DNA from: Candidatus Marinacidobacterales bacterium
GTDB lineage: Bacteria; Acidobacteriota; Vicinamibacteria; Marinacidobacterales; SMYC01
Direction of reading: 5' to 3'
NCBI GenBank assembly: GCA_965237955.1
Contig: OZ250169.1
Coordinates: 3,392,001 to 3,456,000 of the forward strand
Length of the DNA stretch: 64,000 nt
Shown here: positions 1 through 64,000 of the stretch, piece after piece
Position numbering within the stretch: the first letter of the stretch is position 1
Layout: every line of letters begins with the position of its first letter
Translations under genes and position numbers: made by a program
The notes under the pieces: model-generated
Databases searched by the model: none
What the model was told of the DNA's origin: nothing
Seen by the model: only the letters and a program-made list of their open reading frames with translations

Positions 1-1544
1 TCCTTCCCGTCGGGCGCTCCCCAAAGCGTGTCATAGGGACGATACGGCTCGTAGGGGCTATGCGGGTCGAGCGCGTGGAAGAAGACGAAAAACGGGACGT
101 CGTGATGCGCGTCGAGCCAGGGGAGGAGTCGGTCGACGATGACGCGAGCCGACTTCGCGGTATTGGCCCGATCCGGTTTGCGGATCGATCCGCTTTCGTG
201 GAGCACTTCGACTCCCTGGTGAAGGTTGGTGCCCTTCCCGGAGAAGCCGCTTGCCGAGCCAGCCCAGGTCGCGTAGCCAGCTTCGCGAAACGCTTCGGCC
301 ATCGTATCCGCCGACGCCGGCAGCTTGTGGTTCAACTCGAAGATACCGTTCGAGCTCGGATACGTTGACGACAACATCGAGGGGACCGAGACTTTGGTCC
401 ATGCGCCCTGGGCGATGGCATCCGAGAACAGCGTGCCCTCTTCGGCGATGCGACTCACGGTGGGCGCGGTCGAGCGTTGGTAACCGTAAGCGTCGAGGTG
501 GTCTCGGCGGAGCGTGTCGAGCAGAATCATGACGACGCCGCGCGGCGCACCGGGGTCGTAGCCACCGCGGCTCCTCACCGTCGGCGTCCCCCAGAATCCG
601 ATGGCGCCGGGCTTGTCCGATTCCAGGCTGAGGGTGAGCTCGACGTCGGCGCCGGCGAAGGCATCGAGATCGATCGGGACTGGCTCCCAGCGATGCGGCA
701 TCGAAACCGTATGCTCGAGCAATACATCGTCGTCGAGAGTGACGCGAAAGGTGACCGGGCCGTCTTCGACGGTCCCCACCGCGAGGTCGAGCATCGGTCG
801 TGACGGCAGCGAGAGATTGAATCGAGCCTCTTCCGGTGAGCGTGCGACGACCGTCTCGCGGTAAACCTCGGAGAGCCCCTGCCAGCTCACGCCCGCGGGG
901 ATGCCGGCGAGGTGTTCTTTTCGGAAGACGAGACGTAGCGATTCGATCTCGAACGTCGCACCTTCGACGTCGGTCGGTCGCAGCAAAATGTGGCGGATTC
1001 CTGAGGCTTGAAACGATGCCCGTGCCGCCGAGCCGGCATTGATCGAGTAGGTCTGAAGGTCGTCTCCGGGAATGAGCGGTGTCGACAGGGGCCACGGAAA
1101 CTCGTCGGCGGTCGCGGCAGTGCGCTCGAGATTCAAACTCTCGCTACGGCTGAAGGTGACGGTCAGGTTCGCGCCCTCGGACACGCGGGCACGCACGATC
1201 ACTTGATGCAGCACATCGGGGTCGTCGAGTCCACTGTGCCGCTCCACGTGCACGATGGGAACGTTGGTGATCGAGCGCCCCGCGAGAACGTTGCCGTCGA
1301 CGCGGAGCCCCGAGACACCGGCTCCAGCCTTCCACCCGACGTCGTGTCCCTCCTCGAAGCGCCACTCGGTCGGCTCGGGAGGTGCGCCGGCGGCGCCTGT
1401 CCCCCCCGTTCCCCCCGTCCCAATGACGCTCGCCGCAGGGAACAGATCGACGAGTCTCAGGACGGTGGGCTGGTTTTCGGAACCGGCGCACGCGACAAGA
1501 ATGACGACGCTCGTTAACGTGAGCGAGAGTAGACGGAACGGCAT
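1..1544 (-). CDS. Sulfatase-like hydrolase/transferase (alkaline phosphatase superfamily), probable lipoprotein; 3' end runs off the window
   Basis: Manual minus-strand translation from ATG 1544 (GGAGG upstream): MPFRLLSLTLTSVVILVAC..., later GVVMILLDTLRRDHLDAYGY, AQGAWTKVSVPSMLSS, FFVFFHALDPHSPY. No stop before position 1, so it is absent from the ORF track. Confidence 0.85.
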   Translation of the reverse strand, partial: MPFRLLSLTLTSVVILVACAGSENQPTVLRLVDLFPAASVIGTGGTGGTGAAGAPPEPTEWRFEEGHDVGWKAGAGVSGLRVDGNVLAGRSITNVPIVHVERHSGLDDPDVLHQVIVRARVSEGANLTVTFSRSESLNLERTAATADEFPWPLSTPLIPGDDLQTYSINAGSAARASFQASGIRHILLRPTDVEGATFEIESLRLVFRKEHLAGIPAGVSWQGLSEVYRETVVARSPEEARFNLSLPSRPMLDLAVGTVEDGPVTFRVTLDDDVLLEHTVSMPHRWEPVPIDLDAFAGADVELTLSLESDKPGAIGFWGTPTVRSRGGYDPGAPRGVVMILLDTLRRDHLDAYGYQRSTAPTVSRIAEEGTLFSDAIAQGAWTKVSVPSMLSSTYPSSNGIFELNHKLPASADTMAEAFREAGYATWAGSASGFSGKGTNLHQGVEVLHESGSIRKPDRANTAKSARVIVDRLLPWLDAHHDVPFFVFFHALDPHSPYEPYRPYDTLWGAPDGK

Positions 1545-1571
1545 GGTGAGCATCCTCCAGCGTGGAGGATC

Positions 1572-4351
1572 CTATTTGCGGGAGGGAAGCGGTGCAACGT
1601 TACGCCAGTGTCGTTCGATGGCTTCGTAGCAAACGGCGGCGTCGCGCTCCCACGCCGACCACGGCAGCGGAAACAACGAGAGCCCGGCGCGCGCGAACAT
1701 CCGGTAGCGTTCGAGGTCGATCGCCGCCCCGAGCTCGCCCGAATATCCGATGATATCGATACCGAAGGCGCGGCCTTCCTTTTCGACCACCAAGTCGACC
1801 GTGGACCCGGCGACCGCGTAGGTGGGCCACAGATGAAATCCCTCTTGTCGAAGCCGGCTCATGACGGCTTCGAGGAACGCGTCTTTGACGTGCGCTCCAC
1901 CAAGTTGGGTGGTTTCGGGCGCGCGCGCCATCTGGTTCAAGTAACGCGCGAGGAGCCCGTGTTTCGACACGTCATCCCCGGTGAAAGAAGTGAACACGAT
2001 CTGGTAGTCGCGCGCTCTGGTGATAGACACGTTGAAGACATCGGCCTGGCTCAAGTAGCGAAACGACATCGGGTGACTCTGCACGTCCACCGCGAGTGAC
2101 AGCAGCATCACATCGCGCTCTTCGCCCTGGAAGCTGTACGCGGTGCCGATGAGAAGGTCGTGCTTTTCGATCGTATCGAGCTCGACGCGGTCGAGAATCG
2201 CTTTCGAAAGGTAATCGACTTGGTCCCGGAACGGAGACAACACCCCGATGGAATGGCAAGCGGAAGCGTCGAGGGGTTGCTGGGAGTCGATCCGTTTCAC
2301 CAGCTCTTCGATGAGCGCTTCGGCTTCAGCTGCGTTGACGCCGTTTTTAGCGCGGAGGCCGGAGACGTTTCGGATCTCGACGGCACGCGCGCGCAGCGTG
2401 TCTGGTCTCGCGGTCATGATCTGGAGCGCGCCTCCGTAGAACTCTCGATTACTGAACTCGATGATTTGGGGCATGCTGCGGAAGTGCTCGTTCAGAAACG
2501 CGACTTGCTCTTGTGACGCGAGCGCATCGTCCACGAGGTCGAGAAGGCTCTTGTCGCGGTAGTCGAGCTTCGTTTTGAGGGTGTCGTCGAGGCCGTGCTC
2601 GTCGGCGATAAGATCCTGACGCTCGCGCGCGAGAAACGATACGTGCCGGAGCTGTTCCGGATCGCCGGTGACCACTGCGCGCCGCGCCCGGTGAAACGCG
2701 GGAAGAGGGCTTGCCATATCGCTTTGAGTCGCTTCGTCCACGATGACGAGGTCGAAGAGCTCGCGCTCGAGGGGAACCAGCCGGTAGAGGTCGCGAAACG
2801 TCGACATCCACAACGGGAACGCCTGAAGGAGCACACCGAGGTCGGTCTGGTTGAAGAGGCGCTCCTGCCGTGCCGACGTTCGTGCGCGGATCGCGCCGAG
2901 AAAACGCTTGAGCTCGCCCCGGTGCTTCGCGAGAACGTGTGCAATCTGGCTCTGGCGAGTCACGCGTAGAAGCGTGGACGCAAGGCGGATTCGCTCTTCC
3001 TGATCCCGCTCGAGCCGCTGGTGGAGCTCCCAGTGAGGTGTGGCGCGCGACACCCGCCAGTCAAGAAAGGCGAGACGCAGCCGGGCGAGCGTGGCCAATT
3101 GCTTGCGACGTGTCTGAAGCTCGCTCCACGCGTGCTCGAGCGCGGTGCGTTCGCTCAAGCGTTTCTCGTCGCGCGCGATCGTCGCCATCATTCTTACTAG
3201 TTGACGTCTGAGCGAGGTGGGTGTCGGGTGGTCGGCGGCGTCGTGATGGCCGCTCAACAGCTGTCGGAGATACGTCTTGAGCTCGCGCACGTAGTCCCGG
3301 GAGCCGCCGCGGAGGATCGTGGTCGTTCGGCCCAACATCGCATGGAGCTTGGCTTCGATGACGTCGAGCGCGCGGTCGGTGCGGCAGGCGATCAGCACCG
3401 ATTCGCCGCGCATGATGTGATCGACCGCGACTGCGGCAACGGTGTACGATTTGCCTGTCCCCGGTGGGCCGACGATGAGCGTGAGCGGGTTGCGGCGCGC
3501 CGACGTCAGGATCTTCTGCTGCGCTCGGCTGAGGACCGCGGGTACCGTGGAGGTCACCGGAGGCGCAGCCGTATCGTCTCCGCGAGAAACGGCGTCGCCC
3601 CCGTCACTGAAGAGAACGCGTGTCGGTGTCGAGAAAGTCTCGCGGAGCTCGGCATCGGCGAGCTCGAACATCACACCTCGCGTTGCTCTCGGGTTCGAGA
3701 CCAGCGCCATCATCGCCGAGGGAAGACAGGCGAGGCGCGAGTCTTTTTGCGCCTTACGCACACCTCGTTCACCGACGAGCTTCGGGTAGCGATACATGGC
3801 GTCGACATCCGTGTGAGGCAGGAAATCGCGGAATATCTGCATGAGCGCCGACAACGACACCTCGTCGAACGGAGGCTCGGGGAAGCGAGCGAGGATTTTT
3901 TCGAGAACGTCCGAAGCACCGTCGTCTTCGCCGAGAAGCTCGGCAAAGAGAGAGAAGTTCACGTTTTGTTCGTGGTGATCGACGGCGAGGTAGATGAGCT
4001 CTTCAGCCGAAAAGTCCGCCTTCTCGAGCTTCGCCGGGTAGTAAACGACGGGCGCGCATAACTTGCGCTCGGTGCCGTCCTGCCCAGAAACAGTGCCGAC
4101 GACGAGGAACGCCGCGCAGATCAGACTCTTTTCCCGTTTGTACGTCGCCCCGCGGCTTTTTGCGCCGCGATGCCCTTGTCGAGCGGCACGGCGACTCCGT
4201 CTTGGAGCCCGCTCAGAAGCACTTCGGTGTCGGTGACGAAATGGCGATGCTGGACATCCTTGTGCAGCAGGTCGAGCACTGAGCTTGCGCGGTTGTCTGC
4301 CTCGTGGCAGGACGCGAGATAGCCGATCGGATCCGATTTGGGCACGCTCAA
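1572..4351 (-). CDS. SF1 helicase (AAA_11/AAA_12, DNA2/NAM7-like) with C-terminal restriction-endonuclease-like domain; one frameshift near 4150
   Basis: GPPGTGKS, DEATQ, GDPEQL, EHFRS, FQGEERD, NVSITRAR motifs; C-terminal 'VDLVVEKEGRAFGIDIIG'. ORF 4121-4351 joins the frame ATYKREKSLICAAFLVVG at gccgcggggcgacg. Confidence 0.85.
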
Positions 4352-4453
4352 CGTTTTGGACTTCGAGAGGAGTTGATCTCAGTGTAGCGGATCACAGATG
4401 TTGGTGGTGCTAGAATCCACATCGAGCGAGTGTGGTGCCGTGGCGAAGGTGCA

Positions 4454-4504
4454 CCCGTCACCCGGCCGCGCTTCGCCCACCCTCTCCCCTTCGGGTAGAG
4501 GGGT
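4454..4504. repeat. REP-like palindrome (ccctctcccc-ttcg-ggtagagggg type)
   Basis: Intergenic hairpin between the divergent helicase and ParB-like genes; single copy in the window. Confidence 0.45.
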
Positions 4505-4519
4505 ATTAGGAACGAGAGC

Positions 4520-5512
4520 TTGATTAAGAAGAAAACCAAGCCGGGCGCGTCGAGAAAACGGCTGACCCCTCGGAAGGAAAAGCGAGGCCCCTCCGGAGCC
4601 GACGTGCTTCTTGGTGTGGACGACCCCTCGTTGGCGGAGCTTTCCCAGCGCGTGCGCGACGTCGGGGGCACCCCGGTCGGCGCTTACCGCGAGCCGTTCT
4701 CGGGGACGCCTCTCCTGCTGGCGGTGTTGCCTCTCAAAGCCGTCGAGCCCACACCATTTCAGCGCGATCTCTCACCAACGCACACCAAACGCCTCGCGCA
4801 GAAGATCGAGGAGGTCGGTGTCTTTCTCGATCCGCTAATCGTGGTCCAAGCACCCGACGGCCGGCTGTGGACGCCGAACGGTCGCCACCGTCACGCCGCC
4901 GCGAAAGTGCTCGGGCTTCAGGCGGTGACAGCACTCATCTCGCCCAACGAAAATCTCGCGTTCAAGATCCTCGCCCTAAACACCGAGAAAGCTCACAATC
5001 TGAAGGACCGAAGTCTCGAAGTCATCCGCATGGCGCTCGAGCTTGCCGAGCGCAAGCCGCGGAGCAAAGAAAAAGACTACGCCGTCGAGCTCGACGAGCC
5101 CGCGCTTCTCACGCTCGGCATCATCTACGAAGAGCACCGCCGCTTCGCGGGAAGCCCGTATTTCTCGTTTCTGCGCAAGGTCGATCGGTTCGCGACCGGG
5201 ACTCTCGTGAAGAGTCTCCAGCAACGAGAAGGTTGGGCAGCGCGGCTGAGAGAGGTCGACGATCGGGTGAAAGAAATCGTAGCCGAGCTCAAGGATCGCG
5301 GTTTCGGCTCACCCTATCTGCGGAACCTGGTGGTGGCCCGCATCAACCCGGTGCGGTTTCATCGCGCGAAGAAGGGTGATACGAAGCCCCCTATGGCCCT
5401 CGGCGCCGCGCTTACCCGCATGGCGGCCTCTGCGCGCACGTTCAACGTCTCGACCGTACGCGAGCAGGACCTGGCGCTCGTCGCAGCCTTGTCGAGTGGC
5501 GATGGAGACTGA
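4520..5512 (+). CDS. ParB/Srx N-terminal domain protein (orphan, no parA)
   Basis: PTPFQR...FLDPLIVV...WTPNGRHRHAA...ALN pattern of the ParB/sulfiredoxin fold. Confidence 0.8.
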   Translation: MIKKKTKPGASRKRLTPRKEKRGPSGADVLLGVDDPSLAELSQRVRDVGGTPVGAYREPFSGTPLLLAVLPLKAVEPTPFQRDLSPTHTKRLAQKIEEVGVFLDPLIVVQAPDGRLWTPNGRHRHAAAKVLGLQAVTALISPNENLAFKILALNTEKAHNLKDRSLEVIRMALELAERKPRSKEKDYAVELDEPALLTLGIIYEEHRRFAGSPYFSFLRKVDRFATGTLVKSLQQREGWAARLREVDDRVKEIVAELKDRGFGSPYLRNLVVARINPVRFHRAKKGDTKPPMALGAALTRMAASARTFNVSTVREQDLALVAALSSGDGD

Positions 5513-5826
5513 GAACCGTGACTAATCGAAATCGTCTATCGCCTCGACCCGGAAGCAGAATCGCTCCGTCCATCCGACGCCGGTGAAGCAAGGCGAGCGC
5601 TCGAAAAAGGCAACGAGCGTTTCGCGAGCCTCGATAGCCGTGGCAAAAACGCTCATGTTCGAGAGTTCATCGCGATCAACCCGCGGGCGCTCGGGATCTC
5701 TCCCATCGAGGGCACTCCGCCCGAGCAAACGCCTCCCGCCGCGGTTCTCGGCTGCTCCGACGCCCGTGCCCCGGTGGTTATCGCTGGCAGCCGGTTCGTG
5801 ACTTCGATTCTCGATGGCCCAGCGTA
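5502..5826 (+). pseudogene. Beta-carbonic anhydrase N-terminal remnant
   Basis: Frame from 5522 reads LIEIVYRLDP...ALEKGNERFA...[16 protein letters not shown], then loses similarity and stops at 5826. The start ATG at 5502 is out of frame by one base. Confidence 0.7.
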
Positions 5827-5858
5827 AGCAGACCGACATCTTCTGCGAGTAACGCCGG

Positions 5859-6328
5859 GAGTAACGCCGCGGCCACGCTTGTCGGGCGAAACCTCGGTGC
5901 CGAAAAACCCGAGCGGGCGGAGCGCGCCGTGTGGATCACCGGCATGTGGAACATGGCGTTCATGGCGGTGGTCAACGGTGGTGTTCGTCGCGTTGGCGCC
6001 TCAGATCATCCGCATTTTTACGTCGGATCCGATGGTAGTGCCGATCGGGATCGAGAGCTTGCGGATCATCAGCTGCGGCTACGTGTTCTACGCGTGGGGC
6101 ATGGTGATGATGCAGGCCTTCAATGGCGCTGGCGACACCGCCACGCCGACGTGGATCAATTTCCTTTGCTTCTGGCTTTTTCAGATTCCGCTGGCGCTGG
6201 TTTTGGCGTTTTCGATGGGCGGCGGCCCTAAGGGAGTCTTTGTCGCCATCGCGCTGTCGTACTCTCTGTCAGCGATAATAGGCGTGATCCTGTTCCGTCG
6301 CGGGAAATGGAAGCATCAGAGAGTCTAA
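5859..6328 (+). pseudogene. MATE family efflux transporter, C-terminal fragment with frameshift near 5975
   Basis: [21 protein letters not shown]...[21 protein letters not shown]...FRRGKWK; the N-terminal majority is absent. Confidence 0.85.
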
Positions 6329-6331
6329 ACG

Positions 6332-6900
6332 CTACGACAGGGGGTTCGCCTTGGCCATCGAGTCTATCTGCCAGGCGCCGTCGCCAACCTTGGAGAACGA
6401 GATCTCGACGAGGGCTCCCGCGGTAATCGTTTGTCCGTCACGAGTGACGAGCTTGTCGGTGCGGCGCACGCGCGCCTGGGCTTTCTCGCCCTGATGCTCG
6501 ATCCGGAGCACGGCAAAAAAGATCGTGTGAGAGCGGGCCATCTTGAAAGACGCAACGATTCGCTTCTCGTCGTCACCTTCGAGCGTTCCTGGATCGCTTC
6601 GGTGTAGCGAACCAGCGTTTGCCGCAACTCGTCGCGGTCTTTCTTCGCGGGTGTGTTACCGACCCGCAATGCTACCTGTCTCACAACAGCGTCGAAATCG
6701 ACGCCGGCGCGTTCCGCTGCCGCCATGTTCACCACGAGTTTTTTCGATCCCGCGCTGACGCGGAGGCCGATGACGAGGCCCCGTTCGACGTCAATAGGCG
6801 AGCCGGCGAGGGTGAAGACTCCGGCCGCCTCGGACGCGGTGACGATCGAGCGGACGTTCTCTTCCATCCCTGCGGGTACATAGAGCGGATACGAGGTGCG
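6332..6900 (-). pseudogene. Fragmented YfiR/DUF4154-like plus NTF2-like domain protein
   Basis: 'KLVVNMAAAERAGVDFDA' resembles the YfiR C-terminus; frame break near 6583 into LEGDDEKRIVASFKMARSH...GAWQIDSM; no convincing start. Confidence 0.45.
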
Positions 6901-7111
6901 TGCGCGTCCATGCATCCGCGGAAATCTCAGGAGCGCCTCTGGAATCGAGCACGGGCCACTTCTTCGTGGCCGCGCGGCTCGACGCGCGTCAGAGCTTATG
7001 ACGACGTCGTCACAGAGCTCGCCCGTCCCGGGTATGCGTCTCCTTGAAGCTTGCTCGAGACCACGTTCCCACCTTTCGTTCTGTATGCTAGCCTGATCGT
7101 AGTGTCAGAAA

Positions 7112-9337
7112 ATGTCGACGCCACTGCCCCCGACAAGAATTGTTAAGAATGTCCCATCCCAGCGCGTCATTCTCGATGCGTTGCGTCGAAGCGTATCTCC
7201 ACCGCCCGTCTCGCTGACGTATCGGCTCGGGCTTCTCGTTGCCGGGTGGACGATGGTCCTCCTGCCGCTTCTCTACCTCGGCCTCGTCGCACTACCCGTG
7301 TACGGCGTCTATCTGCACGTCATTCATAATCGCGGGCTCGCCGGTAGTGGAATCTTCGCGTCGATCCTCTATTTTTCCGTCGTCCCCATCGGGGGCATCA
7401 TCGTCTTTTTTCTGATCAAGCCCGTCTTCGCCGAGGCCTCCAGGCGCCAACACGCTCATCAACTCGACCGACGCGACCAACGGTTTCTCTTCGCCTACAT
7501 CGAAACGCTCTGCCGGACGCTCAAGGCGCCAGCGCCGGCGCACATCGAAGTCGACGTCCTCATCAACGCGTCCGCGGGGCTTCATCTGGACATGGTCACC
7601 CGCACCCGTCATGGTGCCGTGCTGACGATAGGGTTGCCGCTGGTGTCGGGGATGAGCCTGCGCGAGCTCACCGGGGTGCTTTCCCACGAGTTCGGGCACT
7701 TCCGACAGGGATCCGGGATGCGGATGAACCAGAGGATCCATTCGATCCAGACGTGGTTCGCGCGCGCCGTGTACGAACGCGACGAATGGGACGAAAGGCT
7801 CGTGGAGTGGTCCGAGGACGAGTCCTGGTTCGCGCTCATTGCTCAGCTCGGCCGGCTGGGCGTCTGGCTTTCGCGGCAGTTCCTGTGGGTTCTCATGGTG
7901 CTTGGCAACATTATTAGCGCTCTATTCGTTCGACAGATGGAGCACGACGCCGACCGCTATGAAGTCTTGATCTCCGGGAGTGACGTTTTCGAGAAAACGG
8001 CGATGCGGCTTCGCGTCCTCTCGGTCGCGAGCGATGTCACCTATGGGGAGCTCGCGGAGACGTATCAAGAGGGCCGGTTGGGGAACAACTTGCCAAAGCT
8101 CATCGCATCCAAAGCCGACTCGTTCACCGACGAAGAGAGCAAGACGATTCGCGATGCAGTCTTGTCACAGAGCACGGGCCTGTTCGACTCACACCCCTCG
8201 GATAGCGAGCGCAACCGGAGGGCGCGCGAGGCTTCTGAGGCCGGTATCTTTCGACTCGATGTCCCGGCGAGCGTGCTGTTCGACGACTTCGACGAGCTTT
8301 GTCGTCGGGTCACGCTCGGCTTTTATCGCCGCCAGCTCGGCGAGATCCCCTCCGCGAGCCTTGTCTCCACCGAGGACTTTCGCGGCACGCAGGACGAAGA
8401 GCGCTTGGGTCAGGAGGCGCTCGCGCGCTACGTCCAAGGCCTTTTGAGCTCGAGCCGCATGCTTCGGCTCGAGATGCCGGATCTGTCGATGGCGCGTCGA
8501 CCGAAAGAATCCCTCATGGCACTTATGACCGCGCGGATGCAGTTCGAGGAGATGCTGCCGGAGGCGAAGACCGCATACGCGCAACTAGGCCGCGCCTTCG
8601 AGTTGCAGGAGAACGTATGGCTTGCACGGTGTCTTCTGAGTGCAGGCATTCTTCCCGACGCACGATCGTTTCGCTTGCCTAGCGGCGATCGCCGGGGTGT
8701 CGAGCGTCTCGAAGAGAGAGCGGCATCGATCGTGACTGCGCGGCTTCCATTCGTCGAAGCGTGGGAGAAGAACTTGCGCCGGCGTATGGCGGCCGCCTTG
8801 GAATGTTTGCACCACCCCGAGCTCTTCGCGGAGGGCGAAGAGCACGATGCTATGGTTGCGCATTGTCAGGAGCTTGCAACGGCCCAGCGCGAGCCCCAAA
8901 AAAATCTCGATGATGTTCTCGAGCTCCGAAGGCACCTCGGTGCGCTCGAGCTTCTCGGCGCCCAGCTTTCGGACGAGAATCATCAAGAGCTGATCGACCA
9001 GCTCGGGCTCATGCAGAACCAGGCGCACGAGCACCTCATAGCATCACGCGACGGGCTCATCTACGCCCGCCACCCGTTCGCCGGCGGTGACGAAGAGATC
9101 ACGATCGGCATGTATCTCATCGAGAGACTTCCGGAGCGACGTCTCGCACTGGGCCGAGCGCTGTTTGAAGTGGACGCGCAGCTGATGACGGAGGTCTACG
9201 AAGCCGGGCAGATCGTCGGCGAGCGATACTACTCGCTCTATCTTCGCGTGCTCGGCGCGCTCGCAGCCATCGCCGAGAAAGTCGAGTCGAAAGCGGGCCT
9301 TCCTCCTCTACCCAAGGTCGAGCCGACAGAGGACTAG
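7112..9337 (+). CDS. M48 family (HtpX-like) membrane zinc metalloprotease with long helical C-terminus
   Basis: N-terminal TM segments, INASAG, HEFGH zinc motif, RQMEHDAD, DSHPS. Confidence 0.9.
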   Translation: MSTPLPPTRIVKNVPSQRVILDALRRSVSPPPVSLTYRLGLLVAGWTMVLLPLLYLGLVALPVYGVYLHVIHNRGLAGSGIFASILYFSVVPIGGIIVFFLIKPVFAEASRRQHAHQLDRRDQRFLFAYIETLCRTLKAPAPAHIEVDVLINASAGLHLDMVTRTRHGAVLTIGLPLVSGMSLRELTGVLSHEFGHFRQGSGMRMNQRIHSIQTWFARAVYERDEWDERLVEWSEDESWFALIAQLGRLGVWLSRQFLWVLMVLGNIISALFVRQMEHDADRYEVLISGSDVFEKTAMRLRVLSVASDVTYGELAETYQEGRLGNNLPKLIASKADSFTDEESKTIRDAVLSQSTGLFDSHPSDSERNRRAREASEAGIFRLDVPASVLFDDFDELCRRVTLGFYRRQLGEIPSASLVSTEDFRGTQDEERLGQEALARYVQGLLSSSRMLRLEMPDLSMARRPKESLMALMTARMQFEEMLPEAKTAYAQLGRAFELQENVWLARCLLSAGILPDARSFRLPSGDRRGVERLEERAASIVTARLPFVEAWEKNLRRRMAAALECLHHPELFAEGEEHDAMVAHCQELATAQREPQKNLDDVLELRRHLGALELLGAQLSDENHQELIDQLGLMQNQAHEHLIASRDGLIYARHPFAGGDEEITIGMYLIERLPERRLALGRALFEVDAQLMTEVYEAGQIVGERYYSLYLRVLGALAAIAEKVESKAGLPPLPKVEPTED

Positions 9338-9519
9338 CGCCGTCTATCCCTCCAGAGCTTGTACAAGATCCGCGAGCAGATCGTCCGCGTGCTCAAGTCC
9401 AACCGAAAGACGCAGCAGCTTGGGAGGCGCCGCTCTTGACAGCGATCGTTTCGAACTTCATAGAGGGAATTCTAGCGCGCTACCGCGCTGCTTCCGGATT
9501 GCATGAGAACAAAAAGATC

Positions 9520-9624
9520 AACGCAAAGACGCGGAGGCGCAAGGACGCAAAGAGAGATCGGTCGTGACCTGTAGCCAGCGTCTTGGTGAAAATCAGTGCT
9601 TTGCGCCTTCGCGCCTTTGCGTTT
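9520..9624. repeat. Inverted 8-bp tandem-repeat array pair (cgcaaagr family), copy 1
   Basis: aacgcaaa gacgcgga ggcgcaag gacgcaaag ... ctttgcgc cttcgcgc ctttgcgttt. Confidence 0.85.
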
Positions 9625-9657
9625 GTTTTTCTAGGGGAGCGTTTGCGGAATCTACGA

Positions 9658-10365
9658 CTAATCCACGATCCGTTCGACTTCGCGGACGCGATCGCGATCG
9701 ATCTCGCCGTCTTCCCAATGTTCGAGGAACCGCTCGAAGCTCTCCTCGGCGTCGTCGTCGCCTCGCTGCTCGTTGAGTTTGCCGAGAAAATGGAAGCTTC
9801 TCACGTAGCGCACTGGCTCGAAGAGCCGTTCTTCCGTCGAACCGACGATGCGCTCGCACCACCGTATCGCTTCGCCGCGGTCTCCGGCGTCGCGATGGGC
9901 AGTGGCGAGTGAGTACCAGATAGATGAGCTTGGGGTAGCCGTCGCTCGTGAGCATGACGTTTCCGGGCTTCAAGTCCCGGTGCACGATCCCGTGCTCGTG
10001 AGCGTAGCTAAGCGCTTGCGCGATTCCGGAAGCAAGCTCGAGCGCTTAGCTCGCAGGGAGCGGTTCGCGCGCCATGCGTTCGGCGAGGCTTCCCCAGCGG
10101 AGAAGCTCCATCGCGATAAAGAGGACGCCGTCGGCTTCGTTGATCTCATGGATGACGCCGATGTGAGGATGCTCGAGGGAAGCGGCGGCGGTGGCTTCCT
10201 GCACGAATCGCTGACGGCGCTCGGGCTCTTGGACGAGATTCGCAGGCAGGATTTTCAGCGCTACCTCGCGGTTGAGCTTCTCGTCGCCGGCGCGGTAGAC
10301 GATCTGCAGCTCGCCCCGACTGAGCTCTTCGAGCACCGTGCAGTGCGAAAGGGTTTCCCCATCAT
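9658..10365 (-). pseudogene. Ser/Thr protein kinase-TPR protein pseudogene with large internal deletion
   Basis: [22 protein letters not shown] kinase motifs; in-frame stop at 10046; DFG lost; then a jump to a TPR-like C-terminus ([14 protein letters not shown]...[15 protein letters not shown]) ending at 9658. Confidence 0.85.
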
Positions 10366-10459
10366 TGTATCGACACAATTCCCCTTGATTGGGACTACGG
10401 TGCGGGCTCGAGGATGTTCCGTCGCTTCCGGCAGGGGGGGACCGGGGGAGGCGTAGTCG

Positions 10460-10547
10460 TGGTGCCGGAGGAGGGACTCGAACCCTCACAGCCGCGAGGA
10501 CCGCGGGATTTTGAATCCCGTGCGTCTACCAGTTCCGCCACTCCGGC
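10460..10547 (-). tRNA. tRNA-Leu (CAA)
   Basis: GCCGGAG/CTCCGGC acceptor stem, anticodon loop TTCAAAA, long variable arm, GGTTCGAGTCC T-arm, encoded CCA; 88 nt. Confidence 0.97.
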
Positions 10548-10906
10548 AGGATGGCACTCATCGCCGATGCGAGGAACGCAGTCTAACAGATGCGCTCGAG
10601 CTGCCCAAGCCTCGCTTTAAACTATTGAAACAAAGCTGGTTGCCGCAGTGCTGTGTCCGGATGCGTCGCCTGCGATTTTGGGTGCGGTCGAGGACCTACA
10701 CTCGGGGGCCATCTTTAATAAGGGGCGCCTCAAATGAATTCGCATCTCGTTAGGTCTTGTGCCTATATTGGCTAATATACAGTTAATTGACGGGGCTTGG
10801 CATCGAAACGATCCCCCCCAACTCTCCTAAACGCATTATTTAGTAGACTTTGGACGGGGGCTTATGTTACAATTCAGGCCGCATTTTATTAGAAAGCGAG
10901 GTGTGA

Positions 10907-11581
10907 ATGGCCTTTCAAATAGGGGATAAAGTCGTTTATCCCAATCATGGCATTGGAGTTGTTGAGGATATCCAGTCTGACAAGATGGAAGAGATTCCTT
11001 CGGACTTCTATAAACTCCGAATCCTAGCGAACTCCACCGTCGTGAAAGTCCCGATCGAAAACGTCGACGGCGTCGGCTTGCGTCGCGTGATCTCGACTAG
11101 AGACGTCGATCGAATCTTCGACCTTCTCGAAAATAGAAAAATCGAGACCCATTCAAACTGGAAGGGACGTTACAAGGACAATTCGGACAAAATGCGCAGC
11201 GGCTCGATTTATGACGTAGCCGGTGTACTCAAAGACCTCTCTTTCTTAAGCAAGAAGAAGAGCCTTTCGTTCCGAGAAAAAAGAATGCTCGATCGAGCGC
11301 GCTTCCTCGTCGTCAGCGAGGTAGCCGAGGTTGCCGATGAGCCCCAGGACCTCGTGGAGCAGAAGATCGACATAGCCCTCTCTCGAGGGATGGAAGCGAA
11401 GAAGAAAGGCCGTACCAGCCTCAAGACGCTTTTGAAGAGAACGACCATGGCTGCCATGGCAGAGAATGGCCGTAGCGAAGGCGTGGCTCCCAAGCCGCAG
11501 CCTCGCGCCTCGACGAGAGTCAAGAGCGGGAAAAGCCGCAAGAAGCCGATCTCGATCTCGATCAATCGCTACTGCTGCTAA
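10907..11581 (+). CDS. carD: CarD/CdnL family RNA polymerase-binding regulator with basic C-terminal tail
   Basis: FQIGDKVVYPNHGIG, KVP...GLRRVI, NWKGRY, LSFREKRML; gaggtg RBS. Confidence 0.92.
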   Translation: MAFQIGDKVVYPNHGIGVVEDIQSDKMEEIPSDFYKLRILANSTVVKVPIENVDGVGLRRVISTRDVDRIFDLLENRKIETHSNWKGRYKDNSDKMRSGSIYDVAGVLKDLSFLSKKKSLSFREKRMLDRARFLVVSEVAEVADEPQDLVEQKIDIALSRGMEAKKKGRTSLKTLLKRTTMAAMAENGRSEGVAPKPQPRASTRVKSGKSRKKPISISINRYCC

Positions 11582-11608
11582 GAGCCTACGCTCGTTCTGA
11601 TACTATCG

Positions 11609-11647
11609 AAGCCCCTTCAGCCTTCGGGCTGGAGGGGCTTTGTTTTT
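11609..11647 (+). terminator. Rho-independent terminator after carD
   Basis: aagccccttcagcc-ttcg-ggctggaggggctt followed by tgttttt. Confidence 0.8.
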
Positions 11648-12367
11648 ATGCTAACCAGCGCCGTGCTCGCGATCGTGCTTCCGCTCTACACGTTCACCGT
11701 GGGCCTCGTCGGCATCCCCTATACGCTCGTCACCGGCGATTCCCGGCCGCTCTACTGGCTCGGGCGTCTCGGCGTCCGCATCGGCTTCGCCTTGGCGCGG
11801 ATCCGCATCGTGCTCCACGGGCGCGACAAGCTTCCCGAAAAGCCCCACTTCATCTACATGATGAACCACAACTCGAATCTCGATGCGCCTGCCGTCTTCG
11901 TCCACCTTCCCGGGGAGGTGCGCTTTCTCGTCAAGCAGGAGCTCTTCAAACTGCCGGTGCTCGCCACCGCCATGCGGCTCGGTGGGTTCGTTCCCGTCGA
12001 CCGCAGCAATCGAGAAAGTGCGATCGCGAGCGTCCGGAATGCTGCGCGGCTCGCGGCCGAGGGCGCATCGTTCCTCATCGCGCCCGAAGGGACGAGAAGT
12101 CGAACCGGAAAGCTCTTGAACTTCAAAAAGGGCGGCTTGCACATGGCGATCGAGTCCAAGGTGCCTGTCTTGCCGATCACGGTCATGGGCGCATACGAGC
12201 TCATGCCGCCGGAGAGCCTCGCCATCCGCTCCGGGACCATCGAGATCTACTTCCATGAGCCCATCGAGACCAAAGAGCTCGGTCCGTCGGGTCGCTCCGA
12301 GCTCATGAAGCGGGTGCGTGCGCCGATGGAAGAAACGCTGGCCCGCTATGGATATGGCGAGACTTGA
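11648..12367 (+). CDS. plsC: 1-acyl-sn-glycerol-3-phosphate acyltransferase
   Basis: NHNSNLD, PEGTRS, FKKGG acyltransferase motifs. Confidence 0.9.
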   Translation: MLTSAVLAIVLPLYTFTVGLVGIPYTLVTGDSRPLYWLGRLGVRIGFALARIRIVLHGRDKLPEKPHFIYMMNHNSNLDAPAVFVHLPGEVRFLVKQELFKLPVLATAMRLGGFVPVDRSNRESAIASVRNAARLAAEGASFLIAPEGTRSRTGKLLNFKKGGLHMAIESKVPVLPITVMGAYELMPPESLAIRSGTIEIYFHEPIETKELGPSGRSELMKRVRAPMEETLARYGYGET

Positions 12368-12388
12368 CGCCCGGTCCACGCGCCCAGA

Positions 12389-12418
12389 CAATAGATTCCA
12401 ATAGTTTCCAATAGTTTC
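12389..12418. repeat. Three tandem 10-bp repeats caatag(a/t)ttc
   Basis: caatagattc caatagtttc caatagtttc, AT-rich, about 30 bp upstream of the DUF4388 gene. Confidence 0.75.
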
Positions 12419-12448
12419 TAATCTCCGAATACAGGTATTCGCAGAGAA

Positions 12449-13264
12449 ATGTCAAGGTCGAAGGCAATTCCTCTCGAAGGGCAGGTCGGCTCTTCACTGA
12501 ATCACTTGGATATGCCGGAGCTTTTGTTTGCGGTGTGTGGCACGGGCAAAACTGGGCGGCTCGTGCTGCACGCGGGCGACGTCGAGAAAAGCGTCTTCCT
12601 CTCCGACGGGCAAGTTGTCTTCGCCGCGTCGTCTTCGCCGGACGATCGACTGGGTGCGTACATGTTGCAACGGAACGAGCTCGCGCTCGACGACCTCAGG
12701 CGTTTGAGCCCTCAAGTTCGTCCGGGCGTTCGTCTCGGCACGCTCCTCGTCCAGCACGGGCTCGTTCCCTCGAGCGATCTCGCCCGGGCGGTGGGCGGCC
12801 ATATCAAAGCCATTGTTCTGAGCCTTTTCGGGTGGACGCACGCCGCCTACTCTTTTCTGGAAGAGCCATCCGGGCCAGGGCGATCCATGAAAGACGAGGC
12901 CATTCGCCTCACGATTCCGACGGCACGCCTGATTGTGGACGGCATCGACCGTGTCCCGAGCTGGGAGCGGATCGTGAGGGGGCTCGGCTCGCTCGACGAG
13001 CGCTTCAGTATCCTGGGCGGCAACGTGGAATCGATGCGTTTGGCGGATCTCGATACCCCGAGCCTCGAGCTTCTCGCCATGTTGCGCCATCCCAAGAGCA
13101 TCAAGGAGCTCTGTGAGGCCAGCGATATGCCGGATATTGCCGTTTGTCGGAAGCTGTGGGCGTTTCAGGTGCTGGATTGGGTGCGTCCCGCCGATGAAAC
13201 CTCCGATCTCGACCTGGACCTCGAAGGCCTCGGCATGATTTTCGGCAATGACGCTCAGGATTGA
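12449..13264 (+). CDS. DUF4388 (PatA_N-like) domain protein
   Basis: LNHLDMPELL...GKTGRL...VFLSDGQVVFAASS...RLG...LFGW..Y.F pattern. Confidence 0.8.
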   Translation: MSRSKAIPLEGQVGSSLNHLDMPELLFAVCGTGKTGRLVLHAGDVEKSVFLSDGQVVFAASSSPDDRLGAYMLQRNELALDDLRRLSPQVRPGVRLGTLLVQHGLVPSSDLARAVGGHIKAIVLSLFGWTHAAYSFLEEPSGPGRSMKDEAIRLTIPTARLIVDGIDRVPSWERIVRGLGSLDERFSILGGNVESMRLADLDTPSLELLAMLRHPKSIKELCEASDMPDIAVCRKLWAFQVLDWVRPADETSDLDLDLEGLGMIFGNDAQD

Positions 13265-13386
13265 GTAAGGTGTTGAAGGTCAACAGCATAGCCGGGTGTG
13301 CTTTGACACCTTGTATTGCGGGCTGCTAGCATAGATCCTAGAAAATTCCGTCGCGCATTCTGTAGCCGCGCGGGGTCGAGTCCGTT

Positions 13387-14703
13387 TTGAAAGAGACACA
13401 AGTAGCTGCCGAGCGTGTGAGTGCCCCTGCTCCCGCGGCTGTCGAGAACGGGCATCATCCCGATACCTACCGCGAGCATCACGAAGAGCTGAAAAAGCGC
13501 CTGGCCAACGACGGGTTCTTGGGACTGTTGTTGATCGATGTCTCCGAGATCAACGAGGTCGAGCGCACCTACGGCTCCAGCAAGTACGAAGACTTGATGG
13601 AGATGGTGCGCAAGGTGGTCGCCGAGTTCAAAGGCGATCAGCTGCGGCACAACGACATCGTCACCCTGAACGAAAAAGCCGGCGACGTGTTTCTCATTTT
13701 TCTAGCGCCACGGAAGGAGTCTCAGCACCTCCTGGCGGAGGACATCGAGAAAATCGGCGAGCGCGTCGATGCGGAGCTCTCGCGCCGCATCCGGCAAACC
13801 GCATTCGCGATCTTGCGGAAGCGGCCCGAGGTCTATGTGGGCACGTCGCTCGTATTGCAAAACCCCCTCATTCGGGGAGAGCGTTTGGTGACGCGCGCCA
13901 TCGAAGAAGCGCACCACGCGGCCCGTTTGAACGTGCAGCGACGCCACCTGACGAACAAGCAAAACCTTCAGCGCATCATTCTCGAAAAACAGATCACGAC
14001 GGTGTTCCAGCCGATTTGGGATCTGGACAAACGCATCCCGCACGGTTTCGAGGCGTTGTGCCGCGGGCCGTCCGGGACCGAGCTCAGGAGCCCGGCGGCG
14101 TTGTTCGACATCGCGCGCAAGTCGAACTTGTTGTTCGAGCTCGACCATCTGTGCCGGCGCCAGGCGCTCGAGGCGGCCGGCGCCCGCGCGCAGCTTTCCA
14201 AAGAATACAAGCTCTTCATCAATACGCTGCCGTTCTCGATTCGAGATCCCCGCTTTCAAGGGAAGGATCTCATCGACTTGTTCGACGGCATCGACCTAGA
14301 GCCCGAGCAGATCGTTCTCGAAGTGACCGAGTCCGACGCCATCGACAACTTCCCGTTGTTCGTGAACGCGATGAAGGATTTCATGGACCTCCGGTGTCTC
14401 GTCGCCATCGACGACATGGGGGCAGGGTATTCGGGACTCGACAAAATCGTGCACCTTCGCCCGCACTATGTGAAACTCGACATGGGTCTCATCCGCGATA
14501 TCCACACCAGCTTCGTCAAACAGCAGCTGGTCCAAACGTTCAAGACCCTCGCCGACAAGATCGACGCCAAGCTCATCGCCGAGGGTATCGAGAGCAAGGA
14601 AGAGTTGGAAGTGGTGCGGGGGATTGGCGTCAACTTCATCCAGGGGAACCTGCTCGCCAAGCCGTCCCAAGCCTTCCAGACTTCGTCCAGCTACGAGTTG
14701 TAG
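13387..14703 (+). CDS. EAL-domain c-di-GMP phosphodiesterase with degenerate GGDEF-like N-terminal domain
   Basis: FQPI, EALCR, FIN, EVTE, DDMGAGYS, KLD, AEGIE, QG; N-terminal 'AGDVF' at the GGDEF position. Confidence 0.9.
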   Translation: MKETQVAAERVSAPAPAAVENGHHPDTYREHHEELKKRLANDGFLGLLLIDVSEINEVERTYGSSKYEDLMEMVRKVVAEFKGDQLRHNDIVTLNEKAGDVFLIFLAPRKESQHLLAEDIEKIGERVDAELSRRIRQTAFAILRKRPEVYVGTSLVLQNPLIRGERLVTRAIEEAHHAARLNVQRRHLTNKQNLQRIILEKQITTVFQPIWDLDKRIPHGFEALCRGPSGTELRSPAALFDIARKSNLLFELDHLCRRQALEAAGARAQLSKEYKLFINTLPFSIRDPRFQGKDLIDLFDGIDLEPEQIVLEVTESDAIDNFPLFVNAMKDFMDLRCLVAIDDMGAGYSGLDKIVHLRPHYVKLDMGLIRDIHTSFVKQQLVQTFKTLADKIDAKLIAEGIESKEELEVVRGIGVNFIQGNLLAKPSQAFQTSSSYEL

Positions 14704-14715
14704 CTTTTAAGCTCC

Positions 14716-14738
14716 GCCATCGGCCGTCAGCTATCGGC
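14716..14738. repeat. 7-bp tandem array (gccatcg family), single arm
   Basis: gccatcg gccgtca gctatcg gc, 12 bp after the EAL stop. Confidence 0.75.
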
Positions 14739-14941
14739 TTGCTATGCCTCAGTTGGACTTTCTCTTAATGTTCGTCGTACTTCAACATTTGCTTACGTTG
14801 CATTTTTTGGGCGTCATTATCGTCATTTTGTGATTGGAGTGAGGCGATTATGTTCGATTCGGTGCGTCGTGATCACATTATTGTTGACAGTCACACCTTC
14901 CTCATTTATGCTGAGGCGATATCGAAGGAAGGAGAGTTCCA

Positions 14942-16330
14942 TTGTCAACAACCATCGATTCCATCGCCGGGTACGAGCCGAAGACGAGTTGGACCAAATC
15001 CGAGATCCTGAACACGTCGAAGGAACTGGGCGTTCGCTTCCTGCGTCTCCAGTTCACCGATATCGTCGGCGTGAACAAGAACGTCGAAGTCCCGACGCAG
15101 CAGTTCGAGAAAGCGCTCGACGGGCAGATTGCTTTCGACGGGTCCTCGATCGACGGGTTCGTACGGATCGAAGAATCCGACATGATCTTGGTACCGGATC
15201 TCGATACCTTTCGAGTCCTCCCGTTTACCCAGAGTAACGACGACGGCGGCAAGCCCGACCTGGTCGCTCGTCTGATTTGCGACATCTACCATCCCGACGG
15301 CTCTCGCTTCGAAGGTTGCCCGCGCCTTGCTTTGAAGCGGATCACCGACGAGGCCAAGGCGATGGGCTACACGATGATGGCCGGCCCCGAAGCCGAGTTT
15401 TTCCTGTTTCAGCGCGGCCCGGATGGCCGTCCCACGACGGAGTCTCCCGATCGCGGTGGCTATTTCGATCTCACGCCTGTCGACCACGGTGAAGTGGCGC
15501 GCCGCGACATCGTGAACGTGCTCGAGGCCATGGGTTTCGAAGTGGAAGCAGCGCACCATGAAGTCGCACCTGCACAGCACGAGATCGATTTCCGTTACGA
15601 AGATGCCGTGACTACCGCCGACAACGTCGCCACGTTCCGCTTCGTCGTGCGTCATGTCGCGTTGCAGCACGGATTGCATGCGACGTTCATGCCCAAGCCC
15701 GTCTTCGGTATCAACGGCTCCGGCATGCACTGCCACCAGTCGTTGTTCGAAGGAAGCGAGAATGCTTTCTTCGATCCCGATGCGGAGTATCAGCTATCGC
15801 AAACCGCGCTCCACTACATCGGTGGGATTCTGCGTCATGCCCGTGGCTTTTGCGCGCTGACCAACCCGCTGGTGAACTCGTACAAGCGGCTCGTGCCCGG
15901 ATTCGAGGCGCCCACCAACGTGGCGTGGTCGATGAAAAACCGCAGCCCGCTCGTCCGCATTCCCGACAAGCGTGGCAACAGCACACGGTGCGAAGTTCGT
16001 ATGCCCGACCCGGCCGCGAACCCTTATCTCGCGCTCGCCGCGATGTTGAAAGCCGGTCTCACCGGTGTCCAAGAGCGCATCGATCCCGGCCCCCCGGTGA
16101 ACAAGAACATCTACGAGATGAGCCAACGAGAAAAGCGCCGACTCAAGATCGACGAGCTCCCAGGCACGCTTCGCGAAGCCATCGATGCACTCGAAAAAGA
16201 CAAGGTCGTGCAGTCGGCACTAACGCCGCACATCCTGACCCACTTCATCGAAGCCAAACGCGCCGAGTGGCACGACTACATCGTGCAGGTCCATGAGTGG
16301 GAAGTGAATCGTTATTTGAGTGTTTATTGA
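14942..16330 (+). CDS. glnA: Glutamine synthetase type I
   Basis: FDGSSI, GPEAEFF, HHEVAPAQHE, FMPKP, NGSGMH, NSYKRLVPG, NRSPLVRIP, EVRMPD. Confidence 0.97.
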   Translation: MSTTIDSIAGYEPKTSWTKSEILNTSKELGVRFLRLQFTDIVGVNKNVEVPTQQFEKALDGQIAFDGSSIDGFVRIEESDMILVPDLDTFRVLPFTQSNDDGGKPDLVARLICDIYHPDGSRFEGCPRLALKRITDEAKAMGYTMMAGPEAEFFLFQRGPDGRPTTESPDRGGYFDLTPVDHGEVARRDIVNVLEAMGFEVEAAHHEVAPAQHEIDFRYEDAVTTADNVATFRFVVRHVALQHGLHATFMPKPVFGINGSGMHCHQSLFEGSENAFFDPDAEYQLSQTALHYIGGILRHARGFCALTNPLVNSYKRLVPGFEAPTNVAWSMKNRSPLVRIPDKRGNSTRCEVRMPDPAANPYLALAAMLKAGLTGVQERIDPGPPVNKNIYEMSQREKRRLKIDELPGTLREAIDALEKDKVVQSALTPHILTHFIEAKRAEWHDYIVQVHEWEVNRYLSVY

Positions 16331-16334
16331 TCCA

Positions 16335-16364
16335 GCCATCGGCCGTCGGCCATCAGCCATCGGC
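16335..16364. repeat. 7-bp tandem array, left arm flanking the four-helix-bundle gene
   Basis: gccatcg gccgtcg gccatca gccatcg gc. Confidence 0.9.
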
Positions 16365-16369
16365 TCAGG

Positions 16370-16750
16370 TCAAGCCTTCGTGCTTCGTCGCCGTGCGGTG
16401 GGTTTCTCCAGCTCTGAGCGGAGTGCGTTCAGCATTCTGCCTGTTTCCGACACAGCGGCCGACAGCGGTTCGGAGTGGCCCAGGAGAAAGCCCAGGCGTC
16501 GTGCCAGCTCGAGTTGCGTCTCGACCTCCATGAGCGAGCCGTACGCGTAGCCGACGAAACGGCTGAAGTCACGGTCGGTTCGTCGACCTCTTCCCTCGGC
16601 AAGGTTCGACGGTATCGAAACAGCTGCCCGTCGGAGTTGTTGACTCAGCACGAACTTCTCCGCCGGAGGGAATTCACTCGTAGCTCGGTAGACCTGTTCG
16701 GCCAGATTCATCGCTGCGTGCCACACTCGCAAATCCTTGAAATGTCCCAT
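16370..16750 (-). CDS. Four helix bundle protein (TIGR02436 / 23S rRNA IVP / bAvd-like)
   Basis: FKDLRVW, FPPAEKFVLSQQLRRAAVSIPSNLAEG, AYGSLMEVETQL. Confidence 0.93.
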   Translation of the reverse strand: MGHFKDLRVWHAAMNLAEQVYRATSEFPPAEKFVLSQQLRRAAVSIPSNLAEGRGRRTDRDFSRFVGYAYGSLMEVETQLELARRLGFLLGHSEPLSAAVSETGRMLNALRSELEKPTARRRSTKA

Positions 16751-16796
16751 ACGAAGTCAAGACGATTTTTTCGTACGCCAACCTCCCTCGAAGAGA

Positions 16797-16824
16797 GGCC
16801 GATGGCTGATGGCCGATGGCCGAT
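16797..16824. repeat. 7-bp tandem array, inverted right arm flanking the four-helix-bundle gene
   Basis: ggc cgatggc tgatggc cgatggc cgat, the reverse complement of the left-arm unit. Confidence 0.9.
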
Positions 16825-17550
16825 CTAGTAGACCTCTAAAGTCACGTACGTCAACTCACCCTGACGCTCGACCTGCAAAACGATCGGGTCACCAGGATAG
16901 TACCGAGCAATCGCTGCTTTCAGCTCGGTGAGGCTCGAGACGTCGAGTCGATTCACCGAATAGATCACGTCTCCGGGAAGAAGGCCTTGACCTTGCCACG
17001 GTTGCGCTTCGCGTGCCCGCGCGGCGACGATGACGCCTCGGTTTCTGCGAAGGCCGGCGAACATCCCGGCGAGATCGTCGTCGAGGTCGATGCCGAGGAT
17101 TCCCAGTTGAAGCACGAGGTTTTGATCGGGGCGTACCAGGCTCGCGAACCGATCGGGGTGATGACGTCGTGCTGCCACTTCCACCGACAAGACGAGCTTT
17201 TCGGTGCCGCGGAGAACTGCGATCTCGACGCTCTCGCCGACACGCCGTTGATAAATGTTGACGCGTAGCTGGCGTCCGTTCTCCATGACCTTGCCGTCGA
17301 TGGTCGAGACGATGTCGCCTGGTAGGAGCCCCGCGGCCGCGGCCGTTCCGCCGGGAGCGACGTCCGCGAGGATAGCGCCCCAGTCTCGTTCGAGGCCGAG
17401 TCCGCGCGCCATCAAACGGTGTGATCGTCTGCGCATCGATGCCGATCTCTCCGCGGTGCACTCGACCGGTGGCTCGGATCTGTTCGAAAACGTTCTTGAC
17501 GATGTTACTCGGTGCGGCGAAACCCAGGCCCTCGTTCCCTCCCGAGAACT
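16825..17550 (-). pseudogene. HtrA/DegP serine protease C-terminal remnant (end of protease domain plus two PDZ); frameshift near 17418
   Basis: SGGNEGLGFAAPSN...GRVHRGEIGIDAQTITP, then LMARGLGL...GLLPGDIV...GLLPGDVI; the catalytic triad region is absent. Confidence 0.85.
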
Positions 17551-17621
17551 GGTTCGAAGAGCTCGAGCGACTCGTCCCGACGGACAACTAGCCAGGGGCG
17601 TCCCCCGTACACGCGGGTGCT

Positions 17622-19862
17622 ATGATGGCGCCCCCGATGCGTTTTTCGATCGTGATTGTCTCCCTCGTCCTCCTGTCGCAGTGTTCGGGGCCGCCGGAGG
17701 CGGTAAACGACGAGCCTCCAACTTACGTGGGGCGAGAAGCGTGCGCGGGCTGCCACGCGGCCGAGACCGAGCTTTGGGAAGGCTCGTACCACGATCTCGC
17801 GATGCAACCCGCGAGTGCGTCCACGGTGCTCGGGGACTTCGACGAGGCGACGTTCGATTATGCGGGTGTGACGTCGACGTTCTTCGAGCGCGACGGCAGC
17901 TACTTCGTTCGCACCGACGGTCCTGACGGCGAGCTCACGGAATACGAAGTCGCCTACACGTTCGGGGTGGAGCCGCTCCAGCAGTACCTGGTGCCTTTCG
18001 AGCGCGGTCGCTACCAGGCACTGAGTATCGCGTGGGACTCGCGACCTACAAACGTTGGCGGGGGGCGGTGGTTTCATCTTTATCCCGACGAACGAATCGA
18101 CCATGAAGACCCTCTTCATTGGACGAAGCGGTATCAGAACTGGAACGTCATGTGCTCCTCGTGTCACTCCACTGGTCTTCGCAAGAACTACGAGCTCGCC
18201 GACGATAGCTACGATACGGAGTTCTTCGAGATCAACGTTTCCTGCGAGGCCTGCCACGGCCCGGGCTCTCGACACGTGCAATGGGCGGAAGCGGGCGCGA
18301 GCGGCGACCCCGGCCTCACGCTTACGCTCCGAAGCGACGAGCCGGTATGGGTCATAGACGTCGCGACCGGGCTCGCCGAGCGGCAGCCCCCGCGGACCGA
18401 GCACGCCGAGATCGAAATGTGTGCCGCGTGCCACTCGCGGCGCGCGCAGTTGTACGAGGACGATGTGCACGGTCAGCCGTTTCTCGACGACTATCGGCCG
18501 GCGCTTCTCAGAGATCCGCTCTACCACGCCGACGGGCAAATCCGAGACGAAGTCTACGTGTACGGATCGTTTCTGCAGAGCAAGATGTATCGCAAAGGTG
18601 TCACCTGTCAGGATTGCCACGATCCTCACGGCCTCCACGTGCGGGCGGAGGGCAACGCCACGTGCGCGTCGTGCCACCTGCCCGAGAAGTTCGATACGGA
18701 GGCGCATCACTTCCACGAGCCGGAAACCCGCGGCTCGTTCTGCGTCGATTGCCACATGCCAGAGACGACGTACATGATTGTCGACCCGCGCCGTGATCAC
18801 AGCTTCCGGATCCCGCGCCCCGACTTGACGAGGTCGATCGGCGCGCCCAACGCGTGCAACGGGTGCCATAGCGAGCAGACCCCCGCATGGGCGGCTGCCG
18901 CAGTCGCAGATTGGTTCGGGCACGAGCCGACGTCCCACTACGGGGTCGCGCTCCACGCTGCGTGGAGCGGTGCACCGGGCGCGATCGATCAGCTGAGGCG
19001 GGTCCTGAACGATCCGGACGTGTCGGGCATCGTCAAGGCTTCGGCCGCCGCCTTGGCACCGACGATGGCGGCTCTTCAAAGTGACGACCCTCTCGTCCGT
19101 ACCGGAGGGCTCGCGGGCGCGGACGGACTCGACCCGACGCTCAAACACCAGCTCGTGATTCCTCTCCTCGACGACGACGTGCGCGCGGTCCGTATCGACG
19201 CCGCTCGGGTGTTGTCGTCCGTTCCGGCCGAGCGCTTCACCCCCGAGCAGCGATCGCTTTTCACGCGCGTCCTCGAAGAGTATCGCGACGTCCAGAAGCT
19301 CAACGCCGATTGGCCCGAGGCCCACATGAACCTTGGAGTCGTCGACGCGCAGCTCGGCGAGCTCGAGCGAGCGGAGCAGGACTACCGGGCGGCGCTCGCT
19401 CTCGATCCCGAGTTTGCGAGCGCGTACGTGAACCTGGCGGACGTGTACCGGGTCATGGGCCAAAACGATCGCAGTGAAGAGATACTGCGGCAAGCGCCTG
19501 ATGATGTCGCCGGCGTTCGTCACGCTCTCGGTCTCACCCTGGTGCGCCTTGGGCGGAACGAGGAAGCGCTCGAAGAGCTCCGGGTGGCTTCTGAGCTCAG
19601 CCCCGACGAGCCGCGCTACGCGTATGTGTACGGGGTTGCGCTCCAGAGTACCGGGGACGTCGAAAATTCTGTTCGGGTGTTACAAAAAGCGAGCGAGCGG
19701 CATCCATATAATGGAGATATTTTGGTAGCGTTGGTCACGACACATCGTGATCGCGGGGCGCTTCGCGACGCGTTACCCTATGCGCGCCGTCTCGCCGAGC
19801 TCAATCCGGCCGATACGTCGGTCCAGCAACTGGTAGCGCAGCTAGAAGCCGCGGTGCGCTGA
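17622..19862 (+). CDS. Multiheme (8 CxxCH) c-type cytochrome with HEAT/TPR C-terminus, exported
   Basis: CAGCH, CSSCH, CEACH, CAACH, CQDCH, CASCH, CVDCH, CNGCH; signal peptide; TPR repeats. Confidence 0.9.
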   Translation: MMAPPMRFSIVIVSLVLLSQCSGPPEAVNDEPPTYVGREACAGCHAAETELWEGSYHDLAMQPASASTVLGDFDEATFDYAGVTSTFFERDGSYFVRTDGPDGELTEYEVAYTFGVEPLQQYLVPFERGRYQALSIAWDSRPTNVGGGRWFHLYPDERIDHEDPLHWTKRYQNWNVMCSSCHSTGLRKNYELADDSYDTEFFEINVSCEACHGPGSRHVQWAEAGASGDPGLTLTLRSDEPVWVIDVATGLAERQPPRTEHAEIEMCAACHSRRAQLYEDDVHGQPFLDDYRPALLRDPLYHADGQIRDEVYVYGSFLQSKMYRKGVTCQDCHDPHGLHVRAEGNATCASCHLPEKFDTEAHHFHEPETRGSFCVDCHMPETTYMIVDPRRDHSFRIPRPDLTRSIGAPNACNGCHSEQTPAWAAAAVADWFGHEPTSHYGVALHAAWSGAPGAIDQLRRVLNDPDVSGIVKASAAALAPTMAALQSDDPLVRTGGLAGADGLDPTLKHQLVIPLLDDDVRAVRIDAARVLSSVPAERFTPEQRSLFTRVLEEYRDVQKLNADWPEAHMNLGVVDAQLGELERAEQDYRAALALDPEFASAYVNLADVYRVMGQNDRSEEILRQAPDDVAGVRHALGLTLVRLGRNEEALEELRVASELSPDEPRYAYVYGVALQSTGDVENSVRVLQKASERHPYNGDILVALVTTHRDRGALRDALPYARRLAELNPADTSVQQLVAQLEAAVR

Positions 19863-19879
19863 GAACGAAAGGAACGGGC

Positions 19880-20176
19880 ATGGCAGATATGCCAGATATT
19901 AATGATAAATTCGGCGACCTCATCGAGACCTTGAAACAGCAACGCGACGAGCTCAAAGTGCGGATGCACCTGGGCTCGCTCGATGCGAAGGATGAGTTCG
20001 AAGCGCTCGAGAAAAAGTGGGAGCATTGGAGTGCCGAGGCGAAAGCGCAAGCCAAACCACTGCGCGAGGTCATGGAAGACTCCGCCAAGAACGTCGGCTC
20101 GGCCCTCGAACTCGTGCTCGGCGAGGTCAAGGAAGGCTACGAGCGGATCAAGAACCAGCTGAAGTCCGAGGACTAG
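19880..20176 (+). CDS. Small helical hypothetical protein
   Basis: 98-aa ORF with aaagga RBS and host-like codon usage. Confidence 0.7.
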   Translation: MADMPDINDKFGDLIETLKQQRDELKVRMHLGSLDAKDEFEALEKKWEHWSAEAKAQAKPLREVMEDSAKNVGSALELVLGEVKEGYERIKNQLKSED

Positions 20177-20196
20177 AAACGGAAAAAGGCCGGTTC

Positions 20197-21558
20197 ATGC
20201 ATCGATCGCTGTTGCTTGTCGCGCTCCTTGTTTCGCCTGTCGCCGTCAGCGCTCAAGAGGACGACGACAAGCGGAAGCCGACCAGCCGGCAGGAGATCCG
20301 AGAGCGAGAGCGCGAGAAGAAAGCGGAGAACCTCGAGCCCTACGAGGTTTCCGACGCCGAAAAGAGACTCCTGGGTTGGGAGAAAAAGAAGTTCCCGCAG
20401 AACTGGCTCGTCAATGGCTGGCGTGGATTCCGGCCTGTGTTCGGCGGCATGCCTTCGGGCTCGGGAACGGTCATCGGTGGCGGCTATATCCACGGACTCG
20501 AAGCCCAGTACTTCCAGTTTCAGGCCAACGCGCGGTGGTCGACCAAGGGTTACACGACAGCGGACGCCGAGGTCGTCCTCCCGCCACCGCAAATCGGCCG
20601 TCGCGTCGAGCTCAAAGTTCGCGGTGAGTACCGTGACCTGACCGCGCTGAGTTTCTACGGGATTGGCAACGACTCCAGCCTCGAGAACGAGTCGTCCTTC
20701 CTGTTGAACGACCAGAGCGCGACAGCCTACTTCTGGCTCAATCCGCGCGGTCTTTTGTCGCTAGTCCCCTGTATCAGAACAAACTAGATAAAGCAGAGCT
20801 TGCCGAAACCATTCTAAGTGCATGAATCTTATGAATCTTATGGGCTGGCGAAAAGCCTAACTTTGTATAGTAATCAAAGATCCAGGGGACTAGGCGTACA
20901 GGGAGGGTTTCTTACCTCGGACGCCGACCGAGGCACGGACGCGCCGTCGATCGAGGAGGTGTTCACCCCGGAACAGGTGCCGGGCTCGGACGCCCTGCGA
21001 ACGGACTACATCGTGACCGGCGGCTGGATCGAGTTCGACATTCGAGACAAGTGGGCGAGCCCGCCGGTCGGGATCGTGGCGCGGGTTACCGGCGAGCGGT
21101 ATGAAGACACGAAACTAGACGAGTTCGACTTTACCCGTGTCGTCGCCGACATCAAAGGCTACATCCCTCTCGGTACGCGCAATCGCATTCTCGCACTCCG
21201 ATTGCGCACGTCGCACTCGATCGATGACGACGACGACCAAGTGCCCTTCTATTTGATGGAAACTCTCGGCGGTGCCAAAACGATTCGCGGCTACGACGAG
21301 TTTCGATTTCGGGATGCGCGCAACCTCTACGTTTCCGCCGAGTATCGTTGGGAAGTGTGGCCGTTCGTCGACTTCTCACTCTTTTTCGACGCCGGCAAAG
21401 TCTTCGACGATCTCGATGACTTCAATTTCGACAAGATGCATACCGGGTATGGGGTCGGCTTGAGAATCCATACGCCCGGGGGCGTGGCGTTTCGCATGGA
21501 TGTGGCTCACAGTACCGAGGGGTTCAAGCTGCATATCAGTGGGGGGCCGACATTTTGA
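20197..21558 (+). pseudogene. BamA/TamA (Omp85) family outer-membrane protein interrupted by a MITE
   Basis: Signal peptide; LGGAKTIRGY, FFDAGKV, GYGVGLR, terminal F. Removing 129 bp (20765-20893) restores ...GLLSLGVQGGF in frame. Confidence 0.85.
20765..20889. mobile_element. 125-bp MITE with 11-bp terminal inverted repeats and CTAG duplication
   Basis: ctag|tcccctgtatc ... gatccagggga|ctag (10/11 match); AT-rich; no transposase. Confidence 0.88.
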
Positions 21559-23221
21559 TGCGTGGTACTGGTCTTCTACTTTGGATGGTGCTCTTCGCGA
21601 CTCCTGTCGGAGCTCAGAAGTTCTATCCCGACGATCCGCTCTTGGTGGACGACGACAAGCTCGACGTAGCTAACCAGCCCGCTGAGATCGAGCTTTCCGA
21701 CATGTACGACCGCTTCGGCCACATGTTCAAGGATTGGGGCGCGTCCCCCATGGGGAGTGAGGCGAGAAACGCCAACACACTCGACGAAGTGCCCGACAGC
21801 AGCTGGTTCACGAACCGCCACGGGGCACGGCGTATGAGTATCGACGAGCTCACCCGTGGGCCGAACCGCGGGGCCGGACCGGATCCGAACGAGACGTGGA
21901 CGGTGTTCGCCAGCAAGAGGCAGGGGCTCACGCCCGGATTTCAAATCTACGACGAGAAAGACGACCGCTACGTTATCAAGCTCGACCCGGTCGAAATCTC
22001 CGAGCTCGCCTCGGCGGCCGAGGTCATCGCGACCAAGATTTTCTACGCGCTCGGCTACAACGCTCCGGAGAACTACATCGTCCGCGTGAACCCGGAGCAG
22101 TTCACCATCGAGCCCGGGACCGAGATCGAAGACAGCTTCGGCGACAAGATGCCTCTGTCAGATTGGCGTTTCCGACGCTCGATCCGCCTCGTGCCTCTGC
22201 TCGAGGACGGGACGATGCGTGTCGTCGCGAGCAAGTACTTGTCCGGGATCCCTCTCGGTCCATTCCGGTACTACGAGACGCGGAGCGACGATCCCAACGA
22301 CGTGATCGACACGAGGATCGGCGCGAGCTCCGGGGCTTGAGACTGTTCGCAGCGTGGCTGAACCACGACGACACCCGCGCTCAGAATACGCAAGACTCCT
22401 GGGTAGAAGAAAACGGCAAACACTATGTACGGCACTATCTTCTGGACTATGGTTCCACGTTCGGGAGTGGGTCCGTCGACATGCAACGCGCCGAGTTGGG
22501 GTTCAACTACGCGATAGACTTCAAGGAAATGAAACGGAACCTGTTGGGATTCGGTTTCCGTGTCCCCGAGTACCGCCACGCGAAGTGGCCGCCGTACCCC
22601 GAGTACGAGGCAATAGGTCGATGGGAAGGTGAGCTCTTCGACTGCGAAGGTTGGCGAAACGATTACCCGAACCCCGCGTTCCGGCGGATGACGGCGCGCG
22701 ATGCGTTCTGGGCAGCGAAGATCGTGATGCGGTTCACCCGCGAAGAGCTCCAGGCCATTGTCGAGACCGGCGAATATACCAATCCGGACAATCCGGTGTA
22801 CTTTCTCGAGGTACTCCTCGAGCGCCAGCGGAAATGCGGCCGCTTCGGCATCAACGCCATCAATCCGCTCGACGAGTTTCGTCTCGACAGCGATGTGCTC
22901 GAGTTCACGAATCTTTCGGAGCACTACGGCTTTGTCAACGCCGACACCCGCTACAACGTCTCGCGGTCGAGCTACGACAACGAGCGCGACGAGCGGCGGA
23001 CGCTGAGCGATCCGGTAACGCAGTCGCGGACGCGCATCGAGCTTCCCGATGGCGATGGCAACTTCCTGCTCGTGGAGATCCGCTCGTTGAACGAGGACTA
23101 CCCGCACTGGAGCACGGCCGTCGGCGTCTATCTTCGACCTGAGGGCCCCAAGGGCGCGGGCTACGAAATCGTCGGCATCGACCGCGAGAGTCCGGAAGAA
23201 TCGACGTTCCCGATGAACTAG
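21558..23221 (+). CDS. Secreted hypothetical protein with atypical kinase-like (HipA/PI3K/CotH-type) motifs; frameshift near 22310
   Basis: Signal peptide; YVIKLD, AAEVIA, WLNHDDTRAQN, YLLDYGSTFG; two ORFs joined at gtgatcgacacgaggat. Confidence 0.6.
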
Positions 23222-23287
23222 TGTCCTCAAGCCGATCTTCCTTTCTCATGCGTTTGTGGTGTAAATTGGCGGGGGAATTGGCGTCGT

Positions 23288-24895
23288 ATGGAAGAACAGG
23301 GAGAATCCCGAAGTCATCACGGTCTCGAGCATCATGGAATCGTCAACGCGAATGCGGTGTGGTGGAACCTGTCCACGCCCGCGCTCTACGAGCATGCGGT
23401 TCAACGGCGCGAGGGGCTCATCGCCTATCGGGGTTCACTCGTGGTCCGTACCGGCCAGTACACGGGACGCTCGCCCGACGACAAGTACATCGTCCGCGAG
23501 CCCGGGAGCGAGAACGATATCTGGTGGAATGCGGCGAAGCCGTTCGAGCCCGAGCACTACGAGAAGCTGAAAGCGCCGCTCACCGCATATCTTCAAGGAC
23601 AAGACCTCTTCGTCCAGGACTGTTACGCGGGCGCACATCCCGACTACCAGATTCCCATTCGAGTGGTGAACACACGCGCGTGGCACAACTTGTTTGCGCG
23701 TAACATGTTCATTCGCGAGCACGATCGCGAAAAGCTCGAATCCCACGTGCCGCTGTTCACCGTGATCGATGCACCGCTGTTCAACGCCGTTCCCGAACAA
23801 GACGGCACCCGCTCCGAGGTGTTCGTCGTCCTCAACTTCGACAAACGTGAAGTCATCATTGGCGGAACCGACTACGCGGGGGAGATCAAGAAATCGATCC
23901 TTACCGTCATGACCTACGTGCTGCCGCCGAAAAACGTGTTGCCGATGCACTGTTCGGCGAACTACGGGAAGGACGAGAACGACCTGGCTATCTTCTTCGG
24001 GCTTTCGGGAACAGGGAAGACGACGCTTTCTGCCGACCCGGAGAGAAAGCTCATCGGCGACGACGAGCACGGCTGGGGCGACAAAGGAGTCTTCAATTTC
24101 GTAGGGGGATGCTACGCAAAAGTGATCCGTCTGTCGAAGGAGGGCGAGCCCGAGATCTACGAGACCACACGGATGTTCGGCACGATCCTCGAAAACGTCG
24201 TCCTCGATTCGAAGAGTCGCCGTTTGGATCTGGATAGCGACGTATTCACCGAGAACACGCGCGCCTCGTACCCGATTAGCCATATCCCGAACGTCGCCGC
24301 AAGCGGCACCGGCGGGCACCCCCAACAAATTCTCATGCTCACCGCGGATGCATTTGGCGTGTTGCCGCCTATCGCCAAGCTCACCCCGGAGCAAGCGATG
24401 TACCATTTCCTCTCGGGCTACACCGCCAAGGTCGCCGGAACCGAGCGCGGAATCACCGAGCCGCAGGCCACCTTCAGCGCGTGCTTCGGTGCTCCGTTCA
24501 TGTCGCGAAAACAGGCCGTCTACGCGAAGATGCTCGGCGACAGCATCGCGAAGCACGACATGAGCGTGTGGCTCGTGAACACCGGCTGGACCGGCGGCGC
24601 CTATGGTGAAGGTGAGAGGATGAAGCTCGGCTATACGCGCAACCTGGTACGTGCCGCGCTGAGCGGTGCTCTCGATGAAGTGGAGACGGTAGAGCATCCG
24701 ATCTTCGGCGTCCACGTCCCACGATCCTGTCCGGACGTGCCTTCCGGCGTGCTCGATCCGCGCTCTACCTGGGCGAACCCCGAGGCCTACGACAAGCAGG
24801 CCCGAAAGCTCGCAAGCATGTTCGACGAGAACTTCGAGCAGTTCCGTGCCGATGTGTCGGAGGAGGTCCGCGCGGCGGCTCCTACGACGGCGTGA
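23288..24895 (+). CDS. pckA: Phosphoenolpyruvate carboxykinase (ATP)
   Basis: [49 protein letters not shown]. Confidence 0.97.
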
Positions 24896-24897
24896 TC

Positions 24898-24929
24898 GGC
24901 ATTGGGCATTCGGCATCCGGCATTCGGGA
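24898..24929. repeat. 7-bp tandem array variant (ggcattc), single arm
   Basis: ggcattg ggcattc ggcatcc ggcattc, 2 bp after the pckA stop. Confidence 0.75.
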
Positions 24930-24980
24930 TCTCTTCGTGCACCCTCTTGTCATCGTGCCTTCGTGCAGAGAGTCAGTCGA

Positions 24981-25730
24981 ATGAAGAAGCTTGTCTTGTT
25001 GCGGCATGGGCAGAGTGTTTGGAACAAAGAGAATCGGTTTACCGGGTGGACCGACGTCGATCTTACCGAGCAAGGGGTTTTCGAGGCTCGGGAGGCCGGG
25101 CGAGTTCTGAAGCAGGACGGGTACACGTTCGATATCGCGTACACATCTGTTCTCAAGCGGGCCATCCGGACGCTTTGGCTTGTGCTCGACGAGATGGACA
25201 TGATGTGGATTCCCGTGCGTCGTAACTGGCGTTTGAACGAGCGCCATTATGGAGCGCTTCAAGGCCTCGGCAAGTTGGAGACCGCGGAACAACACGGCAT
25301 GGATCAAGTCAAGATCTGGCGCCGAAGCTACAAGACGACGACGCCGCCGTTGGAGCGCGACGATGAACGGTTCCCGGGCCATGATCCGCGCTACGCGGAT
25401 CTCTCCGAAGCCAATCTGCCCGTGAGCGAATGCTTGAAAGACACCGTCGCGCGGTTTCTACCCTATTGGAAGGAAACGATCGCGCCCGACGTCGCGAGCG
25501 GCAAACGTGTTCTCATCGCCGCCCACGGCAACAGTCTCCGGGCGCTGGTGAAGTACCTCGACGACGTCTCCGACGATGACATCGTCGGACTGAACATTCC
25601 CACGGGTATTCCGCTCGTCTACGAGCTCGACGACGACCTGACCCCGATCCGGAACTACTACTTGGGCGATCCCGACGAAGTAAGAAAAGCTACCGCCGCC
25701 GTCGCATCTCAACTCCACAAGAAAGACTAA
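24981..25730 (+). CDS. gpmA: 2,3-bisphosphoglycerate-dependent phosphoglycerate mutase
   Basis: [35 protein letters not shown]. Confidence 0.97.
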
Positions 25731-25735
25731 GAAAA

Positions 25736-25812
25736 AACGCAAAGACGCAAAGGCGCAAGGGCGCAAGGTGAAGCGCCTCCGGCGCCGATTCTCTCTTTGC
25801 GCCCTTGCGTTT
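25736..25812. repeat. Inverted 8-bp array pair, copy 2
   Basis: aacgcaaa gacgcaaa ggcgcaag ggcgcaagg ... ctttgcgc ccttgcgt tt between convergent genes. Confidence 0.85.
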
Positions 25813-25827
25813 GTTTTCCGGATCGAG

Positions 25828-28533
25828 CTAAATGCGATTTTGGATGTTCGACATTGCTCTTGATGCGTAATCTCTGGTCTTAACGTCGTCGTTGCTTTGC
25901 AAACTCTCCAGAAGCGCCATGCTGTTACGGTCGCCGAGTCTGCCGATCGCTTCTATGGCGTTCAGACGTGCGAGGTCATAATCATCGGCTAGCCGCTCTT
26001 CGAGACGTCTCAGATCTTCGCTTCGGCCCAACCGGCCGACAACGTAGATGGCGCATGCGCGTACCCACGGCGAGCGGTGGCGGGTGAGCTCGGACAGCAC
26101 CTCGTGGGACTCTCTCGAGGGGAGCTCGAAAAAGGAGCTACCGTGCTCGGCGATGGCCCGCGGGTTCTCGTGCTCGAACAGCGGCAAGATGCCACCGAGG
26201 AGCGCCGGCTCGACACGGACTTCGAGCGCTTCGATCGCACTCGATCGCACGTAACGGTCGGGGTGATTCAAGTTGCTGAGGATGAGCCGCATCCCAGGCT
26301 CGCTGATGAAGACCGACCGTAGAACTTGATGCGCGTTGCGCTTCGCACGCGCGACTCTGTGGACGATCGAATCTTTGAGAAGCTCGAGCGCGGGGTCTTC
26401 GGTCACGCGGGTCAAACGGGTCAACGCTTCGAGCCGTAACAAATCGTAGTACGCCTCTTCGGCCTCCAAGGATAGGACCGGGAGAAGTGCCTGGCGCGCA
26501 CGCTCGGTTCCGATGCGATCGAGCGCGCGGATCACATAGCGGCGCCCTTCGACGTCGGCGCTCCAGAGCGCGAGCGTGAGCATGTCGATCGCGGGCTCTC
26601 CGCAGCTTTCGAGCGCACGGGCGGCGAGATGACGCGTGGCTCCGTCGCCCTCCTCTAGATAATGTATGAGGCGCTTGAGCGCATCGCGTTCTCCGGAGCG
26701 AGCGAGGTCGAGAAACTGCTCGCGCTTCGCGGATTTGGTTTCGGCTTCGGGCTTGGGCTCGGGTTTGGACTTGGACTTGGACTTGTCAGTGCTGCGGGGC
26801 GGGGCTGGCTCGGGAGCGCTCGCGGCGGGTGCCGCCTCATGCTCATGTTCATCGGGAGCGGTCAGGTCCTCGACGCGGAAGATGCCGCTTTCGGCGATCG
26901 ACGTCATCCCGCTGGCTCGCACCCGGGGGTCTCGATGCTCGAGGCTTTCTCGCTCGGGTACGTCGTTTTGGCGGTGCACCATCTTCCCGAGCGCGGAAAG
27001 CATGCGCGTCCGCACGTCCGCGTCCGTTTCTTCGCGGAAACGCTCCACTAGCAGCGACGCCGCCTCGGGCGCTTTCAGCTCGCTCGCGACTTCCACCGCG
27101 AGCAAGCGCACCGAAGCCTCGTCGTTTTCGAGAGCCCGCCTCAGCCCGGAAACGTGTGCCGGCGGCTCCTGCTTCTGGACGACGTGCATCATCGTGGACG
27201 GGAACGCGAATCGGAATCGGCTCCTCTCCTTGAGCACACGAACGAGGCTCTCGACGTAGTGTTCTTTGAGCTGAACCGTGAGTAGCAGAAAAGCCACGGA
27301 AAGCAGGAGCGCACCGCCGAGAATGTATTGGAGAGGTAGCGCGGTCCCGACCATGAGGAACAACCCTCCGAGGAGAACGCCGAAGGGCTCGATCACGGTT
27401 TCCTTGAACGCTTTCGCGCGACCGCGCCGCTCGCCGGGAATCGCGTTGTAGACGAGGTCGGTGGAGGTCCGCACAAGTGAGATGCGGAGCACTTTTTGGA
27501 TCGATCGCGACGCCAACACGACGTTGAAGACGACTCGCACCATCTGACCGCCCGCCGCGAGCCAGACACTACCGATGGCGACAAAGGCTCCGAGGAACGT
27601 GAGCGGTGCCAAAAGGAATCCGCGAGTCACCCCTACCGAGGAGATGATGCGATTCGCCAACAGGAACTGCACGAGAGAGCCTGCCGCGAGAACGACCGCG
27701 TTCAACACCGCGTAGAACGACGTGAGCTCGTCGATGGATCCGAAGGTGGCGTGCGCCGCCTTGCCCATCAAGAAATCGAGCACCTGTGCGAGCAGAGCCA
27801 GGAGGAGCAAGCTGAGCGAAAGCGTGCGCAACAGTCCGGAGCTCAGCGAGGCCTCCAAGTCCGCACGCAGTCCCTTCCACAGCCCGATTAACGTGTAGAG
27901 TGTGTGGGCCCGATGGGGCGTTTCGCGGCGCAGCGGGAAGTGGCTTCGCCATCGCCGCGATACGAGAAATATGGGGACGATCCCCGCCGCGAGGAGAGCA
28001 CCGGCCGCGGTGAGAAACGACTCGGTGCCGAAGCGTCCGGCGAGAAGAGCCGTGGCAACCGAGGCGACGAGCCCACCCATGAGGCTGAAGCCGAGGAGCA
28101 CTGGAAACAGCCGCTTCGCCTGGCGGATGTCCAGAAGGTCGCCCGCAAGAAGCCAGAACTGGAGAAACACGAGGCTCTTCATCAGGTAGCACGCGATGTA
28201 GAGCTCCCGATAGACGAACGCCGGCGCGCGGTCGGCGAGCGCCGTCGAGGCGAGAACAATCGCCGAGAACACGACCAAGATGACGCTGAAGAGCTTGGCT
28301 CGATCGAGACGATCGATGACGGGGATGATGATGAGTCCGACGAAGATGAGGGCCAAAGCACTCGCCGAATAAACTTCGGGAAGCGTATCGGGTCCGAGAC
28401 GGCGGATGAGAAGAGCGGTCGCGCTGATGTCGACGAGACTGTGCGCGGCGGCCAGCAGGAAGTGCAGCAGACCGAGGGTGAGGATGAGCCGCCGGTCACC
28501 CTCGAGGACGTTGAGTGCCTTAGCGAGTTTCAA
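25828..28533 (-). CDS. Npt1/Npt2 (TLC-like MFS) transporter fused to HEAT repeats
   Basis: About 12 TM segments, QFWLLAGDLLDIRQAKRLFP, YNAIPGERRGRAKAF; C-terminal VR..A...L HEAT repeats. Confidence 0.85.
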   Translation of the reverse strand: MKLAKALNVLEGDRRLILTLGLLHFLLAAAHSLVDISATALLIRRLGPDTLPEVYSASALALIFVGLIIIPVIDRLDRAKLFSVILVVFSAIVLASTALADRAPAFVYRELYIACYLMKSLVFLQFWLLAGDLLDIRQAKRLFPVLLGFSLMGGLVASVATALLAGRFGTESFLTAAGALLAAGIVPIFLVSRRWRSHFPLRRETPHRAHTLYTLIGLWKGLRADLEASLSSGLLRTLSLSLLLLALLAQVLDFLMGKAAHATFGSIDELTSFYAVLNAVVLAAGSLVQFLLANRIISSVGVTRGFLLAPLTFLGAFVAIGSVWLAAGGQMVRVVFNVVLASRSIQKVLRISLVRTSTDLVYNAIPGERRGRAKAFKETVIEPFGVLLGGLFLMVGTALPLQYILGGALLLSVAFLLLTVQLKEHYVESLVRVLKERSRFRFAFPSTMMHVVQKQEPPAHVSGLRRALENDEASVRLLAVEVASELKAPEAASLLVERFREETDADVRTRMLSALGKMVHRQNDVPERESLEHRDPRVRASGMTSIAESGIFRVEDLTAPDEHEHEAAPAASAPEPAPPRSTDKSKSKSKPEPKPEAETKSAKREQFLDLARSGERDALKRLIHYLEEGDGATRHLAARALESCGEPAIDMLTLALWSADVEGRRYVIRALDRIGTERARQALLPVLSLEAEEAYYDLLRLEALTRLTRVTEDPALELLKDSIVHRVARAKRNAHQVLRSVFISEPGMRLILSNLNHPDRYVRSSAIEALEVRVEPALLGGILPLFEHENPRAIAEHGSSFFELPSRESHEVLSELTRHRSPWVRACAIYVVGRLGRSEDLRRLEERLADDYDLARLNAIEAIGRLGDRNSMALLESLQSNDDVKTRDYASRAMSNIQNRI

Positions 28534-28996
28534 GGCCGAGCCGTCGTGCCTCTTCCATCAACTTCCGGTAGCGTTGATCCGACTGGCGCAGGCGTCGGGT
28601 GAGCTCGCGGAATACCTCGAAGGCGATATCGGGGTAGTCTTGAACCGCCGAGCGGAAATCGTTCTTGTGGAGCACGAGAAGACTGGAGTCCTCGTCGGTG
28701 ACAGCGGTGGCAGAGCGAGGCCGGTCATCGATAATTGCCATTTCTCCGAAATGGCCTCCTTTCGCGACCACGTCCACCCGAGTTTGCTCGCCTCCGACGT
28801 CTTGTAGCACGCTGACCTGACCGCTTCGCACGAGGTACATCTCGTCGCCGAGATCCTGTTCGGCGAACACCACCTCGCCCGATCGGACCGTTTTCTCATG
28901 GATGAAGTCAGAAAGTCGTTTCAGGCCTTCTCCGGGGACTTCGCGGAACAGAGGCGTGCTCTTCAACGCAAGGATCACTTCCATCACGGAGAGCAT
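28520..28996 (-). CDS. Stand-alone cyclic nucleotide-binding domain protein
   Basis: LKSTPLF, GDEMYLV, FGEMAIIDDRPRSATA; no HTH. Confidence 0.88.
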   Translation of the reverse strand: MLSVMEVILALKSTPLFREVPGEGLKRLSDFIHEKTVRSGEVVFAEQDLGDEMYLVRSGQVSVLQDVGGEQTRVDVVAKGGHFGEMAIIDDRPRSATAVTDEDSSLLVLHKNDFRSAVQDYPDIAFEVFRELTRRLRQSDQRYRKLMEEARRLGLETR

Positions 28997-29003
28997 GGCG
29001 GGG

Positions 29004-29056
29004 ATTATAGATGAAGACACCCTAATAAGCCCACGATCCTTAATAAGTCCCCGATC
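29004..29056 (-). promoter_or_regulatory. TATAAT -10 element 7 nt before the cNMP gene ATG (probably leaderless), with upstream 18-bp direct repeat
   Basis: attata at 29004-29009; cctaataagcccacgatc / cttaataagtccccgatc (15/18) at 29021-29056. Confidence 0.5.
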
Positions 29057-29093
29057 GGCTTCGGCGGGTCCGCCGTAGCCTTGGCGGAGGCGG
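29057..29093 (-). repeat. REP-like element (ccgcctccgccaaggctacggcgg family)
   Basis: Related copies at 30854-30905 and 57568-57594. Confidence 0.65.
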
Positions 29094-29396
29094 AAGCGAG
29101 GTCGGGTGAGGGTGCCACCCCAAAACTCGTGCTCTCTAGACGGCTGTCTATGGATCCGGGTCAGGCGACCCAAGTTGCAGCGAGTTGTGCGGTGGCTCCC
29201 TCACCCCCCTCGTATCGCCAGAGCTCGGTTTAGGGGGAAGCCCCCCCGCCCGTGTGGGGGGTGACCCCCGAAAACCTGTGCTGGAGATCACAGCGGCGCG
29301 AATCAATCGTGTATCTGTATTTTTTTGAACTAGTTACCTTGTGCACTGGATCCCGTTTCGGGCACGACCTTTGCTAGGTCTTTCCCGAGGCTACCT

Positions 29397-30837
29397 GTGG
29401 AAGAAACCCTGAACGAAACCGAGACGTCGGCGCCGACCGCGGGTGACGCGCCGGACGACGCGCCCGCCGTGAATGCTGCCAACGGGGATCTCGGTGCCGC
29501 CGTGATCGGCGAAGTCTGCGCCCCTCCAGTCCCCGTCACGGGAGCCACCGGACAGACTGGACAGGTGCCCTGCTATCGCGACGACTCGGAGGCGATCCAC
29601 GGCATGCTCGTGGACAACCGCTCGCTCGCACTTCTCTACGTGGATGCATCCAACCTGGCCGCGGTCGAGCACGACTACGGCGCAGCGATTTACGAACAGG
29701 TCCGGGCAATCTTGACGAACTTGATCCTGGATATGAGAGGCGTCGAGACCCGGCGCGACGACCTCGTCACCGTGAACGAGACCCACGGCGACACGTTCTT
29801 GATTTTCTTGTCGAAGAAACGCGAGGAGCGGCCGTTCGGGCAAGGCGATTTGGAAACGATGGCGGATCGCATTCACGAGTACTTGACGAGACGATTAACT
29901 CGTATGACGAGCTCGTATCTTCGTTCGACGGCTCAAGCTCGGCATCGGCTACAGCCTGGTGTTGCACAATCCGCTCATCAATGCGGATCGGCTGGTGCTG
30001 CAGCTCATCGAGGAAGCTCGACGCATGGCCGACATTCAGGATCATCGGCTCTCGGTCAAGAGCAAAGAAGTTCTCCAGGAGATCATCCTCAAAGAGGACG
30101 TGCGAACTCTGTTCCAACCGATCATCGATCTGAGATCACGCGAAACCCTGGGCTACGAAGGACTCACCCGGGGGCCACAGGGCACCGAGTTCGAAAGCCC
30201 GTACATGCTCTTCGACATCGCGACCGAATCGGATCTCGTGTTCGAGCTCGATCGTCTGTGTCGCCGCAACGCCATCACCTCGGCGAGAGAGTTGAAGCCA
30301 CAGCACAAGCTCTTCGTGAACCTTCGACCGACGACGATCCAGGACCCCGAGTTTCAAGGCGAGCGCATGCTGGCGTTCTTGAAGGAGAACAACCTGTCGC
30401 CGTCTCGAATCGTTCTCGAGTTCACCGAGCGTCTAGCGATCGAAAACTACGACCTGTTCTTGGAAGCGATGAAGGCATTCACCGACCTCGGGTTCGAGAT
30501 CGCTATCGACGACACGGGTGCCGGTTATTCGGGCCTCGAGAAAATCGTGCACTTGAACCCGAAGTATTTGAAGTTCGACTTGATGATGGTGCGCGATATC
30601 GACACCAGCTTCGTCAAGCGCGAGATGCTGAAGGCGATCCACTCGTTGGCGGTGAACGTCGGTGCCGACGTCATCGCCGAGGGCATCGAGCGCGTCGAGG
30701 AGCTCGAAACGCTTCTAGCGCTCGGTATCCCGTACGGTCAGGGATTCCTCTTTGCCCGGCCGACGCCCAAGTTCATCGAAGTACCCACCGTAGAACACCG
30801 TACCGTCAACGAAGTGCCCGGCTTGATCGTTGACTAG
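29397..30837 (+). CDS. Second EAL phosphodiesterase with degenerate GGDEF-like domain; frameshift near 29928
   Basis: N-part LLYVDAS...YG...HGDTFLIFL; C-part FQPI, EGLTR, EFTE, DDTGAGYS, AEGIE, GQG; paralog of 13387-14703. Confidence 0.85.
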
Positions 30838-30905
30838 GCCATCGGCCATCAGCCCGCCTCCGCTGAAGCTGCGGCGGGGCGCGCCGAACCCTAGCGCGAA
30901 GGCGG
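30838..30905. repeat. Two 7-bp units fused to a REP-like element
   Basis: gccatcg gccatca gc, then ccgcctccgctgaagctgcggcgg...cgaaggcgg. Confidence 0.65.
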
Positions 30906-30909
30906 CCCG

Positions 30910-31941
30910 TCAGTTTTGCTCGGCTTCCGTTTTGTCGGCTTGTTGTGACAGGCGTTCCAGGGTTTCGTAGGGCACCGTGAGCGATACGTCGACCTCGTTG
31001 TCGAACTGATCGATTTGAATGGAGTTCAAGATGGCGCCGATGTCGGGGTTCTCGTGTTGCAAGCTTCCGAGGGCGATGAAGCCGCGCACCACGTCGGCGA
31101 GCTTGATGGCAGATTCGAGGTCGGCCGCCAGTCCACGAGCGCGAAGAGCGATGTCGGCGTCGAGCCGGCCTGAAAAAACGAGCGAGTGAATGGGTGGGAT
31201 CTCGCCACCCGCAGGGAGCATGCTGTTGAAGCCGTTCTCCGGCGCGGCCGCGATCCAGAAGGTGTCATTCGCGAACGTGCCTTCACCCCAGCTCTGATTG
31301 AGCGCGGCTCCAGCGGAGCTAGCGCGCCCCTGGCCGGTATCGAGCATCTGCCGAATGTAGTCGCGGTCGCCTATTACGATGGTATCGCTGTCCGCAAACG
31401 CGAAGGCGGTCTTTTCGGAAACGCTGACGTGCTCAGCGTCTTGATCGTCATGCGGCGTTGGATAGTAAATCGTCGTTCCGTGGTAGTCCTCGACCTTGAC
31501 GTCCGCGACTACCTTGAGCTTGTCGATGAGGGTTCCGGCGTCGAACGCACCCTGGATCGAGATTCCCCAGCTCTTTGCCGAGGGGCTCCCACCCCGAGCT
31601 TCGCCCGAACCGGTGTCGGTGGTCACAACAGCGAAACTCGCCCGGTAGAGGTCGGTGAACGGATCGAGCCCTGTCGCCTCACGAAAGTCGTCGAGCTCGT
31701 CCCGTGATTCCTGTGCGTCGATCTGCTTTTCCCACTTCTCACGAAGTGGGCTCGCGAAGAGCGAAGTGAGATCGACGTGGCCTATTACACTGGCGTCGGC
31801 CGGTAGCCACGCCATCGTGGCCGGGAGGCCAGGCGATTGTGCCTCGACACCGGAGGCTCCGAGATAAGCGACGGCGCCGATCCCGAGACCGGCGACAACG
31901 GCGCCGGCGGCTAGGGTCAAAATCCAGCGGGACTTCTTCAT
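30910..31941 (-). CDS. Exported/membrane-anchored hypothetical protein
   Basis: 343-aa ORF, N-terminal hydrophobic segment, aggag RBS. Confidence 0.75.
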   Translation of the reverse strand: MKKSRWILTLAAGAVVAGLGIGAVAYLGASGVEAQSPGLPATMAWLPADASVIGHVDLTSLFASPLREKWEKQIDAQESRDELDDFREATGLDPFTDLYRASFAVVTTDTGSGEARGGSPSAKSWGISIQGAFDAGTLIDKLKVVADVKVEDYHGTTIYYPTPHDDQDAEHVSVSEKTAFAFADSDTIVIGDRDYIRQMLDTGQGRASSAGAALNQSWGEGTFANDTFWIAAAPENGFNSMLPAGGEIPPIHSLVFSGRLDADIALRARGLAADLESAIKLADVVRGFIALGSLQHENPDIGAILNSIQIDQFDNEVDVSLTVPYETLERLSQQADKTEAEQN

Positions 31942-32029
31942 AACGGTCTCCTTGAAGACGTGCTATTCACAAGAACGGATTTGCGGGGGTTCAAGTTCTA
32001 TTATGCCGCCATAATTCCGGCGCCGCCAC

Positions 32030-32803
32030 TCAGATTTCCTTTCGGGTAAAGAACCAAATAGCGAGCCCGTGGGTGGCGACACCAATGGCGAGAAGAGCGA
32101 GAACCGCCTCGGTGACCGACGATCGCTGACCGACGAGCTCGGCAAGCACGCCTTTCAAGCTCTCGTGCGGCATCAAAGAGTGCAGGTAGTGGGTGACGGT
32201 GAAGTAGCGCACCGCGCCGGGCACGATGGCCGCGCCCGCCTGCCACCCGAACACGAAGAAAAGACCGAAGATCAGCGGGCGTTTCAATACGGTCCCGGCG
32301 AGAGAGAACAAGCCGGTGTAGGCGAACATCCCCAGGATCGCGGCAACGACGTCACGCACTAGTGTCGGGAAACGGCTCCCGAGCTCCTGCCAGCCGCTCC
32401 CCGCGAGCGTCAAATAGAAACAGAGGACGAACGGAGGCAGGAACAGAAACAAAACGATGGTCAGGTTCCCGATTGCTCTGCCGAGGAAGAGGTCTCTCCG
32501 CTCGATGGGCCGGGTGAGAAAGTAGCGGAGCGTTCCCGCTTCGGCGTCGTCGGTGACCACGCCGCTCGCGTAGAAGAGCGAGAGCATCGGCACGACAAAA
32601 GGTAGGCTCACGGTAGCGGTCACGGCCGAGAACACTCCAGAGCTCGAGGTTTGCGCCGCGAGCTCGAGCGCGACCGCTGCGCGGTAGACGAGCGCCACGA
32701 GGACGGGCGTCATCGCCAATATCGCCATTCCCAGAGTACGCGGCGAGAACAGAAGCTGAGAGAAACTCCACCGCGCGACGATAGGAAGTCGAGAGGCCGT
32801 CAT
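32030..32803 (-). CDS. ABC-2 type transporter permease
   Basis: Multiple TM segments; EAGTLRYFLTRPI motif. Confidence 0.85.
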   Translation of the reverse strand: MTASRLPIVARWSFSQLLFSPRTLGMAILAMTPVLVALVYRAAVALELAAQTSSSGVFSAVTATVSLPFVVPMLSLFYASGVVTDDAEAGTLRYFLTRPIERRDLFLGRAIGNLTIVLFLFLPPFVLCFYLTLAGSGWQELGSRFPTLVRDVVAAILGMFAYTGLFSLAGTVLKRPLIFGLFFVFGWQAGAAIVPGAVRYFTVTHYLHSLMPHESLKGVLAELVGQRSSVTEAVLALLAIGVATHGLAIWFFTRKEI

Positions 32804-33735
32804 TTTTCCACCAAGTAGTGAAACACGGCTTCGAGTTTGTCGTCGGGCGACGAGATCTCGTGGATGACGACGACGCCGTCGATGACGTACTCGGCGAGAA
32901 GCTTGTAGAAACGATCGGGCTCCCGGGTCTCGAGCTCCACTTCCGACAGCTCTTCGGAAAATGAGATCGAGTGCAAGTCTTCCTGCTCGAGGAGATGACC
33001 CGCGAGCTTCCGCGGCTCCGGGGTTGAAATCAAGATGTGATGTGGGTGCGCATCCATCAGCCGACGAATCTCGTGAATGTTGCCACTCGCCATCACTTTC
33101 CCCGCCGTCATCAAAACGACTTCCCGCGTCATCAGCTCGACTTCATGAAGAATGTGACTCGAAACGAGAACCGTCTTGCCGCGAGCGCCCCAATCGCGGA
33201 TCCAGTCGATCACTTCGCGCCGGTCGACGGGGTCGAGCCCGGTGAGAGGCTCATCGAGAACGAGAATCTCGGGATCGTGCGCCATCGCTTGCGCGATGCG
33301 GAGCCTCTGCTTCATCCCGCGGCTGAACGTGGTGACCCGGCGATCGCGCGCGCTCTCGAGCCCTACATCGGAGAGAGCTTTCTCCGCACGGGCACGCGCC
33401 GCCTGCTCGTCGAAGCCGTGAAGGCGCATCAAGTACTCGAGCCAGTCGATGGCGCTCACCCGGGCTTGAAACTCCTCTTCTTCGGGCACGAGGCCGAGCT
33501 TTTGGTGCACGCCGGGGTTCGCGAACGGCGAGTCACCGAAAACGGTGACGTTTCCGGAGCTCGGGCGCAGGAGCCCAGTGACGAGCTTCAACAGGGTGGA
33601 CTTGCCGGCGCCGTTCGGACCCAAGAGCGCGGTGACGCCCGGCTCGAAGGCGAGGCTCACCCGGCTCAACCCGAGGACGTTTCCGTACCAGCGCGAGACG
33701 GCGTCGAGCTCGATCACGTTCGTGATCGATTTCAT
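32800..33735 (-). CDS. ABC transporter ATP-binding protein
   Basis: GPNGAGKST, FSRGMKQR, LDEP, SSH. Confidence 0.92.
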   Translation of the reverse strand: MKSITNVIELDAVSRWYGNVLGLSRVSLAFEPGVTALLGPNGAGKSTLLKLVTGLLRPSSGNVTVFGDSPFANPGVHQKLGLVPEEEEFQARVSAIDWLEYLMRLHGFDEQAARARAEKALSDVGLESARDRRVTTFSRGMKQRLRIAQAMAHDPEILVLDEPLTGLDPVDRREVIDWIRDWGARGKTVLVSSHILHEVELMTREVVLMTAGKVMASGNIHEIRRLMDAHPHHILISTPEPRKLAGHLLEQEDLHSISFSEELSEVELETREPDRFYKLLAEYVIDGVVVIHEISSPDDKLEAVFHYLVEK

Positions 33736-33737
33736 GC

Positions 33738-34586
33738 TCACGAGGACACCTCGGCCGAGCTCAACCGCCAGCGGAGGACGGCGAGCGAAGCGAGCATCAG
33801 CGACACCATAGAGGCGATCGAGAGAAACGGTGTGTTGGCGGACGCGGCGTTGCCGAAGAACACGTGGCCGGAATCGACGGTGGAGTCGATCATGCTGAGA
33901 AACGCCGGCGGCTGGTCGATGCGAAGACGAGATAAAGCGCCCACGAAGATGACTTTGCTCCCGAGGGCGAGGGCGCCGAAGCCGGCGCCGGCAACGCGCG
34001 TGCTCCGGGTGAGACTCGAGATGGCGAGAACGGTGAGCGTGAAATAGAGGCATATCCAAACACTGTAGATGACCACGGAGAGGGGCAGAAACTGGCTGGC
34101 CGCGAACAACTCGGAATCTTCGGCAACGAACACGTGCACGACGAGCAACGTCAACGCGGGAACGAGCGTCACGACCAGGAGCGCGGCCATCACCGGCATC
34201 GCCTTGGCGAAGACGTAGTTGATGCGTGAGATCGGTTTCGATAGGTAGACAACGAACGCACCCGTCGACAGGTCCGTCGAGATCGCGCCGGCGCCGGTGT
34301 AGAGTGCTACGAGGATCACCGGCAGATAAGCGACTTGCTGCGACAGGAACTCCTGCCAGAGCCCGGCATCGATGGTGATGGACACAAACGCCTGGGGAAA
34401 CTGCCTGGCAACGTAAATCTGCGCCGCCCGCGCGAGGACCGGGATCCAGGAGACGGTGAGAAGAAGAAGAAACGACCGGCGCTTCAGGAGAAGCGAAGCC
34501 GAGGAGCGCGCCATCGCGAAGCTTCGGTTGAAGCGCGACGTGCGCGGCCCGTCGAAATGCTGATAAGAAAGATCGTGGAGAGGCAT
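33738..34586 (-). CDS. ABC-2 type transporter permease
   Basis: TM segments; ISTDLSTGAFVVYLSKPI. Confidence 0.85.
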   Translation of the reverse strand: MPLHDLSYQHFDGPRTSRFNRSFAMARSSASLLLKRRSFLLLLTVSWIPVLARAAQIYVARQFPQAFVSITIDAGLWQEFLSQQVAYLPVILVALYTGAGAISTDLSTGAFVVYLSKPISRINYVFAKAMPVMAALLVVTLVPALTLLVVHVFVAEDSELFAASQFLPLSVVIYSVWICLYFTLTVLAISSLTRSTRVAGAGFGALALGSKVIFVGALSRLRIDQPPAFLSMIDSTVDSGHVFFGNAASANTPFLSIASMVSLMLASLAVLRWRLSSAEVSS

Positions 34587-35539
34587 CAGGACACGTCGGG
34601 CGCGTTGACATCGACCGCGGTGAGAAATGTCTCTTCCAGGTTGGTCTCGAACCGTCGCAAATGCCGGATCTCGGCGCCGGCGGAGCGGGCCGCTTCGAAC
34701 AAGAATCTCGTCGAGGGAGCTTCCGAGGAGTCGCTTGCCGGCAGAGTAATCTTCAGTTGCCCGTGACTGTCCTCTTCGATGACGACGTCGTGACTCGAGA
34801 GCGCGTTTCGAAACGCTCCCGGGGTGTCTTCGCAGATCCGGATCTCGTAGACGCATCCCGCATGGCCCGGACGTTGCCGCAGCGCATCGAGCCTCCCTTC
34901 GAGCGCGAGCCTGCCTTTGTCCAGGACGACGACGCTGTCACAAACTTGCTCGACGTCGTGCAAAAGATGCGTCGACAGCATGACCGATACATGGCGCTTT
35001 CCGACGTCTCGCACCAACTCCAGCATTTGCCGCCGGCCTAAGGGATCGAGTCCGCTCGTCGGTTCATCAAGGAGGAGGAGCTCGGGGTCGTGCACCAACG
35101 ACATAGCGAGTTTGGTACGTTGCTGCATTCCGGTCGAGAACTCTTCGACTAACCGGTAGCGAGCGTCTCCCAATCCGGCAAACCAGAGCATGTCGTGCGC
35201 CCGGGCGAGGGCGTCGGTGCGAGAGAGGCCGCCGAGCTCGCCGGCGAGCGCGACCATTTCGACTGCGGTCAATCCTGGAACAAAAACGCTTCGCTCGGGA
35301 AAGTATCCGAGGCGCAGGCGCAACTCGTGGGGACGGCCGCGGACGGGGACACCGAGTACCTCTGCGGTTCCCCGTTTCGGCACGAGGAAACCGAGCAGCG
35401 TTTTGAAGAGTGTGCTCTTTCCGGCACCGTTCTTGCCGAGGAGGCCCGACACTCCCTCGGGCACTTCGACATCGAGAGCGGAAAGTGCCTGTCTGGTGCC
35501 GTAGCTGACGGTGAGGTCGGTCGTTCTCAATACTGCCAT
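34586..35539 (-). CDS. ABC transporter ATP-binding protein
   Basis: GKNGAGKST, FSTGMQQR, LDEP, STH. Confidence 0.92.
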   Translation of the reverse strand: MAVLRTTDLTVSYGTRQALSALDVEVPEGVSGLLGKNGAGKSTLFKTLLGFLVPKRGTAEVLGVPVRGRPHELRLRLGYFPERSVFVPGLTAVEMVALAGELGGLSRTDALARAHDMLWFAGLGDARYRLVEEFSTGMQQRTKLAMSLVHDPELLLLDEPTSGLDPLGRRQMLELVRDVGKRHVSVMLSTHLLHDVEQVCDSVVVLDKGRLALEGRLDALRQRPGHAGCVYEIRICEDTPGAFRNALSSHDVVIEEDSHGQLKITLPASDSSEAPSTRFLFEAARSAGAEIRHLRRFETNLEETFLTAVDVNAPDVS

Positions 35540-35646
35540 GAGGTCGATCGCGTAGACGGAATCCGCTTGCTCGAAGTTCCCGGCCGACCATACCATGTGC
35601 CGAAGGGGCTTCCGCCGGGCTCCGATCGCGCGTAGAATTGATTCCG

Positions 35647-36021
35647 ATGAGTCGCCATCGGTCGAAAGAAGCGGGGGAAATCCGCATCCGGAACCTCGTC
35701 GAGCTCGTCGTCGTTTTCTTCCTCGTCTACGCCATCTTTCAGATCGCACCGGTGGTCGTCACTCGGGTCAACTTTCTGACCGAGCTCGATGTGATCGCGA
35801 ATTCTCCGGTTCAAGAGACCGCGCTCGAGCTACGCCAAAAAGTGTTGCAGGCGGCCGAGGGCCGCAGCATCGTGCTCGACGCGGAACGCGTTCACGTCCG
35901 GCGCGATCGATCAACCAAGAGAACGACCATCGACGCGAGCTACGAGCTGTTCGTGAACTTCTTCCCTCGCTACACTTACATCTGGCGGGTCAACGATCAC
36001 GTCGAGGCTCTTTTGTTTTAG
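35647..36021 (+). CDS. Small pilin-like / DUF4845-like membrane-anchored protein
   Basis: Basic N-terminus, Gly, hydrophobic helix, short beta-rich C-terminus. Confidence 0.55.
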   Translation: MSRHRSKEAGEIRIRNLVELVVVFFLVYAIFQIAPVVVTRVNFLTELDVIANSPVQETALELRQKVLQAAEGRSIVLDAERVHVRRDRSTKRTTIDASYELFVNFFPRYTYIWRVNDHVEALLF

Positions 36022-36110
36022 TCACGTCTAGTTTGGTTGCGATCGACGAGTCTTGTAGAGCCTAAGTCCGTTTGCTATGATTACTTAGGATTTTCTAGTC
36101 GAGGCGCGTT

Positions 36111-36413
36111 TTGCACGAAGGTGACGAGAAGCTGCGGCGAGTGGTTCAAAACCTCGAGAAGAGCATCGAGCAGGCGATTGCAAGCTCACCGCAAGTCGAA
36201 GAGTGCCTGACCCGCATCCGCGACGAAGGCTACGAGATTTCCCTCGTCTTACAAGCCACGCTGGCGTTCGCCCCGATGGGTGAGCTCGACTTGAAGCAGG
36301 TCGAGGAAGTCGCGGGCGTCTTCAACGAGAGCGATGCGCAATTTCGGATGAGCACGCTGGATCGGAAGTTCCTGCGGTCGCTGAAGATTGCGGTGGATGT
36401 GGACGAGGAATAG
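36111..36413 (+). CDS. Hypothetical protein
   Basis: 100-aa ORF, gagg RBS, ends DRKFLRSLKIAVD. Confidence 0.7.
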   Translation: MHEGDEKLRRVVQNLEKSIEQAIASSPQVEECLTRIRDEGYEISLVLQATLAFAPMGELDLKQVEEVAGVFNESDAQFRMSTLDRKFLRSLKIAVDVDEE

Positions 36414-36450
36414 TCAGCACGGCGCAGCGAAGCCGCATCCCAAATCTCTC

Positions 36451-36483
36451 AACGCAAAGACGCAAGGGCGCAAAGACGCCAAG
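36451..36483. repeat. 8-bp array, left arm only (copy 3), abutting the IS
   Basis: aacgcaaa gacgcaag ggcgcaaa gacgccaag; no inverted partner. Confidence 0.8.
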
Positions 36484-36489
36484 GTTCGT

Positions 36490-37576
36490 TGCCTTGGTGC
36501 ACAACTCCGATAGAGGCCGAGAGCTCGCTTGGCCCCGACTCCCATCATCCGATCATCTCGCTATCAGGCATCCCGAGCGCCGTCATGGTGTTGAGAATCT
36601 TGCACCCGATCCTTGCCTCGACTCTCTGTGCCGCCAACCCTCTCGCTCGCATCGCTGAGCCCACGATAGCCTTGTAGCGATGGAACGTTGTCTCGACTTT
36701 GCTCCGTTTGCTGTAGCCCGATTCTGTGTGCCACTTTCGTTTGCCGAGCCGAGCTTGTGCTGCAATGTTGCGATTACGCTGTCGGCTGCTCGCCGGCCCC
36801 GATGCGAGCTGGGCGCCCTTGCGCGGCGGTATCAGCACCCTCGGCGAGCGATGAGCGCTGTGATTCTCGATCGCCTCATAGACGCCGCTGGCGTCGTATG
36901 CGGTGTCAGCTCTGGCCGATGAGATGGGACTGTCGATCTGTCCGACAAGCGATGCAACCCGCGATGAATCGCGGGCTCTTTTGCTCGTCAGCTCGCAGGC
37001 GATGACTTCGCCACTCTGCTCGTCGACACACAGATGGAGCTTGCGATAGTCCCTGCTCTTTGATGCTCTGCGCAGCTGGCCGGCGTGGACAGCGAGACCG
37101 CTGCTGTCGATCAAGATGTGCAACGGCGTCTTCTGCTTGTCTTGGTAGAAGGGGACCTTACCCAGCTTCGCCTTGCGCCTCGAGATCGTGGTGTGATCGG
37201 GCACATCATTGTCTAGCTTCATCAGAGCGAACAACGACCGCAGCAATCCCTCGCTCTGCCTAGATGACAGATGAAACACCATGCCCAGGGTGACAGCCGT
37301 CTCGATGGCGTGGTTCGAGTACTTGCGTTGACGGCCCGGTTTCCTCCTCCTCGGCCGGGGCGCGTCCCAGTTCACAAGCTTGCCGGCGGTGAGCGAGATC
37401 CAGACAGTCAGGCTCCCACGGTTGCGTAGACCCGCCTCATATTCACGCCAATTCCTCACGCGATAGGCCTTCTTCACATACTTCCGCTGAGTGCGTTTGA
37501 AAATGCTCATGGGGAACCTCGAATCCGTGAGTAAAGGACAATTGTGGACCGAGATCGCGAGTTGTGCACCAAGGCA
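36490..37576 (-). mobile_element. IS5 family (IS903 group) insertion sequence, copy 1, 1087 bp
   Basis: Terminal IR tgccttggtgcacaact / agttgtgcaccaaggca; no target duplication visible. Confidence 0.93.
36545..37510 (-). CDS. IS5 family transposase
   Basis: NWREYEAGLRNRGSLT, PDHTTISRR, IDSSG, RKLH, ADTAYD, YSKRSKVET. Confidence 0.95.
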   Translation of the reverse strand: MSIFKRTQRKYVKKAYRVRNWREYEAGLRNRGSLTVWISLTAGKLVNWDAPRPRRRKPGRQRKYSNHAIETAVTLGMVFHLSSRQSEGLLRSLFALMKLDNDVPDHTTISRRKAKLGKVPFYQDKQKTPLHILIDSSGLAVHAGQLRRASKSRDYRKLHLCVDEQSGEVIACELTSKRARDSSRVASLVGQIDSPISSARADTAYDASGVYEAIENHSAHRSPRVLIPPRKGAQLASGPASSRQRNRNIAAQARLGKRKWHTESGYSKRSKVETTFHRYKAIVGSAMRARGLAAQRVEARIGCKILNTMTALGMPDSEMIG

Positions 37577-38673
37577 ATTGGTCGTCCCTAATAATGACCC
37601 CTTCCTCTTCGAATTTCGCCTTGTAGTTCTTGACTATTTCACGAGGAGTCAGTCCTACCTTGATCGTCTCTACCAGAATCTTGTCGATTCTCCGATATTC
37701 TGCCCAAAGTTTTTTGATATCTGGAGGTGGTTCCGTCTCCCCTTCGCGCAGCACATAGGCGTACGTTCCCTGACTTGGGGCTGCAACGATGTCGCCTCCC
37801 TGGATCACAACGTTTTCATGGCCTCGAGTCCGTCCCCTTTGTGATACTCCTGTGCCTCGCCAGCGAAAAATAGTCACTCCCACGTCGCGATTCTTGGTGA
37901 CACCCGGCACGATTTCAGCAAAAACTTTCCTCACACGTTCATCTTCGTCCTTACGCATTCTTTTGAGTAACTCAATTTCGCTTGGCACCTTTCTGATGAT
38001 GTAATCCATCATCACACGCTCAGACGAGACTATCCTGTTGGCATATTTATCACCGAGCTCTTCAGTCAATAGAAGGTAGTCCGTATGCGAAAGGCCGTCT
38101 CGTGCTCTTGTCGTGGTCGGATAGGGCCCCAGATCGAGCTTGAAATTCAGAGCAATGCGTTTGGGGTCACGTGCATCAACGAATTCTCTGAGGCCCTTGA
38201 ATCGGTAGTCATATTCTGTCTCCGGGCCTCCCGGCGGTTGCTTCACAAGAACCGGATCGCCGATGATGTCGTAAGCTCCACATTCTTCGACCAACCTGGT
38301 CTCCCAATGTACCCTCCACGTTTCACCAGCATGTGAGTCTCCCCACCGACGTCCGAGAACCGCACGTTCAATCCTGTCATCGTCACGGTCCGTGAAGACA
38401 AACACACCGGAGGCTCCCCAGGTCTTCTGCACCAAAGGGATCCGGTATGGTTTCTCTCATCACGTGAAGCCACATGTCGACATTGTTCTTCCTCATGACT
38501 TCAGGCAGGACAATGTCGAATTTTTCCCGACGAATCCGATTGTTCCATTCCCTTAAATCGTCCTCTTCCTGGGCTTGTGCTTCGGCCGTTGCCGGATCGG
38601 TTGCTTCAGCACTACGGAGACACAAAAAGACGGACATAATAAAAGTCACAAACAAAACAATTCGACTAGACAT
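37577..38673 (-). pseudogene. M24 (Xaa-Pro aminopeptidase-like) exported peptidase; frameshift near 38415, C-terminus cut by the IS
   Basis: IRREKFDIVLPEVMRKNNVDMW, RDPKRIALN, DGLSHTDY, YAYVLREGETEPP; visibly lower GC than the host. Confidence 0.8.
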
Positions 38674-38727
38674 TGGTCAGAACTCCTTGCCCCCGTTATC
38701 CAGCATGTTGGAGCCGGAACAGGAACC

Positions 38728-38840
38728 TCACTGGTAGCGGAAGTAGAGCTTCCCGTCGGCGTAAGCGATGGCGGCGGAGTTGCGCCCGTCGTTTCGGACG
38801 CGACCCCAGGCGAGCTCGCCGGTTCGAGCAGCCGCGCAGC
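38728..38840 (-). pseudogene. PQQ-like beta-propeller remnant
   Basis: One frame reads ARTGELAWGRVRNDGRNSAAIAYADGKLYFRYQ*. Confidence 0.5.
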
Positions 38841-38870
38841 ACTCGGGCAAGAATCTTTCCTCCTGGATGG

Positions 38871-39957
38871 TGCCTTGGTGCACAACTCCGATAGAGGCCG
38901 AGAGCTCGCTTGGCCCCGACTCCCATCATCCGATCATCTCGCTATCAGGCATCCCGAGCGCCGTCATGGTGTTGAAAATCTTGCACCCGATCTTTGCCTC
39001 GACTCTCTGTGCCGCCAACCCTCTCGCTCGCATCGCTGAGCCCACGATAGCCTTGTAGCGATGGAACGTTGTCTCGACTTTGCTCCGTTTGCTGTAGCCC
39101 GATTCTGTGTGCCACTTTCGTTTGCCGAGCCGAGCTTGTGCTGCAATGTTGCGATTGCGCTGTCGGCTGCTCGCCGGCCCCGATGCGAGCAGGGCGCCCT
39201 TGCGCGGCGGTATCAGCACCCTCGGCGAGCGATGAGCGCTGTGATTCTCGATCGCCTCATAGACGCCGCTGGCGTCGTATGCGGTGTCAGCTCTGGCCGA
39301 TGAGATGGGACTGTCGATCTGTCCGACAAGCGATGCAACCCGCGATGAATCGCGGGCTCTTTTGCTCGTCAGCTCGCAGGCGATGACTTCGCCACTCTGC
39401 TCGTCGACACACAGATGGAGCTTGCGATAGTCCCTGCTCTTTGATGCTCTGCGCAGCTGGCCGGCGTGGACAGCGAGACCGCTGCTGTCGATCAAGATGT
39501 GCAACGGCGTCTTCTGCTTGTCTTGGTAGAAGGGGACCTTACCCAGCTTCGCCTTGCGCCTCGAGATCGTGGTGTGATTGGGCACATCATTGTCTAGCTT
39601 CATCAGAGCGAACAATGATCGCAGCAATCCCTCGCTCTGCCTAGACGACAGATGAAACACCATGCCCAGGGTGACAGCCGTCTCGATGGCGTGGTTCGAG
39701 TACTTGCGTTGACGGCCCGGTTTCCTCCTCCTCGGCCGGGGCGCGTCCCAGTTCACAAGCTTGCCGGCGGTGAGCGAGATCCAGACGGTCAGGCTCCCGC
39801 GGTTGCGTAGACCCGCCTCATATTCACGCCAATTCCTCACGCGATAGGCCTTCTTCACATACTTCCGCTGAGTGCGTTTGAAAATGCTCATGGGGAACCT
39901 CGTATCCGCGAGTACAGGACAATTGTGGACCGAGATCGCGAGTTGTGCACCAAGGCA
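38871..39957 (-). mobile_element. IS5 family (IS903 group) insertion sequence, copy 2, 1087 bp
   Basis: Same IRs and orientation as copy 1, roughly a dozen substitutions by eye. Confidence 0.93.
38926..39891 (-). CDS. IS5 family transposase
   Basis: Near-identical to 36545-37510 (four amino-acid differences seen). Confidence 0.95.
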   Translation of the reverse strand: MSIFKRTQRKYVKKAYRVRNWREYEAGLRNRGSLTVWISLTAGKLVNWDAPRPRRRKPGRQRKYSNHAIETAVTLGMVFHLSSRQSEGLLRSLFALMKLDNDVPNHTTISRRKAKLGKVPFYQDKQKTPLHILIDSSGLAVHAGQLRRASKSRDYRKLHLCVDEQSGEVIACELTSKRARDSSRVASLVGQIDSPISSARADTAYDASGVYEAIENHSAHRSPRVLIPPRKGALLASGPASSRQRNRNIAAQARLGKRKWHTESGYSKRSKVETTFHRYKAIVGSAMRARGLAAQRVEAKIGCKIFNTMTALGMPDSEMIG

Positions 39958-39970
39958 TCGAGACGCTATC

Positions 39971-39993
39971 GGGCAGGGGCAGGGGTAGGGGTA
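39971..39993. repeat. 6-bp tandem array (ggggca/ggggta), single arm beside the IS
   Basis: gggca ggggca ggggta ggggta. Confidence 0.6.
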
Positions 39994-40055
39994 ACTGGGA
40001 TAAAATACAGATCCGCTGTTTTGGCGTTGGAAAAGCCCCAACGAGGAGTTACAGG

Positions 40056-40871
40056 ATGCTGAAGAGGGTACTCGTTCTGACCATGGCGTCGGTTGTTCTT
40101 TCGGGGAGCATCGACACCGCCTATCCGTGGAGCGAGGAGGGCGTGCGTCTGTTCATGGAAAAAGCGATCAAAGCACTCGACAAGTCGCTCAAGCGGTTCT
40201 ATGAGGATCGAGAGCTCACCCTCGTCGAGACGGCGAGCGACCCGTCGCTATTCCCGCCGCGCCTGCTGTTCGAAGTCGATCGACTCGAGCCGTTTCCATT
40301 CCTCGACCTTCCGACGGACAGAAAGCGTGCGGTCAGAAAGTACGGCGAAGAAGCGCTCGAGGAGTCAGGTGATCTGCCGTGGCGGTTGATCGAGAGCTAC
40401 AACGCGCTCGTCGAAGCGCACCGCCAGGCCGATTTCGAGGCGGTGATGACGCACTCTGCCGAGATTGCGCACTACGTTGGCGCGATGTACGTCCCTGTCA
40501 ACGTCTCCCGAAACGGAGATGGCGAGCCCACCGGGCAGCACGGACTGCGCGAGCGGTTCGATTCGCGTCTTCTCGAAGTTTACGGGGGAAAAGTCCGCGT
40601 CGATACCCCGACAGCCTTTTACCTCGACAATCCGGAAGAATACGCGGTCTCGATACCACGGAAGAGCTACATCTGGGTCGACAACCTGTTGTACTTCGAC
40701 TATCTGTCGCGGCTGGGGGTGAAGAGCTACGACCGTTTCTACTACGAAGGTATGTGGCTTCGGGCAAAGCCCCTGCTCAAGCAGCTTCTCGAGGGTGCCG
40801 CGCTCGACACCGCGAGCTTCTGGTACACCGCGTGGTTGGCCGCACGACGCCCGGAGTTGCCAAAGAAGTGA
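40056..40871 (+). CDS. S1/P1 nuclease / zinc-dependent phospholipase C-like exported protein, most metal ligands substituted
   Basis: Signal peptide then W; GDLPW, SAEIAHYVG, VP, DGEPTGQHGL..RFDSRL, ASFWYTAW. Confidence 0.7.
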   Translation: MLKRVLVLTMASVVLSGSIDTAYPWSEEGVRLFMEKAIKALDKSLKRFYEDRELTLVETASDPSLFPPRLLFEVDRLEPFPFLDLPTDRKRAVRKYGEEALEESGDLPWRLIESYNALVEAHRQADFEAVMTHSAEIAHYVGAMYVPVNVSRNGDGEPTGQHGLRERFDSRLLEVYGGKVRVDTPTAFYLDNPEEYAVSIPRKSYIWVDNLLYFDYLSRLGVKSYDRFYYEGMWLRAKPLLKQLLEGAALDTASFWYTAWLAARRPELPKK

Positions 40872-40900
40872 TCCGGATTCCCTCCAGCTAGGACGAACGC

Positions 40901-41538
40901 GTGCCGGCGGACGAAAAAGAACAGGCCAATTTCTCCGATCTCGAGGAGCGCGAGATCATCGAGCTCTGTCGCGGCAACGGCGACGCCAAAGAGCTGGCGT
41001 GGGAGGAAATCGTTCGACGATTCCGCCGGCGAGTGTTCGGCATTGCTTACAAGTTTACCGGACGATACGAAGAGTCGCAGGACTTGACCCAGGAAATTTT
41101 CCTCAGGGTGTTCAAATCGCTCGACCAGTTCGACCAAAACGCGGACTTCGGTAACGTGGCTGTACTCGGTCAGCCGCAATCATTGCATCGACCACTATCG
41201 GAGCGGGCGTCGAGAGCGAGAGCTTTTGGTACGGCACGAGCTTTCGCTGGAGGATTTTCCTTCGGGGCGCTTCGATCCTCATCGTGCGGTCGAGTGGCGG
41301 GACAGGAAGAAACTGCTCGTGCAAGCTCTATCGAATCTGCCGGAGAAGCTGCGCGAGGCCGTCGTCCTGAGGGATATCAAGGAGCTCACCTATCAGGAGA
41401 TTGTGGATCGGCTCGACCTTTCCGAAGGCACGGTCAAGAGCAGAATCAATCGCGGGGCGGCAAGAGCTCGGGCGGGCGCTTCTCGCGATGAGAAAGCGCG
41501 ACAACAAGGCGGCAAAATCGACAGGTAAGACGTTATGA
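40901..41538 (+). CDS. ECF sigma-70 factor with two +1 frameshifts (near 41153 and 41456)
   Basis: DLTQEIFLRVF, TWLYSVSRNHCID, LPEKLREAVVLRD...YQEI...EGTVKSRINRG; the corrected frame ends at TGA overlapping the next ATG. Confidence 0.85.
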
Positions 41539-41870
41539 ATATTCTCATCGAATCACACGACGACATCAAAATCGTTCGCATCAAAGAAGAGCGGCTGGTC
41601 TATGCGATGCTCAGCTCGTTTTTCTCCGAGGTATCGTCGGTCATCGAGGGCGGAGCGAAGAAGCTCGTGATCGATTTGACCGATGTCAGCTATCTCGACA
41701 GCGCTTCGGTCGGCTGTCTGATGGATATTTATCGCTCCATGGCCGAGGGCGAAGGCACGATCAAACTCGTGGGGCTTCAAGAGCGCGTGGAGACCATGGT
41801 GAGCATGACGGGTCTCCATAATTTCATGGAGATCTACCGTGACGAATCCGCGGCCCTCGCGAGCTTCTGA
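41535..41870 (+). CDS. STAS domain anti-sigma factor antagonist
   Basis: LVIDLTDVSYLDSASVG. Confidence 0.9.
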   Translation: MNILIESHDDIKIVRIKEERLVYAMLSSFFSEVSSVIEGGAKKLVIDLTDVSYLDSASVGCLMDIYRSMAEGEGTIKLVGLQERVETMVSMTGLHNFMEIYRDESAALASF

Positions 41871-41923
41871 CCTTGCGAGCTTCTGAGAAGACACCGGTGG
41901 TGGTTGAGCATGAGGCAAAAGCA

Positions 41924-42220
41924 ATGAACAAAGTCAAGATGCTGACAGGACACGAGATTCCTCTCGATGGGGATTTGCTCTACATGCTGGAATCTTTCTA
42001 TCGAGAGGTCGCGCTCAAACGTGAGCTCAAGGCGACCTTCTACGATATGATGAACGAGATCGTCAACCTCGTCGAAGGGATGGACGAAGAGGCACGAAAG
42101 CAGTACCTCATCGAAAGCATCTTTTTGAACACGGTCACGTACGAGAACGAACGCCTGAGCGCCTACATGAAGAAGCTCACGGGACGCTCGGGCGACGACA
42201 CCGAGTCGAAGTTGGAGTAA
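41924..42220 (+). CDS. Hypothetical protein
   Basis: 98-aa ORF, gagg RBS, host codon usage. Confidence 0.7.
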   Translation: MNKVKMLTGHEIPLDGDLLYMLESFYREVALKRELKATFYDMMNEIVNLVEGMDEEARKQYLIESIFLNTVTYENERLSAYMKKLTGRSGDDTESKLE

Positions 42221-42245
42221 GAGGAGTGGAGCGTGTACCGAAGCG

Positions 42246-42657
42246 ATGAATAAGATGAGAGTTGTGACCGCGAGTGTCCTCGCGGTGATGTTGTGTGGCG
42301 TCGACAAGCACGAGCGTCACGCAACCGAAGAGCAAGCCCGGACCCGTGATGGAGATCGAGCCGAAAGAGCACGATTTCGGGGGAGTGAAACAAGATCAGA
42401 AGCTAGTGCACGAGTTCAAGGTGAACAACGTGGGAACCGAGGACTTGGAGATCCGGCGCATCTCCACGTCGTGTGGGTGCACCGCGGCCATACTCGCCGA
42501 ACGAATCGTGAAGCCGGGAGAATCGACGACCCTCGAAGTCGTCTTGGAGACGCGCAAGTACAAGGGCGTCATCGACAAGAGCGTGTCGGTGGCATCGAAC
42601 GACCGCGAGCGCGTCCGTACGGTACGTGTGCGCGCTTTCGTCGAAGTGCCGGAGTAA
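42246..42657 (+). CDS. DUF1573 domain exported protein; frameshift near 42294
   Basis: HDFG, FKVNNVG, STSCGCT, VKPGES; the signal peptide lies in the other frame from 42246. Confidence 0.8.
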
Positions 42658-42705
42658 TTCAGAGGAAACTTGCTGCTAAACAGGCCGAACGGATGCTCAG
42701 CTGAA

Positions 42706-43602
42706 CTAAGCCGTTTCGACTACTTCGACAGAAACGGCGCCAGCCGACGGAGCGGGCTCGGTGACGAGCTCCCAGCTTTCCGGGGTGCGGAGAATCGATT
42801 CCACGAGCTTCGTGTGGAGCTTGTGACCGGCGCGTGTCGCGACGACGTGAGCTTTCAACGGATTTCCGAGCAGCATGAGATCGCCTAGCAAGTCGAGAAG
42901 CTTGTGGCGGACGAATTCGTCGGGGAACCGTAGCGGATTGTTGAGAACGCCGGTCTCGCCGAGGACGACGGCGTTGTCGAGCGAGCCCCCGAGGGCTAGC
43001 CCGCTTTGCCGCATCAGCTCTACGTCCTTGAGAAACCCGAACGTCCGGGCGGGGGCGATTTCATCGACGAAACTGGTCTCATCGATCTCGGTCGAGTACT
43101 CCTGATGCCGCAACAGCGGGTGGTCGAAGTTGATGGTATAACTCAAGCGCAACGTATCGCACGGGTACGCGGCGACCGAACGCGCCCCATCGGTGACCGA
43201 GATCGGACTCGTGAGCTTCAGAGAAGATCGGAGCGCGGTAAGTTTTCTAATCCCGGCCTCGTGGATGAGGTAGATGAACGGGGCCGCACTCCCATCCATG
43301 ATCGGCACTTCCGGGCCATCGAGCTCGACGAGAACGTTGTCGACGCCGAGCGCATGAAACGCGGCGAGCAAATGTTCGACGGTCTCGATACGGACGCCAT
43401 CCCGGGCTAGGCATGTCGCGCGATTGATGTGAGAGAGGTGCCGAGCGGTGGCTGGGATTCTCGAGCCGTTCTGATCCAGCCTCACGAAAACGATTCCGCT
43501 GTCGGCAGGCGCCGGTTTGAGGGTCAAGGTGACGTTGCGGCCGGAGTGGAGGCCGATTCCGACGCAGGTCGTAGCTTCTTTGAGGGTTCTCTGCTTCCGC
43601 AT
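42706..43602 (-). CDS. lpxC: UDP-3-O-acyl-N-acetylglucosamine deacetylase
   Basis: GIGLHSG, TVEHL, PIMDGSA, IAPARTFGF, HKLLDLLGD, AGH. Confidence 0.97.
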   Translation of the reverse strand: MRKQRTLKEATTCVGIGLHSGRNVTLTLKPAPADSGIVFVRLDQNGSRIPATARHLSHINRATCLARDGVRIETVEHLLAAFHALGVDNVLVELDGPEVPIMDGSAAPFIYLIHEAGIRKLTALRSSLKLTSPISVTDGARSVAAYPCDTLRLSYTINFDHPLLRHQEYSTEIDETSFVDEIAPARTFGFLKDVELMRQSGLALGGSLDNAVVLGETGVLNNPLRFPDEFVRHKLLDLLGDLMLLGNPLKAHVVATRAGHKLHTKLVESILRTPESWELVTEPAPSAGAVSVEVVETA

Positions 43603-43647
43603 ACAGTCTATTGTCCCGGTAGCTGACCGGGCCCAGCATGGTCGTCA

Positions 43648-43663
43648 AGCAACTATCGTGCCA
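43648..43663 (-). promoter_or_regulatory. Sigma-54 -24/-12 promoter of lpxC
   Basis: TGGCACGATAGTTGCT on the minus strand, 45 nt upstream of the ATG. Confidence 0.8.
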
Positions 43664-43739
43664 GGCCTCGCCGCGGCACCGCTGAGCTAAGTGACGTCGG
43701 ACGACGGTGTTAAGACTACCCCGCATTGGGCGCGAACGC

Positions 43740-43794
43740 GAGTGTGTCACATTAGACACACTCTGATGGAGCGGTGTGTATCTTTTATGCACTC
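43740..43794. promoter_or_regulatory. Palindromic sites, candidate enhancer-binding-protein UAS
   Basis: Perfect gagtgtgtc-N6-gacacactc (43740-43763) plus imperfect gtgtgta-tcttt-tatgcac. Confidence 0.6.
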
Positions 43795-43959
43795 GTATTC
43801 ACTCGTGGCGCGGCTCCCTTGGCTTTGTTTCTGGTAAGATGAGTGCGTTCCCTGAAGAGGAGTTGGCGCCGAGGTGCGATTTGCGGGCAAAACGGCCTTG
43901 ATTACGGGATGATCATCGAACAAGCTCGAGCACAACCCGAACCGAAACAAGGCGATCGT

Positions 43960-44478
43960 ATGGATCTTGGCAACTACATTCAAAAGGGATTGCAGATCCT
44001 CCAGCTCGACGTCAACACGATTCGCGACGCGTCCAAGGACGAGGACGCGTTGCTGCCGGCACTCCTCTTTTTCGCGCTCGCCGGCCTCGCGAACGGCGCC
44101 GGACAATTCAACTTCCGGGTGATGATCTTCGGTCCCATTCTCGCGATGCTCCTTTCTTTCGTTCTCGTTGGACTCTTGAGCGTGCTCTCTCGTTTGTTCG
44201 GGAGCTCCGCGAGTTTCCTCAAGCTCTACCGTCCTCTCGGGCTCGCCGCACCGCTCCACTGGGTGCAAGCCGTGCCGATCATCGGACCGTTCCTGGGTTT
44301 TTTCGCGCTTCTCTACTTTGCGGTGGTCGCCGCGCTCACCGTCGAGACCGCGGGCGATCTGTCCCGCCCTAGAGCGGCGGCGGTGGTCGGACTCCTCGTC
44401 GGGATCAGCTTGTTCTTGTTCCTGGTGTTCTTCGCGATGGTGGGATCGCTTCTCTTGTTCCGCGCTTTATTCTCTTGA
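43960..44478 (+). CDS. Yip1-like membrane protein
   Basis: About five TM helices, LYRPLGLA, VPIIG. Confidence 0.7.
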   Translation: MDLGNYIQKGLQILQLDVNTIRDASKDEDALLPALLFFALAGLANGAGQFNFRVMIFGPILAMLLSFVLVGLLSVLSRLFGSSASFLKLYRPLGLAAPLHWVQAVPIIGPFLGFFALLYFAVVAALTVETAGDLSRPRAAAVVGLLVGISLFLFLVFFAMVGSLLLFRALFS

Positions 44479-44548
44479 ATGCTGGCTTGCGTTCCTCCTC
44501 AGTTTTCTCTAACTTAATAGGCAAAGCAAAGCAGGAGGCATCGGCGCA

Positions 44549-47068
<2,520 letters not shown>

Positions 47069-47071
47069 GCG

Positions 47072-48979
47072 ATGGCGACGTACACCGCGAAAGACATCAC
47101 CGTTCTCCAGGGCCTCGAGCCCGTCCGCAAACGTCCGGGCATGTACATCGGTGGCGTCTCGTCCCACGGTCTCCACCATTTGATTTGGGAAGTCCTCGAC
47201 AACAGCGTCGACGAGGCCATGAATGGGTACGCCACGCAGATTCACGTGACGCTTCACAAAGACGGCTCGTCGATCACGATTACCGACGACGGTCGAGGAA
47301 TTCCCATCGATCGCCATCCGCGAGCGAAAAAGCCCGCGCTCGAGGTCATCCTCACCACGCTCCACGCGGGAGGAAAGTTCGACGGACAAAACTACAAGAC
47401 CGCGGGCGGCCTTCACGGCGTCGGTGCGTCGGTGGTGAACGCCCTCTCGTCGCAACTAATCGCAAGGGTGAAACGAAACGGCTCTATCTACGAGCAGAGG
47501 TTCAAGGCGGGAAAGCCCGCTACTCAGCTCCGGAAGAAAGGCCCCGGCCGCGGCTCGGGCACGAGCATCACGTTTCATCCGGACCCGAAAATTTTCCCGA
47601 AGACCCGCTTCAACCCAGAGACGATCAAAGAGCGTCTCGAGACGACGAGCTACTTGCACAAGGGACTCCGGATTACCTTCATCGACGAGGCCTCGAAGCA
47701 GAAAATCGTCTTCGAGCACGATGAAGGCATTAGCGCGTACCTAGCTCGGATACTCCACGAGCGACGCGCTAAGCCCGTCCACGAGACACCGTTCGTCATC
47801 GAGCAGCAGAACGAGCAGGGGACCCGGCTAGAGCTGGTCATGCAGTGGACCGAGTCCACCGACGAGTATCTGCGAAGCTTCGTCAACGGGATCCCGACCG
47901 GATCGGGGGGCTCCCACGAGAACGGATTTCGCTCGGGACTCGGCAAGGCAGTGCGAAACTACATCGACACCCACAAGCTTACTCCCAAAGGTGTGTCGCT
48001 TTCTTCCGAAGACATTCGCGAAGGCGTCGTCGGCGTTCTCAGCGTCTTCATCACCGATCCGCAGTTCCAAGGACAGACCAAGGATCGGTTGCACAATCCC
48101 GAAGTACAGCAGTATCTCGACGGTGCGGTGCGACCGCAGCTCGAGCATTGGCTCAACCATAACCGCTCCACAGCCGAAGCCATCGTCGCGCGCATCATCC
48201 TCGCGGCGCGCGCGCGAGAAGCGTCACGCGCCGCCTCGGCGGCGGTGGCTCGCAACACCGCCACGAAGTCGCGGTTGATGTTGCCCGGCAAACTGACCGA
48301 TTGCACTTCGACGCGGTCGGCGGAAACGGAGATCTTCATCGTGGAAGGCGACTCGGCCGGCGGATCGGCGAAGCAAGGTCGCGACCGCGCCAAACAAGCG
48401 GTGTTGCCGCTTCGCGGCAAGGTCTTGAACGTCGAGCAAGCGTCGCTCGCGAAAGTTCTCGAGAACAAGGAGCTCGCCGACCTCGTGCAAGCTCTCGGCT
48501 GCGGTCTCGGAAAGAACTTCGACCTCGACAAGCTTCGCTACCAGCGTGTGATTCTTCTCGCCGACGCCGACGCCGACGGGCATCACATCACCACGCTCCT
48601 TCTGACGTTCATCTACCGCTACATGCCCGAGCTCATCCGCGCGCGGCGCGTGTTTATCGCGCAACCGCCGCTATATCGCATCGACATCAACCAGAAGACC
48701 TATTGGGCCGCTGACGATTTCGCTCGAGCCCGCATTCTGGAGCAACACGGCAAAGGCCGGAACGCGGACATCACACGGTTCAAAGGGTTGGGCGAGATGA
48801 TGCCCAAGGTCCTGTGGGAAACGACACTCAACCCAAAGACGCGGCGGCTACTGCGCGTCAGCATCGATAACGCGCTCGAAACGGACCGCGTCATCGCCGA
48901 TCTCATGGGGAAGGATCCGTCGGCGCGATTCAACTTCATCATGGAGCGCGCCGAAGAAGCCGAACAACTCGACGTGTAG
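47072..48979 (+). CDS. parE: Type IIA topoisomerase subunit B (topoisomerase IV-like)
   Basis: VRKRPGMYIG, EVLDNSVDE, GGLHGVG, EGDSAGG, PLRGK, DADADG, RFKGLGEM. Confidence 0.85.
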   Translation: MATYTAKDITVLQGLEPVRKRPGMYIGGVSSHGLHHLIWEVLDNSVDEAMNGYATQIHVTLHKDGSSITITDDGRGIPIDRHPRAKKPALEVILTTLHAGGKFDGQNYKTAGGLHGVGASVVNALSSQLIARVKRNGSIYEQRFKAGKPATQLRKKGPGRGSGTSITFHPDPKIFPKTRFNPETIKERLETTSYLHKGLRITFIDEASKQKIVFEHDEGISAYLARILHERRAKPVHETPFVIEQQNEQGTRLELVMQWTESTDEYLRSFVNGIPTGSGGSHENGFRSGLGKAVRNYIDTHKLTPKGVSLSSEDIREGVVGVLSVFITDPQFQGQTKDRLHNPEVQQYLDGAVRPQLEHWLNHNRSTAEAIVARIILAARAREASRAASAAVARNTATKSRLMLPGKLTDCTSTRSAETEIFIVEGDSAGGSAKQGRDRAKQAVLPLRGKVLNVEQASLAKVLENKELADLVQALGCGLGKNFDLDKLRYQRVILLADADADGHHITTLLLTFIYRYMPELIRARRVFIAQPPLYRIDINQKTYWAADDFARARILEQHGKGRNADITRFKGLGEMMPKVLWETTLNPKTRRLLRVSIDNALETDRVIADLMGKDPSARFNFIMERAEEAEQLDV

Positions 48980-48985
48980 AGGCCC

Positions 48986-50071
48986 ATGCTCAAGAAGGGT
49001 CTCGCGGTTTTCTTGGCGCTCGCGGTTGTCGCGCTCTCTGCGGTTTGGGTTGTCGATTTCGATGCGACCGAGCTCGGAACCGCGGCGCTTCGCCAAGCGA
49101 GTGCATCAACAGGAATTCAACTTGATGCCTCACGATACCGCATCAATTTGGTGCGAGGTCTCGAGCTCGAAAACGTCGAGGCGAGCGCACGCGTCCCTGG
49201 CGGTCGCTACACGATCACGATGCCCGCGATGCGGTTCGACCACCGCGTGCTCTCGCTTTTGAGCGGACGACTCGAGTTCGAAAGAGTCGTCCTTACCGAG
49301 CCGCGTGTCGCGATCGTCACCGCTTCCGAGCCGGAACCCACCGCGCCGGCGTCGCCATCGACTCGAGCACGCCGCTCGCGCGAGCGTTCCGAGGCACCAT
49401 CGGCCGAGCCCTCCACCTCACCCGTCGAGCTTCGAGTTCGTGAGATCGAGCTCTCGGGAGCAGCGTTCTCGTTCAACGACGAGCTATCTCTCGACGGCGT
49501 CGACATATCGCTCCAAAGCCCTGCCCTCGCGACCGGTGCCCTGACCCTCTTGCATGCGATCGCCGCCACCGGACAGATTTCGATTCAGGAGCTTTCGTTC
49601 CGTACGACGACGGTCCAAAACGTCGCTGCAACGCTGGGCTTATCGGGAGGCCGGCTCGAGCTTGCCGACGGTGCGTTCGAGACGGACCGGGGCTCGTTCC
49701 AAGCGAACGTTCATCTGGATTTCAATTCCTTCCCCGTTCGCCACCGCCTGTCGTTGACCGGCCGGCTTACCGGCGTCCCCGGTGTGGTGAGCTTCGAAGG
49801 GGAGGGCTTCGGGCTCGACGCGACGAACTTGAAAGGGGAAGGTCGGTGGACGGTGCCGGCCGGACGGTTCGATGCCGCACCGCTGTGGCAGATTTTGGAG
49901 CTCACCGGGTCGGCGTACGAGGCGACCGAGCTCTCGTTTCGAGTTGCGGACGGCCGGCTCACGCTCGACGGGTTGTGGATTCGTGGCTCGGTCGGGCTCG
50001 ACGGCACGCTCGATCTGGTTGTTAGTGGCACGGAAGTTTCGGGAACGTGGGATGCTCCGGTGGTTAGGTGA
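48986..50071 (+). CDS. AsmA-family-like protein
   Basis: N-terminal TM, beta-strand-rich body, L..PRV motif. Confidence 0.65.
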   Translation: MLKKGLAVFLALAVVALSAVWVVDFDATELGTAALRQASASTGIQLDASRYRINLVRGLELENVEASARVPGGRYTITMPAMRFDHRVLSLLSGRLEFERVVLTEPRVAIVTASEPEPTAPASPSTRARRSRERSEAPSAEPSTSPVELRVREIELSGAAFSFNDELSLDGVDISLQSPALATGALTLLHAIAATGQISIQELSFRTTTVQNVAATLGLSGGRLELADGAFETDRGSFQANVHLDFNSFPVRHRLSLTGRLTGVPGVVSFEGEGFGLDATNLKGEGRWTVPAGRFDAAPLWQILELTGSAYEATELSFRVADGRLTLDGLWIRGSVGLDGTLDLVVSGTEVSGTWDAPVVR

Positions 50072-50077
50072 GCCAGG

Positions 50078-50193
50078 AAAAACGAACGCAAAGGCGCCAA
50101 GACGCAAAGGCGCAAAGGGGCCGAATCGAGTACAGCAAAGCGAACTCGAACCCTTTGCGTCCTTGCGCCTTGGCGCCTTTGCGTTCGTTTTTC
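50078..50193. repeat. Inverted 8-bp array pair, copy 4 (near-perfect ~40-bp stem)
   Basis: gaaaaacgaacgcaaaggcgccaagacgcaaaggcgcaaaggg ... ccctttgcgtccttgcgccttggcgcctttgcgttcgtttttc. Confidence 0.92.
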
Positions 50194-50210
50194 GGGATCG
50201 GCCGAGTGCT

Positions 50211-51080
50211 CTAGTCGCGACTCGTCCGCTCGAACCGCAACGCCGCGATCTGCTCTGACAGCAGCCCGAACAGGAACAGCACCGCCGCCCCGGTAATTAG
50301 CAGCACCGAAGTGTTCGTAACGTGGATCTCGGTAATGATCGTGTAGATCATGTATCCGGTCCCGACAAGAAAAAACACGAGCGAGATCGGAAAGAAAATC
50401 CGAAGAGGGCTGAAAAGGGTAATCATGCGCAAGATGAGCATGACGAAACGCCACCCCTCGCGCCACGGTCGCATCTTGGTCTTCTCGCTCCCGCCGCGCT
50501 TTTGGCCGTCGATGGGCACGAAGCACACACTGTAGCCCGCCTTGACGAAGGCGAGCGTGCTCGTGGCCGGGTAGCTGAACCCGTTCGGGAACAAGTGCAG
50601 GAACTCGCGGAACAAGCTCCTTTTTGCGGCGCGAAATCCCGAGGTGAGATCGGAGATGGGAAACCCGGAGAGCATCGACGCGAATCGATTGAGCGCACTG
50701 TTGCCGAGCCCGCGTGAGAGGGTCGCCTGGCTTGCGAATGAGCGCGCGCCTATTACGAGCTCGTACTCGGACAGCTTCTCGGTCAGCTTCGTGATTTCCG
50801 CGGGCGGGTGCTGGCCGTCCGCGTCCATGAGCAAAATGAACTCCCCAACGGCTGCGCGCACCGCGGTCTTGACGGCCGCGCCGTTGCCTTTGTTGTAGGG
50901 ATGGCGGATGACTTTCGCCCCCGCTTTCGCGGCCGCGTCGGCGGTTCCATCCTTGGAGCCGTCGTCGACGACGATGACTTCTTTCCAATGACCGAGGCTT
51001 TGGATCTCGGCGATGATCTCGGCGATCGCGCTTTCTTCTTCGAATGCAGGGATCAGAACGCTGGTGCGCTCGAACGTCAT
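50211..51080 (-). CDS. GT2 glycosyltransferase (DPM/DPG synthase-like)
   Basis: IPAFEE, VDDGSKD, MDADGQH, DLTSGFRA; C-terminal TM helices. Confidence 0.9.
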   Translation of the reverse strand: MTFERTSVLIPAFEEESAIAEIIAEIQSLGHWKEVIVVDDGSKDGTADAAAKAGAKVIRHPYNKGNGAAVKTAVRAAVGEFILLMDADGQHPPAEITKLTEKLSEYELVIGARSFASQATLSRGLGNSALNRFASMLSGFPISDLTSGFRAAKRSLFREFLHLFPNGFSYPATSTLAFVKAGYSVCFVPIDGQKRGGSEKTKMRPWREGWRFVMLILRMITLFSPLRIFFPISLVFFLVGTGYMIYTIITEIHVTNTSVLLITGAAVLFLFGLLSEQIAALRFERTSRD

Positions 51081-52075
51081 CGGTGGGTTTCCTGATGCTC
51101 CCGATCCCCCAGTTCCTTTTGCGACGTTTCTTTGTCGATGTGCTCGTCGAGCAGGCGCTGGCGGTAGAGCGCTTCTTCGACGAGGCGCCGCTGGGTCGCG
51201 TTGATGTCCATCACCAACCCGATGAGGAAAATCATGAACCCGAGGATCAAGAGCACTCCGGCGAGAATAACCGATTGCACGTGCCCTTGCCCCTCGTGCA
51301 GGATCTCGCGGAAGTACAGATAGCGGAGCGAGAATGCGATACCGGGCACGATGAACGCCGCACTGGCGTAGCTGAAGAACTTGAGCGGCTCGTACATTGC
51401 GTAAATGCGTACGATGGTCGCGGCGGAGCGCTTGACGTAGTCCCAGTTGGAGCGGATGAGGCGGCTCGGCCGGGTCTTGCGCGCGTCGATGGGAACTTGC
51501 GCGATCGCAAGGCGTTTCTTTCCCGCTTGGATGATGGACTCGAGCGTGTAAGTGTAGTCGGAGACGAGGTTCAAGCGTTGCGCTGCGTTTCGCGTAAACG
51601 CGCGGAATCCGCTCGTCGTATCGATGACGTCGGTTCCCGATACTTGCCGAACCACCCAGCTCCCGAGTGCCTGGAGCTTTTTCTTGGTGAACGAGAAATG
51701 CTCGACGTTTGCGACTTGCCGGTCGCCGATGACCATGTCGGCGTCGCCTCTCAGGATGGGCGCGACGAGCGCGGGTATCGACGAGCCCGGGTATTGGTTA
51801 TCGGCGTCGGTGTTGACGATGATGTCGGCGCCTAGCCTCAGAGCCGCGTCGAGCCCGGCTTTGAACGTCGCGGCGAGGCCACGACTTCGAGTGGATCGCA
51901 CCACGTGATCCGCGCCGTGGCGCCGAGCAACCTCCGCCGAGCCGTCGGTCGAGCCGTCGTCCATCAGAAGAACCTCGATGGTGTCGATGCCGTCGATGTG
52001 TCGAGGGATCTCGGCGAGCGTCTCGGGAAGCTGGTCCGCTTCGTTGAGACAGGGAATCTGGACGATGAGTTTCAT
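51077..52075 (-). CDS. GT2 glycosyltransferase
   Basis: MKLIVQIPCLNE, DDGSTD, NTDADNQY, SGFRA. Confidence 0.9.
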   Translation of the reverse strand: MKLIVQIPCLNEADQLPETLAEIPRHIDGIDTIEVLLMDDGSTDGSAEVARRHGADHVVRSTRSRGLAATFKAGLDAALRLGADIIVNTDADNQYPGSSIPALVAPILRGDADMVIGDRQVANVEHFSFTKKKLQALGSWVVRQVSGTDVIDTTSGFRAFTRNAAQRLNLVSDYTYTLESIIQAGKKRLAIAQVPIDARKTRPSRLIRSNWDYVKRSAATIVRIYAMYEPLKFFSYASAAFIVPGIAFSLRYLYFREILHEGQGHVQSVILAGVLLILGFMIFLIGLVMDINATQRRLVEEALYRQRLLDEHIDKETSQKELGDREHQETHR

Positions 52076-52089
52076 GAGGGCAAACAACT

Positions 52090-52189
52090 CAACGCAAAGG
52101 CGCAAGGACGCAAAGACGCAAAGAAAGAGCAAGCGCGTGAGCCCGATTGAGCTCTCTTTGCGCCTCCGCGCCTTTGCGCCTTTGCGTTG
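52090..52189. repeat. Inverted 8-bp array pair, copy 5
   Basis: caacgcaaaggcgcaaggacgcaaagacgcaaaga ... tctttgcgcctccgcgcctttgcgcctttgcgttg. Confidence 0.9.
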
Positions 52190-52198
52190 AAAAAAGGA

Positions 52199-53260
52199 TC
52201 AGACATTGAAGCGAAAGTAGACCACATCTGCTTCGGTAATGGGATAGTCTTTTCCCTCGAGGCGTAGGAGCCCTTTGTCCCGGCAGGCGTTCCACGATCC
52301 TTCCTCGACGAGGACGTCGTAAGTGACGACTTCGGCGCGGATGAAGCCCCGCTCCATGTCGCTATGGATCGTGCCTGCGGCTTTCGCAGCCCGGGTCTCA
52401 CGCCGGATAATCCATGCGCGAGACTCGGTATCGCATGCCGTATAGAACGTGATGACCTGAAGAAGCTCGAAGGCCGCGCGGACGATGCGCTCGACCATCC
52501 CTTCGCTCAGCCCGAGGTCTTTGCGGAACGTCTTGGCGTCTTCGGATGAGAGCTCGGCGATCTCGGCTTCGATCTTCGCCGAGACATAGGTCAACCGGAG
52601 ATCCGGGGCGTCCGCCCAATCCGTGAGCCCCAGTTTTTCCGTGAGCTCAGGATCGGAAGCCTGGTCTTCGCGGACATTGACGACGGCCAGTATCGGTTTC
52701 GCCGTCAACAGCGCGTAGCCCTTCAACCGGTCCCGATCCTCGACCGAGAACACCGACCGGAGCGGCTTGCCTTCGGCGAGCGCGTCCTTCGCTTTCCCCA
52801 AGAGCTTGAGCTCGCGGGGATCGGCCTTGTTGCCTTTTTTCGAATCGGAGACCATGCGCTCGTAGCGCTTTTCGACGACGGCGAGATCTGCGAGCGTCAG
52901 CTCGAGCTCCATGACTTCGATGTCGCGCGCGGCATCGACGCTCCCCTCAGGGTGCGGCACCGACGGCTCCTCGAACGCACGCACGACGTGAACGAGCACA
53001 TCCACGTTGCGGAGGTTCGCAAGGTCCAGCTTGTCGGTGGAGCGACCTTTCTCCACGCTGGGGATGAGTACGAAGTCGATCGTGGCGGCGGTGGTTTTCT
53101 TGGACTCATACAAGCGGGTGAGCTCCAAGAGTTTGAGGTCCGGCACTTTGAGCACTCCGAGCTGCTCGGTCCTCGCGGAAGCCGCCCCGGCCACCTGCGT
53201 TAGAAGCGCGAACAGCGTGCGCTTGCCTACCCCGCTGAATCCGACGATTCCAGCTTTCAT
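52199..53260 (-). CDS. ychF: YchF/DUF933 family OBG-type protein with degenerate nucleotide-binding motifs
   Basis: HVVRAF, LLTAKP, AAGTIHSDMERGFIRAEV, RLEGKDY, FRFNV; G1 is GVGKRT and G3 is LIPS. Confidence 0.8.
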   Translation of the reverse strand: MKAGIVGFSGVGKRTLFALLTQVAGAASARTEQLGVLKVPDLKLLELTRLYESKKTTAATIDFVLIPSVEKGRSTDKLDLANLRNVDVLVHVVRAFEEPSVPHPEGSVDAARDIEVMELELTLADLAVVEKRYERMVSDSKKGNKADPRELKLLGKAKDALAEGKPLRSVFSVEDRDRLKGYALLTAKPILAVVNVREDQASDPELTEKLGLTDWADAPDLRLTYVSAKIEAEIAELSSEDAKTFRKDLGLSEGMVERIVRAAFELLQVITFYTACDTESRAWIIRRETRAAKAAGTIHSDMERGFIRAEVVTYDVLVEEGSWNACRDKGLLRLEGKDYPITEADVVYFRFNV

Positions 53261-53304
53261 TGTCGCGTGGAGTTTACTACAGCGTAGATACCAGCTCGGC
53301 GCCG

Positions 53305-53447
53305 ACCCCCTGCCCCGGTCCGCCCCCGTTCCCGAAGCCCCGAGCTCGCAAGATTGCACTCAACGCCTCACACGAAGAGGCGAAGCGAAACTTGGCGTTT
53401 TTAAGGTGGAATGGGACGGGGATGGGCAGGGGGCAGGGGCAGGGGAA
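53305..53447. repeat. Inverted, degenerate 6-bp G/C array pair
   Basis: gaccccctgccccggtccgcccccgttcccgaagcccc ... gggacggggatgggcagggggcaggggcagggg. Confidence 0.55.
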
Positions 53448-53525
53448 GTTCGACAGGGCCTTCGTAGGGAAAACACTACGCTAGATGTGGGGGGTCAGCG
53501 CCGCCAGGGACCCTCTAAATGCTTC

Positions 53526-53583
53526 TTGACAATAAGCTACTGGCTATCTTAGGATCTTAGTGGAACAGGGTGGAAGAAAGTGG
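53526..53583 (+). promoter_or_regulatory. dcw promoter with three MraZ boxes
   Basis: ttgaca (53526) N18 taggat, then GTGG at 53560, 53570 and 53580 (10-bp period). Confidence 0.85.
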
Positions 53584-53645
53584 TTTAAGCTCCATCAATT
53601 TGGCTTTCCGGGTGGTGGACCATCCGAGAAGGTCTGGGGGAGATC

Positions 53646-54092
53646 TTGACGTTGCTCCGGGGCAACCATCCCGCAAGTGTCGACGAGAAGGGGCGGCTCA
53701 AGATTCCAGCGAGCTTCCTCCAACTCATCGAGACGAACTACGGACTGGACGTCTTCGTCACCAGTCTTCGTGGGGACCACGTGCGGATCTACCCGATGGA
53801 CGTCTGGTCGGAGTTCGAGCGCAAGCTCGGGGCGATGCCTGATTTCCATCCAACGAAGCAGAAGCTTTTGAAGCGCGTCCATTTCTACGGACAGACTAAC
53901 ACACTGGACAAGCAAGGCCGACTCGTGATTCCGGCGCATCTTCGCGAATCGGCACAGATGAAGGGGAGCGTCGACGTGCTGGGGATGCAAGACCGTTTGG
54001 ATGTGTGGAACCACGAGGTTTTGAAGGGACAGCTCGACGACGAGCCGTTCACAGAGGACGACGAGCGCGCGATGGCCGAGTTCGACATCTGA
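53646..54092 (+). CDS. mraZ: Division/cell wall cluster repressor MraZ
   Basis: VDEKGRLKIP and LDKQGRLVIP repeats. Confidence 0.95.
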   Translation: MTLLRGNHPASVDEKGRLKIPASFLQLIETNYGLDVFVTSLRGDHVRIYPMDVWSEFERKLGAMPDFHPTKQKLLKRVHFYGQTNTLDKQGRLVIPAHLRESAQMKGSVDVLGMQDRLDVWNHEVLKGQLDDEPFTEDDERAMAEFDI

Positions 54093-54111
54093 GGCGCGGC
54101 GACGAGCGAGC

Positions 54112-55056
54112 GTGGCCATGGGGAAATTGGCGATCGGTGATTGGTTTGTGCCTGAAGACGGATTCGACGTGGACCGAGACGTATCGACACACAAACCCGT
54201 GCTTCTCGGAGAGGTCTTGCGGTTTTTGAATCCGCGCGCGGACGGTGTCTACGTGGATGCCACCCTCGGCGGCGGCGGGCACACCGAAGTGATCCTTCGC
54301 GCGAGCGCGCCGAGAGGGCGCGTTCTCGCGCTCGACCGCGACCCCGAAGCGATCCGTCGTACCGGCAAGCGGTTGGCGTCTTCTGGCGAGCGTCTACGAA
54401 CGGTGCTCGGCTCGTTCGCGGATTTGCGTGCGCACATCGAAGAAGACGGGCATGAGGCTGTGAACGGCATCGTGGCGGATCTGGGCCTTTCGAGCGATCA
54501 GCTCGGTAACCCGGACCGCGGATTTTCATTCTCGCTCGATGGTCCGCTCGATATGCGTTTCGATCCGTCGCAAGGTCCGACGGCTTCCGATCTCGTCAAC
54601 GAGCTCGCCGAAGGACAGCTGGCCGATCTCATCTGGGAGTACGGTGATGAACGCCGATCGCGCGCCATCGCGCGCCGTATCGTCTCGCGCCGTCCCATCG
54701 AAACGACGAAAGAGCTGCGCCGGGCGGTGGTTTCGGTTCTGGGTCCGAGGCGCCGGGGAATCGATCCCGCGACGCGCACGTTCCAAGCGCTGAGGATTGC
54801 CGTGAATCAGGAGCTCGCCGCGCTCGATGTCTTCCTCAAGCAAGCACCGCGATGTCTTCGGCCGGGCGGACGGTTGATCGTTATCTCGTACCACTCGCAC
54901 GAGGATCGCGCCGTGAAGTGGTCTTTTCGAGAGTTCGCACACGATCCCGAGTTTCACGTGTTGACCAAGAAACCGGTGGTGGCCGACGCACGTGCCGTTA
55001 CCGATAACCCGAGGGCGCGGAGCGCCAAGCTCCGCGCGATCGAGAGGGTTCTGTGA
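54112..55056 (+). CDS. rsmH: 16S rRNA m4C1402 methyltransferase (start may be 54169)
   Basis: HKPVLL, DATLGGGGH, DLGLSS, RGFSF, PLDMR, ATRTFQALRI, NPRARSAKLR. Confidence 0.96.
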   Translation: MAMGKLAIGDWFVPEDGFDVDRDVSTHKPVLLGEVLRFLNPRADGVYVDATLGGGGHTEVILRASAPRGRVLALDRDPEAIRRTGKRLASSGERLRTVLGSFADLRAHIEEDGHEAVNGIVADLGLSSDQLGNPDRGFSFSLDGPLDMRFDPSQGPTASDLVNELAEGQLADLIWEYGDERRSRAIARRIVSRRPIETTKELRRAVVSVLGPRRRGIDPATRTFQALRIAVNQELAALDVFLKQAPRCLRPGGRLIVISYHSHEDRAVKWSFREFAHDPEFHVLTKKPVVADARAVTDNPRARSAKLRAIERVL

Positions 55057-55436
55057 GGAACGAGCACTTCTTGATGAGCAAGCAAGTGCGCAACGAGCAG
55101 CTCGTGCGCGAGCTCGACGCCAAGCGCCACCGCGAGCTCTTCATGGTCGCGCTCACCGGGCTCGCGCTCACCGCCGCGGTGATTGCGTTCGCGTACCCGC
55201 ACTTCGAGATGATCCGGCTCGGCTACCGCATGGAGGAGCTGAGGGAACAACGCGAGGAGCTCGTCGAAGCCAAACGCCATCTCAAGCTCCAACGAGCCAC
55301 CGAGCTATCGCCGTCCCGAATCGAGTCGATCGCCATCGAGCAGCTGGGCATGGTGTATCCCGATGGCTCTCACCTCTTGACCCTCGAGCCGTTCGAGTCG
55401 GCCTCGATCGTCGAGCGCCCAACCGAATCAGAGTAA
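55053..55436 (+). CDS. ftsL: Cell division protein FtsL
   Basis: Single TM, coiled coil, SPSRIESIA..QLGM; position between rsmH and ftsI. Confidence 0.85.
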   Translation: MRNEHFLMSKQVRNEQLVRELDAKRHRELFMVALTGLALTAAVIAFAYPHFEMIRLGYRMEELREQREELVEAKRHLKLQRATELSPSRIESIAIEQLGMVYPDGSHLLTLEPFESASIVERPTESE

Positions 55437-55442
55437 AGGACC

Positions 55443-57608
55443 ATGAGCGAGAGCCGCACCCTGACCCAGTTCCAGATGAGGCTCCTGTTTCTGGGCTTTA
55501 CGACGTCGTTGTGGGTGCTCGCCGTCGGCGGGAGACTGTTCTATCTCACCGTGTCGATGCGCGACACGCTCCAAGAGCGAGCGGAGCTTCAACACCAGCA
55601 CACGCTGAAACTCGATCCTCGACGCGGCACCATCCGCGATCGGAACGGGCACCAGCTCGCAACCAGCGTCGAAGTGGAATCGGTCTATGCGGTGCCGAAG
55701 GCGTTCTCGGGTGCAAGCATCGAGCAAGCGGCGACGGTGCTCGCGTCGTGCCTGTCGCTACCTCGAGACAAGATCGCCGCGCGCCTCGACGGCGACAAGA
55801 GCTTCTCTTGGCTCGAGCGCAAAGCGAATCCACGAATGGTCGACTGTGTTCGCGATTTGAATCTGGCGAGCGTGGTCTTTGTTGCCGAAAGTCGCCGGTT
55901 CTATCCCAAGCGCGGCCTCGCCTCGCAAGTGCTCGGATACGTGGGGATCGACAATGAAGGGATGAGCGGCGTCGAGTACGCGCTCGAGGAAGAGATTCGT
56001 GGCGAGCCCGGACGCCGGGTCATTTGGACCGATGCAAAAAATCGCCGGGCGGCGAGCCGCGTCGAAGCTCGATCCCATGCGGGACGCTCGGCGTATCTGA
56101 CCATCGACGAGAATTTGCAATACATCGCCGAAACCGAGCTGGGCGCGGCGATTCGCGAGAGCGGCTCCAAAAGCGGCATTGCCCTGGTCATGCGCCCGCG
56201 CACGGGGGAGCTCTTGGCGATGGCATCGTTTCCGAGCTTCAACCCGAACCGATACGGGGACTATCCCGCAAGCCATTGGCGCAACCGTGCGGTGACGGAT
56301 GTGTACGAGCCCGGCTCGACGTTCAAGATCGTGGCCGCCGCGGCCGCGCTCGAGGAGAACGTCACCAACGAAGACGAGCGCATCGATTGTGGCCGCGGGA
56401 TGATCCAGATCGGCTCTCGTGTGATCCGTGACTCTCATTACTTCGACGTGTTGACATTTCGAGAGGTGGTCGAGAAGTCGTCGAACGTCGGCATGATTCG
56501 GATCGGCCAGCGGCTCGGGAAGGACCGGCTGGAACACTACGTCCACGCGTTCGGTTTCGGAGCGCCTTCCGGCGTCGAGCTTCCTGGGGAAAGCCGCGGC
56601 ATCTTGCGCCCGGCCGAGCGGTGGGGACCGGTGACGCTCGCGTCGATCTCGTTCGGTCAAGAGATCGGGGTGACGCCGCTCCAGATGGTGGCCGCTGCCA
56701 ACGTGGTAGCGACATCGGGCTATCTGATGCGGCCGCGCCTCCTGCTCGGCTTTGGCAATACCGACGGTAGGCTGGTTGCACCGTTCACGCCCACGCCCGA
56801 ACCGGTGCGCCGCGTCGTCAAAGAAGAGACGGCCCGACGATTGAAGGAGCTCCTCGTCGGTGCGGTCGAGCGCGGCACCGGCCAGCGCGCGCGCATCGAG
56901 GGGTATCGCGTCGCTGGCAAGACCGGAACCGCGCAAAAAGCGGTGCGCGGGGGCTACTCCAAAACCGACTACATTGCGTCGTTCGTCGGGTTCGCCCCGG
57001 CTGACACGCCGGAGCTGACGGCACTCGTCATTCTCGACTCCCCTATTGGCGATCACTCGGGCGCGCGGGCGGCGGCCGTCTTCGCCCGCATCGTGAAGCG
57101 GTCACTACGCTATCTCGGTGTGGCGCCCGAGGCAGAGCCGCCGCTCCGCATCGCCAAATTTTGGCCACAAAGCCGGCCTATCGTGGGAGCAAGGGAGCCT
57201 CGGTTGGCCGAGGGCCGGGAGAAACCCCAAAGTTTTGGAGCCCACCGAGTGGGTGGACTCGGAGGGCGGCCTGGACAGCCTCTAGAGGCGTCCGAGCCTA
57301 TGGGAAGGGCGGCACGGCAGGACGGTGTTCCCGATGTCTTAGGTCTTCCCGCTCGAGACGCGCTCGCGCGTTTCGTATCTCATGGCGAGGTACCTGAGAT
57401 TGTCGGGACGGGCAACGTCCTCGAGCAATACCCGACGCCGGGCATGCGTGTCGAGCCCGGAACGAGGGCGCGGCTGTATCTGGGCGTGGAGCCGGTCACG
57501 CCCCTCGACGTCGTTCCAAAGCTGCGACGGGGTGGCGCGATGACCGTCGCTGGTCTTGTTCGACCATCCTTCGCGCAAGGCTACGGGCTGGCAGCTGGAG
57601 TGGAATGA
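55443..57608 (+). CDS. ftsI: Class B penicillin-binding protein (PBP3) with PASTA domain
   Basis: RGTIRDRNG, EPGSTFK, SSN, KTGTAQK. Confidence 0.93.
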   Translation: MSESRTLTQFQMRLLFLGFTTSLWVLAVGGRLFYLTVSMRDTLQERAELQHQHTLKLDPRRGTIRDRNGHQLATSVEVESVYAVPKAFSGASIEQAATVLASCLSLPRDKIAARLDGDKSFSWLERKANPRMVDCVRDLNLASVVFVAESRRFYPKRGLASQVLGYVGIDNEGMSGVEYALEEEIRGEPGRRVIWTDAKNRRAASRVEARSHAGRSAYLTIDENLQYIAETELGAAIRESGSKSGIALVMRPRTGELLAMASFPSFNPNRYGDYPASHWRNRAVTDVYEPGSTFKIVAAAAALEENVTNEDERIDCGRGMIQIGSRVIRDSHYFDVLTFREVVEKSSNVGMIRIGQRLGKDRLEHYVHAFGFGAPSGVELPGESRGILRPAERWGPVTLASISFGQEIGVTPLQMVAAANVVATSGYLMRPRLLLGFGNTDGRLVAPFTPTPEPVRRVVKEETARRLKELLVGAVERGTGQRARIEGYRVAGKTGTAQKAVRGGYSKTDYIASFVGFAPADTPELTALVILDSPIGDHSGARAAAVFARIVKRSLRYLGVAPEAEPPLRIAKFWPQSRPIVGAREPRLAEGREKPQSFGAHRVGGLGGRPGQPLEASEPMGRAARQDGVPDVLGLPARDALARFVSHGEVPEIVGTGNVLEQYPTPGMRVEPGTRARLYLGVEPVTPLDVVPKLRRGGAMTVAGLVRPSFAQGYGLAAGVE

Positions 57609-57673
57609 AATTCCTGATAGACGATAGCGCGTTAGGGAGTGGTCCTGTGGAAAAGACTCGATCGAGGCGAGCG

Positions 57674-59128
57674 GTGAGACTCACCGAGCTTCTCAGTCTC
57701 GTCCCGCTTCAGACCGTAAACGGACCGCGCGACGTTTCGATACACGGAGTAACCGCCGATTCTCGAAACGTGGAGGAAGGATTTCTTTTCGTCGCCATCG
57801 AAGGCGAAACCACCGACGGCCACTTGTTCGTGGACGATGCCGTCGTAAGAGGCGCGGTAGCCATCGTCAGCGAGCGTGAGGTCGAGCGCGAACGGGTGAC
57901 ATGGGTGCAGACGCCGGACGCCCGGCAAGCGGCGGGTGTGTTGTCCGCGAGAGCCGCTGGCGATCCGGCGACGAAGATGGATCTCGTCGGTATCACCGGG
58001 ACTAACGGGAAGACGACAACGGCGTTTCTCGTCGATGGTCTCTTGTCACGTCTCAACCCGCCGGCTGCGATGATGGGCACGGTGGTCGCGAAGATCGGTG
58101 CGCGTACGTGGCCGACGCGCCACACCACGCCCGAAGCTCCTATTCTCCAAGATTTTCTGGCGGAAGCGCTCGAGGCAGGTTGCGGTTACGGCGCCCTGGA
58201 AGTCTCGTCGCATGGCTTGCAGCTTGCGCGGTTGGAAGGCACCGAGTTCGCGGTAGCGGTGTTCACCAACTTGTCGCGCGATCACCTTGATTTTCATCGA
58301 GACATGGAGGACTACTTTCTCAGCAAGCGGAAGCTCTTCACGCGCTACTTGCGTCCCACCGGAACCGCGGTGGTCTGTATCGACGATGCCTATGGCGAGC
58401 GTCTCGCGTCCGAGCTCTCGTCGCGCGTGCTCACGTACGGTTTCGCGGACACGGCGGATATCTCCATTCGCGAAGTCGACGCGTCGCTCGCGGGAGTTAG
58501 GCTCGTGTTCCGCGAGGGACACGTGTCGCACGAGATCAAGAGTGCGCTCTTGGGGCGCTACAACGCGCTCAATCTCGTGGCGGCGTTTGCCGCGGTGCGG
58601 GCTCTCGGCTTCGCGACCGAGGAGGTACTCGAGACTATCGAGCAAATAGCGGGGGCACCCGGTCGATTCGAACGAGTCGACGTCGGCCTGCCGTTCGATA
58701 TCGTCGTGGACTACGCCCACACCGACGACGCGCTGCGGAAGCTTCTCGAAGCCGCGCGGCCGTTGACGCGCGGAAAGCTCTGGGTGGTGTTCGGATGCGG
58801 CGGCGAGCGGGACCGCACCAAACGCCCGCTCATGGGTGACGTTGCGGCCCGGCTCGCCGATCGCGTCGTGCTCACGTCGGACAATCCTCGTGGCGAGGAT
58901 CCGGCGGCCATCATTCGTGAGATCCAACTCGGCGTGAAAGACGCCGCGGTCGAGATCGAGCCCGATCGCCGGCGTGCGATCGGGCTGGCCCTCGCGGGCG
59001 CGCGAGGGGGAGACCTCGTCGTGATCGCGGGTAAGGGCCACGAACCCTACCAGATCGTCGGAGACGACGTCCTGACCTTCGATGACCGCGATGCCGTTCG
59101 TGAGCTCGCGAAAGAGGTCGCTTCGTGA
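57674..59128 (+). CDS. murE: UDP-MurNAc-dipeptide--meso-DAP ligase
   Basis: GTNGKTT, TTPE, EVSSH, NLSRDHLD, DYAHT, DNPR, AGKGHE. Confidence 0.96.
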   Translation: MRLTELLSLVPLQTVNGPRDVSIHGVTADSRNVEEGFLFVAIEGETTDGHLFVDDAVVRGAVAIVSEREVERERVTWVQTPDARQAAGVLSARAAGDPATKMDLVGITGTNGKTTTAFLVDGLLSRLNPPAAMMGTVVAKIGARTWPTRHTTPEAPILQDFLAEALEAGCGYGALEVSSHGLQLARLEGTEFAVAVFTNLSRDHLDFHRDMEDYFLSKRKLFTRYLRPTGTAVVCIDDAYGERLASELSSRVLTYGFADTADISIREVDASLAGVRLVFREGHVSHEIKSALLGRYNALNLVAAFAAVRALGFATEEVLETIEQIAGAPGRFERVDVGLPFDIVVDYAHTDDALRKLLEAARPLTRGKLWVVFGCGGERDRTKRPLMGDVAARLADRVVLTSDNPRGEDPAAIIREIQLGVKDAAVEIEPDRRRAIGLALAGARGGDLVVIAGKGHEPYQIVGDDVLTFDDRDAVRELAKEVAS

Positions 59129-60537
59129 AATTGACGGCACGCGACATTGCGCGCTTCACGCGCGGGAAGCTCGTGTCGGGCTCGGCGGACTCGGTTGATT
59201 CGGTAATCAGTGCCGTCTCTATCGACACTCGAACGATCGAGCACGGCGACTTGTTCGTCGCCATCCGAGGACCGCACAGAGACGGGCACGACTACCTCGC
59301 GAACGCGCTCGAAAGCGGCGCCGCCGGGATCGTTGTCTCACAGCCGATCGAGATCGAGGGCTCGGCATTTCAAGTGCAGGTGAAGGACACGACTCGGGCG
59401 CTTCAAGACCTCGCACAGGTTGTGCGCGAGCGCGCTCGGCTTCGTGTCGTCGCGATCACCGGAAGCATGGGGAAGACGACGACGAAAGAAGCCGCCGCCG
59501 CTGCCATGGGTACGCGTCGTCGGGTCTTGAAAACCGAGGGAAACCTGAACAACCTCTACGGCCTGCCGCTGTCGATTCTGAAGCTTCGCGACGAGGACGT
59601 CGCCGTTCTCGAGATGGGTATGTCCGAGCCCGGTGAAATCGCCCGGCTCGCCGAGATTGCGAAGCCCGACGTAGGTGTGCTCACCAACGTCGCCGAAGTG
59701 CACCTCGAGTTCTTCGATTCGATCTCGGAGATCGCCGACGCGAAGGGGGAGCTTCTGCTCGGTCTCGCGGGTGACGCCGTGGCGGTCGTCAACGCGGACG
59801 ATCCACTCGTGCTCGAGCAAGCGCGCAAGTTCGCCGGCCGTCAGATTCGGTTCGGGCTCACCCCGAGCTCTGATTTGCGGGCGCGTCAGATCCGCTCTAC
59901 CTCGGCGGGACTTCGTTTCCACGCGGAAGAAGGGGAGCGCTCGGTGGAAGTGACGTCGTCGCTCCACGGGCGCCACAACGTGTACAACTTGCTCGCGGGG
60001 CTCGCGGCGGCACGAGCGCTCGACGTGCCACTCGAGGAGGCTGCATCCGGGTTGGCGTCGCTATCGCCGGAACGCCATCGAGGCGAGAGGATTTCACTTC
60101 CAGGTGACATTCTTCTCATCGATGAGACCTACAACTCGAATCCTAGGGCGCTTATCTGCGCTCTCGACGCTCTGGTCATCGATGAAGAGGACGAGGCTGA
60201 GGACCAGAGACGCCGCGTGGCCGTGGTCGGCGACATGCTCGAGCTCGGACCCAAAGCTTCGGAACTTCACCGTGAAGTCGGCCGACACGCGGCCACGCTC
60301 GACCTCGGTCTCTTTGTGGGGGTGGGCCCGCTCGGAGGTGAAATCGTCGACGGCGCGCGCGAAGCCGGCATGGCGGAAGCGAAGCTCGCGACATGTGACG
60401 ATGCCGCCGAAGCCGGCACACTCCTCGAGCGGAGCCTCGTCGAGGGCGATTCCGTGTTGGTGAAGGGCTCACGCGGGGTTGGTCTCGACGAAACGATCGA
60501 ATTGGTGAAGCGCGCCCTCTCCGAGGGAGAGAGCTGA
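59125..60537 (+). CDS. murF: UDP-MurNAc-tripeptide--D-Ala-D-Ala ligase
   Basis: [32 protein letters not shown]. Confidence 0.96.
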
Positions 60538-61622
60538 TGCTCTACCATCTTCTCTATCCGCTTCACACCGATTACTCGTTCTTCAACGTGTTCCGCTACG
60601 TTACGTTCCGGACTGCGTCGGCAACGCTCACGGCTCTCGCGATCTCGTTCGTGATGGGACCGTGGCTCATCGCCCGCTTGCGACAGTTTCAAATCGGGCA
60701 GCACATTCGCCTGGAAGGGCCCGAAGCGCATCGCTCCAAAGCGGGAACACCGACGATGGGCGGTGTTCTCATTTTGACCGCGGTCGTGGTGCCGACACTT
60801 CTGTGGGCGAACTTGACGAACGTTTTCATTTGGGTCGCGCTCGGAACGACGGTGGCTTTCGGTCTCATCGGGTTCACCGACGATTACCTGAAGATCGTGC
60901 GCAAACAGTCGCGGGGTTTGTCCGCGCGGGCGAAAATCCTGCTGCAGACGAGCTGCGCGGTCGTGATCGGTCTTTTGCTGTACGACATGTCGCGACACGG
61001 CGACTACTCGACCGTACTGTTGTTTCCATTCTTCAAGGATGTCCGACCCGATCTCGCGTGGCTGTTCGTTCCGTTCGCGATCCTTCTTCTCGTGGGCGCG
61101 TCCAACGCCGTGAATCTCACCGACGGCCTCGACGGTCTCGCTATCGGGACCGTTCTCATCGCCGCGGCGGCCTACACCGTTCTCACCTACGTGACCGGGC
61201 ACGCTCAGTTTTCCGCGTATTTGGATTTGATCCACATCCCGCGCATTTGGGAGCTCGCTATTTTCGGGGGCGCGATGGTAGGCGCGAGCTTGGGTTTTCT
61301 GTGGTTCAACTGTTACCCGGCTCAGCTTTTCATGGGCGACGTGGGCTCGCTCGCTCTCGGCAGTGCCATCGGTACCGTGGCGCTCCTCATCAAGCAGGAG
61401 CTTTTGCTCGTGCTCGTGGGCGGCGTGTTCGTTCTCGAAGCGCTTTCGGTCATTGTTCAAGTGTCGTCGTTCAAGCTCACGGGAAAGCGTGTGTTTCGTA
61501 TGGCGCCGCTCCACCACCATTTCGAGCTCGCGGGGTGGAGCGAGCCCAAGATCATCATCCGTTTCTGGATCCTCGGGATCATGTTCGCGCTTGCGAGCTT
61601 GACGACATTGAAGCTGAGGTGA
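60537..61622 (+). CDS. mraY: Phospho-N-acetylmuramoyl-pentapeptide transferase
   Basis: [39 protein letters not shown]. Confidence 0.97.
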
Positions 61623-61643
61623 GGGGGGACGTGGCGGTAACTC

Positions 61644-63023
61644 ATGAGCGACGACTACCCGAACCGTCGAGCCCTCGTCATAGGACTCGGCCGGAGCGGT
61701 GTCGCTGCGTGCGCGCTGTTGCGGGCGAGAGGGGCGCAGGTTGTCGCTACCGATCGGAGATCGCGCGACGAGCTCGATGCGGAAGCGTTGGCGGTCCATG
61801 CAGATCTCGACGAGCTCGACGAGCTGGTACTGGGCTCCCATCCAATCGAGCTCGTCAACGACGTCGACTTGATCGTGTTGAGTCCGGGAGTGGCCTTGTC
61901 TCTGCCACTTCTCGTCGAAGCGCGCCGACGTTCGATCCCGATATGGAGCGAGCTCGAGCTCGGGTTTCGGCATGTGAGAGGACCCGTGGTTGCCGTGACC
62001 GGCACCAAGGGCAAGTCCACCACGTCGACGCTCATCCGCGACATGTTGCGGGCGAGCGGACGGGAGCCACGGCTTGTGGGGAACATCGGAGCACCGCTGT
62101 CCGCAGAGCTCGATGGCGCGAGCTCGGAGACCGTGTTCGTGGTCGAGGTCTCGAGCTTTCAGCTCGAGACTATCGATTCGTTTCGACCCCAGGTAGCGGT
62201 GCTTCTCGATGTGAGCCCGGATCATCTCGACTGGCATCCGACGTTCGACGACTACGTGCGCGCCAAGGCCCGAATTTTCGAGAACCAGCGCCGGGACGAT
62301 TGGGCCGTCGTCTACGGCGGCAATCCAATGACGGTGACTATGGCGTCTAAAGGGAAATCGCGAAAGCTGTATTTCGATCTCGATTGCCTGGGGGAGAAGT
62401 ATCCGCACGTGCACAAGGAAGGACCGTGGATTGTGTGGCACGACGATGGTGAGACGACACCGCTGGCATCGCTCGACGAGCTCACCGTGCCGGGGGAGCA
62501 CAACCGCGTGAACGCGATGGCGGCATCTGCGGCCGCAGCGCTACTCGGCGCGTCGGGAGACGCCCTCGAAGAGGCGTTCGAGCAATTCGAAGGGCTGCCC
62601 CATGCCCTCGAGCGCGTCGCAGAGATCGGTGGGGTGCGCTTCTACAACGATTCGAAGGCCACCAACATCCAGGCGGTGCGTGCCGCGCTCGAAAGCTTCG
62701 ATGGACCGGTGGTGTTGATCCTCGGCGGACGTTTTAAAGGCGGCGACTTCCGCGACCTGCGCGACGCGACCGCCCGAAGCGTCAAGCTCGTTCTCGCCAT
62801 CGGCGAGAGCCGAGACCAGGTGAAGGCCGCTCTTGAAGACGTCGCCACCGTCGATGTTTGTGATGACTTGGAGTCGGCCGTCGAACAAGCGCACGCGAGC
62901 GCCGTGAAAGGCGACGTGGTGCTGCTGTCGCCAGCGGGTTCGAGCTTCGACATGTTCAAGGATTATCGTGAGCGCGGGGAACGATTCCGCGAGATCGTTC
63001 ACCGGCTGGAGGCGGAATCGTGA
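61644..63023 (+). CDS. murD: UDP-MurNAc-L-Ala--D-Glu ligase
   Basis: GLGRSG, SPGV, TGTKGKSTT, EVSSFQLE, DHLDWH, NDSKATN, SFDMF. Confidence 0.96.
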   Translation: MSDDYPNRRALVIGLGRSGVAACALLRARGAQVVATDRRSRDELDAEALAVHADLDELDELVLGSHPIELVNDVDLIVLSPGVALSLPLLVEARRRSIPIWSELELGFRHVRGPVVAVTGTKGKSTTSTLIRDMLRASGREPRLVGNIGAPLSAELDGASSETVFVVEVSSFQLETIDSFRPQVAVLLDVSPDHLDWHPTFDDYVRAKARIFENQRRDDWAVVYGGNPMTVTMASKGKSRKLYFDLDCLGEKYPHVHKEGPWIVWHDDGETTPLASLDELTVPGEHNRVNAMAASAAAALLGASGDALEEAFEQFEGLPHALERVAEIGGVRFYNDSKATNIQAVRAALESFDGPVVLILGGRFKGGDFRDLRDATARSVKLVLAIGESRDQVKAALEDVATVDVCDDLESAVEQAHASAVKGDVVLLSPAGSSFDMFKDYRERGERFREIVHRLEAES

Positions 63024-63036
63024 TGCGCGCGCTGCC

Positions 63037-63098
63037 GCCATCAGCCGTCAGCCGTCAGCCATCAGCTGACTGCGGGCCGATGGCCGATGGCCGATGGC
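63037..63098. repeat. Inverted 7-bp array pair without cargo gene
   Basis: gccatca gccgtca gccgtca gccatca - 13 bp - cgatggc cgatggc cgatggc. Confidence 0.9.
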
Positions 63099-63113
63099 CG
63101 GGGGCGGTTTGAC

Positions 63114-64000
63114 ATGGCCGTCAAACTATCGCCCGACCGGACGCTTTTCATCACCACGGTTGGGCTCGTGTCGTTTGGGCTGGTCATGCTCTATAGTGCG
63201 TCGGCCGTCGTTGCGCACGAAGCGCACAGGAGCTCTCACTTCTTTTTGGTGAAGCAGGCGCTGTGGGCGGCCGTCGGTCTTCTGATGATGCTCGCGCTCA
63301 CGCGATTCGATTATCGGAAGCTGAAACACCCCGTGGTCGTCTACGGCCTTCTCGGTGTGACCGTCGCGCTTCTCGTCGGCGTCTTGTTCACACCACCCCT
63401 CAAAAACGCACATCGCTGGATTCGGATCGGGCTTCTGTCGTTTCAGCCCTCGGAGCTAGCGAAGCTCACGCTCGTTCTCGGCCTTGCGTATCAGTTGGAG
63501 AAGCGTCGGCATCGCTTGAGCGAGTTCGTTTCCGGGTGGCTACCGCCGCTCGTCATCACCGGCCTTCTCGCGTTTCTCGTTTTGATCGAGCCGGACTACA
63601 GCACCGCGATCTGTCTCGTGTTCATCGCCACGTGCGTGTTCTTCGTGTCCGGTGTCCCGATACGCCAGCTCGTCGGGCTTGCGGTGGCTTCGGCGCCGGT
63701 CTTGATCTGGCTGGTGTTGAGCGAGGACTACCGGCGCGAGCGCCTTCTCGTGTTCCTCGATCCGTTCAGCGATCCATTGGGCAAAGGCTTTCAAGTCATC
63801 CAGTCGTTCATCGCTTTTGGCTCGGGCGGAGTGTTGGGAAACGGCTTCATGCGAAGCCAGCAAAAACTCTTCTATTTGCCGGAGCCCCACTCCGATTTCA
63901 TCTTCTCGGTGATCGGTGAGGAGCTCGGGCTAATAGGTGCGCTCGCCCTGGTTGCGGCGTTTTGCGTTCTCCTGTGGCGCGGCCTCGTCATTGCGGGCCG
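63114..64000 (+). CDS. ftsW: SEDS peptidoglycan polymerase FtsW, partial
   Basis: Manual translation MAVKLSPD...GLVMLYSAS...RWI...FQPSELAK...EPDY...LPEPHSDFIFSVIGEELG; runs off the window. Confidence 0.95.
   Translation, partial: MAVKLSPDRTLFITTVGLVSFGLVMLYSASAVVAHEAHRSSHFFLVKQALWAAVGLLMMLALTRFDYRKLKHPVVVYGLLGVTVALLVGVLFTPPLKNAHRWIRIGLLSFQPSELAKLTLVLGLAYQLEKRRHRLSEFVSGWLPPLVITGLLAFLVLIEPDYSTAICLVFIATCVFFVSGVPIRQLVGLAVASAPVLIWLVLSEDYRRERLLVFLDPFSDPLGKGFQVIQSFIAFGSGGVLGNGFMRSQQKLFYLPEPHSDFIFSVIGEELGLIGALALVAAFCVLLWRGLVIAG

Follow-up and report, generated by a model that had tools for sequence, protein, structure and literature searches.

A gene for a 126-amino-acid four-helix-bundle protein lies in this 8.13-Mb genome (G000) between inverted tandem arrays of a 7-bp unit, GCCATCR, and is likely the protein-coding master of a dispersed family of such arrays. 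The gene is an insert held between inverted arms, and about 160 gene-free arrays of the same unit stand behind stop codons; taken together, these point to a master gene. The gene-plus-array system is real and well supported. We give roughly one chance in two to the proposal that the four-helix protein binds the arms as RNA or single-stranded DNA and helps to copy arm-bounded pieces behind stop codons, with the chemistry coming from another enzyme.

The cassette between glnA and htrA

The cassette lies in a window of 64,000 nucleotides. The features concerned are as follows.

14716..14736, + strand: single degenerate GCCATCR array, 12 bp behind the stop of an EAL-domain gene
14942..16330, + strand: glnA, type I glutamine synthetase (profile matches), host flank
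16328..16364, + strand: left arm, GCCATCR heptamer array of four units plus GC, with a degenerate outer GATCC unit
16370..16750, − strand: four-helix-bundle gene, 126 aa, TIGR02436/PF05635, pI 10.3
16751..16796, − strand: leader of the four-helix gene, 46 bp
16797..16824, − strand: right arm, inverted heptamer array (GCCATCR on the − strand)
16825..17436, − strand: PDZ half of an HtrA/DegP-type protease gene, host flank, with a frame break upstream
63037..63100, no strand: gene-less inverted pair of GCCATCR arms with a 13-bp spacer

As the sequence-only reading had proposed, the gene and its leader are enclosed by two inverted heptamer arrays, and the unit occupies the space between two convergent stop codons. 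The glnA stop ends at 16330 and the stop of the htrA-like ORF is at 16825-16827, so the cassette fills a gap of 494 bp. The degenerate GATCC unit of the left arm overlaps the TGA stop of glnA, and the right arm directly adjoins the TAG stop of htrA. Tandem Repeats Finder reported the left arm as GCCATCG ×4.3 at 16335-16364 and the right arm as GGCCGAT ×4.0 at 16797-16824. The arms can pair as a 28-bp stem with a computed energy of −63 kcal/mol on the + strand, and on both strands the whole cassette folded better than every one of 100 shuffles (z = −3.8 and −3.7). The leader contains the motif GGAGGTT-N14-TCGTC, which also precedes the homologous genes of the related genomes G017 and G018. We take it to resemble an ECF-type promoter, and it is a possible promoter candidate; a sequence scan found no sigma-70 promoter at the locus. 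RNA run X15 gave no long clean piece over the cassette. Frame breaks at 16825-17587 (the htrA-type gene) and 20212-22340 (neighbouring genes) may be assembly indels or pseudogenes.

The 126-aa protein scored 115.3 bits on TIGR02436 (cut-off 24) and 119.1 bits on PF05635 (cut-off 33.8), the only family that matched it in a Pfam search. To our knowledge, TIGR02436 proteins have no known function. A profile search found the PF05635 gene once in the genome, and no second copy of the gene or of the cassette interior was found there. The predicted structure has four helices (pLDDT 91.3), and its fold appears closest to Xcc0516 and BT_0352, followed by Avd, the RNA-binding accessory protein of diversity-generating retroelements (DGRs). 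The model matched 2GSC (Xcc0516, five chains) with Z 19.8 and rmsd 2.1 over 112 aligned residues, and 2RLD with Z 17.2; the E value of the 2GSC match was 3.9e-24. The relation to Avd suggested earlier is borne out by the modelled fold (Z 14-15, rmsd about 2, 105-111 aligned, 10% identity), and the score on the Avd model NF033474 was 21.5 bits, below the cut-off of 80. Xcc0516 is described as a homopentamer in PMC4990558, and by analogy with 2GSC the 126-aa protein is predicted to be a pentamer. It matched no HUH, DDE or reverse transcriptase (RT) family. The invariant residues (P28, Q38, A42, S45, N49, E52, G53, F65, A69, G71, S72, E75 and T78) suggest no recognised catalytic motif.

Five proteins (P0001-P0005) are 89-96% identical to the 126-aa protein. 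Beyond this group the closest named homologues, from Thiodictyon and Lamprocystis, are 64-65% identical, more than the best match on the putative G018 contig (57%), and these identities hint at a lateral arrival of the gene. A metagenome scan found no relative above 60% identity. The four-helix genes of G017 and G018 gave a dN/dS of 0.77, which may indicate weak constraint, judged on this one gene pair.

The cassette is a discrete insert between glnA and htrA. Across 16 relatives 17 glnA loci were compared, and not one carried the four-helix gene; an htrA homologue stands beside glnA at 11 of the 17, and in four of them the stop-to-stop gap is 2-10 bp. The 24 public runs listed are all contigs, a form that does not reveal RNA ends. 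One of 687 bases, with 76 differences, reads across the glnA-htrA site, cassette included, so the cassette has not moved in this lineage for some time. In another public run the right arm is longer by one heptamer. Read joints that skip 16359-16804 were considered as excision and set aside; their sides are shorter than 30 bases, and they are best read as gene-less pairs from other loci.

Filled, deleted and empty states were found together at another site. G017 and G018 carry a filled four-helix cassette with GCATTCA arms; at the same site G005 has lost about 315 bp of the gene and kept both arms, and G008 has the flanking genes and no cassette. On comparison of these sequences the G005 relic is evidently an internal deletion of a filled cassette. 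The glnA-htrA junction of G017 holds an empty pair of that genome's own arm type. Loci L056, L063 and L069 differ in what stands behind the glnA stop: we observed one pair of heptamers, one CCCTCTCCC palindrome and one octamer-like pair. The junction took unrelated hairpin repeats independently in relatives.

The array family and its association with four-helix genes

The genome contains 160 GCCATCR arrays of at least three units, and none appeared in three of three trinucleotide-block shuffles. Array length is nearly fixed, with four units in 102 of the 160 and more than five in only two. On the gene calls made in this analysis 152 arrays are intergenic. Just seven of these lie in divergent junctions (background 1144/6559). 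On their outer side, 74 of the 152 have a stop codon no more than 20 bp away; repositioning the same arrays inside their own gaps gave an expectation of 26.3 ± 3.9. Every close pair faces inward (28 inward, 0 outward). The pairs comprise the cassette and 27 gene-less pairs, which answers the earlier question of filled and empty pairs: one pair is filled by the four-helix gene. Single arrays number 106 against the 27 pairs, and 12 of the singles have a degenerate partner. Singles and pairs carry the same number of mismatches per unit (0.30 and 0.30), with no extra decay in singles. Unit variation is almost confined to positions 4 and 7.

Gene-less arm-bounded elements were copied as units. The inner flanks of 30 of the 160 arrays fall into nine homology clusters, up to 94% identical, and the gene-less pairs include homologous spacers at unrelated sites; outer flanks cluster for just two arrays, and the homology of copied elements stops at the outer arm edge. 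Such elements are about 145 bp long (arm, spacer of 85-92 bp, arm). Their spacers in G000 have no clear match to the four-helix gene, and we rejected them as strong hairpins, since only four of 23 folded below z −2 (mean −0.8). Outer-flank direct repeats of the 28 pairs averaged 3.79 in length against 3.79 ± 0.16 expected, giving no sign of a target-site duplication, although one could have disappeared from old copies. Matches to the three-unit pattern number 200 in G000; of 40 relatives, 38 have none and the other two have five and one, so the family expanded in the lineage whose gene carries GCCATCR. One inward pair of 715 bp encloses an ABC-ATPase-like gene, as read from the sequence, and two further inward pairs span 1.5 kb.

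Two parts of the sequence-only reading lost ground here. It had suggested that the protein might recognise a long RNA stem formed by the arms, and this idea loses support: complementarity within pairs does not exceed that of shuffled partners (490 against 496.5 matches, of 567), selection for perfect arm pairing was not seen among the GCCATCR pairs, and most arrays are single. It had also proposed the cassette as a mobile or self-propagating, autonomous unit. Mobility agrees with the discrete insert and with the copied gene-less pairs. Autonomy is not supported: the gene is single-copy, it persists at the same site in the divergent 687-base contig, neither a catalytic motif nor a target-site duplication was found, and some genomes keep arrays although they have no intact gene. 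Adenine-specific mutagenesis of the DGR type, prompted by the adenines at positions 4 and 7, was considered as the origin of the unit variation and rejected, as the GCATYCA family keeps an adenine fixed while a pyrimidine varies.

GCATYCA is a third repeat family in G000, with 64 arrays and 13 inward pairs and a member in the window at 24896-24931. It has no gene of its own in G000, and its unit fits the arms of the four-helix cassettes in G017 and G018. GCATYCA arrays are also present in G005, G009 and G012, genomes with no PF05635 match. The first 1.2 Mb of G000 (C1:1-1200000) holds none of the 224 heptamer arrays and five of the 116 octamer arrays described below, and its GC content and gene density are lower; it may be a foreign or mobile-rich region, or may reflect the assembly.

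The octamer arrays surround a different gene. The sole GxxExxY gene of G000 (TIGR04256, split in two frames) is at L002 (G000:C1:4609201-4609680) and stands between inverted ACGCAAAG octamer arrays. We take the GxxExxY protein to have a PD-(D/E)XK nuclease fold. G000 has 116 octamer arrays with 40 inward pairs, no outward pair and the same stop-codon bias. Members in the window are at 9521-9622, 25737-25768, 36452-36483, 50086-50184 and 52092-52186, gene-less inverted pairs included. A strict arm call was obtained at six of 30 GxxExxY loci, all of period 8 or 9 and never 7; shorter inverted CACAGAG-type arms are visible at many more of the 30.

Enrichment of heptamers around four-helix genes had been put forward as a test, and it was found well beyond this genome. 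Of 78 genome loci, 44 have the homologous gene flanked by inverted tandem arms, as do 39 of 68 metagenome loci, after two of 80 genome loci (short flanks) and 12 of 80 metagenome loci had been dropped. In total 83 of 146 loci passed the strict arm call and 63 failed it. Direct-orientation arms occurred at one genome locus and one metagenome locus. Among 1276 called G000 genes of 90-160 aa, only one had inverted arms, the four-helix gene itself, and swapped flanks gave 41 of 765. The 83 armed loci show 51 different units, with a median of 4.3 units per arm (quartiles 3.6-5.4) and a period of 7 in 74 and 8 in nine. Period 7 goes mostly with four-helix genes and periods 8 and 9 with GxxExxY, so the period follows the gene family. 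The neighbours are varied host genes. Of 156 neighbouring ORFs 126 were scanned; 47 had no family, and no RT, transposase or integrase was found among those scanned. A divergent four-helix subgroup at L008, L011 and L013 is flanked by hexamer arrays of the CCCGTT/GGGAAC type and not by heptamers. Across the genomes examined, arrays were in excess beside four-helix genes and no relative kept the gene at the glnA locus without them.

The four-helix gene was present in 170 of 301 genomes of a phylum sample. Two heptamer types were counted, with G000 and G063 left out; the second type had served as a backward control, turned out to be a genuine family and was included post hoc. Arrays occurred in 50 of the 168 genomes that have the gene and in five of the 131 that lack it. 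The association holds with and without GxxExxY, whose presence also raises the array rate. Among genomes with the four-helix gene, arrays occurred in 35 of 80 with GxxExxY and 15 of 88 without; among those lacking the four-helix gene the counts were four of 31 and one of 100. Loci and genomes include kin, so these counts overstate independence.

Comparison with known systems

Like RAYT-REPIN systems as described in PMC3116915, the family has one gene flanked by its own repeats, many extragenic gene-less inverted doublets with variable spacers, a lineage-specific expansion and several families per genome. The RAYT, however, is an HUH Y1 transposase, whereas the protein here is a four-helix bundle with no PF01797 match. 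REPIN arms are palindromic REPs and the arms here are tandem heptamer arrays; REPIN doublets predominate and are better conserved than singlets in the account of PMC3116915, whereas here singles dominate and are equally decayed. The cassette and its arrays are RAYT-REPIN in layout and depart from that class on two points of membership.

Like the S23p intervening sequence (IVS) in the 23S rRNA of Coxiella burnetii, as presented in PMC4990558, the cassette encodes a protein of the same family. The two are of similar build, 428-444 nt against about 490, both with a 28-bp terminal stem, with tandem heptamers ahead of the start codon and with variation in unit number (PMC4990558). The Coxiella element sits in rRNA, but the cassette stands between two protein genes, outside any 23S or 16S rRNA gene and with no Rfam match at 16200-16950. 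The account of the Coxiella IVS in PMC4990558 describes no genome-wide family of gene-less arrays, whereas G000 has one.

The 126-aa protein shares with Avd, as reported in 10.1101/2023.10.23.563531, its modelled fold, its basic character and pentameric relatives. No RT and no template or variable repeat lies near the cassette, and the cassette is not a DGR. The lack of an adjacent transposase or RT noted earlier was upheld, the nearest PF00078 match being about 180 kb away and no PF01797 match of G000 lying at the cassette. As in insertion sequences (ISs) and MITEs, inverted arms bound both filled and empty units; unlike them, the units show no target-site duplication. No transposase was found in cis, and an enzyme might act in trans.

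Cyanobacterial STRR likewise consist of short heptamer arrays scattered over gene junctions, with a patchy occurrence among lineages, and we know of no means by which dispersed heptamer repeats spread. The TAACTGA sets of Beggiatoaceae (PMC4679880) share this distribution, but they lie mostly before start codons and the GCCATCR arrays behind stop codons. The main text of PMC4679880 has no mention of 'four helix', 'intervening' or 'S23'.

Explanations and meaning

The proposal to which we gave about an even chance may work as follows. A basic Avd-fold pentamer would bind heptamer arms of four to five units, in the form of RNA or single-stranded DNA, and would assist the copying of arm-bounded pieces to sites just behind stop codons, and another enzyme would supply the cutting or copying chemistry. 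One heptamer unit might be read per pentamer subunit, as the arms of four to five units with fixed core positions suggest. We infer the pentamer, the binding, the reading of one unit per subunit and the role in mobility. As described in 10.1101/2023.10.23.563531, Avd is not catalytic; five protomers grip one RNA stem-loop, and flipped RNA bases sit in crevices between protomers.

The arrays could instead be 3'-UTR signals kept by the host, either protein sites or RNase III stems, with the protein binding the arrays and its own message and the arrays spreading by ordinary recombination without it. Under such RNA control one can understand why the arrays keep close to stop codons with a single polarity and are scarce in divergent junctions, why singles are as conserved as pairs, and why variation is confined to positions 4 and 7, as in a selected binding site. 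The interval between glnA and htrA has no convincing intrinsic terminator (1 terminator-like site against 0.7 expected), and the Coxiella IVS stem, according to PMC4990558, has tandem heptamers and is cut by RNase III. But host signals would leave unexplained both the arrival of the gene as an arm-bounded insert at unrelated housekeeping junctions and the copying of whole gene-less elements to new sites, and the arrays show no bias of G-U over A-C by transcription direction. We regard this reading as unlikely on its own terms, although RNA control and a master gene can be compatible.

Alternatively, the gene rides between arms that are spread by the GxxExxY nuclease, a Y1 transposase, an RT or an IS, and takes no part in the spreading. 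G000 has five RT matches, 25 Y1 transposase (PF01797) matches and the GxxExxY gene; arrays outlive the four-helix gene, and constraint on the one gene pair may be weak. Genome G015, with 45 PF05635 matches, offers an example, as its four-helix gene with a 3' heptamer array is cargo of a multicopy element:

L033:7919-10086: G015 multicopy 2.17-kb element, with an ORF of about 520 aa, the four-helix gene, the 3' heptamer array and a REP-like palindrome

The element ends at CTCTGT, the core of GxxExxY-type arms, and some copies are head to tail or interrupted by other ISs. We rejected the 45-copy burst as proof of autonomy for the same reason, the gene being cargo beside another ORF. That ORF had no Pfam or NCBIfam match and has no match in G000, which speaks against the same vehicle here. 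Arrays also keep away from the candidate vehicles of G000, with any array within 1.5 kb at none of four RT sites and one of 20 Y1 sites. The period of the arms follows the gene family (7 at 74/83 four-helix loci, 8 or 9 at 6/6 GxxExxY loci with a strict arm call), and the effect of the gene persists in genomes without GxxExxY. A mere passenger is, in our judgement, likewise unlikely. That slippage repeats flank the gene by chance is more improbable by far. Repeats of 7 nt are common in bacteria and are linked to polymerase slippage in PMC4679880, and the unit number did change in one run; slippage would not, however, give a fixed array length, strictly inward pairs in three families (28/28, 13/13 and 40/40), or inverted arms so much more often at homologous loci than at control genes.

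A wider form of the proposal that the protein binds the arms and helps to copy them is possible but doubtful. Here the system would belong to a new class of bacterial replicator, in which a non-catalytic Avd-fold pentamer reads four to five units, one per subunit, recruits a host or borrowed enzyme and copies arm-bounded RNA or DNA to gene 3' ends. Both the ORF-bearing rRNA intervening sequences and the heptamer repeats that stand unexplained in many phyla might trace back to such a class; GxxExxY with its 8- and 9-mers would be a parallel version with an unrelated protein, and the four-helix protein might be ancestral to the DGR accessory protein or an offshoot of it.

Heptamers beside a four-helix gene are already in print for the Coxiella IVS (PMC4990558). 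A literature search that covered few subscription papers and no supplements found no paper on a four-helix gene with a genome-wide array family. G000 adds one gene set against 160 arrays, the test of stop-codon polarity, the series of filled, deleted and absent states at a single locus, a stratified comparison of genomes, and findings that speak against simple autonomy. With a lone gene and 160 arrays to match, it offers a clean and cheap test system for binding and movement. If the protein does bind and move the arrays, the TIGR02436 family would gain a function, rRNA intervening sequences would be tied to dispersed heptamer repeats, and a REPIN-like system would be running without a RAYT.
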